A DNA stretch of 64,000 nucleotides, taken from positions 992,001-1,056,000 of the forward strand of contig OY764216.1 in assembly GCA_963668315.1 (NCBI GenBank), read 5' to 3'. This DNA comes from Spirochaetia bacterium (lineage in GTDB: Bacteria; Spirochaetota; Spirochaetia; DSM-2461). Positions 1 to 64,000 of this stretch are shown piece by piece; position 1 is the stretch's first letter, and each line of letters starts with the position of its first letter. The notes beneath the pieces are model-generated. The model was not told the DNA's origin and made no database searches. It worked only from the letters and a program-made list of their open reading frames with translations. Position numbers and translations under genes: made by a program.

Positions 1-144
1 AGAACGGAAAGACATTGCCGGATTTCATCGTTTGTCATCATGAAGTTCTTACCATTTCTAGGGTTCTTTTGCAATTCTCGGGGGGGATAATCCCGGGATG
101 AATCGATTGCATTTCCCTTGAATTACGGTTAAGATGGGCAAAAT

Positions 145-597
145 ATGGCCAGAACTGAAAAAATCCGATCCATTGAAGCTCCTCCCCTTAATCTCAGCTT
201 TATGCCTGAGATGAAAGGGAAACGGGAACAGGAACCGGTTATTCTTCCCTTTGATGAGTTTGAGGCGATTCGTCTGGCCGATCAGCTGAAGCTGGATCAT
301 AAGGAAGCCTCGGAGATCATGGGTATCTCCCGGCCTACCTTTACCCGCCTGCTTGAGAAAGCCCGGGGACATGTGGCAGATTTTCTGGTACAGGGAAGGC
401 CGCTTTCCATCTCGGGCGGAAGCATCCGCTTTTCGGCGGATGTATACTGCTGCCGCCATTGCCGGGCCCCCTTCAAATGGTCGAAGGAAGGGACGCCCGT
501 CTGTCCCCGCTGTCGTCAGAGCGACGCCCTTCATGCCCATGCGGCCTGCGGCGGAAGCTGTGTCTGCTGTGAAAAAGAAGAGGGCGGCCCGGTTTAG
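145..597 (+). CDS. DUF134-family HTH protein with C-terminal Cys-rich (Zn-ribbon-like) domain
   Basis: DEFEAIRLAD..L.H.EASEIMGISRPTFTRLLEKAR is the DUF134 pattern; CRHC, CPRC and CGGSCVCC follow at the C-terminus. Confidence 0.85.
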   Translation: MARTEKIRSIEAPPLNLSFMPEMKGKREQEPVILPFDEFEAIRLADQLKLDHKEASEIMGISRPTFTRLLEKARGHVADFLVQGRPLSISGGSIRFSADVYCCRHCRAPFKWSKEGTPVCPRCRQSDALHAHAACGGSCVCCEKEEGGPV

Positions 598-2297
598 CCT
601 TTCCAGGCCACCCGGTCCTTTCCCCGGCCTTTGGCCATGTAGAGGGCTTCGTCGGCCCTCTTTATCATCTGGTCCAGACTGAGCTTCCGGTCATATTCGG
701 TAAGCCCTATACTGATGGTCTTCCGGGCTCCCGAGAGGCATTCTATGGGTGTTCCCCCCATATTCACGCGAATTCTTTCGGCTACCTGTTTCGCTTCCTC
801 CAGGTTCGTTTCCACGAAGAGGAAAAGGAACTCCTCTCCGCCCCAGCGGCTTATGAAGTCCGTCTCCCGGCAGGTCTCCCTGAAAACCCGGGACGCTTTA
901 AGCAGAACTTCGTCGCCGCAGTCATGGCCGTAGGTGTCGTTAACGCTTTTGAAGTCATCCATATCGGCAATGGCCAGGGCAAAGGTTCGGTCGCTTCGCT
1001 CCATCCGCTTCATCTCTTCATGGAGAAGGTCTGTCATCTTCCTCCGGTTCATGAGACCGGTCAGGGCATCGGTGTGGGCCAGCTTTATGGTTTTGTTGAA
1101 CAGGGAGGCATTTCTCATGACGAGACCGACCAGCTCTCCCAGGTGATAAAAAAAGTTCCGGTCAAAAAGTCCCTTTTCCTCTGTCATGGTGACCGCGATC
1201 GTTATGGCGCCGAGGATCCCGTCGGAGGATTTGATCGGAGAGCTGTAGATCTTGTGAATGCCCTTTGCGCTGTAGGCGTCTGCGATGGCTTTGTTGGGAT
1301 GGGATTTTATATCGATTTCGATAACCCGGTCCTGGCTGACGGCATTTCCCGTTGCTCCTTCCCCCTTTTTGAAGACTCGTGCCTGGTCAAGGGGGAGACC
1401 GAGGTCGTTGTAATCATAGGTCAGACGGATCTCTTCGGTTTCTTCATCAATAAGGAAGATGGCGGCGTTATTGACTCCCAGTGTATTGCGGAGTGTCTTT
1501 TCTATACTTTCGTAAAGTTGGGAGATCTCCAGATACTTTGCCGTGTCACTGAGAAAGCCGAAGAGATATTTGAGCTGATTCCTTTCGGTCTGAATGGTTT
1601 CGTTTTTGTCCTTCAGAGCGTAGTTCAGAAGACTCATGGTAAAGGTTACGCATAGGATAATCACCTGAAGAAAGCTCAGGGAGGTCACCAGGTTTGTATC
1701 GAAAAGTGACCCGACCCGGCCCAGTCCGCTCAAGGTGGATAAAAACCTGAAAAGATGGAACATCCCGGAGAAAAGAAAGATATATAAAATTCCCCTGAGT
1801 CCTGCGGGTTGTACTTTCCAGGACTTTCTGTCTTTTCGGAGCATTCTGCTGCCGTATCCGTAGAGGAGAAACATCAAGGCCGAAAGAATTATTATGCGGA
1901 CGGACGTATTGAAGCGGAAGTAGGTGAAATAGAGAAAAGAAACGGCATGGGTGAGGATAAGAAAAAGAAACAATGCTCTGTTCCATTGCCTCTCTTTGTA
2001 CTTATACCCGACGGCCGTCTCCACCTGAAAGAAAAAGCCGGTGTAGATGACGCTGTTGCTCAGTATGATCGAAAAGGCGGGAGGAAGCTTTCCCTGGAAT
2101 ATCAGAAGAATAAATCCTGCCATGAGGCAGAGGGAGGAAATCCTCCAATAGCGGGCTGTTTTCCTGTCAACGCTGCCCGCCAGAGTGAAAGTGAAAACAG
2201 CATTGATCGTCACAATGATAGCGACAATGATAAGGAGGGTATAATTATCCACAGTATAATTATGGGGGAGAGGAGTGATTTTTTCAAATACTTTCAT
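594..2297 (-). CDS. Membrane-anchored GAF + GGDEF diguanylate cyclase
   Basis: About 7 hydrophobic N-terminal segments, GAF-like middle, DALTGLMNRR, RETD I-site and GGEEF motif. Confidence 0.9.
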   Translation of the reverse strand: MKVFEKITPLPHNYTVDNYTLLIIVAIIVTINAVFTFTLAGSVDRKTARYWRISSLCLMAGFILLIFQGKLPPAFSIILSNSVIYTGFFFQVETAVGYKYKERQWNRALFLFLILTHAVSFLYFTYFRFNTSVRIIILSALMFLLYGYGSRMLRKDRKSWKVQPAGLRGILYIFLFSGMFHLFRFLSTLSGLGRVGSLFDTNLVTSLSFLQVIILCVTFTMSLLNYALKDKNETIQTERNQLKYLFGFLSDTAKYLEISQLYESIEKTLRNTLGVNNAAIFLIDEETEEIRLTYDYNDLGLPLDQARVFKKGEGATGNAVSQDRVIEIDIKSHPNKAIADAYSAKGIHKIYSSPIKSSDGILGAITIAVTMTEEKGLFDRNFFYHLGELVGLVMRNASLFNKTIKLAHTDALTGLMNRRKMTDLLHEEMKRMERSDRTFALAIADMDDFKSVNDTYGHDCGDEVLLKASRVFRETCRETDFISRWGGEEFLFLFVETNLEEAKQVAERIRVNMGGTPIECLSGARKTISIGLTEYDRKLSLDQMIKRADEALYMAKGRGKDRVAWKG

Positions 2298-2499
2298 CCC
2301 GCGGAGAATATTTCTTTTTTTCTTGAATGATGGATAATACAGAAATGTCGGTTTTTATCTTTTATATAAATCGAGCAGAAGAGGGCGGAGCCGGGTGGAG
2401 AGTTTCTCTGGGGAAATTTCATGTACAAAAAAGTAAAAAGTATACCGCAGCCTACGGATATGTAGGGGAATGGGCGGGAGTATAAATTTTATATCATCG

Positions 2500-2579
2500 T
2501 TGACAAATGATTTAAATTAATATATTCATTGAATGAATTAAATGTGTCGGCGAAGTTTCGCATAACGAAAACCAAACTT
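2500..2579 (+). promoter_or_regulatory. Probable promoter and ROK-type operator(s) of the sugar ABC operon
   Basis: TTGACA at 2500-2505; palindrome ATTCATT-G-AATGAAT at 2524-2538; AAGTTTCG-CATAA-CGAAAACCAAACTT at 2553-2579 resembles XylR/NagC-type inverted repeats; a ROK gene is in the same operon. Confidence 0.5.
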
Positions 2580-2600
2580 TCTGATACTTGGAGGTACAAA

Positions 2601-3908
2601 ATGAAAGCTATAGCTAAAGGCTCCGCTCTGTTCTTCAGCGCGGTATTGTTTCTGACCGGTTCGTTCCTTTTTGCGAACGGATCGGATGAGAGTTCCGACG
2701 GTGTCGTTCTGAAAACCTATTTCCAGATGGATCCTGCCGCGGAACAGTACAAAGGTCACGCCGCCGTAATGGAAGCCTTTGAGGCCGCCAGACCGGATGT
2801 TACCTTTGAGCATGAGTATGCCACCGGTGAAGCTTTTCACCAGAAGTTCCAGGCCATGGTTGCTTCCCGGAAGCTTCCCGATCTTTTCACCACCTATATC
2901 GGAAAAAGAACAGCCTACGTTACGGAAACGGGAAACGCCCTTGATCTGCGCGAATACCTGACCGATGATTTCATGTCAAATTTCTCTTCTTCCACATGGG
3001 ACGCTCAGGGTCCTAATGGAGAAATCTATACGATCGCCCCTAATATGGCCGTATGTCACGCCATGTATGTAAATACCGATCTTCTTGCCAAGCTCGGCCT
3101 GGAAATCCCCACTACCTACGAGGAGCTTCTTGCCCAGGTCGAACCTATCCGCGCCGCCGGCTACTATCCCGTCTCCATGGGTAACAAAGACCAGTGGGTT
3201 GTAAACTCCTGGCTGCTGAGCGCCTTCGTAGAGCGTCTCGGAGGAAAAGCCTGGTTCAACAAAGCCATGAGCGGAGACGCTTCCTTTACGGACGAGCCTT
3301 TCGTAAAATCTCTGGCTATCATCAATGAGATGGTTCAGAAGAACGTATTCTCTCCCGGTGTCAACCAGATGTCCAATACCGAGGCCGACCAGGAATTCTA
3401 TCAGCAGAAGTCGGTCTATTTGATCGATGCCGGCTGGAGAACTTCCGGTATGGTCAACGAACTGCCCCAGGAACAGCAGGACGCCATCAAAATGATCGTT
3501 TTCCCCGCCCTTCCCGGAGAAGTCAGCCCCAACTCCAGCGCCGCGGTTCTTTCCGAAGGATTCGGTATAAACGCCAAGCTGAGCGGTACCGCCCAGGGAC
3601 AGGCCGCCTATGACTTCATCGCTTTCAACGCCGGTGAAGAGGGTGCTTCCCTCAGGCTTGAGTATGGTGAGATCCCCACGTACAAGCTCGACTACTCCCA
3701 GTTCGATCTTCCCGGACTTCAGCTTGAATATGCTCAGTTCCAGCAGGATCATCCCATGGGCTACGTTATCGACTCCATGATGGACGGTGAGGGCATGGGT
3801 CTTCTGAATCCCGATATTCAGGCTATGATGTTCGGCAATCTGTCTCCCGAAGACGTGGCTTCCCGCTATGAAGCATGGGTTGCCGAGAACGACTCAAACA
3901 GAATGTAG
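2601..3908 (+). CDS. Carbohydrate ABC transporter substrate-binding protein (CUT1 family)
   Basis: GGAGG RBS before ATG 2601; signal peptide ending LFANGSDE; LPDLF, YVNTDLLAKLGLEIPTTYEEL motifs; followed by two permeases. Confidence 0.9.
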   Translation: MKAIAKGSALFFSAVLFLTGSFLFANGSDESSDGVVLKTYFQMDPAAEQYKGHAAVMEAFEAARPDVTFEHEYATGEAFHQKFQAMVASRKLPDLFTTYIGKRTAYVTETGNALDLREYLTDDFMSNFSSSTWDAQGPNGEIYTIAPNMAVCHAMYVNTDLLAKLGLEIPTTYEELLAQVEPIRAAGYYPVSMGNKDQWVVNSWLLSAFVERLGGKAWFNKAMSGDASFTDEPFVKSLAIINEMVQKNVFSPGVNQMSNTEADQEFYQQKSVYLIDAGWRTSGMVNELPQEQQDAIKMIVFPALPGEVSPNSSAAVLSEGFGINAKLSGTAQGQAAYDFIAFNAGEEGASLRLEYGEIPTYKLDYSQFDLPGLQLEYAQFQQDHPMGYVIDSMMDGEGMGLLNPDIQAMMFGNLSPEDVASRYEAWVAENDSNRM

Positions 3909-3920
3909 GAGGTTAGGATA

Positions 3921-4808
3921 ATGATGGATCAAACCAATAAGAAAGTCAGTTATTACATGTTTTTGCTGCCCGCGCTTCTCTTGTATCTCTCCATCATTAT
4001 CTTTCCTATAGGAATGAGCGGGGTCCTGTCTCTGACCAAATGGAAGAATTACCAGATGGTCGGATTTGTTGGACTGGAAAATTTTATCAAAATATTTACG
4101 GACCCCGCCTTTCATCGGGCTCTCTGGAATAATGTGCAGATCATGCTGATCTCCGTACTGGGGCAGATTCCCCTGGGAATCGTCCTAGCTTACATACTGT
4201 TCAGAAAACTGGTACGGGGCGGCAAGTTCTTCGAAGTCATGATCTTTCTTCCCATAACCATCTCCTCGGTAGTGGTAGCGCTGCTGTGGAACCGTATTTT
4301 CTCTCCTGTCGGGATTTATACCACGTTTATGAAGCAGATTCTCCATAATCCCGACTACGTCATGACGATTTCAGAGAGCCCCCATTTTGCCATGCTGCCC
4401 ATCCTTTTCGTTCTGCTGTGGATGCATACCAGCCTGTACATGGTCATGTTTCTGGCGAATATGCAGCGGGTGCCCAAATCATCCCTGGAAGCGGCGCGCA
4501 TCGACGGGGCTTCGGAATCCCGAATCCTCTGGAGCATTATCATGCCCGCCCTCTCCAACGTTATCTTCACCAGCTCGATCTTCGCGATCTCGGGCAGCCT
4601 GAAGAGTTTCGACCTGGTGTTCGCTATGACCGGTGGCGGACCGGTGGATTACACCAACGTAATGGCTATCTATCTGTATAAGCATACGTTCACCTATAAC
4701 AATTACGGATACGGTTCCGCCGTATCTCTGGTAATCGTCGTCTTGAGTGTGGGCCTGATTTCCCTGGGGCGTTACATTTACAGTCTGTTTCAGAAAAAAT
4801 TCGATTAG
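3921..4808 (+). CDS. Carbohydrate ABC transporter permease (MalF/UgpA-like)
   Basis: Six TM segments; EAARIDGAS EAA loop; FDLVFAMTGGGP. Confidence 0.92.
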   Translation: MMDQTNKKVSYYMFLLPALLLYLSIIIFPIGMSGVLSLTKWKNYQMVGFVGLENFIKIFTDPAFHRALWNNVQIMLISVLGQIPLGIVLAYILFRKLVRGGKFFEVMIFLPITISSVVVALLWNRIFSPVGIYTTFMKQILHNPDYVMTISESPHFAMLPILFVLLWMHTSLYMVMFLANMQRVPKSSLEAARIDGASESRILWSIIMPALSNVIFTSSIFAISGSLKSFDLVFAMTGGGPVDYTNVMAIYLYKHTFTYNNYGYGSAVSLVIVVLSVGLISLGRYIYSLFQKKFD

Positions 4809-4822
4809 GAGGGGAATGAAAA

Positions 4823-5674
4823 ATGGATGATAATTCAAAACTTGACGGAAACATTCCCTTAGGCTGGAAGGTATTCTCCTATATCTTTCTGATCGCCTTT
4901 ACCATGATGACTCTTATGCCCCTCATCTGGATGTTTTATTCGTCCTTCAAGCTGCAGGGCGATATTATGCTCCATCCCCTTGGGCTTCCTTTGAAGCCCA
5001 CCTTCCGGAACTATCTGGAAGCCTGGTCCAGGGGGCATATGGGCATTACCTTTATCAACTCTATCATCTATTCGGGGGTAGCTACAGCCTTGACGATCGT
5101 ACTGGCTCTGACGGCTTCCTTCGCCATGACGAAATTCGGGTATAAAAGCTCAAAGATCTTTTACTCTCTCTTTTCCCTGGGACTCCTTATCACGGTGCAT
5201 TCCATTATCGCCCCCCTTTTTATGATGGAGACGAGAATCGGACTGTACAACACCCGCGTGGGGGTCATTATCCCCTATATCACTTTCGGCCTTCCCATGG
5301 CCATTCTCCTGGGATGTTCTTATATAAAGGGGATACCCGATTCCCTTATCGAAGCAGGAGTTATTGATGGCGCCAGTTATCAGCAGATTTTCTGGCATAT
5401 CATCTTTTTTCTGGCCACCCCTGTGATGGCAACAATCGGAATTCTCTCGTTTCTGAACAACTGGAATGAATTCCTTCTGGTTTTCATTCTGACTTCAGGA
5501 GACAACATGAGAAGTCTCCCCGTTTCAATCAACTCCTTCGCCGGACGATTGAATCAGGATTACGGGATGCAGTTCGCCGCGCTGACGCTGGGGACGCTGC
5601 CCATGATCGCCTTCTATTTGGGCGCACACAAAATGGTTATAAAAGGGTTTGGCGAAGGCGCCCTTAAGGAGTAG
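4823..5674 (+). CDS. Carbohydrate ABC transporter permease (MalG/UgpE-like)
   Basis: IPDSLIEAGVIDGAS EAA loop; WNEF; ends GALKE. Confidence 0.92.
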   Translation: MDDNSKLDGNIPLGWKVFSYIFLIAFTMMTLMPLIWMFYSSFKLQGDIMLHPLGLPLKPTFRNYLEAWSRGHMGITFINSIIYSGVATALTIVLALTASFAMTKFGYKSSKIFYSLFSLGLLITVHSIIAPLFMMETRIGLYNTRVGVIIPYITFGLPMAILLGCSYIKGIPDSLIEAGVIDGASYQQIFWHIIFFLATPVMATIGILSFLNNWNEFLLVFILTSGDNMRSLPVSINSFAGRLNQDYGMQFAALTLGTLPMIAFYLGAHKMVIKGFGEGALKE

Positions 5675-5677
5675 TTC

Positions 5678-6427
5678 ATGAAGTATAAACTGGAAGTATG
5701 TTTGGATTCGGCCGAATCGGCCATCGTCGCCGACAAAGCCGGCGCGGACAGGGTGGAACTCTGTGAGAACTTATTCGGCGGCGGGACCACACCCAGTGCG
5801 GGAACCATCAAAATCGCCCGGGAAAACGTCTCTCTGGGACTTCATGTCATTATTCGGCCCCGAAGCGGGGATTTTTGCTATTCGGACAATGAATTCGCCG
5901 TTATGAAAGAGGATATCCGCTACTGCCGGGAACTGGGCGTTGACGGTGTGGTCATCGGAATTCTGACTTCCGACGGTAAAGTGGACAAGGCCCGCTGCGC
6001 CGAACTGATCGCCGAAGCCGGTTCCATGAGCGTGACCTTTCACCGGGCCTTCGATGTGGCCGCCGATCCCTTCCAGGCCCTTGAAGATATTATTGATCTG
6101 GGATGCGACCGGATCCTCACCTCAGGCCAGGAGGCTTCCGTTCTCGAAGGAGCCGATCTTATCCGGGAGTTGATAGCAAAGGCGGGCGACCGGATTATCA
6201 TTATGCCCGGCGGGGATATCACAGAGAGAAAACTTGGCCGGGTGGTCGCCAAAACGGGAGCCAGCGAATATCATATCTATCTGGATGCCGAGAAGAAAAG
6301 CACCATGGACTACTGCCCCGACCACGTCTATATGGGCGGTCTCTTGAGGAAACCGGAATTCATGAACAGTTTTACCAGTTCCGACAGGGTTTCCCAGGTG
6401 CTGACTTCCTTGAATAAATTATCCTAG
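5678..6427 (+). CDS. cutC: CutC-family TIM-barrel protein
   Basis: LEVC, GADRVELC, GGTTPS, IRPRSGDFCYS, TFHRAFD, RILTSG motifs. Confidence 0.92.
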   Translation: MKYKLEVCLDSAESAIVADKAGADRVELCENLFGGGTTPSAGTIKIARENVSLGLHVIIRPRSGDFCYSDNEFAVMKEDIRYCRELGVDGVVIGILTSDGKVDKARCAELIAEAGSMSVTFHRAFDVAADPFQALEDIIDLGCDRILTSGQEASVLEGADLIRELIAKAGDRIIIMPGGDITERKLGRVVAKTGASEYHIYLDAEKKSTMDYCPDHVYMGGLLRKPEFMNSFTSSDRVSQVLTSLNKLS

Positions 6428-6457
6428 ATAATTTATTATTCTCAGGGTGAACAGAAG

Positions 6458-7651
6458 GTGGGAAGCAGTATGAGAGCAGTCGGTAATAATCAGTTTCAGA
6501 AAGCGGCTAATATGCTGCTCGTATTGAATTATCTTCGGGAGAACAAATCCTGTTCCCGCCAGAAGATTGCCGAGGAACTGGGGCTGCAGCCCTCATCTGT
6601 GAGTTATATCGTCGGCCGGCTCATTAAAGAGGGGCTTGTCGAGGAGTACTCCGACCGCAACCGTGAGACGAAGAGCCTGGGGCGCCGTCCCATCATGATA
6701 CGCATTCTGGGCGATTACGGGTATGTTATCGGGCTGGATCTTCAGGTCGATTACTACTGCGTTGCCGTGTATGACATCGCCGGGACGCCGGTCCTTATGA
6801 AAAAGGTTGAATCACCCCTGGACGAGGGAGACTTCTTTAAGCGTTTCACCCATGCTGTTGAAGAAATCCGCAGGGAACTTAAAAGTGATATTCCCATACT
6901 CGGGCTGGGCCTGGCTATTCCCGGGATCGTTGACAGCGGGGAGAGCCATGTCGTGTCCAGTTGGACCCATAAACTGGCCGACGTCTCTCTGAAAGGTTTC
7001 CTGGGAGACAGCTTTCCCTTTCCCGTCGTTATAGACAATGATGCCAATTGCTGCGCTCTGAATATCCTTTGGAATAATCCTAAACGGGATCCGGATTCCT
7101 TTATCTATCTTCTCCCCCGCTTTCACAGGCGGGAGCTGCTTCCCGATAATCTTCCTTCCGTCGGAATCGGTATGGGACTTGTCATAAACGGTAAGTTGTT
7201 CAGCGGATATACCCATGAGGCTGGCGAATATCAGAGTATTCTTTTTTCACGGGAAAGAAGGATGAAATGGCAGCTGAGTCTGCCTGAAGAAGATATGGAC
7301 AGGGCCTCTTATGATAAGGATATCCAGAGGGAAATCATCACGGAACTTATGGAAAACATGTTCCTTATCCTCCAGGTCCTGAATCCCCGGTCTCTCATCA
7401 TCGGGGGGGATTTCTCCGGCACCGGGGACCTGATCATCCGTGTCGTCAGCGAAGTTTTTCCTGAGAAATGGGGTCTATTGAAAAAGAAAAAACTCTCCCT
7501 TGAAGTTCGGGATGAAGGAGTTTTCGATTCGGCTAAGGGAGCCGCCGCCTGCATACTGGAGAAGATTTATGCCATTCCTCAGGTGGGGCAGGTTTCGGTC
7601 GGTTCATTTCGTAATAATCTGCTTGAAAAGCTTATGGAAGAGAATGACTAA
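6458..7651 (+). CDS. ROK-family transcriptional regulator (start may be ATG 6470)
   Basis: N-terminal HTH (SRQKIAEELGL..SSVSYIVGRL), GRRP, IDNDANC, GIGMGLVINGKL..G....AGE. Confidence 0.88.
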   Translation: MGSSMRAVGNNQFQKAANMLLVLNYLRENKSCSRQKIAEELGLQPSSVSYIVGRLIKEGLVEEYSDRNRETKSLGRRPIMIRILGDYGYVIGLDLQVDYYCVAVYDIAGTPVLMKKVESPLDEGDFFKRFTHAVEEIRRELKSDIPILGLGLAIPGIVDSGESHVVSSWTHKLADVSLKGFLGDSFPFPVVIDNDANCCALNILWNNPKRDPDSFIYLLPRFHRRELLPDNLPSVGIGMGLVINGKLFSGYTHEAGEYQSILFSRERRMKWQLSLPEEDMDRASYDKDIQREIITELMENMFLILQVLNPRSLIIGGDFSGTGDLIIRVVSEVFPEKWGLLKKKKLSLEVRDEGVFDSAKGAAACILEKIYAIPQVGQVSVGSFRNNLLEKLMEEND

Positions 7652-9156
7652 TGAATGAGAAGAGTGTAACTAAAAGAGTTGTAACGGCCGGTATGCACCA
7701 CGAGTCCAATACATTTAATCCTATCGTGACAGGTCGGGAGGATTTTACTATTTATTACGGCGATGAGCTGTTTGATGTTCTTAACGACAGTGACAGCGTC
7801 AGCGGTGTCGTGAAGACGCTTAAGGAACAGGGATACGAGGTCGTTCCCACGGTTTTCGCCCGCGCCGTTCCCAACGGCGTCATCTCGAAAGACCTTTATC
7901 TGGAACTCAAACAGGAGATTCTCAAGCGGGCGAAAGAAGCTCTGGCGGCCGGCCCGGTCGATGCCCTGTGTCTCTCCCTGCACGGCTCCATGAGAATCGA
8001 GGAGATCGGAGAAGCGGAAGGGGATCTGCTGGAAGCCTTGAGGGAGATTTTCCCCACCCAGCCTCTCTTCTCCGCCCTCGATATGCATACCACCTACACG
8101 GAGCGGATGCATCGGTATTCCGACGGCTATGTCGGATATAAATGCGCTCCCCATACGGACTGCTTCGAGACGGGACGCCATGCCGCGGAACTGACGATAA
8201 AGACCCTGGAGGAAGGGGCGAAACCCGTTTCCGCCTGGGTGAGGATTCCCTTTCTCGTAGCGGGGGAGCAGTCCGAAACGACGACGGAACCCATGAAAAC
8301 ACTGATCTCCGCCCTTCGGGAGTGCGAGAAAAAAGAAGGCATCATGGCCGCCAACTACCTGATGGGTTTTCCCTGGGCCGATAACAGCGACAGCAGCGCC
8401 GCCGTTCTCATTGTGGCCGATTCGGATAAAGACCTGGCCGCCTCGGAAGCCCTTCGTCTGGCCGATCTCTTCTGGTCCTACCGGGAAAAATTTACTTTCC
8501 ATACCGAGACGTACACTCTGGATAAAGTTCTCGATGTTGTCTTTGACGCCGTGGAACAGGGGCCTACTCCGGTCTACCTTTCCGATTCGGGGGATAACCC
8601 CACCGCCGGTTCTTCGGCGGACTGCACCGGACTGCTGGCGCAGATCCTGGATGATTCCCGGACGGCCGGTCTGGCCCATCCCGTTATCTACGGCGGTATC
8701 TTTGATCCCAAAGCCGTGGCGGCCTGCAAGGGAAAAACCGGCGAGACGATAGAGCTTACCTTCGGGGCCTCCTTTGATACCGTAACCAGTTCCCCCCTGA
8801 CCGTGACGGGAAAGGTGAAGGAAATTGTGGAGCAGTGGAGCGCCTATAAGAGCGATCTGGTCCTTTTCTCTACGGGAAATGTCGATATTGTTCTGACGTC
8901 CAAACACATCGGATTTATCGATCCCAAGATGTTCAGAGACCTGGGCGCTGAACCGTCCGAGGCGGAGATTGTCGTCTGTAAGCTGGGCTATCTTACGGCC
9001 CCCCAGAGAACCGTGGCCAAGCGGTCCATCATGGCCCTGAGCAAGGGAAGCACGAATGAAGATCTTCCCACATTGCCCTATTCTCTCATCCCCCGGCCGA
9101 TTTTTCCCCTGGACAGGGATATGGAGTTTGATTCTAAGGCAAATCTTGTCCTATAG
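7651..9156 (+). CDS. M81-family (MlrC-like) metallopeptidase/amidohydrolase
   Basis: HESNTF, LSLHGSM, LDMH, PHTD, SDSGDNPTAG, VVCKLGY motifs. Confidence 0.9.
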   Translation: MNEKSVTKRVVTAGMHHESNTFNPIVTGREDFTIYYGDELFDVLNDSDSVSGVVKTLKEQGYEVVPTVFARAVPNGVISKDLYLELKQEILKRAKEALAAGPVDALCLSLHGSMRIEEIGEAEGDLLEALREIFPTQPLFSALDMHTTYTERMHRYSDGYVGYKCAPHTDCFETGRHAAELTIKTLEEGAKPVSAWVRIPFLVAGEQSETTTEPMKTLISALRECEKKEGIMAANYLMGFPWADNSDSSAAVLIVADSDKDLAASEALRLADLFWSYREKFTFHTETYTLDKVLDVVFDAVEQGPTPVYLSDSGDNPTAGSSADCTGLLAQILDDSRTAGLAHPVIYGGIFDPKAVAACKGKTGETIELTFGASFDTVTSSPLTVTGKVKEIVEQWSAYKSDLVLFSTGNVDIVLTSKHIGFIDPKMFRDLGAEPSEAEIVVCKLGYLTAPQRTVAKRSIMALSKGSTNEDLPTLPYSLIPRPIFPLDRDMEFDSKANLVL

Positions 9157-9341
9157 GTGATCCTCTGAGCATGACGCTGCCATTGCGGACCGGGAATCGG
9201 GAGGATGTCCCGGCCGCGGCGTCCGTCTATACCGATTAGGAGCCTATTTCAAAGCTCTCAATGCCGGGGAAATTACAAAGTACCATTGAATATCATGAAG
9301 GGGAACGGTTATTCTGAATCTTGATAAGTGAGGTGAATAAA

Positions 9342-10109
9342 ATGGGATATCCGAAAGAGATGCTAACCACGAGAAGCGTGGTAAAAAGAGGACTCTACGC
9401 CGTCATTCCCCCGGAAGGCCTTGTAAAAAATGTCGTACCCGGACTGGAAGGGTGCGATGTCAGCATCATCGCGTCCCCCAAGCTGGGAGCCGGATTCGCC
9501 CAGTACATTTTAACTGTTTCCGATAAGCTGACTCATGATGCGAAAATCGCCGGTAAGGCCGGTGTGGAACTCTTCATGTACTGCATGCAGGGCAAGGGTT
9601 CCTGGTTCGTTGGCGGTGAAGAGAAGGAGATGACCGGCGGGGGATATATCTACGTGCCCTGCGGCAAGGACCTCTCCTTTAATGTCGACGGCAAAGAGAA
9701 GGCCGAACTCCTTCTCTATAAGCAGAAGTTCCTCTCCCTGGAAGGTCAGGACCTTCCTCCCGTAGTAACAGGTAATGTGAATGATATGGAATACGCCGTC
9801 TATGATGGCATGGAGAATGTCCACATCAAAGACCTTCTCCCCAAGGATCTGCGCTTTGACATGAACATGCACATCCTGAGCTTTATGCCCGGCGGATGCC
9901 ATCCCTTTGTGGAGACCCATGTTCAGGAACACGGCGCCTATATTCTGGAAGGAGAGGGCCTGTATCTTCTGGATAATGAATGGATGCCGATCAAGAAGAA
10001 CGACTTTGTCTGGTTCGGTCCCTATGTGACCCAGGGGGCCTACGGGGTAGGCCGGGACAGATTTACCTATATCTACTCGAAAGACTGCAACAGAGACGTT
10101 GAACTGTAG
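9342..10109 (+). CDS. allE: (S)-ureidoglycine aminohydrolase (bicupin)
   Basis: GAGGTG RBS before ATG 9342; FDMNMHILSF.PG..HPFVETHVQEHGAY; YIYSKDCNRD. Confidence 0.92.
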   Translation: MGYPKEMLTTRSVVKRGLYAVIPPEGLVKNVVPGLEGCDVSIIASPKLGAGFAQYILTVSDKLTHDAKIAGKAGVELFMYCMQGKGSWFVGGEEKEMTGGGYIYVPCGKDLSFNVDGKEKAELLLYKQKFLSLEGQDLPPVVTGNVNDMEYAVYDGMENVHIKDLLPKDLRFDMNMHILSFMPGGCHPFVETHVQEHGAYILEGEGLYLLDNEWMPIKKNDFVWFGPYVTQGAYGVGRDRFTYIYSKDCNRDVEL

Positions 10110-10117
10110 GAGAGAAC

Positions 10118-11068
10118 ATGAAAATCGTATTAATTGAACCCCTGGGAATCGATAGGGATAAACTGGATGAGCTCAGCGCTCCCCTTAAAGCGGCGGGACA
10201 CGACTTCATCAGCTACGATAACCGTGTGGAAGACTCTCCCTCCCTGATCGAACGGGGCAGGGACGCGGATATTATTATCCTGACAAATCTGCCCTTTAAA
10301 AAAGAGGTCATGGAGGCCTGTCCCCATCTCAAAATGGTGACCATTGCCTTTACCGGCGTTGACCACGTGGATATGGCGTACTGCAGGGATAAGGGCATCC
10401 TGGTTTCCAATGCCGCCGGTTACTCCACCAGCGCCGTGGCCGAGCTGGCTGTCGGGATGATGGTCGGCCTCTCCCGCCGCATTCTTGCCTGTGATGGAGC
10501 CGCCCGTGGCGGGGGCACGAAAAACGGGCTGGTAGGCTTTGAGATGGCGGGGAAGACGGTCGGTGTGGTGGGAACCGGCGCCATCGGCGGCAAGGTCATG
10601 GAGATCGCCCTGGCCTTCGGCTGCAAAGTGGTCGCCTTTAGCCGGACGGAAAAGCAGGAGTGGATCGAAAAGGGCGTGAAATACCTGAGCCTCGAGGAAC
10701 TTCTGAAGGTCAGCGATATTGTCTCCCTTCACGTGCCCCTGACCGAGGCCAGCAAGAACCTCATAGGCAAGGAGCAGCTGGAGATGATGAAACCCTCCGC
10801 ATTGCTCATCAACACCGCCCGGGGACCGGTCGTCAACAGCGAGGCCCTCGCCTCAGCTCTTAAAACGAACCGAATCGCCGGAGCGGGAATCGACGTATTC
10901 GAAATGGAACCGCCTGTCCCCACCGATCATGTCCTCCTGGGAGTCCCCAATACGATCCTGACGCCCCACGTGGCTTTCGCTACCAAAGAATCCATGGTAA
11001 AGCGTGCCGTCATCACCTTTGATAACGTGGAATCCTGGCTGAAAGGCGAGCCCAGGAACGTCCGGTAG
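10118..11068 (+). CDS. D-isomer-specific 2-hydroxyacid dehydrogenase (glycerate/glyoxylate reductase-like)
   Basis: GVVGTGAIG Rossmann motif, SLHVPLT, INTARG, DVFEMEPP, TPHVAF. Confidence 0.9.
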   Translation: MKIVLIEPLGIDRDKLDELSAPLKAAGHDFISYDNRVEDSPSLIERGRDADIIILTNLPFKKEVMEACPHLKMVTIAFTGVDHVDMAYCRDKGILVSNAAGYSTSAVAELAVGMMVGLSRRILACDGAARGGGTKNGLVGFEMAGKTVGVVGTGAIGGKVMEIALAFGCKVVAFSRTEKQEWIEKGVKYLSLEELLKVSDIVSLHVPLTEASKNLIGKEQLEMMKPSALLINTARGPVVNSEALASALKTNRIAGAGIDVFEMEPPVPTDHVLLGVPNTILTPHVAFATKESMVKRAVITFDNVESWLKGEPRNVR

Positions 11069-11174
11069 GGAGAAATAACCCGAGACGGACCGCATTGAAA
11101 TCGCCTGCCTCGGGAAGTTCTGGCTTAGTGATTATTTATGATACGATGAGGTTCCTGCCGCATCGTTATCCATT

Positions 11175-13003
11175 TTAAATAAACAGACTGACGATCTCCG
11201 GCGGATTTCCGTCCTTGAGCCGGACCAGGCCCCGGTTTGACAGATGAAGCTCGGGCAGAACCACCAGCCCCAGCAGGCTTATGGTCATCTCCGCCGAATC
11301 GTGGGGGCAGCCCGCAGCTTTTAGGGCCTCCTCTACATCGGCAAGATTCGCCGCCACTTCGGAGACGGGCCTGGGACTCATGAGCCCGGCAAAGGGAAGA
11401 GGCAGGCTGGCCAGAACCTTACCGTCCTTTACTACGGCCAAACCGCCCCCCGATTCGATAAGGGTGTTGGCTGCCATTGTCATCGCCTTCCTGTCCGTCC
11501 CCAGAACCAGAAGATTATGGCAGTCGTGGGATACGGTGGAGGCATAGGCTGAGCCCGGAAGAAGGGACAGGCCCGAAATAAAAGCGTGGGACTTCCGGTT
11601 TTCCGGGGATACCTGCCGCTCGTGCCGGTAGATCATGGTCAGCTGAGCCAGATCCATGGAGGCATCGGGGGCGAGAACGCCCTCTTCTGGAATGAGCAAA
11701 GCGGATTTTTCCGGGTGAAAACCATCCCCGGGACCAGTTCTATCACACGGACTCCCACAGGCCTTCCGTCGTTTTCCCGGGGGGCCCCTACGGTAAAATC
11801 CTCTTCTTGCCGGGGAGAGATATGCATGGTCTTAAGCGCCCAGCCGGGATACTCCGCCGGGGGAATCTTTTCTGTCAGAAGCCCGTCCTCCGCCCGGAGC
11901 TTTCCGGCGGAAATGACCTTTTTCACATCGAAATCCTTCAGGTTGTCCACAAGAATCATATCCGCAGACCTTCCGGGAGCCAGAGAGCCTATCCAGCGGT
12001 CCATCCCCAGCAGCTGAGCGGCGTTGATGGTGGCCATCTGTATGGCTTTGAGGGAGGGTATCCCCTGGCGTACAGCTTCCCGGAGAACGCGGACCAGGTG
12101 CCCCTCCTCAAGGATCGTCCGGGACGTGACATCGTCGGTGACCAGGGTGAAGAACCGGCTGTCCAGTTCGGGATTATCCAGAAGGGCCGGTGCCAGGTTG
12201 GGCAGATCGAGCCAGGCCGAACCGTAGCGCATCTGAACATTCATGCCCCTGCCGGCCTTGGCCAGGGCTTCTTCGGCCGTAGTACTTTCGTGGCAGGCGG
12301 TCATTCCCGAGGCGATAAAGGCGTTAAGGCCGCCTGCCGTATCGGGGGAAGAGTAATGTCCTGTCATGACGACATCAGCCTTCAGCCCCTCCGCCCCAAT
12401 GGCGTGAGCGTGGGAGTCGCCGAAGATTACCCCGGGGAAATTCATCTGTTCTCCCTGCAGCGCGGCCCATCCCTTTTCATAGGCTTCCCGGACATTCTCC
12501 GCATTGATAAGGGCTCCTCCGTCCTCCAGTCCCGGAAGGGAGGGAACGCAGACCGGCATGGCCGTCAGTACATTAAGGGGGAGGTCCTTAGTCTTCTCGT
12601 GAAACAATTCTACCGCTTTGAGCCCCAGAACATTGGTCATTTCGTGGATGTCGGGACAAATCGTCGTCGTTCCCTGGGGCAGTACGGCAGCGGCGAAAGA
12701 GACTGGATCCACCATGGAGCTTTCCACATGCATATGACTGTCTATCAGGCCGGGAAGGAGGAAGAGTCCCCGGCCATCGATTATGACCGTTTCCTTATCC
12801 GTCGGATAGGAACCCGTGTCCCCGATGAAGGCGATGATCCCCTTATAGGCGACCAGACCGGTATTTGCTTCCACCGTTCCCAGATGGACATTGACCAGCT
12901 GGATATTCTTAATAACGAGATCGCCGGCTTTCCTGCCCATGGCAACGGCGGCCAGATCTGCCGTAACAGAGGCTTTATGGGTGAGAAATTCCCGATAGGT
13001 CAT
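11175..13003 (-). pseudogene. ade: Adenine deaminase split by a single-base frameshift near 11706-11712 (pseudogene or sequencing error)
   Basis: ORF 13003-11639 has PGLIDSHMHVESS, HES and VTDD; ORF 11699-11175 has ASTVSHDCHN and LPLPFAGLMS; adding one base at CGG-AAAAA-TCC fuses them. Confidence 0.85.
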
Positions 13004-13147
13004 AGGACCCTCCTTATTAATTATTATAGCAGGTTGCCGGGGAGGTGCAAGGGGAGATTTTTACAGAGGATTTACTGTTTTTTGTTTTGACGCCGACAGT
13101 ATGATCGCTATATGATATAGGGATACACTTAAACCTTAGGATATTCT

Positions 13148-13693
13148 GTGCCCGAAAGAAAAAAACGCTATCTGAAAGAACGTTCTTCCTGTTTATATAA
13201 AGCCGTGGCCTATCATTTCTGGGCTTTGGCAGGTCTTGTCTTTTTCGCCTGCCTTGCTCTATTTTTCGCTTATCTGGCGATCCATCTGAAGTTTTATGTT
13301 TTTCTCAGTTTTCAGCTGGTGTGGATCCTTCTCGTTTATTTCGGCTATACCCTGGTGGAAAGTATCGCCTACTACTACGAGAAGAACCTTATCAGAAAAT
13401 TCGGTAAAAATATAAACGGGCAGGTCATTTCGAAGTACAAAGAGGAAAATGATCTGTACACCGATGACATTCCCGGCAGAAGAAGAAAATACGATAGGGA
13501 GATTTTCTATTTTATTGAGTATCAATACTCCTATGAAGGGGAAGACTATCAGAATGCCTTTGTTACCGAAAACCATCACCTCTATGATAAGCTGGAGGCG
13601 GGAGACGCCGTTCCGGTCAGGATTCTTAAGATTAAACCCTCCGCTTCGGATATCCGTCTGAGAAAGCTGAAAAAGGATCTGGCCGTAACCTAG
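13148..13693 (+). CDS. Hypothetical membrane protein (2 TM + DUF3592-like beta domain)
   Basis: Two hydrophobic segments then G..INGQVISK...YFIEYQYSYEG...YDKLEAGDAVPVR. Confidence 0.65.
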   Translation: MPERKKRYLKERSSCLYKAVAYHFWALAGLVFFACLALFFAYLAIHLKFYVFLSFQLVWILLVYFGYTLVESIAYYYEKNLIRKFGKNINGQVISKYKEENDLYTDDIPGRRRKYDREIFYFIEYQYSYEGEDYQNAFVTENHHLYDKLEAGDAVPVRILKIKPSASDIRLRKLKKDLAVT

Positions 13694-13716
13694 GTGTGAA
13701 TTGCCGGTCCCGATAG

Positions 13717-13750
13717 AAAAACCCGGAGCAAAAACTCCGGGTTGATTTTG
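13717..13750. terminator. Bidirectional intrinsic terminator
   Basis: AACCCGGAG-caaaaa-CTCCGGGTT hairpin with A/T-rich flanks between convergent genes. Confidence 0.7.
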
Positions 13751-13774
13751 GGATGTTTTTTTACATGGGGCCGT

Positions 13775-15394
13775 TTAGCCTACCATTTTCGCTATGTCCT
13801 CTTCCACTTCGCCGATACCGGCGATCCCGAATTTCTCGATGAGCACGCTGGCCACGGTAGGAGAAAGGAACGCCGGGAGAGTGGGGCCCAGGTGGATGTT
13901 CTTCACGCCCAGATGGAGAAGGGCCAGCAGAACGGTGACCGCCTTCTGTTCGTACCAGGCGATGTTGTAAACGATGGGGAGCTCGTTGATGTCCTCCAGC
14001 TCGAATACTTCCTTGAGCTTGAGGGCGATAAGGGCCAGGGAGAAGCTGTCGTTGCACTGCCCCGCATCGAGAACGCGGGGAATCCCGCCGATATCGCCCA
14101 GGTTCAGTTTGTTGTAGCGGTATTTGGCGCAGCCCGCGGTGAGGATGATCGTATCCTCAGGCAGGGCTTCGGCGAAATCTTTGTAGTAGTCCCGGCCCTT
14201 CTGGCGGCCGTCACATCCGCCCATGACGACGAACTTTTTCACTGCTCCCGATTTTACCGCGTCCACGACTTTATCGGCCAGGGCGAATACCTGTTCGTGG
14301 GCGAATCCGCCGACGATGGAGCCGGTCTCGATTTCCGTGGGGGAGGGGAGGGTTTTGGCCAGGGCGATGACTTCGGAGAAATCCTTGGCGCCGCCTTCGC
14401 TGCGGGGGGCAATGGCTTTCACGCCGGGAAAGGCCACGTTGCCCGTGTTGAACATCCGGTCGATGTAGGAGGCCTTGGGGGGAACCAGGCAGTTGGTGGT
14501 CATGACGATGGGACCGTTGAAGGTGGCGAATTCCTTATCCTGAAGCCACCAGGCATTACCGTAGTTACCGGCGAAGTGATCATACTTCTTGAAGGCGGGA
14601 TAGTAGTGGGCGGGGAGCATTTCCCCATGGGTGTAAACATCCACTCCGGTGCCTTCGGTCTGCTTGAGCAGCTCTTCCATGTCCTTGAGGTCGTGCCCTG
14701 AGATCAGGATGGCCGGATTGTTCCGCACGCCTATGTTCACCGCGGTGATTTCCGGGTTACCGTAGGTTTCGGTGTTGGCCTTGTCCAGGGTGGCCATGGC
14801 GGTGACGGCTACTTCGCCTGCTTTAAGGACCAGGGCGATCATTTCGTCCACGGGAAGATCCTTGAGGGTGGAGGCCAATCCTTCGGCCATGAAGTCGTAA
14901 ATGGATTGATCTTCGTAGCCTAGAACGGCGGCGTGATCCGTGTAGGCGGCGATGCCCTTGAGGCCGTACACCAGGAGTTCCCGCAGGGAGCGGACGTCTT
15001 CGTTTTCTGTGGAGAGCACGCCGACGGCCACGGCCTTGAGGAGCATTTTCTCCTTGCTGTCCGCCGTCCAGAGGGCCGCGTCGGGGAGATCGCCCGTGAC
15101 GGCGTAACGGGCTTTCAGATCCTCCCGCAGCTTGAGCCCCTGGCTGATGATGTCAGCCAGCTGATCGTCGTCGAAGCTGACGTTGGTGACCGTGGTAAAG
15201 AGGGCTTTGGTCATATAATCGGCCGCATCCTTTTCCACTTTGCCGGCTTTTTCGGTAAGGAAGGCGATGCCCTTGACCGTGTAGATCAGAAGGTCCTGCA
15301 GGTTGGCCGTATCGCCTTTCTTTCCGCAGATGCCGTTAACTGTACAACCGCTGTTCTTTGCCGTTTCCTGACACTGATAACAAAACATACTCAT
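13775..15394 (-). CDS. hcp: Hybrid cluster protein (hydroxylamine/NO reductase)
   Basis: MFCYQCQET...GC...[49 protein letters not shown]. Confidence 0.97.
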
Positions 15395-15413
15395 ATGAAA
15401 ACTCCCTGGTTAA

Positions 15414-15656
15414 TTAATATTCCTTACCTGCGGCCATGACATTGGCCGGATCGAAGGCATGGCAGGGGGTGACTCCGTATACCATGCCGCATTCGGGGCA
15501 TTTGTCTTCGAACGACGCCATTTCAAAACGGCCCCCGCACTCCACGCACTCTATTTCCATGGGCATGGGCATCGGCTGATCGGCGAATCCCATCATTCTT
15601 ACCTTATCTACTACCTGTTTTCCGTCGGTGAACGAACCGGAACATCCTTCGTGCAT
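15414..15656 (-). CDS. Small Cys-rich (rubredoxin/Zn-ribbon-like) protein, 80 aa
   Basis: AAGGAG RBS before ATG 15656; MHEGCSGSF...CVECG...CPECGMVYGVTPCH. Confidence 0.8.
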   Translation of the reverse strand: MHEGCSGSFTDGKQVVDKVRMMGFADQPMPMPMEIECVECGGRFEMASFEDKCPECGMVYGVTPCHAFDPANVMAAGKEY

Positions 15657-15693
15657 TTTCTTTCTCCTTGAGAGCTGATTTTCGGGAAGGGGA

Positions 15694-15725
15694 GGTGTGT
15701 TAAATTGAAAACTATTTAACACACC
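15694..15725. repeat. Dispersed hairpin element, copy 1 (TGAAAAC loop family)
   Basis: Perfect inverted repeat GGTGTGTTAAAT-TGAAAACT-ATTTAACACACC; related copies at 37631 and 37690. Confidence 0.75.
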
Positions 15726-15763
15726 CTATTCCCGGTGTTATGCCGTTTTCAACCTAACGGCTC

Positions 15764-16774
15764 TTATTGAATTTCCTCTAAGATCTCGCCGTTCCGCAGT
15801 TTGGTCCGGTAAGCCAGCAGTCTTCTATCCATCTCCTCCAGAGTCGTGAGGATTTCCCTCTCCTCGGCGGTGGTTTCGATGATTTTGTTAATCCCCCCGT
15901 TCTTGATGACGATTCTCTTGTCGCCCATAAGGGCCAGAATGGGATCGTGGGTGGCCATGAGGACCACTTTCTCTTCGCTCAGAAGCAGATCCAGGGCCTG
16001 TTTCCTGTCTATCCCCGCATTCTCAATCTCGTCGATCAGAATGATGGGGGACTTGCTCAGAATGGCCGTGTCGGCGATCATCAATGCCCGGGACTGACCG
16101 CCTGAAAGACTGGTAATGGGCGTATCCCGGCTGAACCGTTCCCCGGCCAGCTTGTTGGCGTTCTCGATGATCCGTCCAATGACTTCTTCACGGTTCTCCA
16201 CCATGCGGCTCTCGGCATGGAGTTCCACGAACTCGTAGACGGTCAGGTCCATGACGAAGTTCATGTTCTGGGAGATCTGGGCCACCAGCTTGTCCTTGGT
16301 GGAAAAGCGCCACTTCTTATCGGGCTCCGCACCGTTGATCAGCACCGTCCGGGAAGTGGGAGTGTCGTGCTGGGCAACCCACTCTATGTCTCCCAGAAGG
16401 CGGCTCTTCCCCGAGCCGGTGGGGCCCACGATGCAGATGATCTCTCCCTGCCGGATGGTCAATTCCTCAAAGTTTTCCCTATCTCCCGACTTATCCGTAC
16501 CGGGGAGGATGGTGATATGCTGAACCTTGTCCTCCTCGCGGCCCAGAAAGGCGTTCATCTGCTTGATGAATTCCTCCAGCTGCCGGTAATGGTGCTCCAC
16601 GTCAATCGCCATCTCTTCCCGGGTCTCTTCGTCGAAGCGGCCGAAGTACTCCTCCAGGGTGATCTCCCTATCCCCCTCCAGGGGCAGATTGTTATCGGCG
16701 AAGTAGGATGTTACGAAGGGATAGCGCTCCAGAATATCATTCAGTTTTTTCAGCCTGATGGTTTGAGCATTCAT
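15764..16774 (-). CDS. ABC-type ATPase with N-terminal DUF1858-like extension
   Basis: Walker A GPTGSGKS, signature LSGGQ, Walker B ILIDEIEN, ATHD. Confidence 0.88.
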   Translation of the reverse strand: MNAQTIRLKKLNDILERYPFVTSYFADNNLPLEGDREITLEEYFGRFDEETREEMAIDVEHHYRQLEEFIKQMNAFLGREEDKVQHITILPGTDKSGDRENFEELTIRQGEIICIVGPTGSGKSRLLGDIEWVAQHDTPTSRTVLINGAEPDKKWRFSTKDKLVAQISQNMNFVMDLTVYEFVELHAESRMVENREEVIGRIIENANKLAGERFSRDTPITSLSGGQSRALMIADTAILSKSPIILIDEIENAGIDRKQALDLLLSEEKVVLMATHDPILALMGDKRIVIKNGGINKIIETTAEEREILTTLEEMDRRLLAYRTKLRNGEILEEIQ

Positions 16775-17469
16775 TGGCCTTCCTCCATTTTCATCTTTCT
16801 CACGTTGCCCATCTGGTACTTCTCGCCGATACGGGTTTCGCCCAGGCAGTAGGAGCAGAGGGCCGAGGGCATGGGAAAGCGCAGTTCCCTGCCCACCAGG
16901 GTCTCTATGTCTTCCGCTTCATCGAAGAGCAGAGTACTCAGCTCGTAGCTGCCCTGTCCGGTCAGGCCGTTCACGTGAATGATCACCGCCCCCGGATTGA
17001 CCGTGTTCACCCGGCTGGCGAAAACTTCCCGTTCCGCCTGGGAGACGATGTCCCCCTTGGTGATTACCACGATGTCGGCGCTCTTGAGCATGGGGCCTAT
17101 TTTCTTAGGCGTGTTGATGCCGCTCAGATTGTCGATGACGCAGACCGCCTTGATGCCTTTCACGTAGGGGGAACAGCGGTTGCAGAGCCCGGCCGATTCG
17201 CTGACGAGCAGATCGAACCCTTCATCCACGCCCCATTTGGTCACTTCCTCTATATTGCTGATGAAGTAGTGATCCGGACAGAGGGCGCCGGAGAGCCCCT
17301 TCTTGACGGGAATGCCCGCCTTTTCGTAAAGCTTGTCGTCGTCCGTGTAGAGGCAGTCGAACTTGGCCACCGCCGTCTTCACGTTCCTCTGTTTAAGCGA
17401 TTCAATCGTTTTCAATATAACGGCGGTTTTTCCTGAAGAGGGAGGGCCCGATATGGTTACCAGATTCAC
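16771..17469 (-). CDS. G3E/SIMIBI P-loop GTPase (HypB/UreG-like metallochaperone)
   Basis: GPPSSGKT, CPDH, ESAGLCNRC, ITKGD, C-terminal CSYC. Confidence 0.88.
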   Translation of the reverse strand: MNLVTISGPPSSGKTAVILKTIESLKQRNVKTAVAKFDCLYTDDDKLYEKAGIPVKKGLSGALCPDHYFISNIEEVTKWGVDEGFDLLVSESAGLCNRCSPYVKGIKAVCVIDNLSGINTPKKIGPMLKSADIVVITKGDIVSQAEREVFASRVNTVNPGAVIIHVNGLTGQGSYELSTLLFDEAEDIETLVGRELRFPMPSALCSYCLGETRIGEKYQMGNVRKMKMEEGQ

Positions 17470-18705
17470 TTACGCCTCCTGAGCCGCGGCCTGTTCGAAG
17501 ACCGATTCGCAGTGGGAAATCAGCTTGCTGATATCCTGTGAGTAGATATAATCCCAGCCGAGCCACATGAAGGGGGCCTTCGCCGGAAGCCGATTGTCCA
17601 CGTCGGGGTGGACCGTGGGAAAAAGACCGTTGTGGGCCAGCACCGTTCCCACTTCTTCGGAAGCGAAAAAATCGATAACCGGCTGGAGCTTCTCCCTTTT
17701 CTCCTTCTTCGCGAGCAGGAAGATAGGGCTGATGATCGCGCCGTCCTCGGGCCAGACCGCCTCCATGTCTCCCTCGGGGCGGACCATTTTGGTAAAGAAG
17801 TAGGGCATGATGGTGACTGCCGGTTTGTTATCCTTCTTCCGGTCGCTTTTCACCATCTGCGAGGGGTGGAGCGATTCGAGCAGATTCCTCCCCAGCCGGG
17901 CCACTCCTTCGTCTCCGTACTTCTTGTGGATATTCAGGAGGATGCCGTTGAAAAGGTCAAAGTCGCCCACCGGCAGGGAGATGCGGTTTTCGAAGACCGG
18001 ATCCATAATGTCTTCCCAGGTACGGGGTACGGGTACATTCCCGGGCAGGGTTCCCAGCTCCTTCTTATTGATGAGAAAGACAGCCGGCACCACGCTGATG
18101 ATCGAGTAGTGGCCCTGGGGATCCTTCAGGTCCAGGCTGTCGAAGGAGGAGTTGAATCTCTCCCGGCCGGAGAAATCGCCGAAGGTTCCCTGCTTTTTGA
18201 ACCGGCCGATCATCTGCTCGTCGAAGAACATATCGAAGCCGGCGGAGATAAACAGGTCGGGCAGTTCCGCCGCGTCATCGATTCCCTTGATATTGTTTTC
18301 TACCCAGTCGAGCCCCATGGACGCCGCCTTGAGTTCGTGGCTGACGTTCAGGCCGGGGGTTTCCTCGAGGAATCGGTTGAACTCTTCCAGCAGGGGTATG
18401 CGGACGGGACAGGGGAGCAGGCCGACCACTTTCACTTCGGCCGCGCTGTTTTCCCCGTTTTCCGCCAGGGTCAGGTCGGTCTTGTCTTCGGCCTTTTCTA
18501 TGGCTTCGGTCAGTAAGCGGGCGAAGCTGTCGTAATCCAGCTGTTTGAGGGTCAGGGCCATCTCCAGGCTTACCGATTTACCGAACTGCTCCCGTTTGGC
18601 GGGATCGGCCATATGGGCGAAGCCGTTGGAGGTAAACACGGGAATCGTCCGGGGATATTTCTCGGCGATTTCCAGTAACGTGTCGGCTTTGGTGAAATAC
18701 TCCAT
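17470..18705 (-). CDS. Substrate-binding-fold protein with N-terminal DUF1858-like domain and no signal peptide
   Basis: Hydrophilic N-terminus (TLLEIAEKYP..IPVF..NGF); LPCPVR; VPRTWEDIMDP; VWPEDGAIISP (Fe/thiamine-type SBP motifs). Confidence 0.8.
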   Translation of the reverse strand: MEYFTKADTLLEIAEKYPRTIPVFTSNGFAHMADPAKREQFGKSVSLEMALTLKQLDYDSFARLLTEAIEKAEDKTDLTLAENGENSAAEVKVVGLLPCPVRIPLLEEFNRFLEETPGLNVSHELKAASMGLDWVENNIKGIDDAAELPDLFISAGFDMFFDEQMIGRFKKQGTFGDFSGRERFNSSFDSLDLKDPQGHYSIISVVPAVFLINKKELGTLPGNVPVPRTWEDIMDPVFENRISLPVGDFDLFNGILLNIHKKYGDEGVARLGRNLLESLHPSQMVKSDRKKDNKPAVTIMPYFFTKMVRPEGDMEAVWPEDGAIISPIFLLAKKEKREKLQPVIDFFASEEVGTVLAHNGLFPTVHPDVDNRLPAKAPFMWLGWDYIYSQDISKLISHCESVFEQAAAQEA

Positions 18706-18725
18706 ATTGCTTATACTCCTAAAGT

Positions 18726-18746
18726 GGTACCGTAATACCTAAATAA
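18726..18746 (-). promoter_or_regulatory. Putative Rrf2 operator, copy 2 (upstream of the SBP-GTPase-ATPase-hcp genes)
   Basis: GGTACCGTAATACCTAAATAA, 20/21 identical to 19185-19205. Confidence 0.75.
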
Positions 18747-18760
18747 ATCGAAATAAAAAA

Positions 18761-19156
18761 TCAGAAATCGGAAAGTTTGATTTCCCTGTACGTTTCGTAG
18801 ATATCCTTGGAAATCCGATGGATGTTTCTGGTGAAGATGCAGTGGTGGAAGGCGCATTTATCCTTGCCGAAGGGGCAGGCGCCCGTGGATACCGGGCCTT
18901 CCATGGCTTCCAGAATATCGAGGAAACTTATCTCGTCGGCGGGCTTGCTCAGAATGAATCCTCCCGAAGGCCCTCGGACCGATTTGACGAATCCCGCCTT
19001 GCTCAGTTTCTGAAAAACCTTGGCCAGGTGGGCCTGGGAAGCATCAAGTTCTTCGGCCAGATGTTTGACGGTGAGCCGTTCCGGCTGTTCTTTGGCGATA
19101 AGAGCCAGGCTGTGCATGGCCAGATAGGCGCCTTCTGACAGATTGACCAGATTCAT
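18761..19156 (-). CDS. Rrf2-family transcriptional regulator with three Cys (likely Fe-S)
   Basis: HLAKVFQKL.KAG.VKSVRGPSGGF.L; CPFGKDKCAFHHC. Confidence 0.93.
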   Translation of the reverse strand: MNLVNLSEGAYLAMHSLALIAKEQPERLTVKHLAEELDASQAHLAKVFQKLSKAGFVKSVRGPSGGFILSKPADEISFLDILEAMEGPVSTGACPFGKDKCAFHHCIFTRNIHRISKDIYETYREIKLSDF

Positions 19157-19182
19157 GATTCCTCCCTGTTTAATTTGTTATA

Positions 19183-19217
19183 TAGGTACTGTAATACCTA
19201 AATAAGGGCTTTGTCAA
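19183..19217 (-). promoter_or_regulatory. Rrf2 gene promoter with overlapping palindromic operator
   Basis: Minus-strand TTGACA (19217-19212) and TACAGT (19193-19188); perfect palindrome TAGGTA-N6-TACCTA at 19183-19200 covers the -10. Confidence 0.75.
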
Positions 19218-19271
19218 TACAAACTGAGAATTTTGTTGAACTATCCGCTAAAACGACCTATTCTATTTTCC

Positions 19272-20372
19272 ATGGTTAAAGGCATCCTGGGGGCTTTTCT
19301 TTTCCCGGTTATTCTCCTTTTCTCCTGCGCGGGCCAGGAGACTTTGGAAATAAGAAGTTCTTCTGTTTACGGCAAATTGGAAATCCTCGCGGGAATCTCC
19401 TTTCCCCCCTATTCCGGCCGGAGAGAGATCGGTTTTACGATCCGCAAGATGCAGGAGCTCTCCCTGGACCGGATGCGCCTGGACGTAGACTGGCGGTACA
19501 GGGAACCGGAAAAGGGTGTATTTTACTGGAAACCCATGGATCTGCGCATGGAGAAAGCCCATGAGAATCATATTGCCCTGTTTCTGACGATTCCCAGCCA
19601 GGCTCCCCCCTGGGCCGCCCTGCCGCCCGGAAAGGACGGATCGAGCCGATTCGACGAGGAAGCCCTGAAGCATTTCATCGAAGAACTGCTGCTCCGATAC
19701 GACAACATTGAAAAAATCCAGTTCGGGAACGAGTGGGAGACCGATCATCCCGACAGTCCGGCCTACGGGGATTACGATTCGATCAAGCAATTTGTCCTGT
19801 ACAATAATATCCTCTACGATTCGGTGAAAAGGCTTTCCCCTGAGACGCAAGTCGTTCTGGGCGGATTGACCAGGACCTATCCCATGATGGAGGCGTTTGT
19901 CCAAGAAGGCCGTTATCCCGATTTTTCCGGGCTGGAACTGGCTAAGGGGGCCACCGAAGAGTATCTGAGAGGGCGAATCGATAAAATCGCCGGAGACTAT
20001 AAAGCCCGCGACGTAAAGGGGAACGTGGAGTACGTTCTGAAGAACGCCCGCTATGACATGATCGACATCCATCTGTATGACGATCCGGAGAATTGGAGCG
20101 AATATCTTTCTGTATTACCCGAGGACAAACCGGTTGTGGTATCCGAATTCGGAGGGCCCAATTCGGAATTTGAAAGCACGGCTCCCTCCTACCAGGCAAA
20201 GCGGATGGCGGATTACATCGCGGCTATCGAGGGGCTTCCCATTGTGGAAGCGTACTATTTCAAGCTGGTAGATTCCGATCTGTCCTACCACAGGGATTCG
20301 GGTCTCTACCGGGCTAATTTGCGGCCCAAGCCGGCCAAAGACGTTTTTTCGGCATTATTATCCGCCCCGTAA
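19272..20372 (+). CDS. Putative clan GH-A glycoside hydrolase lipoprotein (GH5/GH39-like)
   Basis: Lipobox-like LFSC; RLDVDW..REPEKG.F.W; QFGNE acid/base; DIHLY; VVSEFG nucleophile. Confidence 0.7.
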   Translation: MVKGILGAFLFPVILLFSCAGQETLEIRSSSVYGKLEILAGISFPPYSGRREIGFTIRKMQELSLDRMRLDVDWRYREPEKGVFYWKPMDLRMEKAHENHIALFLTIPSQAPPWAALPPGKDGSSRFDEEALKHFIEELLLRYDNIEKIQFGNEWETDHPDSPAYGDYDSIKQFVLYNNILYDSVKRLSPETQVVLGGLTRTYPMMEAFVQEGRYPDFSGLELAKGATEEYLRGRIDKIAGDYKARDVKGNVEYVLKNARYDMIDIHLYDDPENWSEYLSVLPEDKPVVVSEFGGPNSEFESTAPSYQAKRMADYIAAIEGLPIVEAYYFKLVDSDLSYHRDSGLYRANLRPKPAKDVFSALLSAP

Positions 20373-20423
20373 TATCCCTTCCCGAGGGATTGGCAGAGCG
20401 GTTTGAGGAATAAGGAGAATAGA

Positions 20424-21269
20424 ATGATCAGGAAAATCCAAGTTGATATTGAGCGATCCGGGCTGTGGATGGACGGGGACGTCACCTATGCCCGGGTGGA
20501 CAGCTGGTACGGGCACACCACGAAAGATCTGAAGATGGATATCATCTATCCCCACGAAGGACGGGAAAAACCCTGGCCCTGCCTGGTCTGGATCTGCGGC
20601 GGCGCCTGGCTGAGGATGGACCAGCATGCCCATGTGCCCAACTTAATGGAACTGGCGAGGGAAGGGTTCGTCATCGCAAGCGTCCAGTACAGGCTGACCA
20701 ACGAAGTTCCCTTCCCCGGGCCTCTGGAGGACGTAAAGGCCGCCATCCGTTTTCTGCGTAAAAATGCGGACAGATATAATATCGATGCGGACCGTTTCGG
20801 CGTCATGGGGGAATCGGCGGGAGGCCATCTGGCCGGCATGACGGCTGTGACGGGGCACATACGTGATTTTGATAAGGGGGAGCATCTGGAATACAGCAGC
20901 GCGGTGCAGGCCGCCAGCCCCTGGTATATGGTTTCCGACCTGCTCTCCTTCCCCCCTCTCGCCGACCCGGGGTTTTCCCCCGAGGCCCGTCTGATCGAGG
21001 CCCTGCCCGAAAAGAATCCCGGGCTGGCCAAAGCCGCCAGCCCCGTCACCTATGTCTCTTCGGACTGCCCGCCCTGTCTGCTGTTCCACGGCACGGAGGA
21101 TAAAACCGTTCCCCATGATCAGAGTGTTCTTTTTCACGACGCTCTGGAAAAGGCCGGGGTTCCCGTCACCCTTTACAGCGTGGAAGGGGCTGACCACGGG
21201 GATCGAGAATTCTATCAGAAACCGGTGTTGGATCTGATGGCCGCATTTTTTAAAGAGCAGCTTTCCTGA
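20424..21269 (+). CDS. Alpha/beta hydrolase (esterase, BD-FAE/HSL-like), paralog 1
   Basis: AAGGAG RBS; CGGAW; GESAGG nucleophile; HGTED; GADH. Confidence 0.9.
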   Translation: MIRKIQVDIERSGLWMDGDVTYARVDSWYGHTTKDLKMDIIYPHEGREKPWPCLVWICGGAWLRMDQHAHVPNLMELAREGFVIASVQYRLTNEVPFPGPLEDVKAAIRFLRKNADRYNIDADRFGVMGESAGGHLAGMTAVTGHIRDFDKGEHLEYSSAVQAASPWYMVSDLLSFPPLADPGFSPEARLIEALPEKNPGLAKAASPVTYVSSDCPPCLLFHGTEDKTVPHDQSVLFHDALEKAGVPVTLYSVEGADHGDREFYQKPVLDLMAAFFKEQLS

Positions 21270-21346
21270 AAATATCCGGATGAATAGTGGTCCCCCCGAT
21301 TTCTCATCCTGTGTTACAATGGTAATGCATAATCAAGGGGGATCTT

Positions 21347-22192
21347 ATGATCAGGAATATTAAAATGGAATGGGAAAGGCCCGGACTGTGGATGGACGGA
21401 GACGTGACTTACGGTCAGGCCGACGCCTGGTTCGGCCATACGTCGCAGGATCTGAAGCTGGATATAATCTATCCCCATGAAGGACAGGACAAGCCCTGGC
21501 CCTGCATCGTCTGGATATGCGGAGGCGGATGGCTGCAGATGGATCATCACGCCCATGTGCCCAATTTAGCCGATCTGGCGAGGGAGGGCTTTGTCGTGGC
21601 GAGCGTTCAATACCGCCTCTCCAACGATATCCCCTTTCCCGGCCCCCTGGAGGATGTCAAAGCCGCCATACGGTATTTGAGGAAAAACGCCTCCCGGTAT
21701 AATATCGATCCCGACAAATTCGGCGTCAGCGGAGAATCGGCCGGCGGCCAGCTGGCGGGCATGGTGGCCGTGACAGGGACACATAGGGAATTTGATAAGG
21801 GAGAGCATCTGGAATACAGCAGCGCCGTTCAGGCCGCCTGCCCCTGGTATATGGTTTCCGATTTGAGCGCCTTTCCCCCCGGGGACAAGCCCGGTCTCTC
21901 TCCGGAGGCCCGGATGATCGGCGACTTGCCCTCGGACAGCCCGGATCTGGTGAAAAGGGCCAGCCCCGTCAGCTATGTTTCGGCCAACTGCCCGCCCTGT
22001 CTTCTTTTTCACGGAACCGACGATCATGTCGTGCCCTACGACCAGAGCATCCGTTTTCATGACGCCCTGGAAAAGGCGGGGGTCCCGGTAACTCTGTACA
22101 GCGTGGAAGGAGCCGACCATGCGGATGAGAACTTCTTCCAGAAGCCGGTGATGGATATTATGACGGCGTTCTTCAAGGAACAGCTTCAGTAG
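21347..22192 (+). CDS. Alpha/beta hydrolase (esterase, BD-FAE/HSL-like), paralog 2
   Basis: CGGGW; GESAGG; HGTDD; GADH; colinear and highly similar to 20424-21269. Confidence 0.9.
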   Translation: MIRNIKMEWERPGLWMDGDVTYGQADAWFGHTSQDLKLDIIYPHEGQDKPWPCIVWICGGGWLQMDHHAHVPNLADLAREGFVVASVQYRLSNDIPFPGPLEDVKAAIRYLRKNASRYNIDPDKFGVSGESAGGQLAGMVAVTGTHREFDKGEHLEYSSAVQAACPWYMVSDLSAFPPGDKPGLSPEARMIGDLPSDSPDLVKRASPVSYVSANCPPCLLFHGTDDHVVPYDQSIRFHDALEKAGVPVTLYSVEGADHADENFFQKPVMDIMTAFFKEQLQ

Positions 22193-22216
22193 TCTTTTCG
22201 GCTTAATCGGTAAAAT

Positions 22217-22258
22217 AAAGCCCTTCTTCCGAGCATCCGGAGGAAGGGCTTTCTCTTT
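22217..22258. terminator. Bidirectional intrinsic terminator
   Basis: AAAGCCCTTCTTCCG-loop-CGGAGGAAGGGCTTT followed by CTCTTT, between convergent genes. Confidence 0.75.
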
Positions 22259-22277
22259 ATCGTTTGAACATAGTCCG

Positions 22278-23708
22278 TCAGGCCTGGTCGAACTGGGCCA
22301 GGGTCTCTTCCGAGGGAGCCTTGGTCGCAAGGCTTACCGCTACGACGGCGATGAATGCCAGAATGAATCCGGGAAGGAGTTCATAGAAGTATTCCCCTTC
22401 GATGGAAATGAAATTCTTGACGATAACCACGGTCACCGCGCCGACGATCATTCCGGCCAGGGCGCCCCATTTGGTCGTCCTTCTCCAGCAGACAGAGAGA
22501 ATGACAACCGGGCCGAAGGCGGCGCCGAATCCGCCCCAGGCGTAACCGACCATGTTCAGAATATTGCCGTTGTCCTGAAAGGCGATAATAAAGGCAAGGA
22601 GGGCGAAGCCGATGATTCCCAGACGGCTGATCAGCTCTTTTCTTTTATCGTTCTGTTTGGCGATAAAGGGAATATCCTCGGTCAGGGAGGACGTGAGGAC
22701 CAGCAGCTGGGAGTCCGCCGTGGACATGACCGCCGCCAGGACCGCCGCCAGGACAAATCCCCCGAAGAGGGGATGGAAGAGGGCGCTGGCCATGGCCAGG
22801 AATACCCGCTCGCTGTTCTCCGATACTCCCTCCAGGGGGGTCACCCCGTTCAGTCCGATACCGATCAGCCCGATTCCGGTGGCCATGGCAAGGGAGAGTA
22901 TCATCCAGATGGTTCCCACCCGGCGGGCCCGGGGTACCGATTCCACGTCTTTAATCCCGATGAATCGTGCCAGGATATGGGGCTGCCCGAAATATCCGAA
23001 TCCCCAGGCGATCAGGGAGACGGCCGTGATCCAGCCGGTGGAGAAGTGAAACGCCTCGGGATTGATGGAACTGATCTCCACTCCCGAGCCGGTAATGGCG
23101 AAAAAGCCGAAGAGGGCGCAGAAGATCAGAGCCGTGAGCATGAGCAGGCCCTGGATAAGGTCTGTCCAGCATACGGCCATGTATCCTCCCAGGAACGTAT
23201 AGGATACCACGACCAGTGTCGTGATGATCAGGCCGGCCCTTTCGCTGGCGCCGAAGGAGTGGGCGAACAGGAGGGTTCCCCCCTTCAATCCGGAAGCCAC
23301 GTAAAGCGTAAAAAAGAGAAGGATGATCACCGTGGATATGACTTTGAGGATATGGGTGTTGTCCTCGAATCTTTTGGCAAAGTAGGAAGGCAGGGTGACG
23401 GCATCCAGTTTTTCCGTGAGAAAACGCAGCTTTCCGGCGACGATAAGCCAGTTGATATAAGCCCCTACGGTCAGTCCCAGGGAGATCCAGATCCCTTCTA
23501 CAAGACCGCTGGCAAAGACCGCGCCGGGCAGTCCCAGAAGCAGCCAGCTGGACATGTCGGAAGCTCCGGCCGAAATGGCCGAAGGAATGGCTCCGAGTTT
23601 ACGTCCGCCGATGATGAAGTCCTCGTTGGTTTCGGTTTTCCTCATGGAATAGTATCCGATGCCCAGCATCAGAAACAGATAAAGTCCGAATTGAATAAAA
23701 ATGAGCAT
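22278..23708 (-). CDS. putP: Sodium/proline symporter (SSS family)
   Basis: SAGASDMSSWLLLGLPG, WGFGYFGQPHILARF, AAVMSTADSQLL, AWGGFGAAFGP, YELLPGF. Confidence 0.93.
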   Translation of the reverse strand: MLIFIQFGLYLFLMLGIGYYSMRKTETNEDFIIGGRKLGAIPSAISAGASDMSSWLLLGLPGAVFASGLVEGIWISLGLTVGAYINWLIVAGKLRFLTEKLDAVTLPSYFAKRFEDNTHILKVISTVIILLFFTLYVASGLKGGTLLFAHSFGASERAGLIITTLVVVSYTFLGGYMAVCWTDLIQGLLMLTALIFCALFGFFAITGSGVEISSINPEAFHFSTGWITAVSLIAWGFGYFGQPHILARFIGIKDVESVPRARRVGTIWMILSLAMATGIGLIGIGLNGVTPLEGVSENSERVFLAMASALFHPLFGGFVLAAVLAAVMSTADSQLLVLTSSLTEDIPFIAKQNDKRKELISRLGIIGFALLAFIIAFQDNGNILNMVGYAWGGFGAAFGPVVILSVCWRRTTKWGALAGMIVGAVTVVIVKNFISIEGEYFYELLPGFILAFIAVVAVSLATKAPSEETLAQFDQA

Positions 23709-23875
23709 TGTTCTCTCCTGAAATTAGTTTATCCCGGTTAGAGGATAGGGGAGACGCAAAAATATGTCAATATAATGAAAAAATATACCAACGGAAGAAA
23801 ACCGGACATTTACGGGGTTTCCTTGAATTGCTCTATTACGTGAATTACAATTTAATGATAGGTGCTGTTCATGTC

Positions 23876-25531
23876 ATGAAGTGCATGGAAAAAAAACCAT
23901 CAGCTAAGGAATTCTCAGAACGAGAGGTCATCCGGAGACGCGGCGTCGGCAGATGGTTCATTATCTTTTTTTCGTGCATGATCGGCGCAATTTCTCTATT
24001 GGGAATATTTATCTATCATCGGCAGCTGAGCTACCTTGAAGAGAAAATCATTCTGACCGAAAAGCTTCATCAGGAATTTATTCCCGATCTCATATCGGCG
24101 AATCTCAGGGATACGGGGAAGCAGACCCTGATTTTGAGTGAGTATGTAGCCTCCCGGCTGGAGGGGGAAGATCGGGGATCTGAAAACTGGGGGGATCTTG
24201 AACGGATGTTCAGAAGTGTGGCGGAAATCTCAGGGAATTACGATCAGATCCGATTTCTGGATATCCGGGGGCGGGAGAGGGTCAGGATTAAGTATAACGG
24301 GAAAACGGCCCGCATCGTTGAGGAAGAGGAGCTGCGGAATTTAGCGGACCGCTACTATTTTCATGATGCTCTGGTGCTTGATAAGGGGCAGATCTTCGTT
24401 TCTCAGCTTGATCTCAACGTGGAAAGGGGTGAAATAGAGATCCCCTATAAGCCGGTTATCCGGTTCTCCACTCCCGTATTCAATAGTGGGGGGCAGCGTA
24501 TAGGCGTCGTTGTCATGAATTCCCTCTCCTCAGAACTGTACCATTATATTCAATATGAACTGGAGCAGCATCTGGGACAGCACATGTTCCTCCTCAACCG
24601 CGGGGGGTATTATCTGGTCAACTCTGAAGATGGGGAAAAGGAATTCGGATTTATGTTCCCCGGGAAGGATGAAATCTCCCTGAGAAGGGATAACCCGGAT
24701 CTCTGGGATCTCATCCGTGAGAAGAGTATCGGTGAAGCGGTCCTTCACCATGAGGTTTACGTCTTCAGAAAAGTGAGCCCTCTGGAAAAGACATGGGTTT
24801 CGAGCCGGAATGAGGGATTCTGCTGCGAGGAAGGCTCCCTTTCCAGTGAAGAGTATGAGTGGTATCTTGTCTCCCATATTCCTGCCGCGGTAGTCATATC
24901 CCAGCTGAATAGGGAGCTTCTGCCCTTCTATCAGGTCTATGCCGCTCTTATTCTTCTATTTCTGATACTCTCCTTTTTTCTCGGGAAATATAAAACATCC
25001 CTGGAATTGAAGAAGGAAACCATTAGGCACATGGCCTTTCATGATGAGCTTACCGGTCTTAAGAGCCGTGTCTTCGGGCTGGAGCGGTTGAATGTCAGCA
25101 TAACGCGGGGCAATACTTTCGGCGAAAGGTTCGCCGTCCTTTATTGCGATGTAAATAAATTCAAACCCATAAATGATGAGTTCGGTCACGCGGCGGGGGA
25201 TTTTGTTCTCCGGGAAGTGGCGGTGAGGCTGGAGAAATCGGTCCGGCCCGATGATTCGGTCATCAGGATGGGAGGGGATGAATTCGTACTGATTCTTGAG
25301 AGAATTCCCAACGAAAACGAAACAGCCCTGGTCGCCCGGCGGATCATCGAAAACATGGAAAGCCCCATTCCCTATAGAAACGATAACTTTACCGTGGGAA
25401 TCAGCATCGGAATCGTCTTTTTTCCCGAGGACGGGAAAACCGTTCCGGAACTGCTTAAAAAGAGCGATGAAGCCATGTATGCCGCCAAAAAGAAGGGATG
25501 GAGTCTGCAGTTTTATCGAGAGCTGGTTTAG
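23876..25531 (+). CDS. Diguanylate cyclase with periplasmic Cache sensor domain (start uncertain)
   Basis: TM-Cache (YDQIRFLD..GRERVRI, DRYYF, PYKPVIRFSTPV)-TM; HDELTGL; RPDD I-site; GGDEF. Confidence 0.88.
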   Translation: MKCMEKKPSAKEFSEREVIRRRGVGRWFIIFFSCMIGAISLLGIFIYHRQLSYLEEKIILTEKLHQEFIPDLISANLRDTGKQTLILSEYVASRLEGEDRGSENWGDLERMFRSVAEISGNYDQIRFLDIRGRERVRIKYNGKTARIVEEEELRNLADRYYFHDALVLDKGQIFVSQLDLNVERGEIEIPYKPVIRFSTPVFNSGGQRIGVVVMNSLSSELYHYIQYELEQHLGQHMFLLNRGGYYLVNSEDGEKEFGFMFPGKDEISLRRDNPDLWDLIREKSIGEAVLHHEVYVFRKVSPLEKTWVSSRNEGFCCEEGSLSSEEYEWYLVSHIPAAVVISQLNRELLPFYQVYAALILLFLILSFFLGKYKTSLELKKETIRHMAFHDELTGLKSRVFGLERLNVSITRGNTFGERFAVLYCDVNKFKPINDEFGHAAGDFVLREVAVRLEKSVRPDDSVIRMGGDEFVLILERIPNENETALVARRIIENMESPIPYRNDNFTVGISIGIVFFPEDGKTVPELLKKSDEAMYAAKKKGWSLQFYRELV

Positions 25532-25575
25532 AGAGAAAATTTGCATTTTCCCGTCGGTGATCCTAAAATCGTAAT

Positions 25576-26103
25576 ATGGATAAAGATTCAGACAGACAGA
25601 GTCAGATGGTCGATATGGCCATAAAGGGGCAGATCGCCTTCGGTCTTATCATTACGGGGGCGGTTCTCTACGATTTTTTCAGCAGTTCTTCCCTGTTCGG
25701 GGCATCCCTCGCCGGGGGGGAGCTGTCAGGTCAGGTTTCTCCCATCCTCTGGGGATTTTCCGGGCTGCTTCTCCTTTTGTATGCGTTCATCCAGAATGCC
25801 TTTCGTCATGTGGACGAAAGTAAAGAGATGGCTTTTCTGAAATTCTGGGTTCGCCAGATTCACAGAAGCAGAGAGGGGTCCGTTATGGCCTTATCCCTTG
25901 TTCCTTCCTCCCTGGGGGAAGGGACAATTGTGCTGTCTCTCATTATTTACCTCATGGGCGGAAAAGCGCCTCTCCAGTTTCTTCCGGGAATAGTGCTGGG
26001 GCTGGGAGAAATCATCCTGTCCGTACCCGACGGAAAAGTCAGGGCTAATCTGGCCCTTTTGGATGAAATCGTCCGTTCGCAGGACAATCGGCATAGATTA
26101 TAA
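25576..26103 (+). CDS. Hypothetical membrane protein
   Basis: 175-aa ORF with about 4 hydrophobic segments filling the gap between flanking genes. Confidence 0.55.
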   Translation: MDKDSDRQSQMVDMAIKGQIAFGLIITGAVLYDFFSSSSLFGASLAGGELSGQVSPILWGFSGLLLLLYAFIQNAFRHVDESKEMAFLKFWVRQIHRSREGSVMALSLVPSSLGEGTIVLSLIIYLMGGKAPLQFLPGIVLGLGEIILSVPDGKVRANLALLDEIVRSQDNRHRL

Positions 26104-26172
26104 CCGTTATTAATCCCCGCCTGGCCGACGTAGCTCTTGTCTTCTTTTGTATACGGTTTTATAGTAAATGGT

Positions 26173-27336
26173 ATGAGTGATAATAATGACATGAATGAAG
26201 AGAGCTTTGCAGAACTCTTCGAGAAGAGCGTAGTCGAAAATGACTATCTTGAACCGGGACAGGCGGTTGATACGGAAATCGTCGCCATTTCGGGAGATTC
26301 CATCTTTCTGCACCTGAACGGCAAGAGTGAAGGTGTTCTTGATGCGGAAGAGATGAAGGATGAAGAGGGAAACCTGACCGTAAAGGAAGGGGATAAGATA
26401 AAAGTCTTTTTTTTGAAAGCCGATAAAGGCGAAATGCGCTTTACCACGCGCATAAGCTCCAGCGAAGCGGGACTGGCCGTATTGCAGAATGCCTTTGATG
26501 AAGGGGCTCCCGTGGAGGGAGTGGTCGGAAAGGAAGTCAAAGGGGGGTTCGAAGTAAAAATCGGTGAATCCCGGGCTTTCTGTCCCTTCTCCCAGATGGG
26601 CGAAAGGCGCGTGGAAGACAGCTCCGAATGGGTGGGTCGTAAATTAACCTTCAAGATTACCGAGATAGGGGAGAAGGGTCGGAACATTATCGTTTCCAAC
26701 CGGGCTCTTATCGAGGAAGAAAAAGAGAAAATACGGGAAGGACTCATGAAAACCCTGAAAGAGGGCATGACCGTAACCGGCCAGGTTGTCTCCCTTCGCG
26801 ATTTCGGTGCTTTTGTCGATCTGGGCGGAGTTCAGGCCCTTCTTCCCATTTCCGAAATCAGCCATGAACGGGTTAAGGATGTGGAAAGCGTTCTCGCCGC
26901 CGGGCAGGAAATTGAAGTGAAGATCATCAGTCTGGACTGGGGGAAGAACCGCCTCTCCGTCAGTATGAAGGCGCTTCTCGGCGACCCCTGGGACGATGCG
27001 GCATCCAAGTACCCGGAGGGTTCCCTCCATAAGGGGAAGATTGTCCGCATTACCGATTTCGGGGCGTTTGTCTCCCTCGAGCCCGGATTGGACGGCCTTA
27101 TCCATGTTTCCGAACTGGCGGGAAGCGGAAGAGACGTACGTCCCCGTGATGTCGTCAAAAAGGGTGAGGAAGTGCAGGTACGGATCCTTTCCGTGGATAC
27201 GGCGAATAAACGACTTTCTCTTAAACAGATAGGTGAGGGCGAAGACGATACGGACTATACCGCCTACTCCGGCAGTTCTTCCGGCGAGACGTACAACCCC
27301 TTCGCCGCGTTGCTCAAGGACAGAAACAAAAAGTAA
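26173..27336 (+). CDS. S1 RNA-binding domain protein (short, four-S1-domain RpsA homolog)
   Basis: ESFAELFE N-terminus; repeated S1 motifs (RAFCPFSQM, DFGAFVDLGG..ALLPISEIS, DFGAFVSL.PGLDGLIHVSEL). Confidence 0.88.
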   Translation: MSDNNDMNEESFAELFEKSVVENDYLEPGQAVDTEIVAISGDSIFLHLNGKSEGVLDAEEMKDEEGNLTVKEGDKIKVFFLKADKGEMRFTTRISSSEAGLAVLQNAFDEGAPVEGVVGKEVKGGFEVKIGESRAFCPFSQMGERRVEDSSEWVGRKLTFKITEIGEKGRNIIVSNRALIEEEKEKIREGLMKTLKEGMTVTGQVVSLRDFGAFVDLGGVQALLPISEISHERVKDVESVLAAGQEIEVKIISLDWGKNRLSVSMKALLGDPWDDAASKYPEGSLHKGKIVRITDFGAFVSLEPGLDGLIHVSELAGSGRDVRPRDVVKKGEEVQVRILSVDTANKRLSLKQIGEGEDDTDYTAYSGSSSGETYNPFAALLKDRNKK

Positions 27337-27376
27337 CCGGAAAAACGGGACGGACCTTTCGGCCCGATTCGTTATC

Positions 27377-27420
27377 AGCACCCCGCCTGTTCGCATTACT
27401 TGGGCGGGGTGCCCGTTTTT
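27377..27420 (+). terminator. Intrinsic terminator
   Basis: GCACCCCGCC-loop-GGCGGGGTGC followed by CCGTTTTT. Confidence 0.6.
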
Positions 27421-27500
27421 ATAAACGCCCGGCACGTTTTCAAGCATCTTTCGGGCCGCCTCTACTCTGAAATCCGATGACACCTATTATTCCCGTACTC

Positions 27501-28868
27501 CTAAGCGGTTTGCCTGATTCTGCCATCAGGAGCGATGGCCCGTCGGGCAGAACCGGCCAGGACCGTAACCAGGATGAGGGAGCAGAGATCGGCTACCGGC
27601 TGGGCGGCGATAATCCCGTTGAGCTTGAAAAGGCCGGAGAGGAGGAAGAGCAGGGGGATGAAGAAGAGCCCCTGCCTGCCAATTCCGATCAATCCCCCTT
27701 CCCGGGCTTTCCCCAGGGCGATGAAGAGGTTTGAATATACGGCCTGGAATCCGAACCCCGTGAATGTCAGAGCGTTGAGGATGAGCGAGAGTCTCCCTAT
27801 GCGAATCAGAGTCATATCTCCCCGGGAGAAAGCAGAGACCAGGGGCCGGGAGAAGGCAATCATCGCCGCCGCTGTCAGAGTGCAGTAGGCGAAGGACCAG
27901 ATCGTCGTTATCCGGGTCGCCTGTCTCACTCTTTCCAGTTTCCCCGCTCCGAAGTTGAAGGCGGCGAAAGGGACATAGCCCTTGAGAAAACCGAAAATGG
28001 CCATGGACCAGAGGCTCATAATTCTTGTCGTCACAGCCAGAGCGGCTATCGCCGAATCCCCGTAGGGAGCGGTAAGCCCGTTTGTCAGAGACAGGGCGAG
28101 ACCCGTAAGAAGCTGATACATGAGTACAGGGGCTCCCAGCTTGAAAATATCCGCAAGGACAGAGGCTTTCAGGCATACATGGCGAAGGCGGAACTCAAGT
28201 ACACTTTGTCTACGGAAAAGGTAGGCAAGGTAGACGGAGAATGTGATGATGCGGGATATCACCGTCGCCAGTGCGGCACCCCTTACTCCCAGGGAAAGGG
28301 TAAAAATAAGAATCGGGTCCAGAATAATATTGGTTAAACAGCCGGCAAACAGGGCCGTCATGCTTGTCCTGGCAGCGCCTTCGGCCACGATGATATTGTT
28401 GAAGGTAATATTGAACAGGTTGAATATCAGGCCGGAGATAAAAAGGACGGCGTATTTTTTCGCGTAAGCCATCATGGTGGCTGTCGCTCCCAGAGCGCTG
28501 AGGAGAGGCGTCAGGAATATAAGCATGAGCGACAGCAGTACCAGGCCGACGGCCAGGCCTCCGAATAGGGCTGTTGACGCATAACGGCTGGCCCCGTCGC
28601 GGTCGTCTTTACCCAGGAACCGCGACACATGGGAGGAAGCGCCCGAACCGAAGAGCAGGCCCGTCCCCAGGATCACAAGGCCGAGGGGGTAGACGATTGA
28701 TACGGCCCCCATCTGGGACGTCCCGAGCTTCCCGACGAAATAGGTGTCGATCAGATTGTACAGGGCTGATATAACCAGACCCGCCATAGATGGAAGGCCC
28801 AGTTTGAGCAGGGCCCGGCTGACATTTCCGGTGCGCAGCGTTTCGATTCTTTCCCGTGATTTTTCCAT
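27501..28868 (-). CDS. MATE-family efflux transporter (MepA-like)
   Basis: ALYNLIDTYFVG, NIILDPILIF..LGVRGAALAT, about 12 TM segments. Confidence 0.93.
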   Translation of the reverse strand: MEKSRERIETLRTGNVSRALLKLGLPSMAGLVISALYNLIDTYFVGKLGTSQMGAVSIVYPLGLVILGTGLLFGSGASSHVSRFLGKDDRDGASRYASTALFGGLAVGLVLLSLMLIFLTPLLSALGATATMMAYAKKYAVLFISGLIFNLFNITFNNIIVAEGAARTSMTALFAGCLTNIILDPILIFTLSLGVRGAALATVISRIITFSVYLAYLFRRQSVLEFRLRHVCLKASVLADIFKLGAPVLMYQLLTGLALSLTNGLTAPYGDSAIAALAVTTRIMSLWSMAIFGFLKGYVPFAAFNFGAGKLERVRQATRITTIWSFAYCTLTAAAMIAFSRPLVSAFSRGDMTLIRIGRLSLILNALTFTGFGFQAVYSNLFIALGKAREGGLIGIGRQGLFFIPLLFLLSGLFKLNGIIAAQPVADLCSLILVTVLAGSARRAIAPDGRIRQTA

Positions 28869-28890
28869 TGATTCGTTCTCCTTTCTAGGT

Positions 28891-28921
28891 GTTTATTATC
28901 TATACAGTATAGGAGCTAAAC
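28891..28921. promoter_or_regulatory. Tandem putative MarR operators upstream of MATE gene
   Basis: GTTTAT-TAT-CTATAC (28891-28905) and GTATAG-GAG-CTAAAC (28907-28921) resemble the perfect site at 29466. Confidence 0.6.
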
Positions 28922-28970
28922 AGGTGGGTGCCAAGCTTCTTACTTCTCCGTCTATGGGGCAATTATACTA

Positions 28971-29426
28971 TTACCGGTAATTCCTTTTTCTATCGAGCAT
29001 CTTCTCAAAATGGTCCATGAAATCCAGAAGAAGGGCAAAAGATTCGGGAGGGAGTTCTTCAAGGTAACGGAAGAAATCGTCCTGAACTTCCCGGTGGTAT
29101 TGGCGGTGTTTTTCGAACGCGGTTTTTCCCTCTTCCGTCAGGCGGAGCAGAACTTCCGCCTCCGACGAAGGCGAGGGTGCTTTTTCCACAAGACCCTTCG
29201 CCGCAAGTCTGCTTATCATCTGCGAGACGGCTCCCTTGGTGATTCCCTGAAGTTCGGCAAGGGATGTGACGTTTATATCTCGGTTCTCTCCTATGGCATT
29301 GATTGTATGGATTTCTCGCCGTGTAAAACTTAATCCGTCTCCGTATGAGAAATTCCTGTTTTCCGTCTCTGCGTACTTATGAATGAGCTTTTCAAACTGA
29401 ATTCCATACTTATGGTAATCCTTCAT
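28971..29426 (-). CDS. MarR-family transcriptional regulator
   Basis: AAGGAG RBS before ATG 29426; EIHTINAIG...NVTSLA...GITKGAVSQMISRL..KGLVEK...LTEEGK. Confidence 0.92.
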   Translation of the reverse strand: MKDYHKYGIQFEKLIHKYAETENRNFSYGDGLSFTRREIHTINAIGENRDINVTSLAELQGITKGAVSQMISRLAAKGLVEKAPSPSSEAEVLLRLTEEGKTAFEKHRQYHREVQDDFFRYLEELPPESFALLLDFMDHFEKMLDRKRNYR

Positions 29427-29465
29427 GGGATGGCTTCTCCTTCGTTTCTGTATTATAACACAGGT

Positions 29466-29480
29466 GTTTAGCATCTAAAC
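29466..29480. promoter_or_regulatory. Putative MarR autoregulatory operator
   Basis: Perfect palindrome GTTTAG-CAT-CTAAAC 40 bp upstream of the marR start. Confidence 0.65.
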
Positions 29481-29655
29481 TAATACTTCCAATTCCGATT
29501 TATGTCAACAGGGGCGTATACGCCATTCGAGCGTCCATGCAAGCGAAAACGGAAGGGAGAACATGGGCAGCATGGAGAAACACCACGGGATCGTAAAACA
29601 GTTTACCCCATAGGGCTCCCGGTCGTCGTTGCTTCCCCTCCGGTCCGGAACGTTT

Positions 29656-30285
29656 TCAGAGCTCCATTTTATCAAGTTCCCCGTCCAGCCAGCGCAACTC
29701 GTCGGGGGTACCTCTCTTCTGGCGGTAACCATTCAGGAGGTTCGCTTTCATACGGGCCTCTTCAGTTTCCCCCTGCCTTACCAGAGAGTATATGAGGTTG
29801 AACATAAGCTCTTCATAGACAGGCGGGGTCAAATCCCGGTCGGAGTCAAGAATCTCGCGTGCCTTTATTTCCGCCTCCGCCCAGTTTCCCGACCTGTTAA
29901 GTTCCTGAACTTCCCTTTCCGGAGTGTAGAGAACGTCCTCCTCCAGTTCTGCTCTGAGCTTTTTCAGTTCCCGTTCAAGCCAGACCGGCTCTCCCTCAGG
30001 AGCCTGCTCCGCCCGGAATCGATCCATTTCCCTCATTAGTTCACGGGCATGGGTAAAATTTTCCTGTCGGGCCATGGCGTAAATGACCTGGAAGTAGGTT
30101 TCGCTCAGTTCCTCCTCTTTAAAATTTCTACGATTTTCAAGCATTTCGTATCCCACGTTTTCGGCTTGCCGCCATTTTCCTTTCCTGTTAAGTTCCATGA
30201 GGTAGGAATTGTCCGGAAAAAGGCAGCCGACGGCCAGGGCGGCAAGGGCCGGAATCAGCAGAAATCGAATGGGATTTGTTTTCAT
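29656..30285 (-). CDS. Hypothetical lipoprotein made of two helical (TPR-like) repeats
   Basis: Lipobox LAVGC; ELNRKGKW..AE...IYAMARQ...WLERELKKL repeats as ELNRSGNW.EAE...IYSLVRQ...WLDGELDKM. Confidence 0.75.
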   Translation of the reverse strand: MKTNPIRFLLIPALAALAVGCLFPDNSYLMELNRKGKWRQAENVGYEMLENRRNFKEEELSETYFQVIYAMARQENFTHARELMREMDRFRAEQAPEGEPVWLERELKKLRAELEEDVLYTPEREVQELNRSGNWAEAEIKAREILDSDRDLTPPVYEELMFNLIYSLVRQGETEEARMKANLLNGYRQKRGTPDELRWLDGELDKMEL

Positions 30286-30374
30286 TGTATTCTCCTATAA
30301 AGGTCTGTTTTCTACAGGATAGGCCGTTATGGAAAATTAGCTATGGAACTTTGGGTGAATTCGGCCCGCCGGAA

Positions 30375-31244
30375 CTACTCCTTGGGATGAATTCTTCCGG
30401 AAATCCTCAATAATTCCCACCGGCTTTTTATCTGAAGTTTGCGGAATATGTTATTGATATGCTTTTTCACCGTGGATTCGGAAATAAAGAGCCTTTCCGC
30501 AATAGAGGAATTCGTTTCGCCGGCCAGGATCATATTGATGACCTCCTCTTCCCGTGGGGAGACGGGGAGCCCCATCTTCATCAATGGTACGGGGGCTTTT
30601 TGCTCCCTCAGCCATAAGGTGACTATGGCGCCCGTGCAGATGGTAAAGAGGGGCGTGAAATCGACAAGCAGTAGGGTAAGATATATTCTCGTCTGGGGTA
30701 TCTCTTCCAGTAATTCGAGAATAATTCCCAGCAGGAAGAAGCCGGTGCAGAAAAGGAGCCTGCCTACGAGAATGCCGATGGACGGCATAAGCCGCAGGGA
30801 ACGGCCTGTCAGGTGAAGGTAGAGAACATGTCCGGCAAAATAGAGAAAAAAGGCGATTCGGATGAGGGAGGGGATAAGGGAATAAACGGCGAAGGGCAAA
30901 ATATAGGCCGTCAGAATCAGGCCTGTCCAGAGTGCCGTGAGCAAGGGAGTCATGCTGAATCTGCCGAGGGATTGGAGAAAGAAAAGAAGAAAAAGCAGGC
31001 CGAGCTCTTCCAGGGTATGGCTAACTATCCAGAGGGAAAGGGGATGGTTATTTGCTATAAAGGCCAGATTCTGAAGAAACCCGATAAGATCATGGCAGAG
31101 GAAGGATAGGTAGAATCCCATGAAAAAGGACATGTCCTTCCTATTGTGTGACTCCCTTGTCCTGATAAGAAGCATGAATATCAGAAATCCCAGGATGTAT
31201 AGAAGAAAGTAAAACATGGTCCTCAGGGCCTCAATATCGGTCAT
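30375..31244 (-). CDS. Membrane-bound LuxR-type HTH transcriptional regulator
   Basis: About 7 TM segments then SPREEEVI..ILAGETNSSIAERLFISESTVKKHINNIFRKL. Confidence 0.9.
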   Translation of the reverse strand: MTDIEALRTMFYFLLYILGFLIFMLLIRTRESHNRKDMSFFMGFYLSFLCHDLIGFLQNLAFIANNHPLSLWIVSHTLEELGLLFLLFFLQSLGRFSMTPLLTALWTGLILTAYILPFAVYSLIPSLIRIAFFLYFAGHVLYLHLTGRSLRLMPSIGILVGRLLFCTGFFLLGIILELLEEIPQTRIYLTLLLVDFTPLFTICTGAIVTLWLREQKAPVPLMKMGLPVSPREEEVINMILAGETNSSIAERLFISESTVKKHINNIFRKLQIKSRWELLRISGRIHPKE

Positions 31245-31264
31245 GGGTTTATTTTATCATGGGA

Positions 31265-31759
31265 TCAGGGAATCAGGAAGCCCAATAGGCGGGCGAGCTC
31301 CCTCAGCCTCCTGTCCGGCGTGAGAAAGCCGTCGAAGCCCAGATGTCGGGCCGTGGCCAGATGGAGAAGTTCCCGCAGGTTCCAGCTCCGGGCATAGACC
31401 GCCGTGAGCGTGTATTCTCTGGTCAGGGACATCACCGCTTCCCAGTCGCAATCGATACTCACCAGTTTGCCCCGGATTTTGTCCTTATGAATCTGCAGAC
31501 GGACACCTTCCAGTTCCTCCCGGCTTATCTCGTCCAGGCCGTGCCTTTGGGCCAGCTCGTTCTGAAGATCCGTTTCCTGAAGTGTGGTCATGAGAATCGG
31601 CAGTTTTCTATCCACCGTCAGGTTGATGATGGACATGCTGTCCACCTGGGGCAGGTAGAGTTTTTCCAGGGCGTCCGGATGGTAGTAAAGCTTGCGCGAT
31701 GTCCGAAGGGAATACTCGTCATCCTCCTGCCGCGGATGCCCGGATGCTTTAGAAGTCAT
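31265..31759 (-). CDS. PIN/VapC-like protein with degenerate active-site motifs
   Basis: ALEKLY..., LLHLATA..LG...FLTPDRRL..LA..LG follow the VapC pattern; directly downstream of a Phd-type gene. Confidence 0.65.
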   Translation of the reverse strand: MTSKASGHPRQEDDEYSLRTSRKLYYHPDALEKLYLPQVDSMSIINLTVDRKLPILMTTLQETDLQNELAQRHGLDEISREELEGVRLQIHKDKIRGKLVSIDCDWEAVMSLTREYTLTAVYARSWNLRELLHLATARHLGFDGFLTPDRRLRELARLLGFLIP

Positions 31760-31994
31760 ACCGGGTCTCGCTGATGATGCCGGGATTCTCCTGGGGGCGC
31801 AGGGTTCTGCCCCGGAAGATTGTCATGATCTCCTTCTCGTGGTTCTCCCAGTTCACTTCCGGCGGCGTATCCAGGGGAAGAAGCCGCGCCACGGGGGTTT
31901 TCCGGCGGCAGATGAGGATTTCCTGACCGGATGTAACTTTTTGGATTACCGCGGCAAGATTGTGTTGAATTTCGCGAATACTGATTCTCTGCAT
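31749..31994 (-). CDS. Phd/YefM-family antitoxin
   Basis: ISIREIQHNLAAVIQKV..GQEILI.RRKTPVARLLP. Confidence 0.85.
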   Translation of the reverse strand: MQRISIREIQHNLAAVIQKVTSGQEILICRRKTPVARLLPLDTPPEVNWENHEKEIMTIFRGRTLRPQENPGIISETRYDF

Positions 31995-32185
31995 AGATAC
32001 CTATTAAGCCTTTCTTATGCCCTTTTTCGGGTAGAAGAAGGGAGAAATAATGTCTAACAAAACGTATGACAAAATTCGGCGATTGTCAAGAAAATCGGCG
32101 AATTAGCCCTCTCGAAAGGATTTGCTAACATATCTCTAACAGATTTTCCTTGATGAATCGGAAAAACTACCCTAATATCCAGTCT

Positions 32186-33067
32186 ATGGATCATTTGGAT
32201 GAATTAGAAAGTCTGAGCATACATCTGCTCAGAGAGGCATACGCCAACTTCAACAATCTATGCATGCTTTGGTCGATTGGAAAGGACTCCACCGTGCTTC
32301 TGTGGCTGGCCAGGAAAGCTTTCTACGGCCACGTTCCTTTTCCTCTGGTGCATATCGATACGTCATACAAAATCCCCGAGATGATTGAATACCGGGACCG
32401 TCTGGCGGCGGAATGGAAGCTCCCCATGGTTTACGGGGAGAATAAGGATGTCCTTGAGAGGGGAGACACTTTTCCCAACGGCAAGGTAGACCGTCTGACC
32501 TGCTGCGCCACCCTCAAGGCGGAAGCTCTGAAAAATACCCTGTCCGGCGACTGGACGCGCTACCGCTTCAACCACCGCAAGGGAAGCTACGAAGTGGACA
32601 GCGATACGGAGATGTACACCGGCGTCATTGTGGGTGTGCGGGCCGACGAAGAGGGCTCCCGTTCCAAGGAGCGCTATTTCTCTCCCCGTGATAAGGAGAA
32701 CAGCTGGGACGTGGGTGATCAGCCCCCGGAATTCTGGAATCAGTATAAAACCGACTTCGCTCCCGGCACCCATGTGCGCATCCATCCTCTTCTGGACTGG
32801 ACGGAGCTGAATATCTGGGAATATATCGAAAGGGAAAATATCCCCACCGTTTCCCTCTATTACAATCAGGGCGACGGGATAAGATACCGCTCCCTGGGCT
32901 GTATGCCCTGTACCAATCCGGTTGAGTCCGATGCCCGCAACGTCCGGGAGATCATCGATGAGCTGAAGACGGGTAAATTCGCCAATATCGCCGAGAGATC
33001 CGGACGGGCTCAGGATCAGGAAGACGGCGGCGGACTGGAAACTTTGAGACGGGACGGGTACATGTAA
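32186..33067 (+). CDS. cysD: Sulfate adenylyltransferase subunit 2
   Basis: [40 protein letters not shown], ends RRDGYM. Confidence 0.95.
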
Positions 33068-34884
33068 TGAGCAGCGCCATGAAAGAACAGATGAATATTG
33101 TAATTACCGGTCACGTGGATCACGGGAAAAGTACGGTAATCGGACGCATGCTGGCCGACACGGACAGCCTGCCCGAGGGCAAGCTGGAATCGGTCAAGAG
33201 AAACTGCGAACGCAACTCAAAACCCTTCGAATACGCCTTTCTCCTGGATGCTCTCAAAGACGAGCAGGCCCAGGGTATCACCATTGACGCCGCCCGGGTT
33301 TTCTTTAATACGGAAAAGCGGGACTACATTATCCTCGATGCTCCGGGACATATCGAGTTCCTGAAGAACATGGTTACCGGAGCGGCCAGGGCCGAAGCGG
33401 CCTTTCTGGTCATAGATGCGGACGAGGGAATTCAGGAGAACTCCCGCCGCCACGGTTACCTTCTGTCCATGCTGGGGATCCGGCAGCTGTGCGTTATCGT
33501 AAATAAAATGGACCTGGCCGACTACTCCCAGCGGGTTTACAAGCAGATTGAGCGGAAGTACACCCGCTTTCTGAAGAACCTGGATATGACCGATGTCTCT
33601 TTTATTCCCGTCAGCGGCAGGGAAGGGGATAATATCGCCTCCCTGAGCGAGAATATGCCCTGGTGGACAGGAGATACGGTTCTCTCCCTTCTGGATAAGT
33701 TCAAGAAAGAGGAAAAGCCTACCAGGCTGCCTTTCCGTATGTCCGTTCAGGACGTGTATAAGTTCACCAACGAGGGAGACAACCGTCGCATCATTGCGGG
33801 AACCATCGATTCCGGTGTACTGAACAGGGGGGACGAGCTTATTTTCTACCCTTCGGGAAAGAAAAGCCGGGTGGATTCCATCGAAGTTTTCAACGGAGAT
33901 CCCCTGGAGTCGGCCGAACCCGGCATGGCCACGGGTTTTACCATGACCGAACAGATTTACGCCAAGCGGGGTAACCTTGTCGCCAAGGTGGGGGAAAAAC
34001 AGCCCCAGGTGGGCAATGTTTTTCGTGTCAGCCTTTTCTGGCTGGGGAAAAAGCCCCTGGAAAAGGGTAAGGAGTACATCCTCAAGGTGGGAACGGACCG
34101 GGTCAAAATGCAGCTTTTCGATACGATTCGGGTCATAGATGCTTCCAATTTGAATACGGACAGCATGAAGAAGATCGTCGGGCGCCATGATGTGGCCGAA
34201 TGTGTGTTCACCACCAACCGGGCCATCGCCTTTGATCTGGTGGAGGACCTGCCCAGCGCCAGCCGTTTTGTCATCGTTGACGATTATGAAATAGCCGGCG
34301 GCGGAATCATCCGCGAGGTGGTGAAGGACAGTATGGCCGGACACCGGCAGGATTCCATTCACCGCAATTTCAGCTGGGAAACGGGCAATATTTCCGTATC
34401 GGAAAGGGCCCGTGCCCTGGGACACAAATCCCAGCTTCTTCTGGTGACCGGCGAAGCCTCCGTGGGCAAGAGCGAACTGTCCAAAGCGCTGGAACGGCGT
34501 CTTTTTGACAGGGGCTGCCACGCCTTTTACCTGGGGATCGCCAGTTTCTTCGGAGAAGGGGACGATTCCGAATACGGGGACAGCCGACGGGGACGCCGCC
34601 TGGCCGCCCATGAGCGGGAAGAGATGATCCACCGCCTGGCTCTTATGGCGAAGATGTCCATGGAGGGAGGGGGAATTCTTATCGTTTCCTGTCCCGAGCT
34701 GACCGCCGAGGAGAGGGAGGTCGTAAGCATAGCCCTTGATCCCCACGGAATGAAGACTATCTGGCTCGGAAAGGAGATATCCACCGATCTGAAGCCGGAT
34801 TACCAGATTGCCAATCCTGCGGAAGCTGTTACGGAAGCGGAGAAGGTGGAGAAACTTTTACTTGATGAGGACATCATCCTCTGA
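33067..34884 (+). CDS. cysN: Sulfate adenylyltransferase subunit 1 fused to a divergent APS-kinase-like domain
   Basis: [25 protein letters not shown]-terminal P-loop [21 protein letters not shown] overlap with cysD. Confidence 0.92.
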
Positions 34885-34910
34885 TTCTACTTAATAAACA
34901 AGGAGCGCCT

Positions 34911-36191
34911 ATGGCCTTTGAAAAAACGAAATATACCGTTAAATGCCTTTCCTGCGGGAAAGAGATCAGCGATGCCGATTATCCTCTGGGATGCCCTTCC
35001 TGCGAGAAGCCGGGTTTTATCCGGGCGGAATATGATAAAAGGCAGATTGATTTCGGCGCGAGCGAAATGGGGCTTTACCGTTTCGCCGACTGGCTCCCGG
35101 TTAAACGGGCTCTGGCCGGTTCGGGTGCGCCGATAACCTATAAGAGCAAGGCCTTCGCCGAAGAACTGGGCCTTACGAACCTGTGGGTTACTTTTAACGG
35201 ATGGTGGCCCGAGAAGGGCGCCCATATGAAGACGGGCGCTTTCAAGGAGTGCGAAGCCTATTCGGTCTGCGGCCGTATGGGCGAGGATTTCAAGGATACC
35301 CTGGTCGTGGCTTCCGCCGGTAATACGGCCCGCGCCTTTGCCCGGGTCTGTTCGGAGAACAACATTCCCCTCATCCTCTGCGTTCCCGAGGATAATATTG
35401 ATGCCCTCTGGTTCGATAAGAAACTGAATGATTGCGTTAAAATGTACTGCACCGAATCGGGAAGCGACTATTTCGATGCCATCGCCCTTTCCAATAAGGT
35501 GTGCGCCCTGGAGGGATTTGTTCCCGAGGGGGGAGCCAAGAATATCGCCCGGCGGGACGGTATGGGCACCACCGTTCTGAGCGCTGCCGAAGCGATGGGA
35601 GCGATTCCGGAGTACTATTTCCAGGCCGTGGGAAGCGGCACCGGGGCCATCGCCGCCTGGGAGGCCATGCAGAGACTTCAGGCGGACGGACGATTCGGCT
35701 CCAATAAGATGAAGCTGATGGTTTCCCAGAATGTTCCCTTTCAGCCGATCTACGATTCCTGGAAACAGGGCGGCCGGGCTATGGTGGAACTGGACAGCGA
35801 TCTGGCCCGCGAGCAGGCCGAGGCCGTCATCGGGAAGGTCCTGACCAACAGAAAACCCCCTTACAGCCTGGCGGGCGGTCTGTACGACGCCCTCGTCGAT
35901 ACGGACGGGGACGTGCTGGTCGTTACCAATGAAGAGGCGTCCCAGGCGGGCGAGCTTTTCAAGGAGCTGGAAGGGAACGACCTTTCCCCTGCCGCATCCG
36001 TTGCGGCGGCTTCTCTGATTCAGGCTGCCGAGGCGGGACTGGTTCCCAAGGACGGCCGGATTATGTTAAATATTACGGGCGGTGGAATGGAAAGATTCAT
36101 GTCTGAGCATGACATGCATTTCCTGCAGCCGGTCCATGTTTTTTCCAAGGAGCCCTCTGAGGAAGAGGTCGCCCGGGAACTTTTGAAATAA
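34911..36191 (+). CDS. Cysteate synthase (threonine-synthase-like PLP enzyme; CapA-like)
   Basis: N-terminal CLSC/CPSC; FNGWWPEKGA.MKTGAFKECEA; VASAGNTARAF; EGGAKNIARRDGMGT; YFQAVGSGTGAIAAWEA; LNITGGG. Confidence 0.88.
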   Translation: MAFEKTKYTVKCLSCGKEISDADYPLGCPSCEKPGFIRAEYDKRQIDFGASEMGLYRFADWLPVKRALAGSGAPITYKSKAFAEELGLTNLWVTFNGWWPEKGAHMKTGAFKECEAYSVCGRMGEDFKDTLVVASAGNTARAFARVCSENNIPLILCVPEDNIDALWFDKKLNDCVKMYCTESGSDYFDAIALSNKVCALEGFVPEGGAKNIARRDGMGTTVLSAAEAMGAIPEYYFQAVGSGTGAIAAWEAMQRLQADGRFGSNKMKLMVSQNVPFQPIYDSWKQGGRAMVELDSDLAREQAEAVIGKVLTNRKPPYSLAGGLYDALVDTDGDVLVVTNEEASQAGELFKELEGNDLSPAASVAAASLIQAAEAGLVPKDGRIMLNITGGGMERFMSEHDMHFLQPVHVFSKEPSEEEVARELLK

Positions 36192-36199
36192 AGCGTTAA

Positions 36200-36281
36200 G
36201 GGGCAGGGATAGAAGCGGTTATGGCCCCCGGGGCCATTCGAGCGGATAGCCCGGTGCGCGCGGTTCGCGCGTCAGCCCCCC
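36200..36281 (-). repeat. REP-like intergenic palindromic element, copy A
   Basis: Minus strand CCGGGCTATCCGCTCGAA-[hairpin ATGGCCCC/GGGGCCAT]-AACCGCTTCTATCCCT; same conserved blocks at 60990-61078. Confidence 0.7.
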
Positions 36282-36321
36282 AACCTGAAAGAAATTGAAT
36301 ATCAACGATTAGGAGTTGAAA

Positions 36322-37620
36322 ATGGCAGATATTTTTGATAAATGCAAAGGCGACGGGGGCTACTTCGGTGCGTTCCGTCATATGGGTGAGAATGAACTGA
36401 CTCGGCCGATCATGGACCCCATTTCGGGCACGAAGATGATCCACAACGGGGAAGAGCATATCATGTGGTCGGTCAATAACTATATCGGCCTGGCCAACAA
36501 CGAGGAAGTCCGGGCGGCGGCTCTGAAGGCTGTTGAGGAATTTTCCACCAGCAACCCCATGGGCTCGAGAATGATGAGCGGCAACACTCCCTATCACCTG
36601 GCACTGGAGAAGAGATTTGCCGAGTTCGCCCAGAAAGAGGCGGCTTTCCTTTTCAACTTCGGTTACATGGCCGTTCTGGGAATCGTTTCCTCCCTGGCCG
36701 GTATGGGCGATACGGTTGTCGTCGATAAGCTGGCCCACGCCTGTATCCTCGACGCGGCGGGCATGGCCAAGGCGGCCGGCGCCAATCTGCGCTACTTCAA
36801 ACACAACGACGCCAAGGACCTGGACAAGGTTCTGGAGAGCGTTAACAAGACCAATCCCGACGGCGGCGTTCTTGTCCTGACCGAGGGTGTTTACGGAATG
36901 ACAGGAGACCTGGCGGACCTGAAAAGCATCTGCGAGGTGAAGGATAAGTGGGGCGCCCGTCTTTTTATCGATGATGCTCACGGTATCGGCGTTATGGGCG
37001 AGAACGGCCGCGGTGCGGCTGATTTCTTCGGCGTACAGGACAAGATTGATATCTACTTCGGTACTTTTGCCAAGGCCTTCGCTTCCATCGGCGGTTTCTG
37101 CGCCTGTGACAAGGACGTGCGTGACTGGATCATGTTCAACGCCCGCACCCAGGTTTTCGCCAAGTCCCTGCCCATGGTTTATGTAAAAGCCCTGGATAAG
37201 ACTCTGGATCTGGTCATCGAGAGACAGGATCTGAGAGACAAGATGTGGGAAAACTCCAAAAAGCTTCAGGACGGTCTGCGGAACGAAGGTTTCGCCATCG
37301 GACCGGGAGACTCTCCCATCTGTTCCGTTTTCTGCCCCGTGGGCACGGAGAAGGCCGATGACGCCGGCGGTGTCGGCGCCCGGATGGTTCAGTACCTGAG
37401 AGCCAAGAAAATTTTCGTTACCGCCGTCGTTTACCCCGTTATTCCTCCCGGACTGTGCATGTTCCGGATGATCCCCACCGCGGCTCACAACGATGAGGAA
37501 ATCCAGACGACGATCGGGATTTTCAGAGAGATGAAGAACGAGCTGAACCTGACTCTGCCCTGTACCCCCGAGGACCAGGCCAAGATCGATAAGCTCTACC
37601 GGTGTAATCCGGAAGCGTAA
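36322..37620 (+). CDS. PLP-dependent alpha-oxoamine synthase (SPT/BioF family), probable cysteate C-acyltransferase (CapB/SulA-like)
   Basis: WSVNNYIGLAN, GSRMMSG, AHACILD, FKHND, EGVYGM.GD, DDAHG, GTFAK (PLP Lys), FAKSLPM; directly after cysteate synthase. Confidence 0.8.
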   Translation: MADIFDKCKGDGGYFGAFRHMGENELTRPIMDPISGTKMIHNGEEHIMWSVNNYIGLANNEEVRAAALKAVEEFSTSNPMGSRMMSGNTPYHLALEKRFAEFAQKEAAFLFNFGYMAVLGIVSSLAGMGDTVVVDKLAHACILDAAGMAKAAGANLRYFKHNDAKDLDKVLESVNKTNPDGGVLVLTEGVYGMTGDLADLKSICEVKDKWGARLFIDDAHGIGVMGENGRGAADFFGVQDKIDIYFGTFAKAFASIGGFCACDKDVRDWIMFNARTQVFAKSLPMVYVKALDKTLDLVIERQDLRDKMWENSKKLQDGLRNEGFAIGPGDSPICSVFCPVGTEKADDAGGVGARMVQYLRAKKIFVTAVVYPVIPPGLCMFRMIPTAAHNDEEIQTTIGIFREMKNELNLTLPCTPEDQAKIDKLYRCNPEA

Positions 37621-37630
37621 AGGAAAGGGA

Positions 37631-37726
37631 GGGGGAGTTATATTGAAAACAGTATAATTCCTCCAGCTTACAGAGATGTGGCAACGTTAGGGGAATGAGT
37701 TAAATTGAAAACTATATAATTCCCCC
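37631..37726 (+). repeat. Two tandem copies of the TGAAAAC-loop hairpin element
   Basis: GGGGGAGTTATATTGAAAACAGTATAATTCCTCC (37631-37664) and GGGGAATGAGTTAAATTGAAAACTATATAATTCCCCC (37690-37726). Confidence 0.7.
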
Positions 37727-37744
37727 TTATTTTTAGATTTTATG

Positions 37745-37778
37745 ACCGCGGGAACTTACATGTCTTCGCGGTTTTTTT
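37745..37778 (+). terminator. Intrinsic terminator of the cys/cysteate operon
   Basis: ACCGCG-loop-CGCGGT followed by a T-run. Confidence 0.7.
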
Positions 37779-37828
37779 GTTTATAAAGAGTCCTTGGTCT
37801 ATAATTAGAATCAAAGGTAGGGAATAGG

Positions 37829-38740
37829 GTGACTTTGAATTATACCAAAGATTTGCTGTTACAGATTTTCGATGTCATCAGCGAAGGGGTGTACCTGTTA
37901 GATGAGTCTCGGACCATTGTATACTGGAACGGGAAAGCCGAAGAGATAACAGGATATACTTCGGAAGAAGTTCTGGGGCGAAAATGTTCCGACAATATTC
38001 TGAATCACATAGACGATTCCTGTCGGCAGTTATGCGGAGAAAATTGCCCGCTTAAGGAAGTGATGCAATCAGGCAAGAAGGACGCTGTTTCGGTTTTTCT
38101 TCATAATAAGGAAGGGTTCCGCGTTCCCGTTACGATTCATGCCATTCCCGTTAAGGATGAGACGGGAAAGGTGACAGGGGTACTGGAAGTTTTTTCCGAT
38201 ACATCCGAAATACGGCTGACACAGCGCAAGATAGATCTTCTCAATGAACAGCTTTATACGGATGCACTAACCAAGGTGGGGAACAGGCGCTTCTGCGACA
38301 GGGAACTGCGACGCATTTTTGAAGATTATGCCGCCTCCGGTGCTCCTTTCAGCGCCGCCCTCTGCGATATCGACAATTTCAAGAACATTAACGATACCTA
38401 CGGTCATGACTTCGGGGATAAAGTACTGGCCATGGTGGCGAAAACTCTTTTCAATACACTGCGGGACGGAGATGTGGTGAGCCGATGGGGTGGGGAGGAG
38501 TTTCTCCTTATCTTTTCCACGGTGCACGACAGGGACGAGCTCTTTGCCCTGGTGGAGAGAGTACGCATTCTGATCGGCGAATCTTTCCTTATCCATGATC
38601 AGGAAAAAATCAGCGTCACCGCCTCGTTCGGGGCGGCGGTAGTCAAAAAAGAGGATACGGAAGATACCCTTTTCAAGAGAATGGATACTCTGCTTTACCA
38701 AAGTAAAAAAGAGGGGAAAAACAGGGTTTCCGTGGAATAA
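37829..38740 (+). CDS. PAS-domain diguanylate cyclase
   Basis: PAS (IVYWN..AEEITGY..EEVLGR.C...CPL); TDALTKVGNRR; RDGD I-site; GGEEF. Confidence 0.92.
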   Translation: MTLNYTKDLLLQIFDVISEGVYLLDESRTIVYWNGKAEEITGYTSEEVLGRKCSDNILNHIDDSCRQLCGENCPLKEVMQSGKKDAVSVFLHNKEGFRVPVTIHAIPVKDETGKVTGVLEVFSDTSEIRLTQRKIDLLNEQLYTDALTKVGNRRFCDRELRRIFEDYAASGAPFSAALCDIDNFKNINDTYGHDFGDKVLAMVAKTLFNTLRDGDVVSRWGGEEFLLIFSTVHDRDELFALVERVRILIGESFLIHDQEKISVTASFGAAVVKKEDTEDTLFKRMDTLLYQSKKEGKNRVSVE

Positions 38741-38938
38741 GGCGGACAAGGGGGGAATCTTTTTTTATATGGCCTTATTTATTTCAATAAAATGGTTATA
38801 TTGTTATTTTACAGGCAAAAGAACAGTATGTATGTGTTAATTTATACAAATCCTACCGTCTATACTGAGAAAAAAGTAATTGTTATTCCATTAATACTAG
38901 TGTATAGATAGCTAATTTTCTTTTCTTGAGGAGTACTA

Positions 38939-40786
38939 ATGAAAAAACAATTAGTCTTATTTCTGGGATGCATATCCTTTGCATCACTTTTCTTCAGCTG
39001 CGGGAATCTGTTTGATAACGGTTCCTCCGATAAGGATACAACTGTTCCTGTCGGATATTCTGTCATAATTGATCAATCCGTGATAAATGCTTCGAACACA
39101 TCGGCTTTTTCCTTCACCCTTTCCAATGCAGAAATTGGTACGACCTGCTCGTATATTATTGATGATGAAGATTCTGCTACCTCTGCGGTAACAGGTTCAT
39201 CAGCTATTACTGCTACGGATCTAACGATTAGCGGAATAGATGTTTCCCCCCTAAGCGATGGTAACATCAGCCTTACTGTATCACTGACAGATGCAGCAGG
39301 AAATGTGGGAGAAAGCACCTCTATTCAGACTGTTGCAAAAGATACGGTGGCTCCTTCGGGATATTCTGCGGTTATAGGGCAGTCTATCATTAGTTCTGAT
39401 AATGCAACAGCTATGTCATTTGCTCTTTCTGGTGCAGAAGCGGGAGCGACATGTAACTATACGATTAATGATGAAAACTCTGCTAACTCTGCTGTTACAG
39501 GAACAGTAGCTGTTTCCGCTTTGGCACAGAATGTCAGTGGAATTGATGTTTCTTCACTGAGCGATGGAACTCTCTATCTTACAGTTTCTCTTACCGATGC
39601 GGCAGGAAATCAGGGTCTAGCTACTACAGAAGTTACCGTCTTGAAAGATACGATAGCTCCTGACAATCAGAATACTGTTATTTCTGCAGATGCCACTCTC
39701 TATAATGATGAAACATTAGCCATTGCGAGCTCCGGTGATGAGGATAATACTATATGGCTCGCTCCCTACGGTACAACCTCATTTATTGAGGGAGCGCAAA
39801 TGACTAAAGCTTCTGGAATCGCCACGTCAATTTCCGTACCGACTGCAGAAGGCACCTACTATATTTTCGTAATTGATGGGGCGGGTAATATTTCTCCTGA
39901 ATCTACCTATGAAGTCGTTGTCGAACTTAGGACCTATAGCTTTTCCAATGCTTCGGCTACGGGAAGACAGGGCCCTGATCAGAGTGCTGTCGATTCGGCG
40001 TATTTGGGAACGCTTCTTAATGGTGATGTTACGGTTACCGATACAGGTATCCAGAAGTGGACTGTACCGAAGACAGCCACCTATCGCATTACTGCTATGG
40101 GTGCTTCCGGAGCCAATGCCGGGAGCTATGGAAAGGGAGCAAAAATCGAAGGTGACTTTGAGCTGACTGCCGGTGATATTCTTTGGATCCTTGTTGGCCA
40201 GCAGGGGGGGGGGCTCTATAAAGCTTATGCTCAGATGGGAGGAGGGGGAGGCTCTTTTGTCTCTACAGGAACCTCTCTCCCTGATAGCTCTCTCCTTATG
40301 GCTGCTGGTGGTGGTGGTGCCGCTGGAGCTAATGCTAACGCTAAATGCAACGGCCAGGCGTCTACCGCTGGAAGCTCCGGCTATGATCATGATGACATCA
40401 GCAATAATGACGGCGGTGCCGATGGAACTGCCGGTGATACCGGGGCAAATGCCGGGATGGATGCTGCTGCAGGTATTTTGAAAGAGTTCTCTCTCTCCAC
40501 GGAAGCCCAAAGTTTCTTCGACGGAGGTCTTGGCTCCGAGGTTACTGATAGCTCGGCTAATAATGGCGATGGAGGCTTTGGTGGTGGCGGAGCCAGAATA
40601 AGCGGAACCGGTTATGCTACCTCTGGCGGGGGCGGCGGATACTCCGGCGGTGGAGCTTCAGACGATATTAACGGAATGCCCTTCTATGGCGGAGGCGGCG
40701 GCTCCTACAACACAGGAACCAACCAGTCTAACACGGCCGGAGGAGCTGATCTGGGACACGGATCGGTAACAATAATTCAGTTATAG
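38939..40786 (+). CDS. Surface lipoprotein with tandem Ig-like repeats and C-terminal glycine-rich (ALK/LTK-GRD-like) domain
   Basis: Lipobox FFSC; two ~100-aa repeats ending LTVSLTDAAGN; IQKWTVP.TATYRI.A.GA.G...G.GA.I.G.F.L..GD.L.ILVGQQG followed by poly-Gly runs. Confidence 0.8.
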   Translation: MKKQLVLFLGCISFASLFFSCGNLFDNGSSDKDTTVPVGYSVIIDQSVINASNTSAFSFTLSNAEIGTTCSYIIDDEDSATSAVTGSSAITATDLTISGIDVSPLSDGNISLTVSLTDAAGNVGESTSIQTVAKDTVAPSGYSAVIGQSIISSDNATAMSFALSGAEAGATCNYTINDENSANSAVTGTVAVSALAQNVSGIDVSSLSDGTLYLTVSLTDAAGNQGLATTEVTVLKDTIAPDNQNTVISADATLYNDETLAIASSGDEDNTIWLAPYGTTSFIEGAQMTKASGIATSISVPTAEGTYYIFVIDGAGNISPESTYEVVVELRTYSFSNASATGRQGPDQSAVDSAYLGTLLNGDVTVTDTGIQKWTVPKTATYRITAMGASGANAGSYGKGAKIEGDFELTAGDILWILVGQQGGGLYKAYAQMGGGGGSFVSTGTSLPDSSLLMAAGGGGAAGANANAKCNGQASTAGSSGYDHDDISNNDGGADGTAGDTGANAGMDAAAGILKEFSLSTEAQSFFDGGLGSEVTDSSANNGDGGFGGGGARISGTGYATSGGGGGYSGGGASDDINGMPFYGGGGGSYNTGTNQSNTAGGADLGHGSVTIIQL

Positions 40787-40794
40787 TTCATCTG

Positions 40795-40837
40795 CAACAG
40801 CAGGGCCGCTTTTTAACAGGTCCCTGCTGTTGTTTTA
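40795..40837 (+). terminator. Intrinsic terminator
   Basis: CAACAGCAGGG-loop-CCCTGCTGTTG followed by TTTT. Confidence 0.65.
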
Positions 40838-40896
40838 TCCCGATTTCAGAACTTACGGCCTGTTTCCTGTATAATAGCTAAATCAGAGGGGTAAAT

Positions 40897-41232
40897 ATGG
40901 AACTGAAAGGGATTTTTCATATCGACGAATCGGACAAGTGGAAGCTTGTCATCAACAATGTAAGCAATCTTTTAAAAGATTCTCCCGATTCCCGAATCGA
41001 GATAGTGGCCAATTCCGAGGCGGTCCACGGGTTCGTACAGGCCGAATCGCCCTTTCGCCGGGAACTTGAGCAATTATCCCGTGATCATGTCCGATTGTGC
41101 GCCTGCCGGAATGCGTTGAAGGGCAGCGGGATAACCGGGGAGGATATCTTTGATTTCATAGAAGTCGTACCCAGCGGTGTCAGGGAAATCCTTGAACGAC
41201 AGCAGGAAGGATACGGATATATCAAGCCCTGA
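40897..41232 (+). CDS. DsrE/DsrF-like family protein
   Basis: IEIVANSEAV, ACRNAL, VVPSGV.EI..RQ.EGYGYIKP. Confidence 0.85.
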   Translation: MELKGIFHIDESDKWKLVINNVSNLLKDSPDSRIEIVANSEAVHGFVQAESPFRRELEQLSRDHVRLCACRNALKGSGITGEDIFDFIEVVPSGVREILERQQEGYGYIKP

Positions 41233-41265
41233 AAAGGATCAATAATATAAAACGAGGTTACCAGT

Positions 41266-41760
41266 ATGGATTCGAACAGCCTGATTCAGACGATAAATGA
41301 CAAAGGGCCCTGTCGTCTCTTGGTCATGGATAATGAAACAATCAGCTTTCTGTTTATTGATAACGGGCGGTTGATGAAGGATATTGAACTACCCCTCGGC
41401 GCAGAAAGAATTATCAGGGATTTTTTCAGAAGGGATGTTCCGAGTGAAGCCGAAGTCGAATATGCCATAAACTTCATTGAAGATGAACTGATGAGTGATA
41501 AGGATCTGGTTAACGACGGTGAAAAACTGTATCTTCCCGGGGAAATGACGGCCCTGTTGAATCTCCGTGAAGAAAAGGACGAAAGTCTCTCAAAGCAGAC
41601 GGTAGAAGAGATTTTTACAACCTATGCTCTGGTTTCCATGGGCCCTTCTCCCGTTTACGACAGCGTCGATATGAACCGGGAAAACTATGCGAAATTACTG
41701 GTACTGCGTGAGATCCTCCATCATCTGAATTTCGAAGACCTCCATTTCATTGACGGGTAA
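41266..41760 (+). CDS. Hypothetical protein resembling a stand-alone Ppx/GppA subdomain
   Basis: LPLGAERI..DFF..D.PS.AEVE.AI..IEDEL...LLVLREILHHL.F. Confidence 0.55.
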   Translation: MDSNSLIQTINDKGPCRLLVMDNETISFLFIDNGRLMKDIELPLGAERIIRDFFRRDVPSEAEVEYAINFIEDELMSDKDLVNDGEKLYLPGEMTALLNLREEKDESLSKQTVEEIFTTYALVSMGPSPVYDSVDMNRENYAKLLVLREILHHLNFEDLHFIDG

Positions 41761-41763
41761 AAC

Positions 41764-42660
41764 TTATCCTTCTCCCTCGAAAACCACTCCCGCCTCTTTG
41801 AGAAACCCCCGTATGTAGTCCGTCGCCCCTTCGGCTGTGCGAATTCCCAGGTTGATCTTCTTGTGTATTCCCTCTTTTCCCAGCCGGACCGGCCTGACGG
41901 GAAGACGGCGGCGGTACTCTTCGATAAGCCAGTAGGGCAGAGCCGTAACGCCCCGTCCGGTAGATGTCATCTGCATCATGATATCGGTCGTCTCTATGAT
42001 CTTTCGCTTACGGGGAGAGCATCCCGCGGGAATGAGGAACGCCGTATAGACATCCAGTTTCTCCGTACCCACGGGATAGGTTATCAGTGTCTGGTCGATC
42101 AAGTCCTCGGGAGTTATGAAGTCTTTCTTCCCCAGAGTATGGTCCTCGGCGACGGCCAGGACAAGCTCATAGTCGAAGACAGGGTAATAGGTGTATCCCT
42201 CTTTTTTCAGAGGATCGGGTGTCACGAGCATATCTATTTCGTGATCTTCCAGGGCTCTGATACCGCCGAACTGGAACTCCTGCTTGATATCCAGATCGAC
42301 ATCGGGCCAGTGCTGAAGATAGGGTTCGGTTATCTGCATGAGCCAGGTGTAGCAGGGGTGGCACTCCATGCCGATGCGCAGAAGACCCCGCGAGCCCCGG
42401 GCATATTGGCGAAGCATCTCTTCGGCATGGTTGAACTGGGGCAGGAGGCGTCTGGCCATGGCCAGGAGGTATTCTCCGCTCTGGGTGAATTTAATCCCCC
42501 GGCCCTCCCTTTCCCACAGCGGGGTTCCCAGCTCGTTTTCCAGCTTCCTTATCGTGTGGGTAAGGGCCGGCTGTGTGAGGCACAGGGCTTCCGCCGCTTC
42601 CGTCACGGTGCCCCTCTTGTCTATTTCGAATAGAATCTGCAGATGAATCTTATTTATCAT
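41764..42660 (-). CDS. metR: LysR-family methionine regulator
   Basis: LysR HTH; GMECHPCY.WL; LITYPV...LD; divergent from a metE-type gene. Confidence 0.88.
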   Translation of the reverse strand: MINKIHLQILFEIDKRGTVTEAAEALCLTQPALTHTIRKLENELGTPLWEREGRGIKFTQSGEYLLAMARRLLPQFNHAEEMLRQYARGSRGLLRIGMECHPCYTWLMQITEPYLQHWPDVDLDIKQEFQFGGIRALEDHEIDMLVTPDPLKKEGYTYYPVFDYELVLAVAEDHTLGKKDFITPEDLIDQTLITYPVGTEKLDVYTAFLIPAGCSPRKRKIIETTDIMMQMTSTGRGVTALPYWLIEEYRRRLPVRPVRLGKEGIHKKINLGIRTAEGATDYIRGFLKEAGVVFEGEG

Positions 42661-42662
42661 AC

Positions 42663-42698
42663 ATGAATATTATTTATGGATAGATGAAAAACTATCAT
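42663..42698. promoter_or_regulatory. Putative MetR boxes
   Basis: ATGAATATTATTTAT (42663-42677) and ATGAAAAACTATCAT (42684-42698) resemble TGAANNTNNTTCA in the divergent intergenic region. Confidence 0.6.
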
Positions 42699-42752
42699 TT
42701 TACATTATGGATGATAGAGGAGTATGCTTACTCACGTCAAGTGGAGGATAAT

Positions 42753-43895
42753 ATGATAGATAGAAACAGAGAAAATAATACCGTTGTAAAGGCCCCTTTC
42801 AGGTATGATGTGGTGGGGAGTTTTCTCAGACCCGAGTCTCTTAAGAAGGCCCGGGAGGAGCATCGTCTGGGAAGGATAAGTCCGGAAGAATTACGGGATA
42901 TAGAAGACAGGGAAATAATCCGTCTGGTGGAGAAACAGAAAGAAGCCGGATTGAAGAGTGTAACCGACGGAGAGTTTCGCCGTTCCTGGTGGCATCTGGA
43001 TTTCATGTGGGGATTTGAGGGGATCGAAAAGGTCTCTCTTCCCAAAGGCTATAGCTTTGAAGGTGTGGAAACCAGAGGGGAATCCGCCCGGGTAAGCGGC
43101 TCTGTCCGTTGCGGAAGACATCCTTTTATAGAGGATTACCGCTTTCTGAAAAACGCGGCCGGTGACGGCGTTTTGGCCCGCCAGACCATTCCCGCCCCTT
43201 CGCAGCTGTGGGCCGAGGTCATCAGGGAGGAGAACCGACAAACCCTGGATGCGGTTTATCCCGATTTAGAGAGCCTTAAAACTGATATTATCGCGGCCTA
43301 CAGGGACTTTGTTCGTGCCCTCTATAAAGAGGGCTGCCGAAACCTGCAGCTGGACGATTGTACCTGGGGGCTGCTCTGCGACAGCCGCTTCAGGGATTAT
43401 TACGATAAAGCCGGATTGGATGCGGATGAAACGGCAAGGCTTTATGCCGATCTGAACAACGGTGTCATCAGGGAAAAACCCGATGATCTGGTCATCACCA
43501 CCCATGTCTGCCGGGGCAACTACCAGTCCACCTGGGCCATGTCCGGCGGTTATGAACCGGTGGGTGAAATTCTGTTGGGCCGGGAAAATGCCGACGCCTA
43601 CTACCTGGAATTCGATACGGAAAGATCGGGGGACTTTTCCCCTCTCCGATATCTAAGCGGTGACAAGCAGGTTGTTCTGGGACTGGTTTCATCCAAGACA
43701 GGTGAACTGGAGGACAAGGCGCGGATTATCGCCCGGATCCATGAAGCGGCGGCATATGTTCCTCTGGACCGGCTTTGCTTAAGCCCTCAGTGCGGATTCG
43801 CCTCAACAGAAGAGGGAAACCTCCTCTCAGAGGAGCAGCAGTGGGAAAAACTGCGGTTCATCAAGGATATTGCCCGCGAAGTCTGGGGAGAATAA
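42753..43895 (+). CDS. Cobalamin-independent methionine synthase II (single-domain MetE/YxjH-like)
   Basis: GGAGG RBS; VGSFLRP, TDGEFRR..WH.DF, QLDD, HVCRGN, LEFD, LSPQCGFAS. Confidence 0.92.
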   Translation: MIDRNRENNTVVKAPFRYDVVGSFLRPESLKKAREEHRLGRISPEELRDIEDREIIRLVEKQKEAGLKSVTDGEFRRSWWHLDFMWGFEGIEKVSLPKGYSFEGVETRGESARVSGSVRCGRHPFIEDYRFLKNAAGDGVLARQTIPAPSQLWAEVIREENRQTLDAVYPDLESLKTDIIAAYRDFVRALYKEGCRNLQLDDCTWGLLCDSRFRDYYDKAGLDADETARLYADLNNGVIREKPDDLVITTHVCRGNYQSTWAMSGGYEPVGEILLGRENADAYYLEFDTERSGDFSPLRYLSGDKQVVLGLVSSKTGELEDKARIIARIHEAAAYVPLDRLCLSPQCGFASTEEGNLLSEEQQWEKLRFIKDIAREVWGE

Positions 43896-44030
43896 ACTTT
43901 TTATCCGAATCGGGTGTGTGTCGTCCTTCTGTCATGGTTTTGTCCTGTCCGCTGTGCTATTTTCAGAGTAACCTTCTGATAAATAAACGAGCTGGCAAGG
44001 ATGAAACGGCCGGTTGCCAAGGAGACAAAC

Positions 44031-44507
44031 ATGCTTATCATCAAAAAACTCAGACTGCAGAGGGGCTGGTCCCAGGCGGAACTGGCCGAATTCAGCGGTC
44101 TGAGTGTCAGGACTATTCAGCGGATTGAAAAGGGAGAAAAACCCGGATTGGAATCCCGCAAGTCTCTGGCCGCCGTCTTTGATCTGGATGCCGGCGATTT
44201 TCAGGAGGAAAATCTTATGGAAAACGGATTAAGCGTCACACCGGAAGAGGAAAAGGCCATGGGAGAGGTGAGGAAGCTTAAGGGGTTCTATTCCCATCTT
44301 ATGACCTATGTTCTGGTTATCGCGATTCTGTTTGCGGTGAATCTCTTGGTTGATCCCGGTTATATCTGGGCTTTCTGGCCGGCACTCGGCTGGGGACTTG
44401 GAATCCTCTCCCATGCGCTGGGAGCGGGAATTTTCGGGGGGTTTTCTCTCTTCGGCCCGGAATGGGAGAAAAAACAGGTCGAAAAGAAACTGGGCCGAAA
44501 ACTTTAA
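44031..44507 (+). CDS. XRE-family HTH protein with 2TM domain
   Basis: AAGGAG RBS; LR.QRGWSQAELAEFSGLSVRTIQRIE.G; KGFYSHL..Y...W..WPALGWG.G...H. Confidence 0.9.
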   Translation: MLIIKKLRLQRGWSQAELAEFSGLSVRTIQRIEKGEKPGLESRKSLAAVFDLDAGDFQEENLMENGLSVTPEEEKAMGEVRKLKGFYSHLMTYVLVIAILFAVNLLVDPGYIWAFWPALGWGLGILSHALGAGIFGGFSLFGPEWEKKQVEKKLGRKL

Positions 44508-44670
44508 GCTTTACAGGACGGAATTGCCGTAGAAAAGGGGAAAAACAGGAATAAATGTGAACGAAATATGAAAAAGCTTCACATAAAACACAAAAAGCTG
44601 TTCATTTCTACGAAAAAGTGTTATAATCAGGTTAATAGAAAAATTTATTTTAAAAGGATTTTATTAACCT

Positions 44671-45768
44671 ATGAGATGTTTTAAAACTTGTTTTACAATA
44701 TCTTCTCTCCTTCTTGTAAGTCTTATTTCCTGCGCCATGCCTGACGCGGGATCGGGCCTGGGGGACGGAAGTTCCTCCTCTCCCTATCAGATATATACCG
44801 CCGAAGATCTTAATGCCATAAGAGGCGGAGTTACGGGCTATGAAGACTGGGATCTGAGCGATTCCTATATTTTAATGGCCGATATCGATTTGTCCGGATA
44901 TGAGAACTGGGCGCCGATCGGTAATGTCTACAATAGTGATAACTCTATCAATTCAATAGACTCATTCCGCGGAACTTTGAACGGCAATGATCATGAAATT
45001 ACCTCCCTTATCATTAATCGTACCACCAGTACGGTGGGCCTTTTCGGCAGCATTTCCGCCGACGGAACGGTGACGGGGCTTCGCATCAGCGGAGCCGATA
45101 TTACCGGAAGAGCCAATACGGGAATTCTGGCGGGAAGTAATTACGGAACCGTGAGCAAAAGTTTCTCCAGCGGTTCTGTGGAATCCACAGGGGGCGGCTA
45201 TGTCGGCGGTCTTCTGGGGCTGAACGAGGGAACCGTTTCGTTGAGCGGTTCCACGGCCGATGTATTATCAAGCAGCAGCAATAATGGCGAGAACGCCGGA
45301 GGATTCGTCGGTTACAGCAGCGGGGTTATTGAATACAGCTACGCTGCCGGCAGTGTTGAAGGACTGGATAATAACGTAGGCGGTTTCACCGGTTCCTTTT
45401 CGGGAACAATCAGCGATTCATATGCAACAGGGGATGTTGTAGGCTCAGTTGAACTGGTAGGCGGGTTCTCCGGGAACAACCAGGGAGGAAGCCTGACGAA
45501 CTGTTATTCCGCGGGAAGCGTATCCATCAACCCAGCGGTAAGAATGATCGTTTCTCTGGTGAGAGGATTTATCGGCCAGGGAGTGGAAGCGACCCGGAAT
45601 GTGAACTGTTATTATGATTTTGATCTTTCCGGATATTCCGATGAATTTGCTGCAGACATTGATCTCACAGACCGTGATTCTTTCACCGGCTTCGATTTTT
45701 CCTCCGTCTGGGCAATCAGCAGTACGGTCAATAACGGTATGCCCTATCTGAAGGCTCTTTCCTACTAA
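44671..45768 (+). CDS. GLUG-repeat lipoprotein
   Basis: Lipobox LISC; G.G....PYQI.TAEDL; repeated VGGL.G.N.G.V..S...G.V; ends NNGMPYL. Confidence 0.85.
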   Translation: MRCFKTCFTISSLLLVSLISCAMPDAGSGLGDGSSSSPYQIYTAEDLNAIRGGVTGYEDWDLSDSYILMADIDLSGYENWAPIGNVYNSDNSINSIDSFRGTLNGNDHEITSLIINRTTSTVGLFGSISADGTVTGLRISGADITGRANTGILAGSNYGTVSKSFSSGSVESTGGGYVGGLLGLNEGTVSLSGSTADVLSSSSNNGENAGGFVGYSSGVIEYSYAAGSVEGLDNNVGGFTGSFSGTISDSYATGDVVGSVELVGGFSGNNQGGSLTNCYSAGSVSINPAVRMIVSLVRGFIGQGVEATRNVNCYYDFDLSGYSDEFAADIDLTDRDSFTGFDFSSVWAISSTVNNGMPYLKALSY

Positions 45769-45868
45769 ATCAGAAAATATATATCCGAAAAATTGATATA
45801 AACCCGCAAATATGATATAAAAAGGGGTAAGCAAGCCCCTGCGGGGGGAAGACTGATTTCGGAGAATA

Positions 45869-47161
45869 ATGATGAAAAGAAATACGGCGCCTACCCCGCC
45901 TATGGGTTGGAACAGCTGGGACTGCTACGGCACTTCCGTAACGGAGAAGGAAGTACTGGATAACGCCGCCTATATGCGGGACAACCTCAAGGAATACGGC
46001 TGGCAGTACGTTGTTGTGGATATTCAATGGTATGAGCCCAATGCTTTTCATACGTCTTATAATCCCTTTGCCGATCTTGCCATGGATGATTACTCCCGTC
46101 TGATTCCGGCGGAAAACCGCTTTCCCTCCTCAGCAGGAGGCCGGGGCTTTACCGAACTGGGACAGAAAATCCATGATATGGGCCTTAAATTCGGCATCCA
46201 TATCATGAGGGGCATCCCCCGTCAGGCCGTTCACCGCAATACTCCTATTAAAGGGACGCAATTCCGAGCCAGGGATATCGCCTCCACAGCCTCCATCGCT
46301 TCCTGGAATACCGACATGTACGGGGTAAACGCCTCCAAACCGGGAGCTCAGGAGTATTATGATTCCCTTCTGGAACTGTATGCCGAATGGGGCGTGGATT
46401 TCATTAAAGTCGATGATATCGCCCGCTCTTTTATCGGCGACAAGCTTTACCATAAAAAGGAAGTGGAACTCATCCGTAACGCCATCTCCCGCTGCGGGCG
46501 GGAGATCGTTCTGAGCCTCTCACCGGGACCGGCCCTCCTGGAGGAATCGGCCCATCTGACGGCCCATGCCGATATGTGGCGCATCAGCAACGATTACTGG
46601 GACCGCTGGGAGGATCTTTACGATCAGTTCGCCCGCTGCGCCCGGTGGAGCCCCCATTCCGGCCCCGGCCACTGGCCCGACGCCGACATGCTGCCCCTGG
46701 GGCATCTGGCCGTCCGTTCCAACGAGCATAATTTCGGAGAGCGGCAGACCCGGTTCACCCGGGAGGAGCAGAGAACCATGATGGCCCTATGGGCCATATT
46801 CCGTTCTCCCCTGATGCTGGGGTGCGTGCTGACCGATCTGGATGAATGGACCCTCGGCCTGTTGTGCAACGAGGAGCTTCTCCGGTTGAATCAGAACTCC
46901 CGGGAGGGGAGGGAGATCCGCAGGGAAGGAGATCTTGTTCTCTGGGGCGCCCATGAGGATGACCGGGAGTACAGGGCTCTCTTTAATCTGGGGGATGAAG
47001 ACAGGATGGTGGAAAATACTCTGGATACCTGGGCACTGCGGACTGTACCCTGGGGAGGGATAAATATCTTCACCCGGGAGAAGGAGAAACTGGCAGACGG
47101 AAACGGTTCGGTTAAGATTCCCGCCCACGGGGTGAAGCTCTACTGGTGTAAACCCCGGTAA
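45869..47161 (+). CDS. Glycoside hydrolase family 27 (alpha-galactosidase/beta-L-arabinopyranosidase)
   Basis: PPMGWNSWD, YVVVDIQW, GLKFGIH, WGVDFIKVDD, LSLSPG, MWRI, WPDADMLPLG. Confidence 0.92.
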   Translation: MMKRNTAPTPPMGWNSWDCYGTSVTEKEVLDNAAYMRDNLKEYGWQYVVVDIQWYEPNAFHTSYNPFADLAMDDYSRLIPAENRFPSSAGGRGFTELGQKIHDMGLKFGIHIMRGIPRQAVHRNTPIKGTQFRARDIASTASIASWNTDMYGVNASKPGAQEYYDSLLELYAEWGVDFIKVDDIARSFIGDKLYHKKEVELIRNAISRCGREIVLSLSPGPALLEESAHLTAHADMWRISNDYWDRWEDLYDQFARCARWSPHSGPGHWPDADMLPLGHLAVRSNEHNFGERQTRFTREEQRTMMALWAIFRSPLMLGCVLTDLDEWTLGLLCNEELLRLNQNSREGREIRREGDLVLWGAHEDDREYRALFNLGDEDRMVENTLDTWALRTVPWGGINIFTREKEKLADGNGSVKIPAHGVKLYWCKPR

Positions 47162-47170
47162 GATTTCTCC

Positions 47171-47210
47171 TTGCCCGATCGGGTCTCTGGGGTTATAATG
47201 GGCAAACGTG
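47171..47210 (+). promoter_or_regulatory. Sigma70 promoter for a near-leaderless transcript, copy 1
   Basis: TTGCCC-N17-TATAAT, with the GTG start 9 nt after the -10 end and no RBS. Confidence 0.7.
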
Positions 47211-48215
47211 ACCGCCCACGCATTGAAAAACCGCTCAGGTAAATGGTTCTCTCCGGCAATCCTCCTCCCCTTGGCTGTCCTTTTCTGCCTGTTGCTTTCC
47301 GCCTGTGACGGCTCCCGAAAGAAGGAGGAAAAGCCCGAAGGACTGATTCTCGGTTTTTCCCAGATAGGAGCCGAGAGCGCCTGGCGGAAATGCAATTCCC
47401 TTTCCATAAAAGAGGCCGCCGAGTCCCGCGGGGTACAGCTCCTTTTCGAAAATGCCGAACAGAAGCAGGAAAATCAGATCAAAGCGCTTCGTTCTTTTAT
47501 CGTTTATCAGGTCGATGTCATTGCCTTTGTCCCCATTGTCGCCGGAGGCTGGGATAATATCCTCAAGGAAGCGAAGGATGCGGGGATTCCCGTACTAATC
47601 ACCGACAGGAAAATTGAAACAAACGATCCCAGTCTTTTCGCCGGATTCATCGGGACGGACAGCCGCCAGGAGGGACGGGAAGCGGGACTTTTCCTGCTCA
47701 GGAAATTCTCCTCCCGGAAGAGTCCGGTGAGAATCGTGGAAATCAGCGGAACAGAAGGTTCTTCCCCGGCCATCGGAAGGGCGGAGGGGTTCAGGGAGAT
47801 TCTGGAAGGCCACGACGATTTTCAGATTATCCACAGCGTTTCCGGTGATTTCCTCCGTTCGAAGGGCTATGAATTGATGCGTGATATCCTCAAAAGGTAT
47901 GACGATATCAATGCGGTTTATTCCCATAACGACGGTATGACACTGGGGATTCTGGAAGCCATCAAAGAGAAAGGGCTCAGCCCCGGAAAGGATATCGTCA
48001 TCATCACCATTGATGCCGAGCAGGCCGCCATTGACGCCCTGCAGAGGGGAGAAGTGAATTGCGTGATCGAATGCAATCCCAAAACGGGGCCGGATATCAT
48101 AGACCTGGCGGAGAAACTGGCCCGGGGAGAATCGATTCCCCCTCTCCAGCATGTGCAGGAACAGGTTTTTACCGAATACGATGATCTTTCCGGCATCGAG
48201 CCCAGAGGCTATTGA
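47208..48215 (+). CDS. YtfQ-like sugar-binding lipoprotein, probably a sensory partner of the two-component system
   Basis: Lipobox LSAC; GFSQIGAESAWR, AEQKQENQIKA.RSFI, HNDGM..G, ECNP; no adjacent permease. Confidence 0.85.
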   Translation: MTAHALKNRSGKWFSPAILLPLAVLFCLLLSACDGSRKKEEKPEGLILGFSQIGAESAWRKCNSLSIKEAAESRGVQLLFENAEQKQENQIKALRSFIVYQVDVIAFVPIVAGGWDNILKEAKDAGIPVLITDRKIETNDPSLFAGFIGTDSRQEGREAGLFLLRKFSSRKSPVRIVEISGTEGSSPAIGRAEGFREILEGHDDFQIIHSVSGDFLRSKGYELMRDILKRYDDINAVYSHNDGMTLGILEAIKEKGLSPGKDIVIITIDAEQAAIDALQRGEVNCVIECNPKTGPDIIDLAEKLARGESIPPLQHVQEQVFTEYDDLSGIEPRGY

Positions 48216-48246
48216 GCCGGTTGACCGGGTCATGTACAATAATGGC

Positions 48247-48684
48247 ATGAAGGTTTACCCTATCCTTTTTTTTCTTCTTGCCCCTTTCACCCTTTCTCTC
48301 TCTGCCCAGAACGGAGCGGATATATCATCCCCCGGAGCGGGATCGGAGCCGGAATGGATAGGGGGAGAAACCGTGGGCTCCCTCCTTACGCTGAATGACT
48401 TTGATATTCCCCAGCCCGCCGGTATGCCCCTTATGGATCACTTCTTCACCGGAGATAAACCGGAGCGGGGATACGCCGTCGGTATCGCCCTGTTTGCCGC
48501 AGGGGTAGGGACCCTCGGCGGCTCCTTCTACCATACCCTGGACAGCATGGAAAAGGATCCCGGAGGAACGGGCGTCGGCAACGGACTCATTACGGCCGGG
48601 TTCTCCCTGGCGGGCATCGGAATTTCCAGTCTTGTCATGGATTTTTTCCGGGAACGGATCAAGGCTCGCGCTTCAGAAGAATAA
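48247..48684 (+). CDS. Hypothetical exported/membrane protein
   Basis: Signal peptide MKVYPILFFLLAPFTLSLSA; two Gly-rich hydrophobic segments. Confidence 0.6.
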   Translation: MKVYPILFFLLAPFTLSLSAQNGADISSPGAGSEPEWIGGETVGSLLTLNDFDIPQPAGMPLMDHFFTGDKPERGYAVGIALFAAGVGTLGGSFYHTLDSMEKDPGGTGVGNGLITAGFSLAGIGISSLVMDFFRERIKARASEE

Positions 48685-49936
48685 ATTCCACCCGCCTGTT
48701 TTTCCACAGGTTCTGCTGATCTTCAATAGGAAAGAGCGGTACCGAACCGCCCATCCCCAGACAGGTGATCCTCTCTTCCTCAATCCCCAGTTCCACCAGA
48801 CCCTCCTTGACCGATTCCGCCCGGTTCAGTGACAGGGGGATGAGGACGTTTTCCTCCTCCCTTCTGCGCTGTTCATCGGAACCGCTGATAAGGTTGTTGG
48901 CATGGCCTTCTATCTGGATTCTGTATTCGGGAAATTTCAGGAAAATCGTATAGAGACGGCTGAGAATTTCCCGGTTGTTACCCGTTATTTCCGGTTCGCC
49001 CGGTAAAATCAGGCTGCTGGAATCGGGGGAGAACATAATGCTGGGAATGCGAATTTTCAGTTTATCCCCTTCCCTGAGAACAAGGATATCCGTTCTCAGG
49101 CCGCAAGATACCCTCTCCCGGTTCTTCGCCTTATCCGTCACCTGCAGCTCCAGCCGGTAATCCACCGCCGAATTGACCCATTCCCCGTCGGAGGAACGTC
49201 CGTTCCAGATAAACTTTTCGGGCGGGACCCCGGTCCCCGAACTGGCGTAAAAAAGCTGCTCCTCCGGATCGTAAATATTGATCTCCCATCCTTCGGCCGA
49301 GCGGGGATGGTCAAGGTGAATGGCCATGGTGTAGAAATCGTTCTCCCCGTCTCCGTCGGGGGAGAAGCGGCTGTTGTCCGGGCGGACCGTCAATCCCGTT
49401 TCCTGAACAGGGATGCGTATGGTTTCACGCCGACCGTATCCCAGTCCGAAGGTGAAGAAAGGGGACAGCCCGGAATAAAGGGGCAGGTTCCAGTTTCCCG
49501 TGAGTTTCAGATAATGGCGGTTATGGAGGTGAACGGCCAGGTTCACGCCGCTCTGCAGAACTCCGTGGATATTCCCTTCTTCCGAAGGGACGGCCAGGAA
49601 TAGTCCGCCTCCCAGACGGGGCTGTACCTGCAGGCTGTTCAGAAAAATCCAATCGTAAAAACACTGAATTGCTCCCATGGGCAGGGCGGCAGATTCGCCC
49701 GATGTCAGTGTCGCTCCCGCCAGTCCGGCCTGCAGGGCCACTCCCCCGTCCCGCCAGAGGGAACCGGCGGAAAGGTCGAGGTTTATCCAGGGGCCGCGGC
49801 TGTTTTCCCCGCCGGAGTGATTCATACCGCCCGTGAAGGTACTCTCCAGATAAATTGTGTCGCCCGGCCAGGGACGCTCCTGCCCGGAGAGCAGAAAGGC
49901 GGTGCAGAGGAGAAGGAGTGAAACGAACCGCTTCAT
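48659..49936 (-). CDS. Outer-membrane protein: beta-barrel-like N-terminus + FlgD/CHU-type Ig domain + OmpA peptidoglycan-binding domain
   Basis: Signal peptide MKRFVSLLLLCTAFLLSG at 49936; FSPDGDGEND; WNG...G; IEGHAN...LS..RA.SV...L...GI...RI...G.GG; NRRVEF. Confidence 0.85.
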   Translation of the reverse strand: MKRFVSLLLLCTAFLLSGQERPWPGDTIYLESTFTGGMNHSGGENSRGPWINLDLSAGSLWRDGGVALQAGLAGATLTSGESAALPMGAIQCFYDWIFLNSLQVQPRLGGGLFLAVPSEEGNIHGVLQSGVNLAVHLHNRHYLKLTGNWNLPLYSGLSPFFTFGLGYGRRETIRIPVQETGLTVRPDNSRFSPDGDGENDFYTMAIHLDHPRSAEGWEINIYDPEEQLFYASSGTGVPPEKFIWNGRSSDGEWVNSAVDYRLELQVTDKAKNRERVSCGLRTDILVLREGDKLKIRIPSIMFSPDSSSLILPGEPEITGNNREILSRLYTIFLKFPEYRIQIEGHANNLISGSDEQRRREEENVLIPLSLNRAESVKEGLVELGIEEERITCLGMGGSVPLFPIEDQQNLWKNRRVEFILLKREP

Positions 49937-51042
49937 AGTACCACCCCCAGGTAGGCTCCGGCTCCCACCCTGTCGGGAGGCTGAAAAAGTACGGGCAGAC
50001 TGAAAAACAGTTTCCCCATATCTACCTGGAGCCTGAGCCAGCCGAAGCCGGAGAAAAGCGTTCCCCCTTCTCCGTCCACGCTTCCCGAAGCGGTAATGGT
50101 TCCGTAGTCCTCTTCCGTAATTCCCAGGATATCCGCCTGGTAACCGAGGAGATAGACCTCTCCCTCGCCCTCCAGGCCGATACCCGAAGATGTCCAGGAG
50201 GGAATGAAGGATCCTCCCAGGGCCAGGTTGAAGGTTCGGAAAAAGCGGAACTCCGTATTGATCAGCAGGGGAAAGGTCAGGGCGTCGGAAGTCACCTTGA
50301 GGTAAAACCGGGATTCCGCCTCCAGGTCGATACTCTGCGGGGGAAGAGGCCCGTCCCCGTCGGGATCGATGGAAAAGGACTGGGTGATGGCACCCATGTC
50401 CGGTTTGACCAGGACTTCCTGGTGGCGGTAACTTGTCCCTGCCGTCAGAACAAGGGGGTTCCATCCGATGGCCCTGTGGAGGGGAACCTCCCCGAAGACT
50501 CCGTACCTGAGGCTGGTCTGGAAGGTGTAGTTCTTTATAAGGATGTCCTCCTGCCTGAAGTCGAGCCAGCCGCCGCCGACCCCGGCGGTTATCCTTTTCC
50601 GCCAGCGGGTCAGCGGAAACCCAACTCCTCCCTCCCACAGCTGAACCCCGGCGCCCAGGGAGGGATCGCTTTCAATGCTTAAGGTTTCCAGGTAGGCGGT
50701 GAGAGCATCGCGATTATAATAGGGGGAGACCACGGCACCATCGGACCCGATAAAAAGATAAGCCTTCCCCTCGGGGGAATAGGCTCCTATATGGGGCAGA
50801 GCCGTGGAGAGCCCCAGGCTCTGGGAAAGGGAGTAGGTTACACGGGGCTTGATGAGCATATTATTGACCAGAGGTTCCAGTTCGGAGGCTTTAAAGTAAT
50901 TGATCTGGCTGAGCAGATAGGGTTCATACTCATCTTCCAGGTTTACATAAAATGATTCGGGAAAACTGATATCTATGATTATTTCAGCAAATATCGAGTA
51001 AGTAGATAGTAAGAAGAATATAATAAATTTGTGAACCTTCAT
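49933..51042 (-). CDS. Hypothetical exported protein, possible beta-barrel outer-membrane protein
   Basis: Signal peptide; alternating hydrophobic strands; ends GAGAYLGVVL; overlaps the next start codon. Confidence 0.6.
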   Translation of the reverse strand: MKVHKFIIFFLLSTYSIFAEIIIDISFPESFYVNLEDEYEPYLLSQINYFKASELEPLVNNMLIKPRVTYSLSQSLGLSTALPHIGAYSPEGKAYLFIGSDGAVVSPYYNRDALTAYLETLSIESDPSLGAGVQLWEGGVGFPLTRWRKRITAGVGGGWLDFRQEDILIKNYTFQTSLRYGVFGEVPLHRAIGWNPLVLTAGTSYRHQEVLVKPDMGAITQSFSIDPDGDGPLPPQSIDLEAESRFYLKVTSDALTFPLLINTEFRFFRTFNLALGGSFIPSWTSSGIGLEGEGEVYLLGYQADILGITEEDYGTITASGSVDGEGGTLFSGFGWLRLQVDMGKLFFSLPVLFQPPDRVGAGAYLGVVL

Positions 51043-51139
51043 GGAAATCTTTGTCTTTTACCCCTTATGTGTCTATAATAAGTGAGTGTTCCTGTGTCTG
51101 TCTAGTTGATTTAAAAATATAGTATGAGAGGAGAACTCT

Positions 51140-53122
51140 ATGGAAAAAAAGATTTTATTCGCCCTTTTTGCTGTTTGCCTGCTAGCTCTGTCCGGCTGTA
51201 ATCTGGGATGGAATCCCGATGAGGATGATGCCGGAGGAGACAGTTCCACAGCCTATTATTCCTATGACTGGCATTCCGAGACCAATGCCCGGGACGTCTA
51301 TTATCACACCAGTACGGAAGATGCTGTGGGGACGCTCCTCTATATAGAGTACTATGATCTGAATGAAGCGGATCAAGTCGTCTTTGTCAGAACCAATTAT
51401 CCCCCTGTCAGCGAAGATGAGGAAGTAGGGATTATAAAGAGTTACGCCATATATGAGTGGGACGGCGATCTGTTGGACAAGGCTGCTTTCTTTAATGGTA
51501 ACGAAGAGTGCACAGGACTTATCACTTACGATTATGACGTCTCAGACCGAGTCTCCGCCGTTTACAGCTATTTAACAGAAACCGGCCATGCCTTGAAATC
51601 GGGAACCCGCTATCAATATGACTCGGATGGCAATGTTTCCCTGAAAGCTATAATTGCCGGTGAAGATAATACAGCCACGGTAACTTCCGGGACGGAGTTC
51701 GCCTACGATCTTAGCAAGGACGTTCTTTTCCGCCGCAGTATCCATAAGCTGATCGATAGCGATGACGACATATCCGATCCGGCTACGCTGAACCTCGGTT
51801 CTGTCGGTTGTGCGGTTCCCTCGGTAAGCAAACCCGAACTTGACGCGGACTATGTTTGCGATTATGAAGGCGTTTATAACTCATATCTTGTTTCGACCGA
51901 TGATGAGACGACCGATGAGGTCGAGCCGGATGTCACCGAAACCTTACTTCCCATGCCGGAAACTCCCCCCATCTCCGATATAGCCGATGGCGATCTCCTT
52001 GATCAGGTATACGCCCTCTCCCACCTCTGGGACAGCTACTGGTTTTATGATGAAGCCCTTGGTACCGATGTCTACTGGGGCGTCACCTTCAATGCCGATC
52101 CGGTACCCGTGAGTGAAACACCGGCCGCCGACTTGGCGGGGGTATATGATACGGTCTACGGTCTGATCGAGGATCAGGGATACAGTGATTACAGCGGCTG
52201 GTTCGACAGCTTCAGCCTGGAGATTCCCGAGAGCGTACACATGCCTGTTCAATTCTATATCGATGGAGGAAAAGGGATAAATCTGAGTGCCGATTCCGCC
52301 GGAGATGTGGAGTATACCTTCGATAAACCCATTACCATAGATCTGCAGTATCTCCCCGGTTATCATTTACTGAAATCCAAAATCATCAAATACGGAGATC
52401 TTGAGTATTTGAGGATTGATACGGCCTATAATGATGATAAAACCCATACCGTGGGAGTGACTCTGGAAGGAGATGCCATTCCCTATCCCGTGGGGATCTC
52501 CCTGGATTATTTCAATGAATCCTGCGAAGGAAGCTGGCCGGAGTCTCTGGAGATAAGCGTAAACGACCAGCCGGCTCAGAAATTTCTCTTTGAGCTGGAC
52601 GGAAGCATCAGCGATCCTGCCAGCCTTGAGGATTGGGCTATCCTGGCGGGGAATCAGCATACCCTCTGGTGGTACGACGGGGATGACGATCTTGTCGGTT
52701 CCTTTGTCTATGATTATGCAGAGGCTGACGGCGACCATGTCCTTTCCATTAATGTGAAGGATGGGAATGATACGCCCACCGGAGCCTATAAGCTGACTTT
52801 CTCTCCCGATGATCTGGCCTTTCTCTTTGGAATCTATGACAAGGAAGGCAATGCTATCGGTACCTATTCCCATGACTTCAGCAATATCCTCTCACAAGCC
52901 GAGGATGCCCTTAATGTCTGGGAGAGTGGAGTCGATACCTATGAGGATATATACGACCAGTGGCTGGACGGCAGCTATAGCCCCTCCGATCTTCTGGGCG
53001 ATGGCATGGCCGAAATGCCGACCTATCTGATTTCCGGAATCGGAGACGATCCCTTCGCCTTTCTCCTCAATGAGATCAAGGCTCTGATCCCCGTTGAACT
53101 GACCGGATCCGCCGGGCTATAG
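51140..53122 (+). CDS. Large, very acidic hypothetical lipoprotein
   Basis: GAGGAG RBS; lipobox LSGC; Asp/Glu/Tyr-rich with Y.YD motifs. Confidence 0.75.
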   Translation: MEKKILFALFAVCLLALSGCNLGWNPDEDDAGGDSSTAYYSYDWHSETNARDVYYHTSTEDAVGTLLYIEYYDLNEADQVVFVRTNYPPVSEDEEVGIIKSYAIYEWDGDLLDKAAFFNGNEECTGLITYDYDVSDRVSAVYSYLTETGHALKSGTRYQYDSDGNVSLKAIIAGEDNTATVTSGTEFAYDLSKDVLFRRSIHKLIDSDDDISDPATLNLGSVGCAVPSVSKPELDADYVCDYEGVYNSYLVSTDDETTDEVEPDVTETLLPMPETPPISDIADGDLLDQVYALSHLWDSYWFYDEALGTDVYWGVTFNADPVPVSETPAADLAGVYDTVYGLIEDQGYSDYSGWFDSFSLEIPESVHMPVQFYIDGGKGINLSADSAGDVEYTFDKPITIDLQYLPGYHLLKSKIIKYGDLEYLRIDTAYNDDKTHTVGVTLEGDAIPYPVGISLDYFNESCEGSWPESLEISVNDQPAQKFLFELDGSISDPASLEDWAILAGNQHTLWWYDGDDDLVGSFVYDYAEADGDHVLSINVKDGNDTPTGAYKLTFSPDDLAFLFGIYDKEGNAIGTYSHDFSNILSQAEDALNVWESGVDTYEDIYDQWLDGSYSPSDLLGDGMAEMPTYLISGIGDDPFAFLLNEIKALIPVELTGSAGL

Positions 53123-53146
53123 TCCTCTTTTCTCTCCTTCCCTTGA

Positions 53147-53187
53147 TTCCCCGTTTCCGGTCCGGGGAAGGAGCGGGGAACTTTTTC
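53147..53187 (+). terminator. Intrinsic terminator
   Basis: TTCCCCGTTTCC-loop-GGAGCGGGGAA followed by CTTTTT. Confidence 0.6.
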
Positions 53188-53227
53188 TTGCCCGTTAAGT
53201 TGTGTAGGGGTATAATAGGCAGACGTG
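53188..53227 (+). promoter_or_regulatory. Sigma70 promoter for a near-leaderless transcript, copy 2
   Basis: TTGCCC-N17-TATAAT and GTG 9 nt downstream; same geometry and similar sequence as 47171-47221. Confidence 0.7.
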
Positions 53228-53311
53228 AACGCACACGCGGGGGGCGCTGTCCCCGGTAAACGCCTTATACCCCTTTTTCTGTCTCATCCTGCTGCGGAGC
53301 CTTTGTTATGA
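53225..53311 (+). CDS. Putative 28-aa leader ORF coupled to the histidine kinase
   Basis: GTG 53225 reads MNAHAGGAVPGKRLIPLFLSHPAAEPLL; its TGA overlaps the kinase ATG (ATGA). Confidence 0.4.
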   Translation: MNAHAGGAVPGKRLIPLFLSHPAAEPLL

Positions 53312-54783
53312 GGCACCGCGTTCAGCCTCTTCTGGCTTTCTTTCAGAAAAGACTTCTCTCTTCCAGCATACAGCAGACCATCAAAGCTTCCTATATCATT
53401 ATCATCTGCCTGATGTTTATCGCTCCCGCCATCAGTCTGGGTTCTTCCTGGTTCCAGACCGTCCGTTACGACAGGATGATCACCAATGTCAGCCAGACGA
53501 ACCGGGTCAACCAGATCATCAAATCGGATATTTCCAACGAGCTGTGGGATGTGGTCGCCGGCAACAAGACCTTCGAAGAGGGGCGGCAGTATGAGATTCT
53601 GGACGATGTGGACCGCCGGCTGGATGAGATTTTCCGGAATACGGAGGTGAGGGAGAACCGCCGTCTTCTGGAAGTGGCAGGACGGGCCATGGAAACGCTG
53701 ACCGGTTACGTGGATCTTCTGGGGAAGCAGATCGACAATCAGTTTCTGGTGACCAGGAACGAGGAGATTCTCGATGAGATCCGCGGGGTGGCCGATCTGG
53801 TGTCCGATCTTCTTCAGGATTTTATTGTGCTGGAGATTGAGTCGGCAGACAGCACTAATGAGCAGATCAAGCGGGTCGCCCTGATACTGACCCTGCTCCA
53901 GTTTGTCATTCTCATGGTGGTTTTTATCTTTTCCGTCATGACCCAGCGGTCCGTAACGAAGAGCATCGACTATCCCATCAGCGAGCTGGAAAAGCTCTCC
54001 ACCCAGATAGCCGCGGGGAATCTGGACGCCCGGGCCGACCGGCCCCATGTGAAGGAACTGGATAACCTGACGGACAACCTGAATATCATGGCCGAAAAGA
54101 TCCGCGATCTGATAGATGAGAATATCCGGGAGCAGAAGAATCTGCAGAAATCGGAAATGAAAGCTCTGCAGGCTCAGATCACCCCCCATTTTCTCTACAA
54201 TACCCTGGATACCATCGTCTGGCTGGCCGAGGGGAAGCAGTATGAGCAGGTTATCTCTGTTACCCGCAATTTCTCCAGTTTTTTCCGTACAGCCCTGAAC
54301 CGGGGAAGGGACTGGATAAGCGTGCGGGAGGAACTGGAGCATGTGAAGAATTATCTGAGTATTCAGCAGGTGCGCTATCGGGACATACTGGAGTTTTCCG
54401 TCGAATATGATGAGAGTATGACCGATAAGTTCATGCTGAAACTGCTCCTTCAGCCCCTGGTGGAGAATGCCCTGTACCATGGGATCAAGAACAGGAGGGG
54501 GCGGGGAAAAATCACCGTAAGGGGATGGCTCGAGGGGGAGCTCCTCTGCTTTTCCGTCCATGATAACGGGATAGGGATGACTCCCGAGAGGCTGGCCGAT
54601 GTGAAAAGGCAGATGGGGGAGGAGCGGGAGCATTCCCACAGCGGGGATATTTACGGGCTGTATAATGTGAATAAGCGATTGGCCCTGTATTACAGCGGCT
54701 GGACGGAGTTGGAAATTGAGAGCGTCTACAAAGAAGGGACGACCGTTATATTTAAAGTGCCGGAGATAGAAAAAAATGTATAG
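53308..54783 (+). CDS. YesM/LytS-type sensor histidine kinase
   Basis: TM-sensor-TM-HAMP; ALQAQITPHFLYNTL; LQPLVENALYHG; DNGIG; YGLYNV..RL. Confidence 0.93.
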   Translation: MRHRVQPLLAFFQKRLLSSSIQQTIKASYIIIICLMFIAPAISLGSSWFQTVRYDRMITNVSQTNRVNQIIKSDISNELWDVVAGNKTFEEGRQYEILDDVDRRLDEIFRNTEVRENRRLLEVAGRAMETLTGYVDLLGKQIDNQFLVTRNEEILDEIRGVADLVSDLLQDFIVLEIESADSTNEQIKRVALILTLLQFVILMVVFIFSVMTQRSVTKSIDYPISELEKLSTQIAAGNLDARADRPHVKELDNLTDNLNIMAEKIRDLIDENIREQKNLQKSEMKALQAQITPHFLYNTLDTIVWLAEGKQYEQVISVTRNFSSFFRTALNRGRDWISVREELEHVKNYLSIQQVRYRDILEFSVEYDESMTDKFMLKLLLQPLVENALYHGIKNRRGRGKITVRGWLEGELLCFSVHDNGIGMTPERLADVKRQMGEEREHSHSGDIYGLYNVNKRLALYYSGWTELEIESVYKEGTTVIFKVPEIEKNV

Positions 54784-56101
54784 TGTGTTTGTGGTGGAAG
54801 ATGAAATCGTCACTCGTGAGGGAATCAGGAACAATATTCCCTGGGACAATACGGAATTCACCCTGGTGGGGGAGGCTCCCGACGGGGAAATGGCTCTCCA
54901 TGCCATCAGGGAGATCAAGCCGGACATTCTCATCACCGACATCAAGATGCCCTTCATGGACGGCCTGGCCCTCTCCCGGCTCGTCAAGGAGGATCAGCCC
55001 TGGATAAAGATCATCATCCTTTCCGGCCATGACGAATTCCACTACGCCAAGGAGGCCATCTCCATCGGGGTGGAGGAGTATCTCTTGAAGCCCGTATCTT
55101 CCGGGGACATGCTGTCCTCGCTGGAGAAGGTGGCTACCCGGCTGGAGGAGGAGAGGAGCCAGAGGTGCCAGATGGAGAATCTGGAGAGGAAGGTCAGGAC
55201 CCACCGGGAGATTCTGAGGGAGAAGTGGGGGTTTGATCTGATTATGGGGCGGATGGAGTCCCGGGAGGCGCTGGAAAGGGGAAAAGAGCTGGACCTTGAT
55301 GTTTCGGCCCCCGGTTTTACCGCCCTGGTCATAGGCTGCAACGCTCCGGGGGGAGAGGAGGCGCCGGGAGGACGGGTCAGCTCACTCCTGGCCGGGCTGA
55401 TTCCCCACCGCCGGGACATTTTCCTGACCCTGCCGAACAGAAACGAGTACATCCTGCTGGTGAAAATCGACAATCCTTCCCTGGCCGATGACCGCCTGTA
55501 TGCGCTGGCCCAGGGCATCAAGCATGAAGCGGAGCGTACCGGAGAGGTTGCCCTGTCCATAGGAATCGGCTCGGTGGCCTCCCATCTGGAAGAGCTCCGC
55601 ACCTCCTATGTGGAAGCGGGCGGGCTGATCCGTTATATGTCACGCTCCGGGGAGAGTAAGATCATGGGGACCGGCGATATTCGCGATACTTCCGTCCTTT
55701 GGGCCGATCATAGTGCGGGCGGGCAGTCTCTTATGCATCTGGAGCAGAAGCATAACGAGCAGATCGTCCTGGCGAAAAAGTATATCGAGAGGAACTTCAT
55801 GAGTCCCGATATCTCCCTGAATGCCGTGGCGTCCCATGTCAATGTCAGCCCCAATCACTTCAGCACGGTTTTCTCCCAGGAAGAGGGGCGCACCTTTATT
55901 GAATACCTTACGGGGGTCAGGCTGGAACGGGCCCGGGAACTGCTTGTCTCCAGCTCCATGAAGTGCGGCGATGTGGCCTACGAGGTGGGTTACGGCGATC
56001 CCCATTACTTCAGTTTTATCTTCAAGAAGAACACGGGCCTTTCTCCGCGGGAGTACCGCAGTTCCCACAGACCGGCGGGGAGGATGGGCGGGAATTCGTA
56101 A
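54776..56101 (+). CDS. YesN-type response regulator (REC + AraC HTH)
   Basis: VVEDE, TDIKMPFMDG, YLLKP; C-terminal VGY.DPHYFS.IFKK.TG.SP.EYR. Confidence 0.93.
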   Translation: MYSVFVVEDEIVTREGIRNNIPWDNTEFTLVGEAPDGEMALHAIREIKPDILITDIKMPFMDGLALSRLVKEDQPWIKIIILSGHDEFHYAKEAISIGVEEYLLKPVSSGDMLSSLEKVATRLEEERSQRCQMENLERKVRTHREILREKWGFDLIMGRMESREALERGKELDLDVSAPGFTALVIGCNAPGGEEAPGGRVSSLLAGLIPHRRDIFLTLPNRNEYILLVKIDNPSLADDRLYALAQGIKHEAERTGEVALSIGIGSVASHLEELRTSYVEAGGLIRYMSRSGESKIMGTGDIRDTSVLWADHSAGGQSLMHLEQKHNEQIVLAKKYIERNFMSPDISLNAVASHVNVSPNHFSTVFSQEEGRTFIEYLTGVRLERARELLVSSSMKCGDVAYEVGYGDPHYFSFIFKKNTGLSPREYRSSHRPAGRMGGNS

Positions 56102-56244
56102 AAAATCCCCCTTTTATAATAAATAAATCAACCTTTCGGAAAAAAAGTTTTCTTTTCTACGGGAAAGAGCATAAATAAACTCATGTACGGCTGATAAAAG
56201 CGGGTTTATCCTCCTTGAATAATATCAAGTTCAAGGAGTTTTGT

Positions 56245-57237
56245 ATGAAAAACAGAGTATTCCTGTTGGGTCTTGCCACGCTTATGCTGGCGGGCGGACT
56301 GCTTTTCGCCAATGGGGGAAATGAAACCGCTGCGGCGGAAGGAACCGGACTCATCACCGTCGGTTACGCTCAGGTAGGAGCCGAATCGGACTGGAGAACA
56401 GCCAACACCGAATCTTTCAAGAGTACTTTCGTCGAAGCAAACGGATATAAACTGATTTTTGATGACGCCCAGCAGAAGCAGGAAAATCAGATCAAGGCTA
56501 TCCGTAACTTCATCCAGCAGGATGTGGACTATATCGTTGTCGCACCCGTTGTGGAAACCGGCTGGGAAACGGTACTCGGCGAAGCCAAGGCCGCCGGCAT
56601 CCCCGTCATCCTTTCCGACAGACAGATGGACGTATCCGACGACAGCCTGTACGTGGCATGGGTCGGCGGAAACTTCCTCAAGGAAGGACAGGACAGCATC
56701 GTCTGGCTCAACGACTATCTTAAGAAAGTCGGCCGGGACAAGGAAAATATCAACTGCGTACTGCTTCAGGGAACCATCGGTTCTTCCGCTCAGGTAGGAC
56801 GTACCCAGGGTATAACCGAGGGTCTGGCCAAGAATGCCAACTACAATCTTCTGGCTAAACAGACCGGTGAATTTACCCAGGCAAAAGGCCAGGAAGTCAT
56901 GGAATCCTTCCTCAAGGCTTATGACGACATCGACGTGGTTTTTGCTGAAAACGACAACATGGCTTTCGGTGCCATCGACGCCATCAAGGCTGTGGGAAAA
57001 GAGCCCGGAAAGGATATCATCATCATCTCCTTCGACGCCGTTCACGAAGCGTTCAACAGAATGATCGCCGGTGAAATCAACGCCGATGTTGAATGTAACC
57101 CCCTCCACGGACCCCGTGTGGCTGACATCATCCAGATGCTTGAGAAAGGCCAGTCGGTAAGCAAGATCATGTATGTCGACGAAGGTGTCTTTGACCAGTT
57201 CAACGCCGAAGAGATTCTGCCCACCAGAATGTATTAA
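56245..57237 (+). CDS. ytfQ: Sugar ABC transporter substrate-binding protein (galactofuranose/arabinose, YtfQ-like)
   Basis: AAGGAG RBS; LFANGG signal; QVGAESDWRTAN, DAQQKQENQI, ENDNMA.GA, ECNPL.GP. Confidence 0.85.
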   Translation: MKNRVFLLGLATLMLAGGLLFANGGNETAAAEGTGLITVGYAQVGAESDWRTANTESFKSTFVEANGYKLIFDDAQQKQENQIKAIRNFIQQDVDYIVVAPVVETGWETVLGEAKAAGIPVILSDRQMDVSDDSLYVAWVGGNFLKEGQDSIVWLNDYLKKVGRDKENINCVLLQGTIGSSAQVGRTQGITEGLAKNANYNLLAKQTGEFTQAKGQEVMESFLKAYDDIDVVFAENDNMAFGAIDAIKAVGKEPGKDIIIISFDAVHEAFNRMIAGEINADVECNPLHGPRVADIIQMLEKGQSVSKIMYVDEGVFDQFNAEEILPTRMY

Positions 57238-57250
57238 TGTGAAATAACGG

Positions 57251-57286
57251 AGGAGGCACGGGATTCGCTGTGCCTCCTTTTCTTTT
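57251..57286 (+). terminator. Intercistronic hairpin/partial terminator after the SBP gene
   Basis: AGGAGGCAC-loop-GTGCCTCCT followed by TTTCTTTT. Confidence 0.65.
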
Positions 57287-57300
57287 ATCCGGAGGATCCG

Positions 57301-58830
57301 ATGAAAAATGATGAAATGCTGACCATGCGTGGCATTTGCAAGGAATTCCCTGGAGTCAAAGCCCTGCAAAACGTGGACTTTACCCTGAAAAAAGGAGAGA
57401 TACATGCTCTCATGGGGGAAAACGGTGCCGGAAAAAGCACCCTTATTAAGGTCCTGACCGGAGTGTATCCCCTGGGAGAGGGGGATATCCGCGTAGAGGG
57501 GTTTGACGGTCCGGTGATTAACCATTCCCCCGAAGAAGCCCAGAGAAACGGGATCAGCACGGTGTATCAGGAGGTTAACCTCTGTCCCAATATTTCCGTG
57601 TCTGAGAATATCTCCCTGGCCCGGCAGCCCCTGACCAAATGGGGCGCGGTCAATTGGAAGAAAATGAATAAAAGAGCCGTAAACGCCCTGAAGGCGGTCG
57701 GCCTGGATATAGACGTGACAAAGCCCCTGGGCGATTACTCCGTGGCCATTCAGCAGATGGTCGCCATCGCCCGGGCCGTGGACGTTCAGTGCAAGGTTCT
57801 CATTCTGGACGAGCCGACCAGCTCCCTGGACGACCAGGAAGTGGGAAAGCTTTTCGAGGTAATGAGGGGGCTGAAGGCCGAAGGGGTTTCCATCGTATTC
57901 GTCACCCACTTCCTGGAGCAGGTTTATGAGATCTGCGACGTGATTACGGTACTGCGAAACGGCGAACTGGTAGACCGGTTCGAGGTGGCGGAACTGCCCC
58001 GAGTTCAGCTGGTCGCCAAGATGCTGGGCCATGAGTACGACGACCTGGCGGAGATAAGAAGCCAGGACGCCGCCGAGGACGTAGCGGTTAAGAGGGAAGC
58101 CCCCATTCTTCAGGCGGACAATCTGGGGAAAGCGGGATCTATCAAACCCTTCGACCTGGAGATTCGCAAGGGCGAGGTCATCGGCCTCACCGGACTTCTG
58201 GGATCGGGCCGCTCCGAACTGGCCCGCCTTCTCTACTGCGCCGACAAGCCGGACAGGGGAGCGCTCAGTTTCAAGGGAAGCCCCCTGAAGGCGCGGAATC
58301 CCATGGATGCCCTGAAGAGAGGCATGGCCTTTCTGCCGGAAGACCGGAAGGAAGAGGGAATCATCGGAGATCTGTCGGTCCGGGAGAATCTGATTATCGC
58401 CCTGCAGGCACGCACGGGGATGTTCAAACTTCTCCCCCAGTCAAAGCAGAACGAACTGGCCGACAAATTCATCAAGCTGCTCAACATTAAAACCGCTTCG
58501 CCGGAAACGCCGATAAACCAGCTCTCCGGAGGTAATCAGCAGAAGGTGATCCTGGGCCGCTGGCTTATCACCAATCCGGATTTCCTGATCCTTGACGAGC
58601 CCACCCGGGGAATCGACGTGGGAACCAAGGCCGAGATTCAGAAGCTCGTCGTACAGCTGGCAGGCGAAGGGGTCACGGTTATGTTCATCAGCTCGGAGAT
58701 CGAAGAGATGCTCCGGACGGTGGACCGTCTCTTTGTTCTGTGCGACAGGAAGAAAACCGGAGAACTGAGAAACAGAAACATTACCCAGCAGGAAGTAATG
58801 GCAGCCATAGCGGGAGGACATCAGGAATGA
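57301..58830 (+). CDS. ytfR: Sugar ABC transporter ATP-binding protein (CUT2, two NBDs)
   Basis: GENGAGKST, LDEPTSSL, PEDRK.EG, LSGGNQQKV, DEPTRGIDVG. Confidence 0.88.
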   Translation: MKNDEMLTMRGICKEFPGVKALQNVDFTLKKGEIHALMGENGAGKSTLIKVLTGVYPLGEGDIRVEGFDGPVINHSPEEAQRNGISTVYQEVNLCPNISVSENISLARQPLTKWGAVNWKKMNKRAVNALKAVGLDIDVTKPLGDYSVAIQQMVAIARAVDVQCKVLILDEPTSSLDDQEVGKLFEVMRGLKAEGVSIVFVTHFLEQVYEICDVITVLRNGELVDRFEVAELPRVQLVAKMLGHEYDDLAEIRSQDAAEDVAVKREAPILQADNLGKAGSIKPFDLEIRKGEVIGLTGLLGSGRSELARLLYCADKPDRGALSFKGSPLKARNPMDALKRGMAFLPEDRKEEGIIGDLSVRENLIIALQARTGMFKLLPQSKQNELADKFIKLLNIKTASPETPINQLSGGNQQKVILGRWLITNPDFLILDEPTRGIDVGTKAEIQKLVVQLAGEGVTVMFISSEIEEMLRTVDRLFVLCDRKKTGELRNRNITQQEVMAAIAGGHQE

Positions 58831-59912
58831 ATGAACTCGGTTTAAAAGCAAAACACGGGGCGAGGGCCCTTGTGGGGAAATCTCTCTTTCTTCCCCTGTT
58901 CGCCCTTTTTCTCGTTTTGATCGTCAATGTGATCAAGACCCCCTCGTTTTTTAATATAACCATACAGAACGGGGTGCTCTACGGGTACACCATAGACATA
59001 ATCAACCGGTCGAGCGAACTGGTCATTCTGGCCGTGGGCATGACGCTGGTTATCGCCACCGGGGGAATCGACATCTCCGTGGGAGCCGTGAGCGCCCTGG
59101 CCGCCGCGGTCTGCGTGCGGATGCTGGGGTCCAGTTACGACTCCTATGCCTCCCCCATGGCCGTCTGTATTCTGGCCGCCCTGATCATGGGTATGATTCT
59201 GGGAGCCTTCAACGGATTCCTGGTCGCCCGGCTGCGGATCCAGGCCATGGTGGCCACGCTGATCCTCTTCACCGCGGGACGGGGCATCGCCCAGCTAATC
59301 AGCGCCCGGGAGATCGGGGGCAAGATGGTGCCGGGGCAGATCATCTATGTGCGCATGGAGTCCTTCAAGGGCATCGGCGGATTTCTCCCCCACGTTATCG
59401 TACCCACGCCGGTATTCATCGCCGCGGCGGTGGTGCTGATCTTCTATCTGGTTCTGACGAAGACGGCCCTGGGCCTCTACATCAAAACGGTGGGAATCAA
59501 CAGCCGGGCGGGCCGCCTGGTGGGAATCAACTCCACCTTCATCATGTTCCTCTGCTACGTGCTCTGCGGTCTGACCGCCGCCATGGCCGGGGTTATCTCC
59601 TCCAGCCGCATCTACTCCAGCGACGCCAACAACATCGGCCTGAACATGGAACTGGACGCCATCCTGGCCGTCGCCCTGGGGGGCAACAGCATGGCCGGGG
59701 GCAAATTCAGCCTGGCCGGATCGGTCATCGGCGCCATAACCATACAGGCCCTGACCACCAGCCTCTACGCCATGGGTGTTACCGCCGACCAGCTGCCCGT
59801 GTTCAAAGCCATCGTGGTTATCATCATCGTATCCATCCAGTCGGAGGAACTGAAGCGGTGGATAAGCGCCTGGAATCATAACAAAAATGCCAACAAGGTG
59901 AGTGCCGAATGA
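58827..59912 (+). CDS. ytfT: Sugar ABC transporter permease
   Basis: GMTLVIATGGIDISVG; ELDAILAV.LGG; ATGA coupling to the ATPase. Confidence 0.82.
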   Translation: MNELGLKAKHGARALVGKSLFLPLFALFLVLIVNVIKTPSFFNITIQNGVLYGYTIDIINRSSELVILAVGMTLVIATGGIDISVGAVSALAAAVCVRMLGSSYDSYASPMAVCILAALIMGMILGAFNGFLVARLRIQAMVATLILFTAGRGIAQLISAREIGGKMVPGQIIYVRMESFKGIGGFLPHVIVPTPVFIAAAVVLIFYLVLTKTALGLYIKTVGINSRAGRLVGINSTFIMFLCYVLCGLTAAMAGVISSSRIYSSDANNIGLNMELDAILAVALGGNSMAGGKFSLAGSVIGAITIQALTTSLYAMGVTADQLPVFKAIVVIIIVSIQSEELKRWISAWNHNKNANKVSAE

Positions 59913-60949
59913 ATGTCTTAGAACAAGTTAAAAGAAAAGTCACCGGAACAAATTTTCTTCTCATGGTCACCATTGTCATGTTCTTCCTCATGTACCTGCT
60001 GGGAATCATCATCTACAGCGCCCAGGGCTTCGGCAAGATGCAGACCTTCATGAACATGCTCATCGACAACGCCGGCCTCATCATCGTCGCGGCGGGAATG
60101 ACCGTGGTCATCATAACCGGAGGCATCGATATCTCCGTGGGCTCCGTGGTGGGGCTGACCTGTATGATGCTGGCCTACATGATGCAGAATCTTGAAATGT
60201 CCGCCGGTGTTTCCATCGCCCTGGTGCTGGTTTTCGGCATTGTCTTCGGCTGCGTACAGGGCTGGCTCATCTCCTATCTGAACATCCAGCCCTTCATCGT
60301 GACCCTGGCGGGCATGTTCTTCTGCCGCGGCCTTACCGCCATGATCAGCGTGGATCAGATCGCCATCACCGTCAATCAGGCGTTCCTGGACATGGCCAAC
60401 AAAAACATCAGGATACCCTTCGGCGCGGTGGTGAACAAGCGGGGCATCAAGCTCTTTCCCTTCATCCATCCCAGCGTGGTCATCGCCCTGGTCACCCTGG
60501 CCGTGGTCTGGTACATCCTGCGCTACACCAAGTTCGGCCGCTCCGTCTTCGCCATCGGCGGGAGCGAGCAGTCGGCCATGCTCATGGGACTCAACGTGCG
60601 CCGGGTAAAGATGACCGCCTATGTGCTTAACGGATTTCTGGCATCCCTGGGGGGCTTCGTCTTCTGTCTGAACACGACCTCGGGCTTCGTTGAACAGGCC
60701 CGGGGCTTCGAGATGGAAGCCATCGCGTCCACCGTCATCGGAGGAACCCTGCTCACGGGAGGGGTGGGAACCGTTGTGGGAAGCTTCTTCGGAGTGCTCA
60801 TCAAAGCTATCATCGAAACCTACATCCGCTGCAACGGAACCCTTTCGTCCTGGTGGAATAAAATCGTCCTTTCCATTCTGCTCTGTTTCTTCATCGTGCT
60901 GCAGAGCGTATTCGCCGCCATCAGGAGACGGCACGGACAGGGAAATTAG
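59909..60949 (+). CDS. yjfF: Sugar ABC transporter permease
   Basis: GMT.VI.TGGIDISVG; FGR.VFAIGG.EQSA.LMGL; AIAS.VIGGTLLTGG.G; LSSWW.KI. Confidence 0.85.
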   Translation: MNVLEQVKRKVTGTNFLLMVTIVMFFLMYLLGIIIYSAQGFGKMQTFMNMLIDNAGLIIVAAGMTVVIITGGIDISVGSVVGLTCMMLAYMMQNLEMSAGVSIALVLVFGIVFGCVQGWLISYLNIQPFIVTLAGMFFCRGLTAMISVDQIAITVNQAFLDMANKNIRIPFGAVVNKRGIKLFPFIHPSVVIALVTLAVVWYILRYTKFGRSVFAIGGSEQSAMLMGLNVRRVKMTAYVLNGFLASLGGFVFCLNTTSGFVEQARGFEMEAIASTVIGGTLLTGGVGTVVGSFFGVLIKAIIETYIRCNGTLSSWWNKIVLSILLCFFIVLQSVFAAIRRRHGQGN

Positions 60950-60956
60950 TCAATTT

Positions 60957-61133
60957 GGGGCTTGCGCGGGGAAGCTTCGCCTCCCCGCGCCGGGCTTTCC
61001 GCTCGAAAGGGCTTATCCGGGCCGCTTCTTCCGGCTCTGTCCCGCCGCCGGGCAGCCCGGGCCCTTAACCGCTTCAATAGCTTCGCTGTTCCTTATGGGG
61101 CAAAAAGCTTGTGCTGAACGGAATCCCTAAGCC
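60957..61133 (+). repeat. REP-like intergenic palindromic element, copy B (expanded)
   Basis: GCGCGGGGA/TCCCCGCGC hairpin, then CCGGGCTTTCCGCTCGAA (60990-61007) ... TAACCGCTTCAAT (61066-61078), matching the 36200-36281 element. Confidence 0.65.
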
Positions 61134-61211
61134 TATTCATCCGATCGTTTTTCCCTCGGTTCAACATAAAAAAAGCTATATGCTCTGTAATTTTAATGTT
61201 ATACTTTAAAT

Positions 61212-62354
61212 ATGCAAACCTATATTCCCCGTATCAAGGAAGAGATCATTATAAAACATCTCTCTGCTTTTCCAGCCGTTGCCCTTCTCGGGGCCAGACA
61301 GGTTGGTAAGTCTACCTTGGCAAAAAAAATCATAGAAAACTTTGCCGATGCGGTTTATCTAGATTTGGAGGATCCCCGGGATTTTGTTAAATTACAGGAA
61401 CCTCTCGCTTTTCTGGAAGCGAACAGCGGTTCTTTGATATGCATAGACGAGGTTCAGAGATATCCGGAGATTTTTCAGATATTCAGAAGTTATCTGGATA
61501 GAAGCCATCGGTCCGGCCAGCTTTTACTTCTTGGTTCCGCGTCCAGAGATCTCATTAAGCAAAGCTCAGAGACTCTGGCCGGAAGAATCTCCTATGTCGA
61601 AATCAATCCTTTCGTTGCTTCGGAAGTTGACGATTTAAAAAGGTTATGGTTGCAGGGCGGGTACCCCGGCTGTTTTCAACTGGAGGAAGAACTGAGTTTT
61701 GACTGGAGAGTGAATTATATCAGAACGTTTTTAGAGCGGGATATTCCACAGCTGGGTTTCAATATTCCTGCAGAAACATTAAGACGTTTCTGGGGGATGC
61801 TCGCCCATGTCAATGGTTCTCTTCTGAATCAAAGTGAACTGGCCTCGTCACTGGGGGTGAGTGTTCCCACTGTCAGAAATTATCTTGATATTCTGGAAGG
61901 AACATTCGTAATACGCCGGCTCCCTCCGTTTTATACAAACACGAAAAAGAGGCTGGTTAAGTCTCCGAAAATTTATATTCGGGACACGGGCCTCATCCAC
62001 TGCTTGCTGGGGATCGAGAGTTATAATGATCTTCTCGGCCATCCGGCTCTTGGAAACAGTTACGAAGCATTTATCATATCCAGTATTCTTGAGAAATATC
62101 CCCGCTACTACGCCAGTTTTTACCGCTCTTCCGGGGGAGCGGAAATCGATCTGGTCCTTGAAAAGGGGGAAAAACGAATAGCCATAGAGATTAAATCTTC
62201 CTCAGCGCCAAGGGTAACTCAGGGGTTTTATGAAGCTCTCAAGGTCATACAACCGATGAAAGCCTTTGTTGTCGCCCCTGTGGATAAGTCCTTTCCGTTA
62301 ATGGAAGATATATGGGTACATAATCTGAAATCCCTGTTGGAGCTGAACTTCTGA
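61212..62354 (+). CDS. AAA+ ATPase with DUF4143 domain
   Basis: GARQVGKST, IDEVQ, LLGSAS, ETLAGRI, GGYP, KSPKIY.RDTG, EID.V......AIEIK. Confidence 0.9.
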   Translation: MQTYIPRIKEEIIIKHLSAFPAVALLGARQVGKSTLAKKIIENFADAVYLDLEDPRDFVKLQEPLAFLEANSGSLICIDEVQRYPEIFQIFRSYLDRSHRSGQLLLLGSASRDLIKQSSETLAGRISYVEINPFVASEVDDLKRLWLQGGYPGCFQLEEELSFDWRVNYIRTFLERDIPQLGFNIPAETLRRFWGMLAHVNGSLLNQSELASSLGVSVPTVRNYLDILEGTFVIRRLPPFYTNTKKRLVKSPKIYIRDTGLIHCLLGIESYNDLLGHPALGNSYEAFIISSILEKYPRYYASFYRSSGGAEIDLVLEKGEKRIAIEIKSSSAPRVTQGFYEALKVIQPMKAFVVAPVDKSFPLMEDIWVHNLKSLLELNF

Positions 62355-62369
62355 TATGTACCCCTAAGC

Positions 62370-63419
62370 CTACTTGGCTGCCTTGACCTCGGTCCAGATC
62401 CTGTCCAGAACCTGGTTGAAATCGCCCAGATCGGTAAAAACCTCGCAGTTGTCAATGACGGCGGAAGGGGGATAGATCGCCGGATCGTTCCGGGTTTCCC
62501 CATCAAGCTGCTCCACGACCGAGGGAAGGGGAGAGGCGTACCCGATATATTCGGCGTTACGTTTGGCAATGTCTTCCCGGCAGAGAAAGTTCAGGAATTG
62601 ATGGGCCAGTTCCTTGTTCTCCGAATTCTCCAGAATCACCCAGTTGTCAAACCAGATATTTGAACCTTCGGAGGGAACGGCGTAATTCAGGTCGGGAAAA
62701 TCCTCGATGACCCACCCGTAGTCTCCCGAGTACACCAGAGCCATGTCCAGCTCGCCTCCGGAAACCATCTCCTTCAGGTTATCCTCTCCGTAAACAAGAA
62801 CCTTGTCCTTCTGGTCGATGAGAAGCCGCTGCGCCTCGGCGAGCTGCGATTCATCGGTGGTGTTGACCGAGTAGCCCAGAAGCTTGAGGGCGGGCACGAG
62901 GGAGTCCCGGGCGCTGTTGTACATCCCGATTCTTCCGGCGTATTTGTCACTCCAGAGCAGGGACCAGCTGTCCACCGGTTCGGAAACGGTTTCACTGTTA
63001 TAGAGAATTCCCAGGGTCCCCCACATATAGGGGAGGGAGTAGACGTTCTTGCCGTCGAAGGGAAGATCCATGAACCTTTTATCTATCAGGCTGCTGTTGG
63101 GCAGGGCGGAATAATCCAGTTTCGCCAGCATGCCTTCTTTTATCATCCTCTCCACCATGTAGTCTGAAGGACAGGCCAGATCGTAACTGTCCGCTCCCTG
63201 GTTGAGTTTGACGTACATCTCTTCGTTGGATGAGTAAAGGCTGTATACGACCTTGCAGCCCGTTTCCTTCTCGAAGTCGGTAATAATCGACTCGTCGATA
63301 TAGTCGCCCCAGTTATAAACGGACAGGACAGGTTTCTCGCTGCCCGAGCAGGACATCAGAATAAGGCTAACGAGTGCTGTCAGAATCACCGAACTCGTGT
63401 AAAAGTACTTCCTTTTCAA
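62370..63419 (-). CDS. potD: Spermidine/putrescine ABC transporter substrate-binding lipoprotein
   Basis: AAGGAG RBS before TTG; lipobox LMSC; YNWGDYI, SNEEMY.K, PSDY, PYMWGT.G, YSGD, EGSN.WFD. Confidence 0.92.
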   Translation of the reverse strand: MKRKYFYTSSVILTALVSLILMSCSGSEKPVLSVYNWGDYIDESIITDFEKETGCKVVYSLYSSNEEMYVKLNQGADSYDLACPSDYMVERMIKEGMLAKLDYSALPNSSLIDKRFMDLPFDGKNVYSLPYMWGTLGILYNSETVSEPVDSWSLLWSDKYAGRIGMYNSARDSLVPALKLLGYSVNTTDESQLAEAQRLLIDQKDKVLVYGEDNLKEMVSGGELDMALVYSGDYGWVIEDFPDLNYAVPSEGSNIWFDNWVILENSENKELAHQFLNFLCREDIAKRNAEYIGYASPLPSVVEQLDGETRNDPAIYPPSAVIDNCEVFTDLGDFNQVLDRIWTEVKAAK

Positions 63420-64000
63420 TAGTATAATTCTCCTTTTTTCTATTCTTTCTGCCGTTGATCAGAACCAGTATCAGGAATATGACCGTTAGCAGCAGAGTGG
63501 ACAAAGCATTGATCTTGGGGTTTATTCCCCGACGCGCCATGGCGTAGACCACGATGGACACGTTGTTGACCCCCGAGCCGGTGGTGAAAAAGCTGATGAC
63601 GAAATCATCGATGGAGAGGGTGAACGAAATCAGCCAGGCCGTCATGATCGTCGCTTTGAGCTGGGGGAAGATGACCCTTCGCAGGCAGTACCAGGGAGTC
63701 GCTCCCAGATCCAGGGCGGCTTCCAGCTGGGATGAGGCCAGGCTGCGCATCTGGGGAAGCACGGTGATTATCACATAGGGTATGGAAAAGGAGAGATGGG
63801 CCAGAAGCAGCGTCCCGAATCCGAATTTGAGCCGGAAGAACAGGAAAAGGGTCATAAGGGAGATGCCCGTTACCAGATCGGGGTTGATGAGGGGAAGGTC
63901 ATTCACCTTCATAATCAGATTCCGGGGAGCCTTCTTGAAATGGATGATGCCCCAGCTGGAAAGGAGACCCGCGGCGACGGAGAGGGAGGAGGAGATGAGG
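63367..64000 (-). CDS. potC: Spermidine/putrescine ABC permease (5' end beyond the window)
   Basis: LLAH..FSIPYV..TV.P, LEAALDLGA, FTLSIDDFVISFFT.G, INPKINALST; frame stays open to the window edge. Confidence 0.9.
   Translation of the reverse strand, partial: LISSSLSVAAGLLSSWGIIHFKKAPRNLIMKVNDLPLINPDLVTGISLMTLFLFFRLKFGFGTLLLAHLSFSIPYVIITVLPQMRSLASSQLEAALDLGATPWYCLRRVIFPQLKATIMTAWLISFTLSIDDFVISFFTTGSGVNNVSIVVYAMARRGINPKINALSTLLLTVIFLILVLINGRKNRKKENYTIEKEVLLHEFGDSDSTR

Follow-up and report, generated by a model that had tools for sequence, protein, structure and literature searches.

A conserved spirochaete operon predicted to couple sulfate activation with cysteate synthesis and a cysteate C-acyltransferase

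The 64,000-nucleotide stretch of DNA analysed here (the window) comes from a spirochaete genome represented by a single 5.62 Mb contig, closed and 97% complete. An initial annotation had placed a capnine-type operon in a spirochaete-like genome, and the taxonomic part of that statement was borne out: a profile search for FlaA (PF04620) gave three matches in this genome against none in the 14 controls, and the closest named relatives of the alpha-oxoamine synthase (AOS) encoded at 36322-37620 belong to Spirochaetales and Oceanispirochaeta. Gene calls and family matches likewise confirmed that cysD, cysN, the cysteate synthase gene and the AOS gene lie head to tail on the plus strand ahead of a terminator hairpin. 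The features of the locus, followed by the relevant genes given in genome coordinates, are:

32186..33067, plus strand: cysD, sulfate adenylyltransferase small subunit, 293 aa (NF003587, 352.5 bits, cut-off 195)
33067..34884, plus strand: cysN, 605 aa, its C-terminal APS-kinase-like domain degenerate (TIGR02034, 340.7 bits, cut-off 336.1)
34911..36191, plus strand: cysteate synthase, threonine-synthase-like archaeal/Alistipes type, 426 aa (TIGR03844, 493.9 bits, cut-off 324.9; PDB 9K3C, E 1.3e-159)
36192..36321, no strand: spacer of 130 bases, a GC-rich palindromic element with three partial copies elsewhere in the genome
36322..37620, plus strand: AOS, predicted CFAT/SulA/CapB-like cysteate C-acyltransferase, 432 aa (PDB matches, residues, tree)
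37072..37074, plus strand: codon of the PLP lysine K251 of the AOS
37162..37164, plus strand: codon of Lys281, counted from ATG 36322, the residue that marks SulA (SPT-like relatives have Ala; from the alignment)
37623..37735, no strand: long imperfect palindrome built from a short dispersed repeat present twice (z -3.81)
37744..37778, plus strand: intrinsic-terminator-like hairpin with U tract (-14 kcal/mol, z -3.84; 0 of 200 shuffles equally stable)
756332-757123, genome coordinates: SDR, candidate ketocapnine reductase by its context in relatives
1718616-1719665, genome coordinates: VOC protein of four modules with a glyoxalase fold, tracking CFAT
3585713-3586789, genome coordinates: SerC
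4794384-4795418, genome coordinates: CysH, APS reductase, outside the operon

The start of cysN overlaps the stop of cysD at position 33067. The fold of the spacer at 36192..36321 was not above chance (z -0.82), the 37744-37778 hairpin was absent from the list given by a consensus terminator scan, Rfam gave no match between 31000 and 39000, and a promoter scan found 5 sites where 4.5 were expected. GC3 was similar in the operon (0.67-0.71) and in the VOC gene (0.64).

On sequence evidence, the four head-to-tail genes are a conserved operon. The synthase gene adjoins the AOS gene in 17 of 20 loci of relatives (own locus counted); two of the three exceptions are cut off by the end of a contig. 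The two genes are also adjacent in 15 of 29 non-Bacteroidota loci. Among 251 Spirochaetota genomes the AOS was found in 20 and the synthase in 21 (the same 20 and one fragmented bin), with neither in the other 230; among 61 relatives both were present in 27, neither in 30, and four were discordant. The named Oceanispirochaeta loci L023 and L024 carry the whole operon, and ApbE, metallophosphoesterase and TetR genes are neighbours in no more than 2-4 of 40 loci.

The operon CysD is a divergent paralogue with 32% identity to the second CysD of the same genome; a second, canonical cysQ-cysD-cysNC set with an intact kinase sits in a surface-glycan locus. The C-terminal 'CysC' part of the operon CysN, written as cysN(C) in the initial annotation, is degenerate: its LDGD motif is lost, and the protein stays below the cut-offs for bifunctional CysNC (NF004035, 417 of 715 bits; NF003013, 44 of 163 bits), both of which the second CysNC copy passes. 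The P-loop is kept here, its pattern being lost in 8 of 9 relatives. Because this domain is degenerate, the operon should end at APS. The APS reductase gene lies inside the operon in relatives, whose clusters hold sulfite-supply genes in three arrangements: cysH 3' of cfat (L023, L025, L108, L112, L115, L169 and L170), cysH 5' of the cysteate synthase gene (L168), and AprA-like and ferredoxin genes after cfat-SDR in Clostridia (L033, L035, L037 and L046). Siroheme sulfite reductase (PF01077) had no match in this genome or in five of five operon-bearing relatives, with 11 of 14 controls positive. Given the degenerate CysN kinase, the APS reductase encoded elsewhere and the negative search for siroheme sulfite reductase, sulfite likely flows into cysteate. 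For SerA, nine dehydrogenase matches were obtained in the genome, none over the cut-off.

The cysteate synthase at 34911-36191 matches PDB 9K3C over its full length. Its equation with CapA in the initial annotation has to be corrected: it is of the threonine-synthase-like archaeal/Alistipes type (TIGR03844), and CapA is CBS-like according to the available sections of PMC10191378, which assign the archaeal type to Alistipes and Odoribacter and the CBS-like CapA to most Bacteroidota. NF053679 (CBS-like CapA) is not among the six families matched by the synthase, the five besides TIGR03844 being threonine synthases. A TIGR03844 match was found in 1 of 121 Bacteroidota-phylum genomes and, as a control, in Methanosarcina acetivorans. 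This family is that of the methanogen coenzyme M enzyme. Membership in it would suit cysteate serving a different purpose (coenzyme M, an osmolyte or taurine-like compounds), with the AOS, as a Kbl or BioF for example, merely standing nearby. Such an outcome is scarcely credible, however, as a true Kbl is encoded elsewhere in this genome and the AOS falls inside the CFAT clade and is gained and lost along with the synthase. For the coenzyme M route, ComD gave no match in this genome.

The 36322-37620 product is CFAT/SulA-like in its PDB matches, Lys281, most pocket residues and tree position. Its best PDB matches are 28EH (E 7.5e-96) and 7U7H (E 1.1e-91), the best SPT standing at E 2.8e-62. 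No NCBIfam cut-off is reached (SPT models, 308 of 500, 277 of 640 and 236 of 670 bits; Kbl model, 286 of 460; BioF model, 286 of 426), and the SPT, Kbl and BioF signature residues differ in this protein. The FAKS lysine singled out in the initial annotation, residue 281, falls in the alignment on the FAKS lysine of the two CFATs with solved structures, at the site of FSAS in the SPT 3A2B, and was present in 100 of 100 CFAT-like rows of the alignment and in 0 of 9 SPT/Kbl/BioF-like rows. Its supposed part in sulfonate specificity fares less well: in the available sections of PMC9304779 Lys281 is proposed as a SulA marker, the K281A variant still binds cysteate and a structural role is assigned to the residue. 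The pocket residues listed in the accessible part of PMC13692747 are N52, G81, A82, F113-G114-Y115, H139, C141, E187, F245, T247, A249, K250, M277, F278 and K280; 16 of the 18 scored pocket and PLP positions of CoCFAT are kept in the AOS, the exceptions being A82, which is Ser as in SPT, and M277, which is Val at a position that varies among Bacteroidota rows.

In a tree that used Capnocytophaga sp. and Rikenellaceae loci as proxies for the assayed CFATs, which were left out, the AOS fell into a CFAT clade with Bacteroidota CFAT loci (support 100/99), apart from SPT, Kbl and BioF, as a deep branch outside the Bacteroidota CFAT clade. The assayed CFATs are all from Bacteroidota, and identity of the AOS to Bacteroidota CFATs is 39-46%. 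A recent transfer from Bacteroidales was rejected (p-AU 6e-43 against the window and L023 grouped with three Bacteroidales rows, a group picked after seeing the tree). Position 82 is Ser in 43 of 47 rows of the AOS branch, whereas the other 53 CFAT-like rows all carry Ala. With Ser82 being the SPT residue and small Ala side chains being tied to room for the sulfonate in the available sections of PMC9304779, this branch could have another specificity (serine, or a short acyl donor) and yield either a sphingoid base or some small metabolite bearing a sulfonate; two Aminicenantes/Eubacteriales-labelled genomes, in which a Lys-bearing AOS stands without a TIGR03844 match beside CerR-like and GNAT genes, point the same way. 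We nevertheless hold this to be very unlikely in view of the strict pairing with cysteate synthase, the four Clostridia of the branch that carry Ala82 in the same gene context, the separate SPT-like genes with full SPT signature found in spirochaetes, and the SPT-like residue swaps that gave CoCFAT no serine activity (PMC13692747, in the part available).

The VOC protein and the SDR had been missed in the initial annotation. The SDRs lying beside cfat or VOC genes have, in 10 of 10 cases, the same SDR of this genome as best match; its distribution follows that of the pathway loosely, with a match at E<=1e-40 in 22 of 30 carriers and 4 of 31 non-carriers, and it scores 137 of the 400 bits of the KdsR cut-off. 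A role in 3-keto reduction is predicted from this context, and the known 3-ketocapnine reductases are diverse SDRs in the available sections of PMC11211663. The search for a CapC-like reductase and an N-acyltransferase yielded a candidate for the former, by context, and no identified enzyme for the latter. A bCerS-like GNAT has no homologue in this genome, and 15 of 30 relatives with CFAT lack one too; in spirochaetes it follows SPT-like genes, not CFAT. PF01553 has seven matches in this genome, and the PF01553 acyltransferases adjoining Bacteroidota VOC genes gave no tblastn match in it. No capnine N-acyltransferase is named in the available sections of the papers cited here.

VOC and CFAT were concordant in 58 of 61 relatives, and 23 of 23 Bacteroidota VOC carriers have CFAT; because 23 of 43 CFAT-bearing Bacteroidota-phylum genomes have VOC, it is no spirochaete speciality. 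The VOC protein had no PDB sequence match below E 0.29 and only unnamed VOC clusters in an ESM Atlas search, and Foldseek matched its model to glyoxalase I (maize, 5D7Z/6BNN) and GLOD4 (3ZI1) at E 4e-14 and TM 0.52-0.59. The conserved residues Gln10, Glu71, His259 and Glu310 resemble the metal ligands of glyoxalase I. The protein likely performs a yet undescribed pathway step, for which genomic context predicts N-acylation, isomerisation, repair or lipid binding, its profile making it a candidate N-acyltransferase. Tentative, and on balance doubtful, is the bolder view that it fills the gap of the capnine N-acyltransferase or takes an equally central, as yet undescribed step, as a metal-dependent, membrane-bound substitute for the GNAT ceramide synthase, and that the complete pathway has ancient roots and a broad distribution among free-living Spirochaetota, Marinimicrobia and Clostridia, the Bacteroidota enzymes being one branch of it.

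The first steps could also be the same and the product not an extractable N-acyl capnine, SDR and VOC giving instead a free base, a product of isomerisation or an anchor for a larger envelope glycoconjugate. This would fit Table S46 of PMC11129491, where the intact polar lipids listed for M1 and M2, two Oceanispirochaeta strains, total 100% and include no capnine lipid (the paper cites capnine lipids from Labilibaculum), as well as the GNAT distribution described above, the isomerase-type fold of glyoxalase I and GLOD4, and the presence of the same genes in monoderm-type Clostridia. We consider it unlikely, given that VOC is shared with CFAT-bearing Bacteroidota, ordinary sulfonolipids being known for only some such lineages, and that the negative table may stem from strain, growth medium or positive-mode detection; operon carriage is established for L023 and L024, not for M1 and M2. 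The 'unknown phospho-sugar lipids' of the same table were considered as misread sulfonolipids and rejected: phospho-formulas fit within 0.5 mmu, and no formula with one N, one S and no P fits within 1.5 mmu. A literature search returned no paper on spirochaete sulfonolipids; homologues may be included in the distribution figures of Hou et al. 2022 and Liu et al. 2022 and in the supplements of PMC13692747, PMC11525784 and PMC11211663.

The preferred reading, which we regard as probable, is that the operon makes 3-ketocapnine-type sulfonated long-chain bases and that the separate SDR and the co-inherited VOC protein finish a capnine-type lipid. CysDN would convert sulfate to APS, the APS reductase encoded outside the operon would reduce APS to sulfite, the cysteate synthase would join sulfite and phosphoserine to cysteate, and the acyltransferase with Lys281 would condense cysteate and a fatty acyl thioester into a 3-ketocapnine-type base, which the SDR and the VOC protein would carry through later steps. 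The individual reactions are likely from the known families, and the final lipid is predicted from context. Weighing against this reading are the Oceanispirochaeta lipid table, the SPT-like Ser82, the low identity to the Bacteroidota CFATs, the restriction of assayed CFATs to that phylum, the SDR's loose distribution and low KdsR score, and the negative search for an N-acyltransferase. The central proposal of the initial annotation, a spirochaete operon linking sulfate activation to cysteate and a putative cysteate acyltransferase, is supported by homology, pocket residues, tree and co-occurrence.

Sulfonolipid synthesis appears restricted to Bacteroidota in the available sections of a 2023 review (PMC10191378), and capnine lipids are currently taken as markers of that phylum. 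If the reading is true, the occurrence of a self-contained operon in several families of Spirochaetota and of related operons in Marinimicrobia and Clostridia would widen the sources of sulfonolipids in anoxic marine and digester habitats and mean that sulfate is reduced to sulfite solely for lipid building. The VOC protein is a testable candidate for the step without a named enzyme, and cultured Oceanispirochaeta and Alkalispirochaeta species make the pathway easy to probe.

Compared with known systems, the AOS resembles SulA of Alistipes finegoldii (7U7H) and CapB, the CoCFAT of Capnocytophaga ochracea (28EH), as a fold-type I PLP alpha-oxoamine synthase with PLP lysine 251 and FAKS lysine 281, in the same clade and with most listed pocket residues in common; it differs from both in Ser82 for Ala82, Val277 for Met277 and an operon shared with sulfate activation. 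The synthase resembles the archaeal-type cysteate synthase (TIGR03844, 9K3C) in its score over the cut-off and full-length match, and differs in being directly coupled to cysDN and cfat. Glyoxalase I and GLOD4 have four VOC modules per chain, as has the VOC protein, which differs in its identity of about 15%, its basic hydrophobic C-terminal extension and its tie to CFAT. The bacterial ceramide pathway Spt-bCerS-CerR (PMC11087976, in the part available) likewise has as its opening step an SPT-like condensation that gives a 3-keto long-chain base, its bCerS-like GNAT having no homologue in the spirochaete genome. With the capABC capnine pathway of Capnocytophaga and Ornithobacterium, as described in the available sections of PMC10191378, PMC11211663 and PMC13692747, which make no mention of the VOC protein co-inherited in spirochaetes, the predicted spirochaete pathway shares a cysteate synthase, a cysteate C-acyltransferase and an SDR as candidate reductase, and it differs in its phylum, its cysteate synthase family and its built-in supply of sulfite from sulfate.

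The initial annotation described cysD, cysN, a cysteate synthase and an oxoamine synthase on one strand ending at a terminator, and the gene calls, family assignments and hairpin bear this arrangement out.

Genes and probable terminator of the operon, with the VOC (four-module glyoxalase-fold) gene elsewhere on the source contig, C1
32186-33067, forward strand: cysD, passing the NCBIfam CysD cut-off
33067-34884, forward strand: cysN, passing the NCBIfam CysN cut-off, its start overlapping the cysD stop
34911-36191, forward strand: cysteate synthase, a PLP enzyme of 426 aa, passing the NCBIfam cysteate synthase cut-off
36322-37620, forward strand: alpha-oxoamine synthase of 432 aa (gene cfat), reaching no SPT, Kbl or BioF NCBIfam cut-off
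37744-37778: hairpin with U tract, more stable than 200 of 200 shuffles
C1:1718616-1719665, source genome: VOC gene

The source genome is a single 5.62 Mb contig, and its three FlaA matches, together with the closest named relatives of the oxoamine synthase (Spirochaetales, Oceanispirochaeta and Alkalispirochaeta), place it among the spirochaetes and not the Bacteroidota. A divergent gene of 164 aa without Pfam or NCBIfam match (31265-31759, reverse strand) is conserved upstream of the operon in a relative's locus (L022). TGACAA/TGTCAA inverted arms 5' of cysD (32040-32100), a possible operator, are also conserved there with a differing spacer, and in 4 of 40 loci the cluster has TetR genes at its flanks.

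The top solved relatives of the oxoamine synthase were the cysteate C-acyltransferase (CFAT) of Capnocytophaga ochracea (28EH, E 7.5e-96) and SulA of Alistipes finegoldii (7U7H, 1.1e-91), with SPTs trailing at 2.8e-62. Alignment confirmed that the lysine of its FAKS motif, residue 281, corresponds to Lys281 of SulA. This residue had been annotated as the sulfonate-specificity determinant of SulA; the available part of PMC9304779 proposes it as a marker of sulfonolipid enzymes, a status that stands, and calls its role structural, the K281A variant still binding cysteate, so that the sulfonate role does not. Pocket residues of the Capnocytophaga enzyme are listed in the accessible text of PMC13692747. 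Our pocket comparison covered 109 distinct oxoamine synthases from the loci gathered at 18 scored positions, of which the window enzyme retains 16, and the marker lysine was found in 100 of 100 CFAT-like rows and 0 of 9 SPT/Kbl/BioF-like rows. The window enzyme has Val for Met277, a position variable in any case. At position 82 it has Ser, as SPTs do, instead of Ala; this exchange occurs in 43 of the 47 rows of the window's branch and in 0 of 53 other CFAT-like rows, and Ser82 is the main sequence-level doubt on the CFAT identity.

Trees were built quickly from 73 of the 109 rows and more carefully from 33, with Capnocytophaga sp. and Rikenellaceae loci standing in for the assayed CFATs, which are absent from them. 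Both trees placed the window enzyme inside the CFAT clade (100/99), apart from SPT, BioF and Kbl as the initial annotation had anticipated, and outside the Bacteroidota clade (100/99); its companions there were rows from Spirochaetota, Marinimicrobia and Clostridia (100/100). A placement with Bacteroidales was rejected (p-AU 6e-43, for a group picked after the quick tree). The trees do not settle the deepest CFAT branches, and we therefore claim no direction of transfer. The putative condensing enzyme resembles a CFAT in sequence, with one SPT-like pocket residue.

The cysteate synthase, by family cut-off and closest structure, is of the threonine-synthase-like TIGR03844 type, which the available portion of PMC10191378 assigns to Alistipes and Odoribacter and separates from CapA, so the earlier likening to CapA falls. 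It lies directly 5' of cfat in 17 of 20 relatives' loci and in 15 of the 29 remaining loci from outside the Bacteroidota, but in 0 of 51 from Bacteroidota/Chlorobi. Of 61 relatives, 27 carry both genes, 30 carry neither and 4 have a single one; in a set of 251 genomes from the phylum, 20 carry both, 230 neither and one fragmented bin the synthase alone. The pair occurs in several families, and within the family to which the window belongs entire genera are without it, kin not counting as independent cases. The operon is real and conserved.

Several loci depart from this layout. Another Spirochaetota family (f38) has cfat in 13 of 14 genomes and the synthase in 14 of 14, the genes being unlinked, and one Bacteroidota-phylum genome (G176, locus L162) has a TIGR03844 synthase while lacking any CFAT match at E<=1e-95. 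Synthase, cfat and VOC gene stay together despite reduction in a spirochaete genome of 1.4 Mb (96% complete; L105, G040:C9), cysDN being absent from the 20 kb of this locus. Pathway decay is seen in G016 and G046: the former retains cfat and the VOC gene as fragments only, with no cysteate synthase match (L125, G016:C72), and the latter has a split VOC gene, a long-branched cfat and no synthase (L106, G046:C1). In Aminicenantes-type loci (L036, L039, L041, L043, L044, L048) genes for an Rce1-like membrane protein and a CerR-like epimerase come after that of a Lys-bearing enzyme, and a GNAT lies close by; in the single genome of this type that was searched, neither VOC nor TIGR03844 had a match.

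The CysN tail is a degenerate APS kinase (44 bits against a cut-off of 163, no LDGD motif), and the P-loop pattern of this kinase domain is lost in 8 of 9 relatives. A second, canonical cysQ-cysD-cysNC set with intact kinase (G000:C1:791390-795100; L101:11391-15100) lies in a surface-polysaccharide locus with an ABC exporter and glycosyltransferases, and likely provides PAPS for sulfated glycans. APS reductase is encoded outside the operon here (G000:C1:4794384-4795418), where it carries an additional N-terminal CxxC domain of ~110 residues, whereas many relatives have it within the cluster, where it takes the form of CysH or, among Clostridia, of an AprA-like protein. No siroheme sulfite reductase domain was detected in the source genome or in 5 of 5 operon carriers (controls positive in 11 of 14). 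The source genome has a SerC over its cut-off, and no ComD match. In the simplest reading, sulfate would pass through APS and sulfite to cysteate as a dedicated feed for the lipid, the reactions being predicted from protein families.

The VOC protein (350 aa), overlooked in the initial annotation, was second only to the synthase among neighbours in 40 loci, occurring in 19 of them, followed by cysDN (15) and SDRs (11). Presence or absence of VOC matches that of cfat in 58 of 61 relatives; bins 71-80% complete account for the other three, and one closed genome in a cfat-carrying genus lacks cfat, synthase and VOC alike. In 121 Bacteroidota-phylum genomes all 23 VOC carriers had CFAT and 0 of 78 CFAT-negative genomes had VOC, while 20 of 43 CFAT carriers were without it; the 251-genome sample had VOC in 17 of 20 CFAT carriers (8 close, 9 distant) and in one other bin. 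VOC is CFAT-dependent yet not universal. Most f38 genomes carry a distant paralogue (~30%), aligning only as far as residue 319.

The VOC model (pLDDT 94.8) matches glyoxalase I and GLOD4 at ~15% identity, and Gln10, Glu71, His259 and Glu310, conserved to 90% or more across 28 rows, resemble the glyoxalase I metal ligands. An isomerase or tailoring enzyme is a tentative assignment; repair of an aminoketone breakdown product seems quite improbable. The last 35 residues, which include 11 Lys/Arg, only 2 acids and several hydrophobic side chains, suggest contact with a membrane or acyl carrier. A lipid-binding role is rather doubtful.

N-acylation by the VOC protein was weighed against a bCerS-like candidate, a Pfam GNAT without PDB match, which in a flavobacterial locus (L161) lies two genes away from cfat and in a spirochaete locus (L131) adjoins genes of SPT-like and CerR-like type. 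It probably belongs to the bacterial ceramide synthase family, a label given from context, and has no match in the source genome. Close homologues (E<=1e-65, a threshold chosen after the data were seen, the flavobacterial query biasing the count) occurred in 12 of 20 CFAT carriers without VOC versus 2 of 23 with it, and one at 49% is present in G168, which alone in a group of 17 genomes lacks VOC. By this partly complementary distribution VOC becomes a candidate N-acyltransferase. Neither protein was found in 8 of the 20 VOC-less carriers, some GNAT homologue at E<=1e-15 was present in 108 of 121 genomes, and among spirochaetes close homologues occurred in 4 of the 30 genomes with CFAT and in 9 of the 31 without. 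N-acylation by VOC is on the whole unlikely, though less so than repair or lipid binding. Against it, a PF01553 acyltransferase, unmatched in the source genome, adjoins the VOC gene in 4 of 10 Bacteroidota VOC loci, and this fold is not known among acyltransferases. Other Spirochaetia have SPT-like oxoamine synthases that bear the complete SPT signature (L126, L127, L129, L130, L131), and some spirochaetes may make ceramides, given these genes and the GNAT and CerR-like neighbours in L131.

All 10 SDRs adjoining cfat or VOC genes match best one source-genome SDR (C1:756332-757123), a candidate 3-ketocapnine reductase with a looser profile (22 of 30 carriers, 4 of 31 others). In five Oceanispirochaeta-type loci (L108, L112, L115, L023, L024) the operon is bordered by leuA/leuB-like genes and by the gene of a 1110-aa protein in which 2-oxoacid dehydrogenase E1, lipoyl domain and FabH are fused; these could supply branched acyl primers.

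Against lipid production, provided that the strains concerned carry the operon, the accessible Tables S45-S46 of PMC11129491 list no capnine lipid among the polar lipids from strains M1 and M2 of Oceanispirochaeta; named Oceanispirochaeta loci carry the operon (L023, L024), and P0016, from an unclassified Oceanispirochaeta, is 69% identical to the window enzyme. The available text of PMC4511686 gives Salinispira pacifica an unidentified major aminolipid, a lead only. We found no report that spirochaetes have sulfonolipids or this operon, or that VOC belongs to the pathway, and subscription papers and supplements may hold more. As far as their available parts go, PMC11525784 finds loose homologues in 21 phyla and retains 42 Bacteroidota species and one Firmicute, and PMC11211663 finds homologues in 13 phyla, spirochaetes not being named. 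Experimental work would gain most from the VOC partner; the operon alone, predicted to work like the Alistipes-type sulfonolipid pathway, would extend a known pathway to a new phylum.
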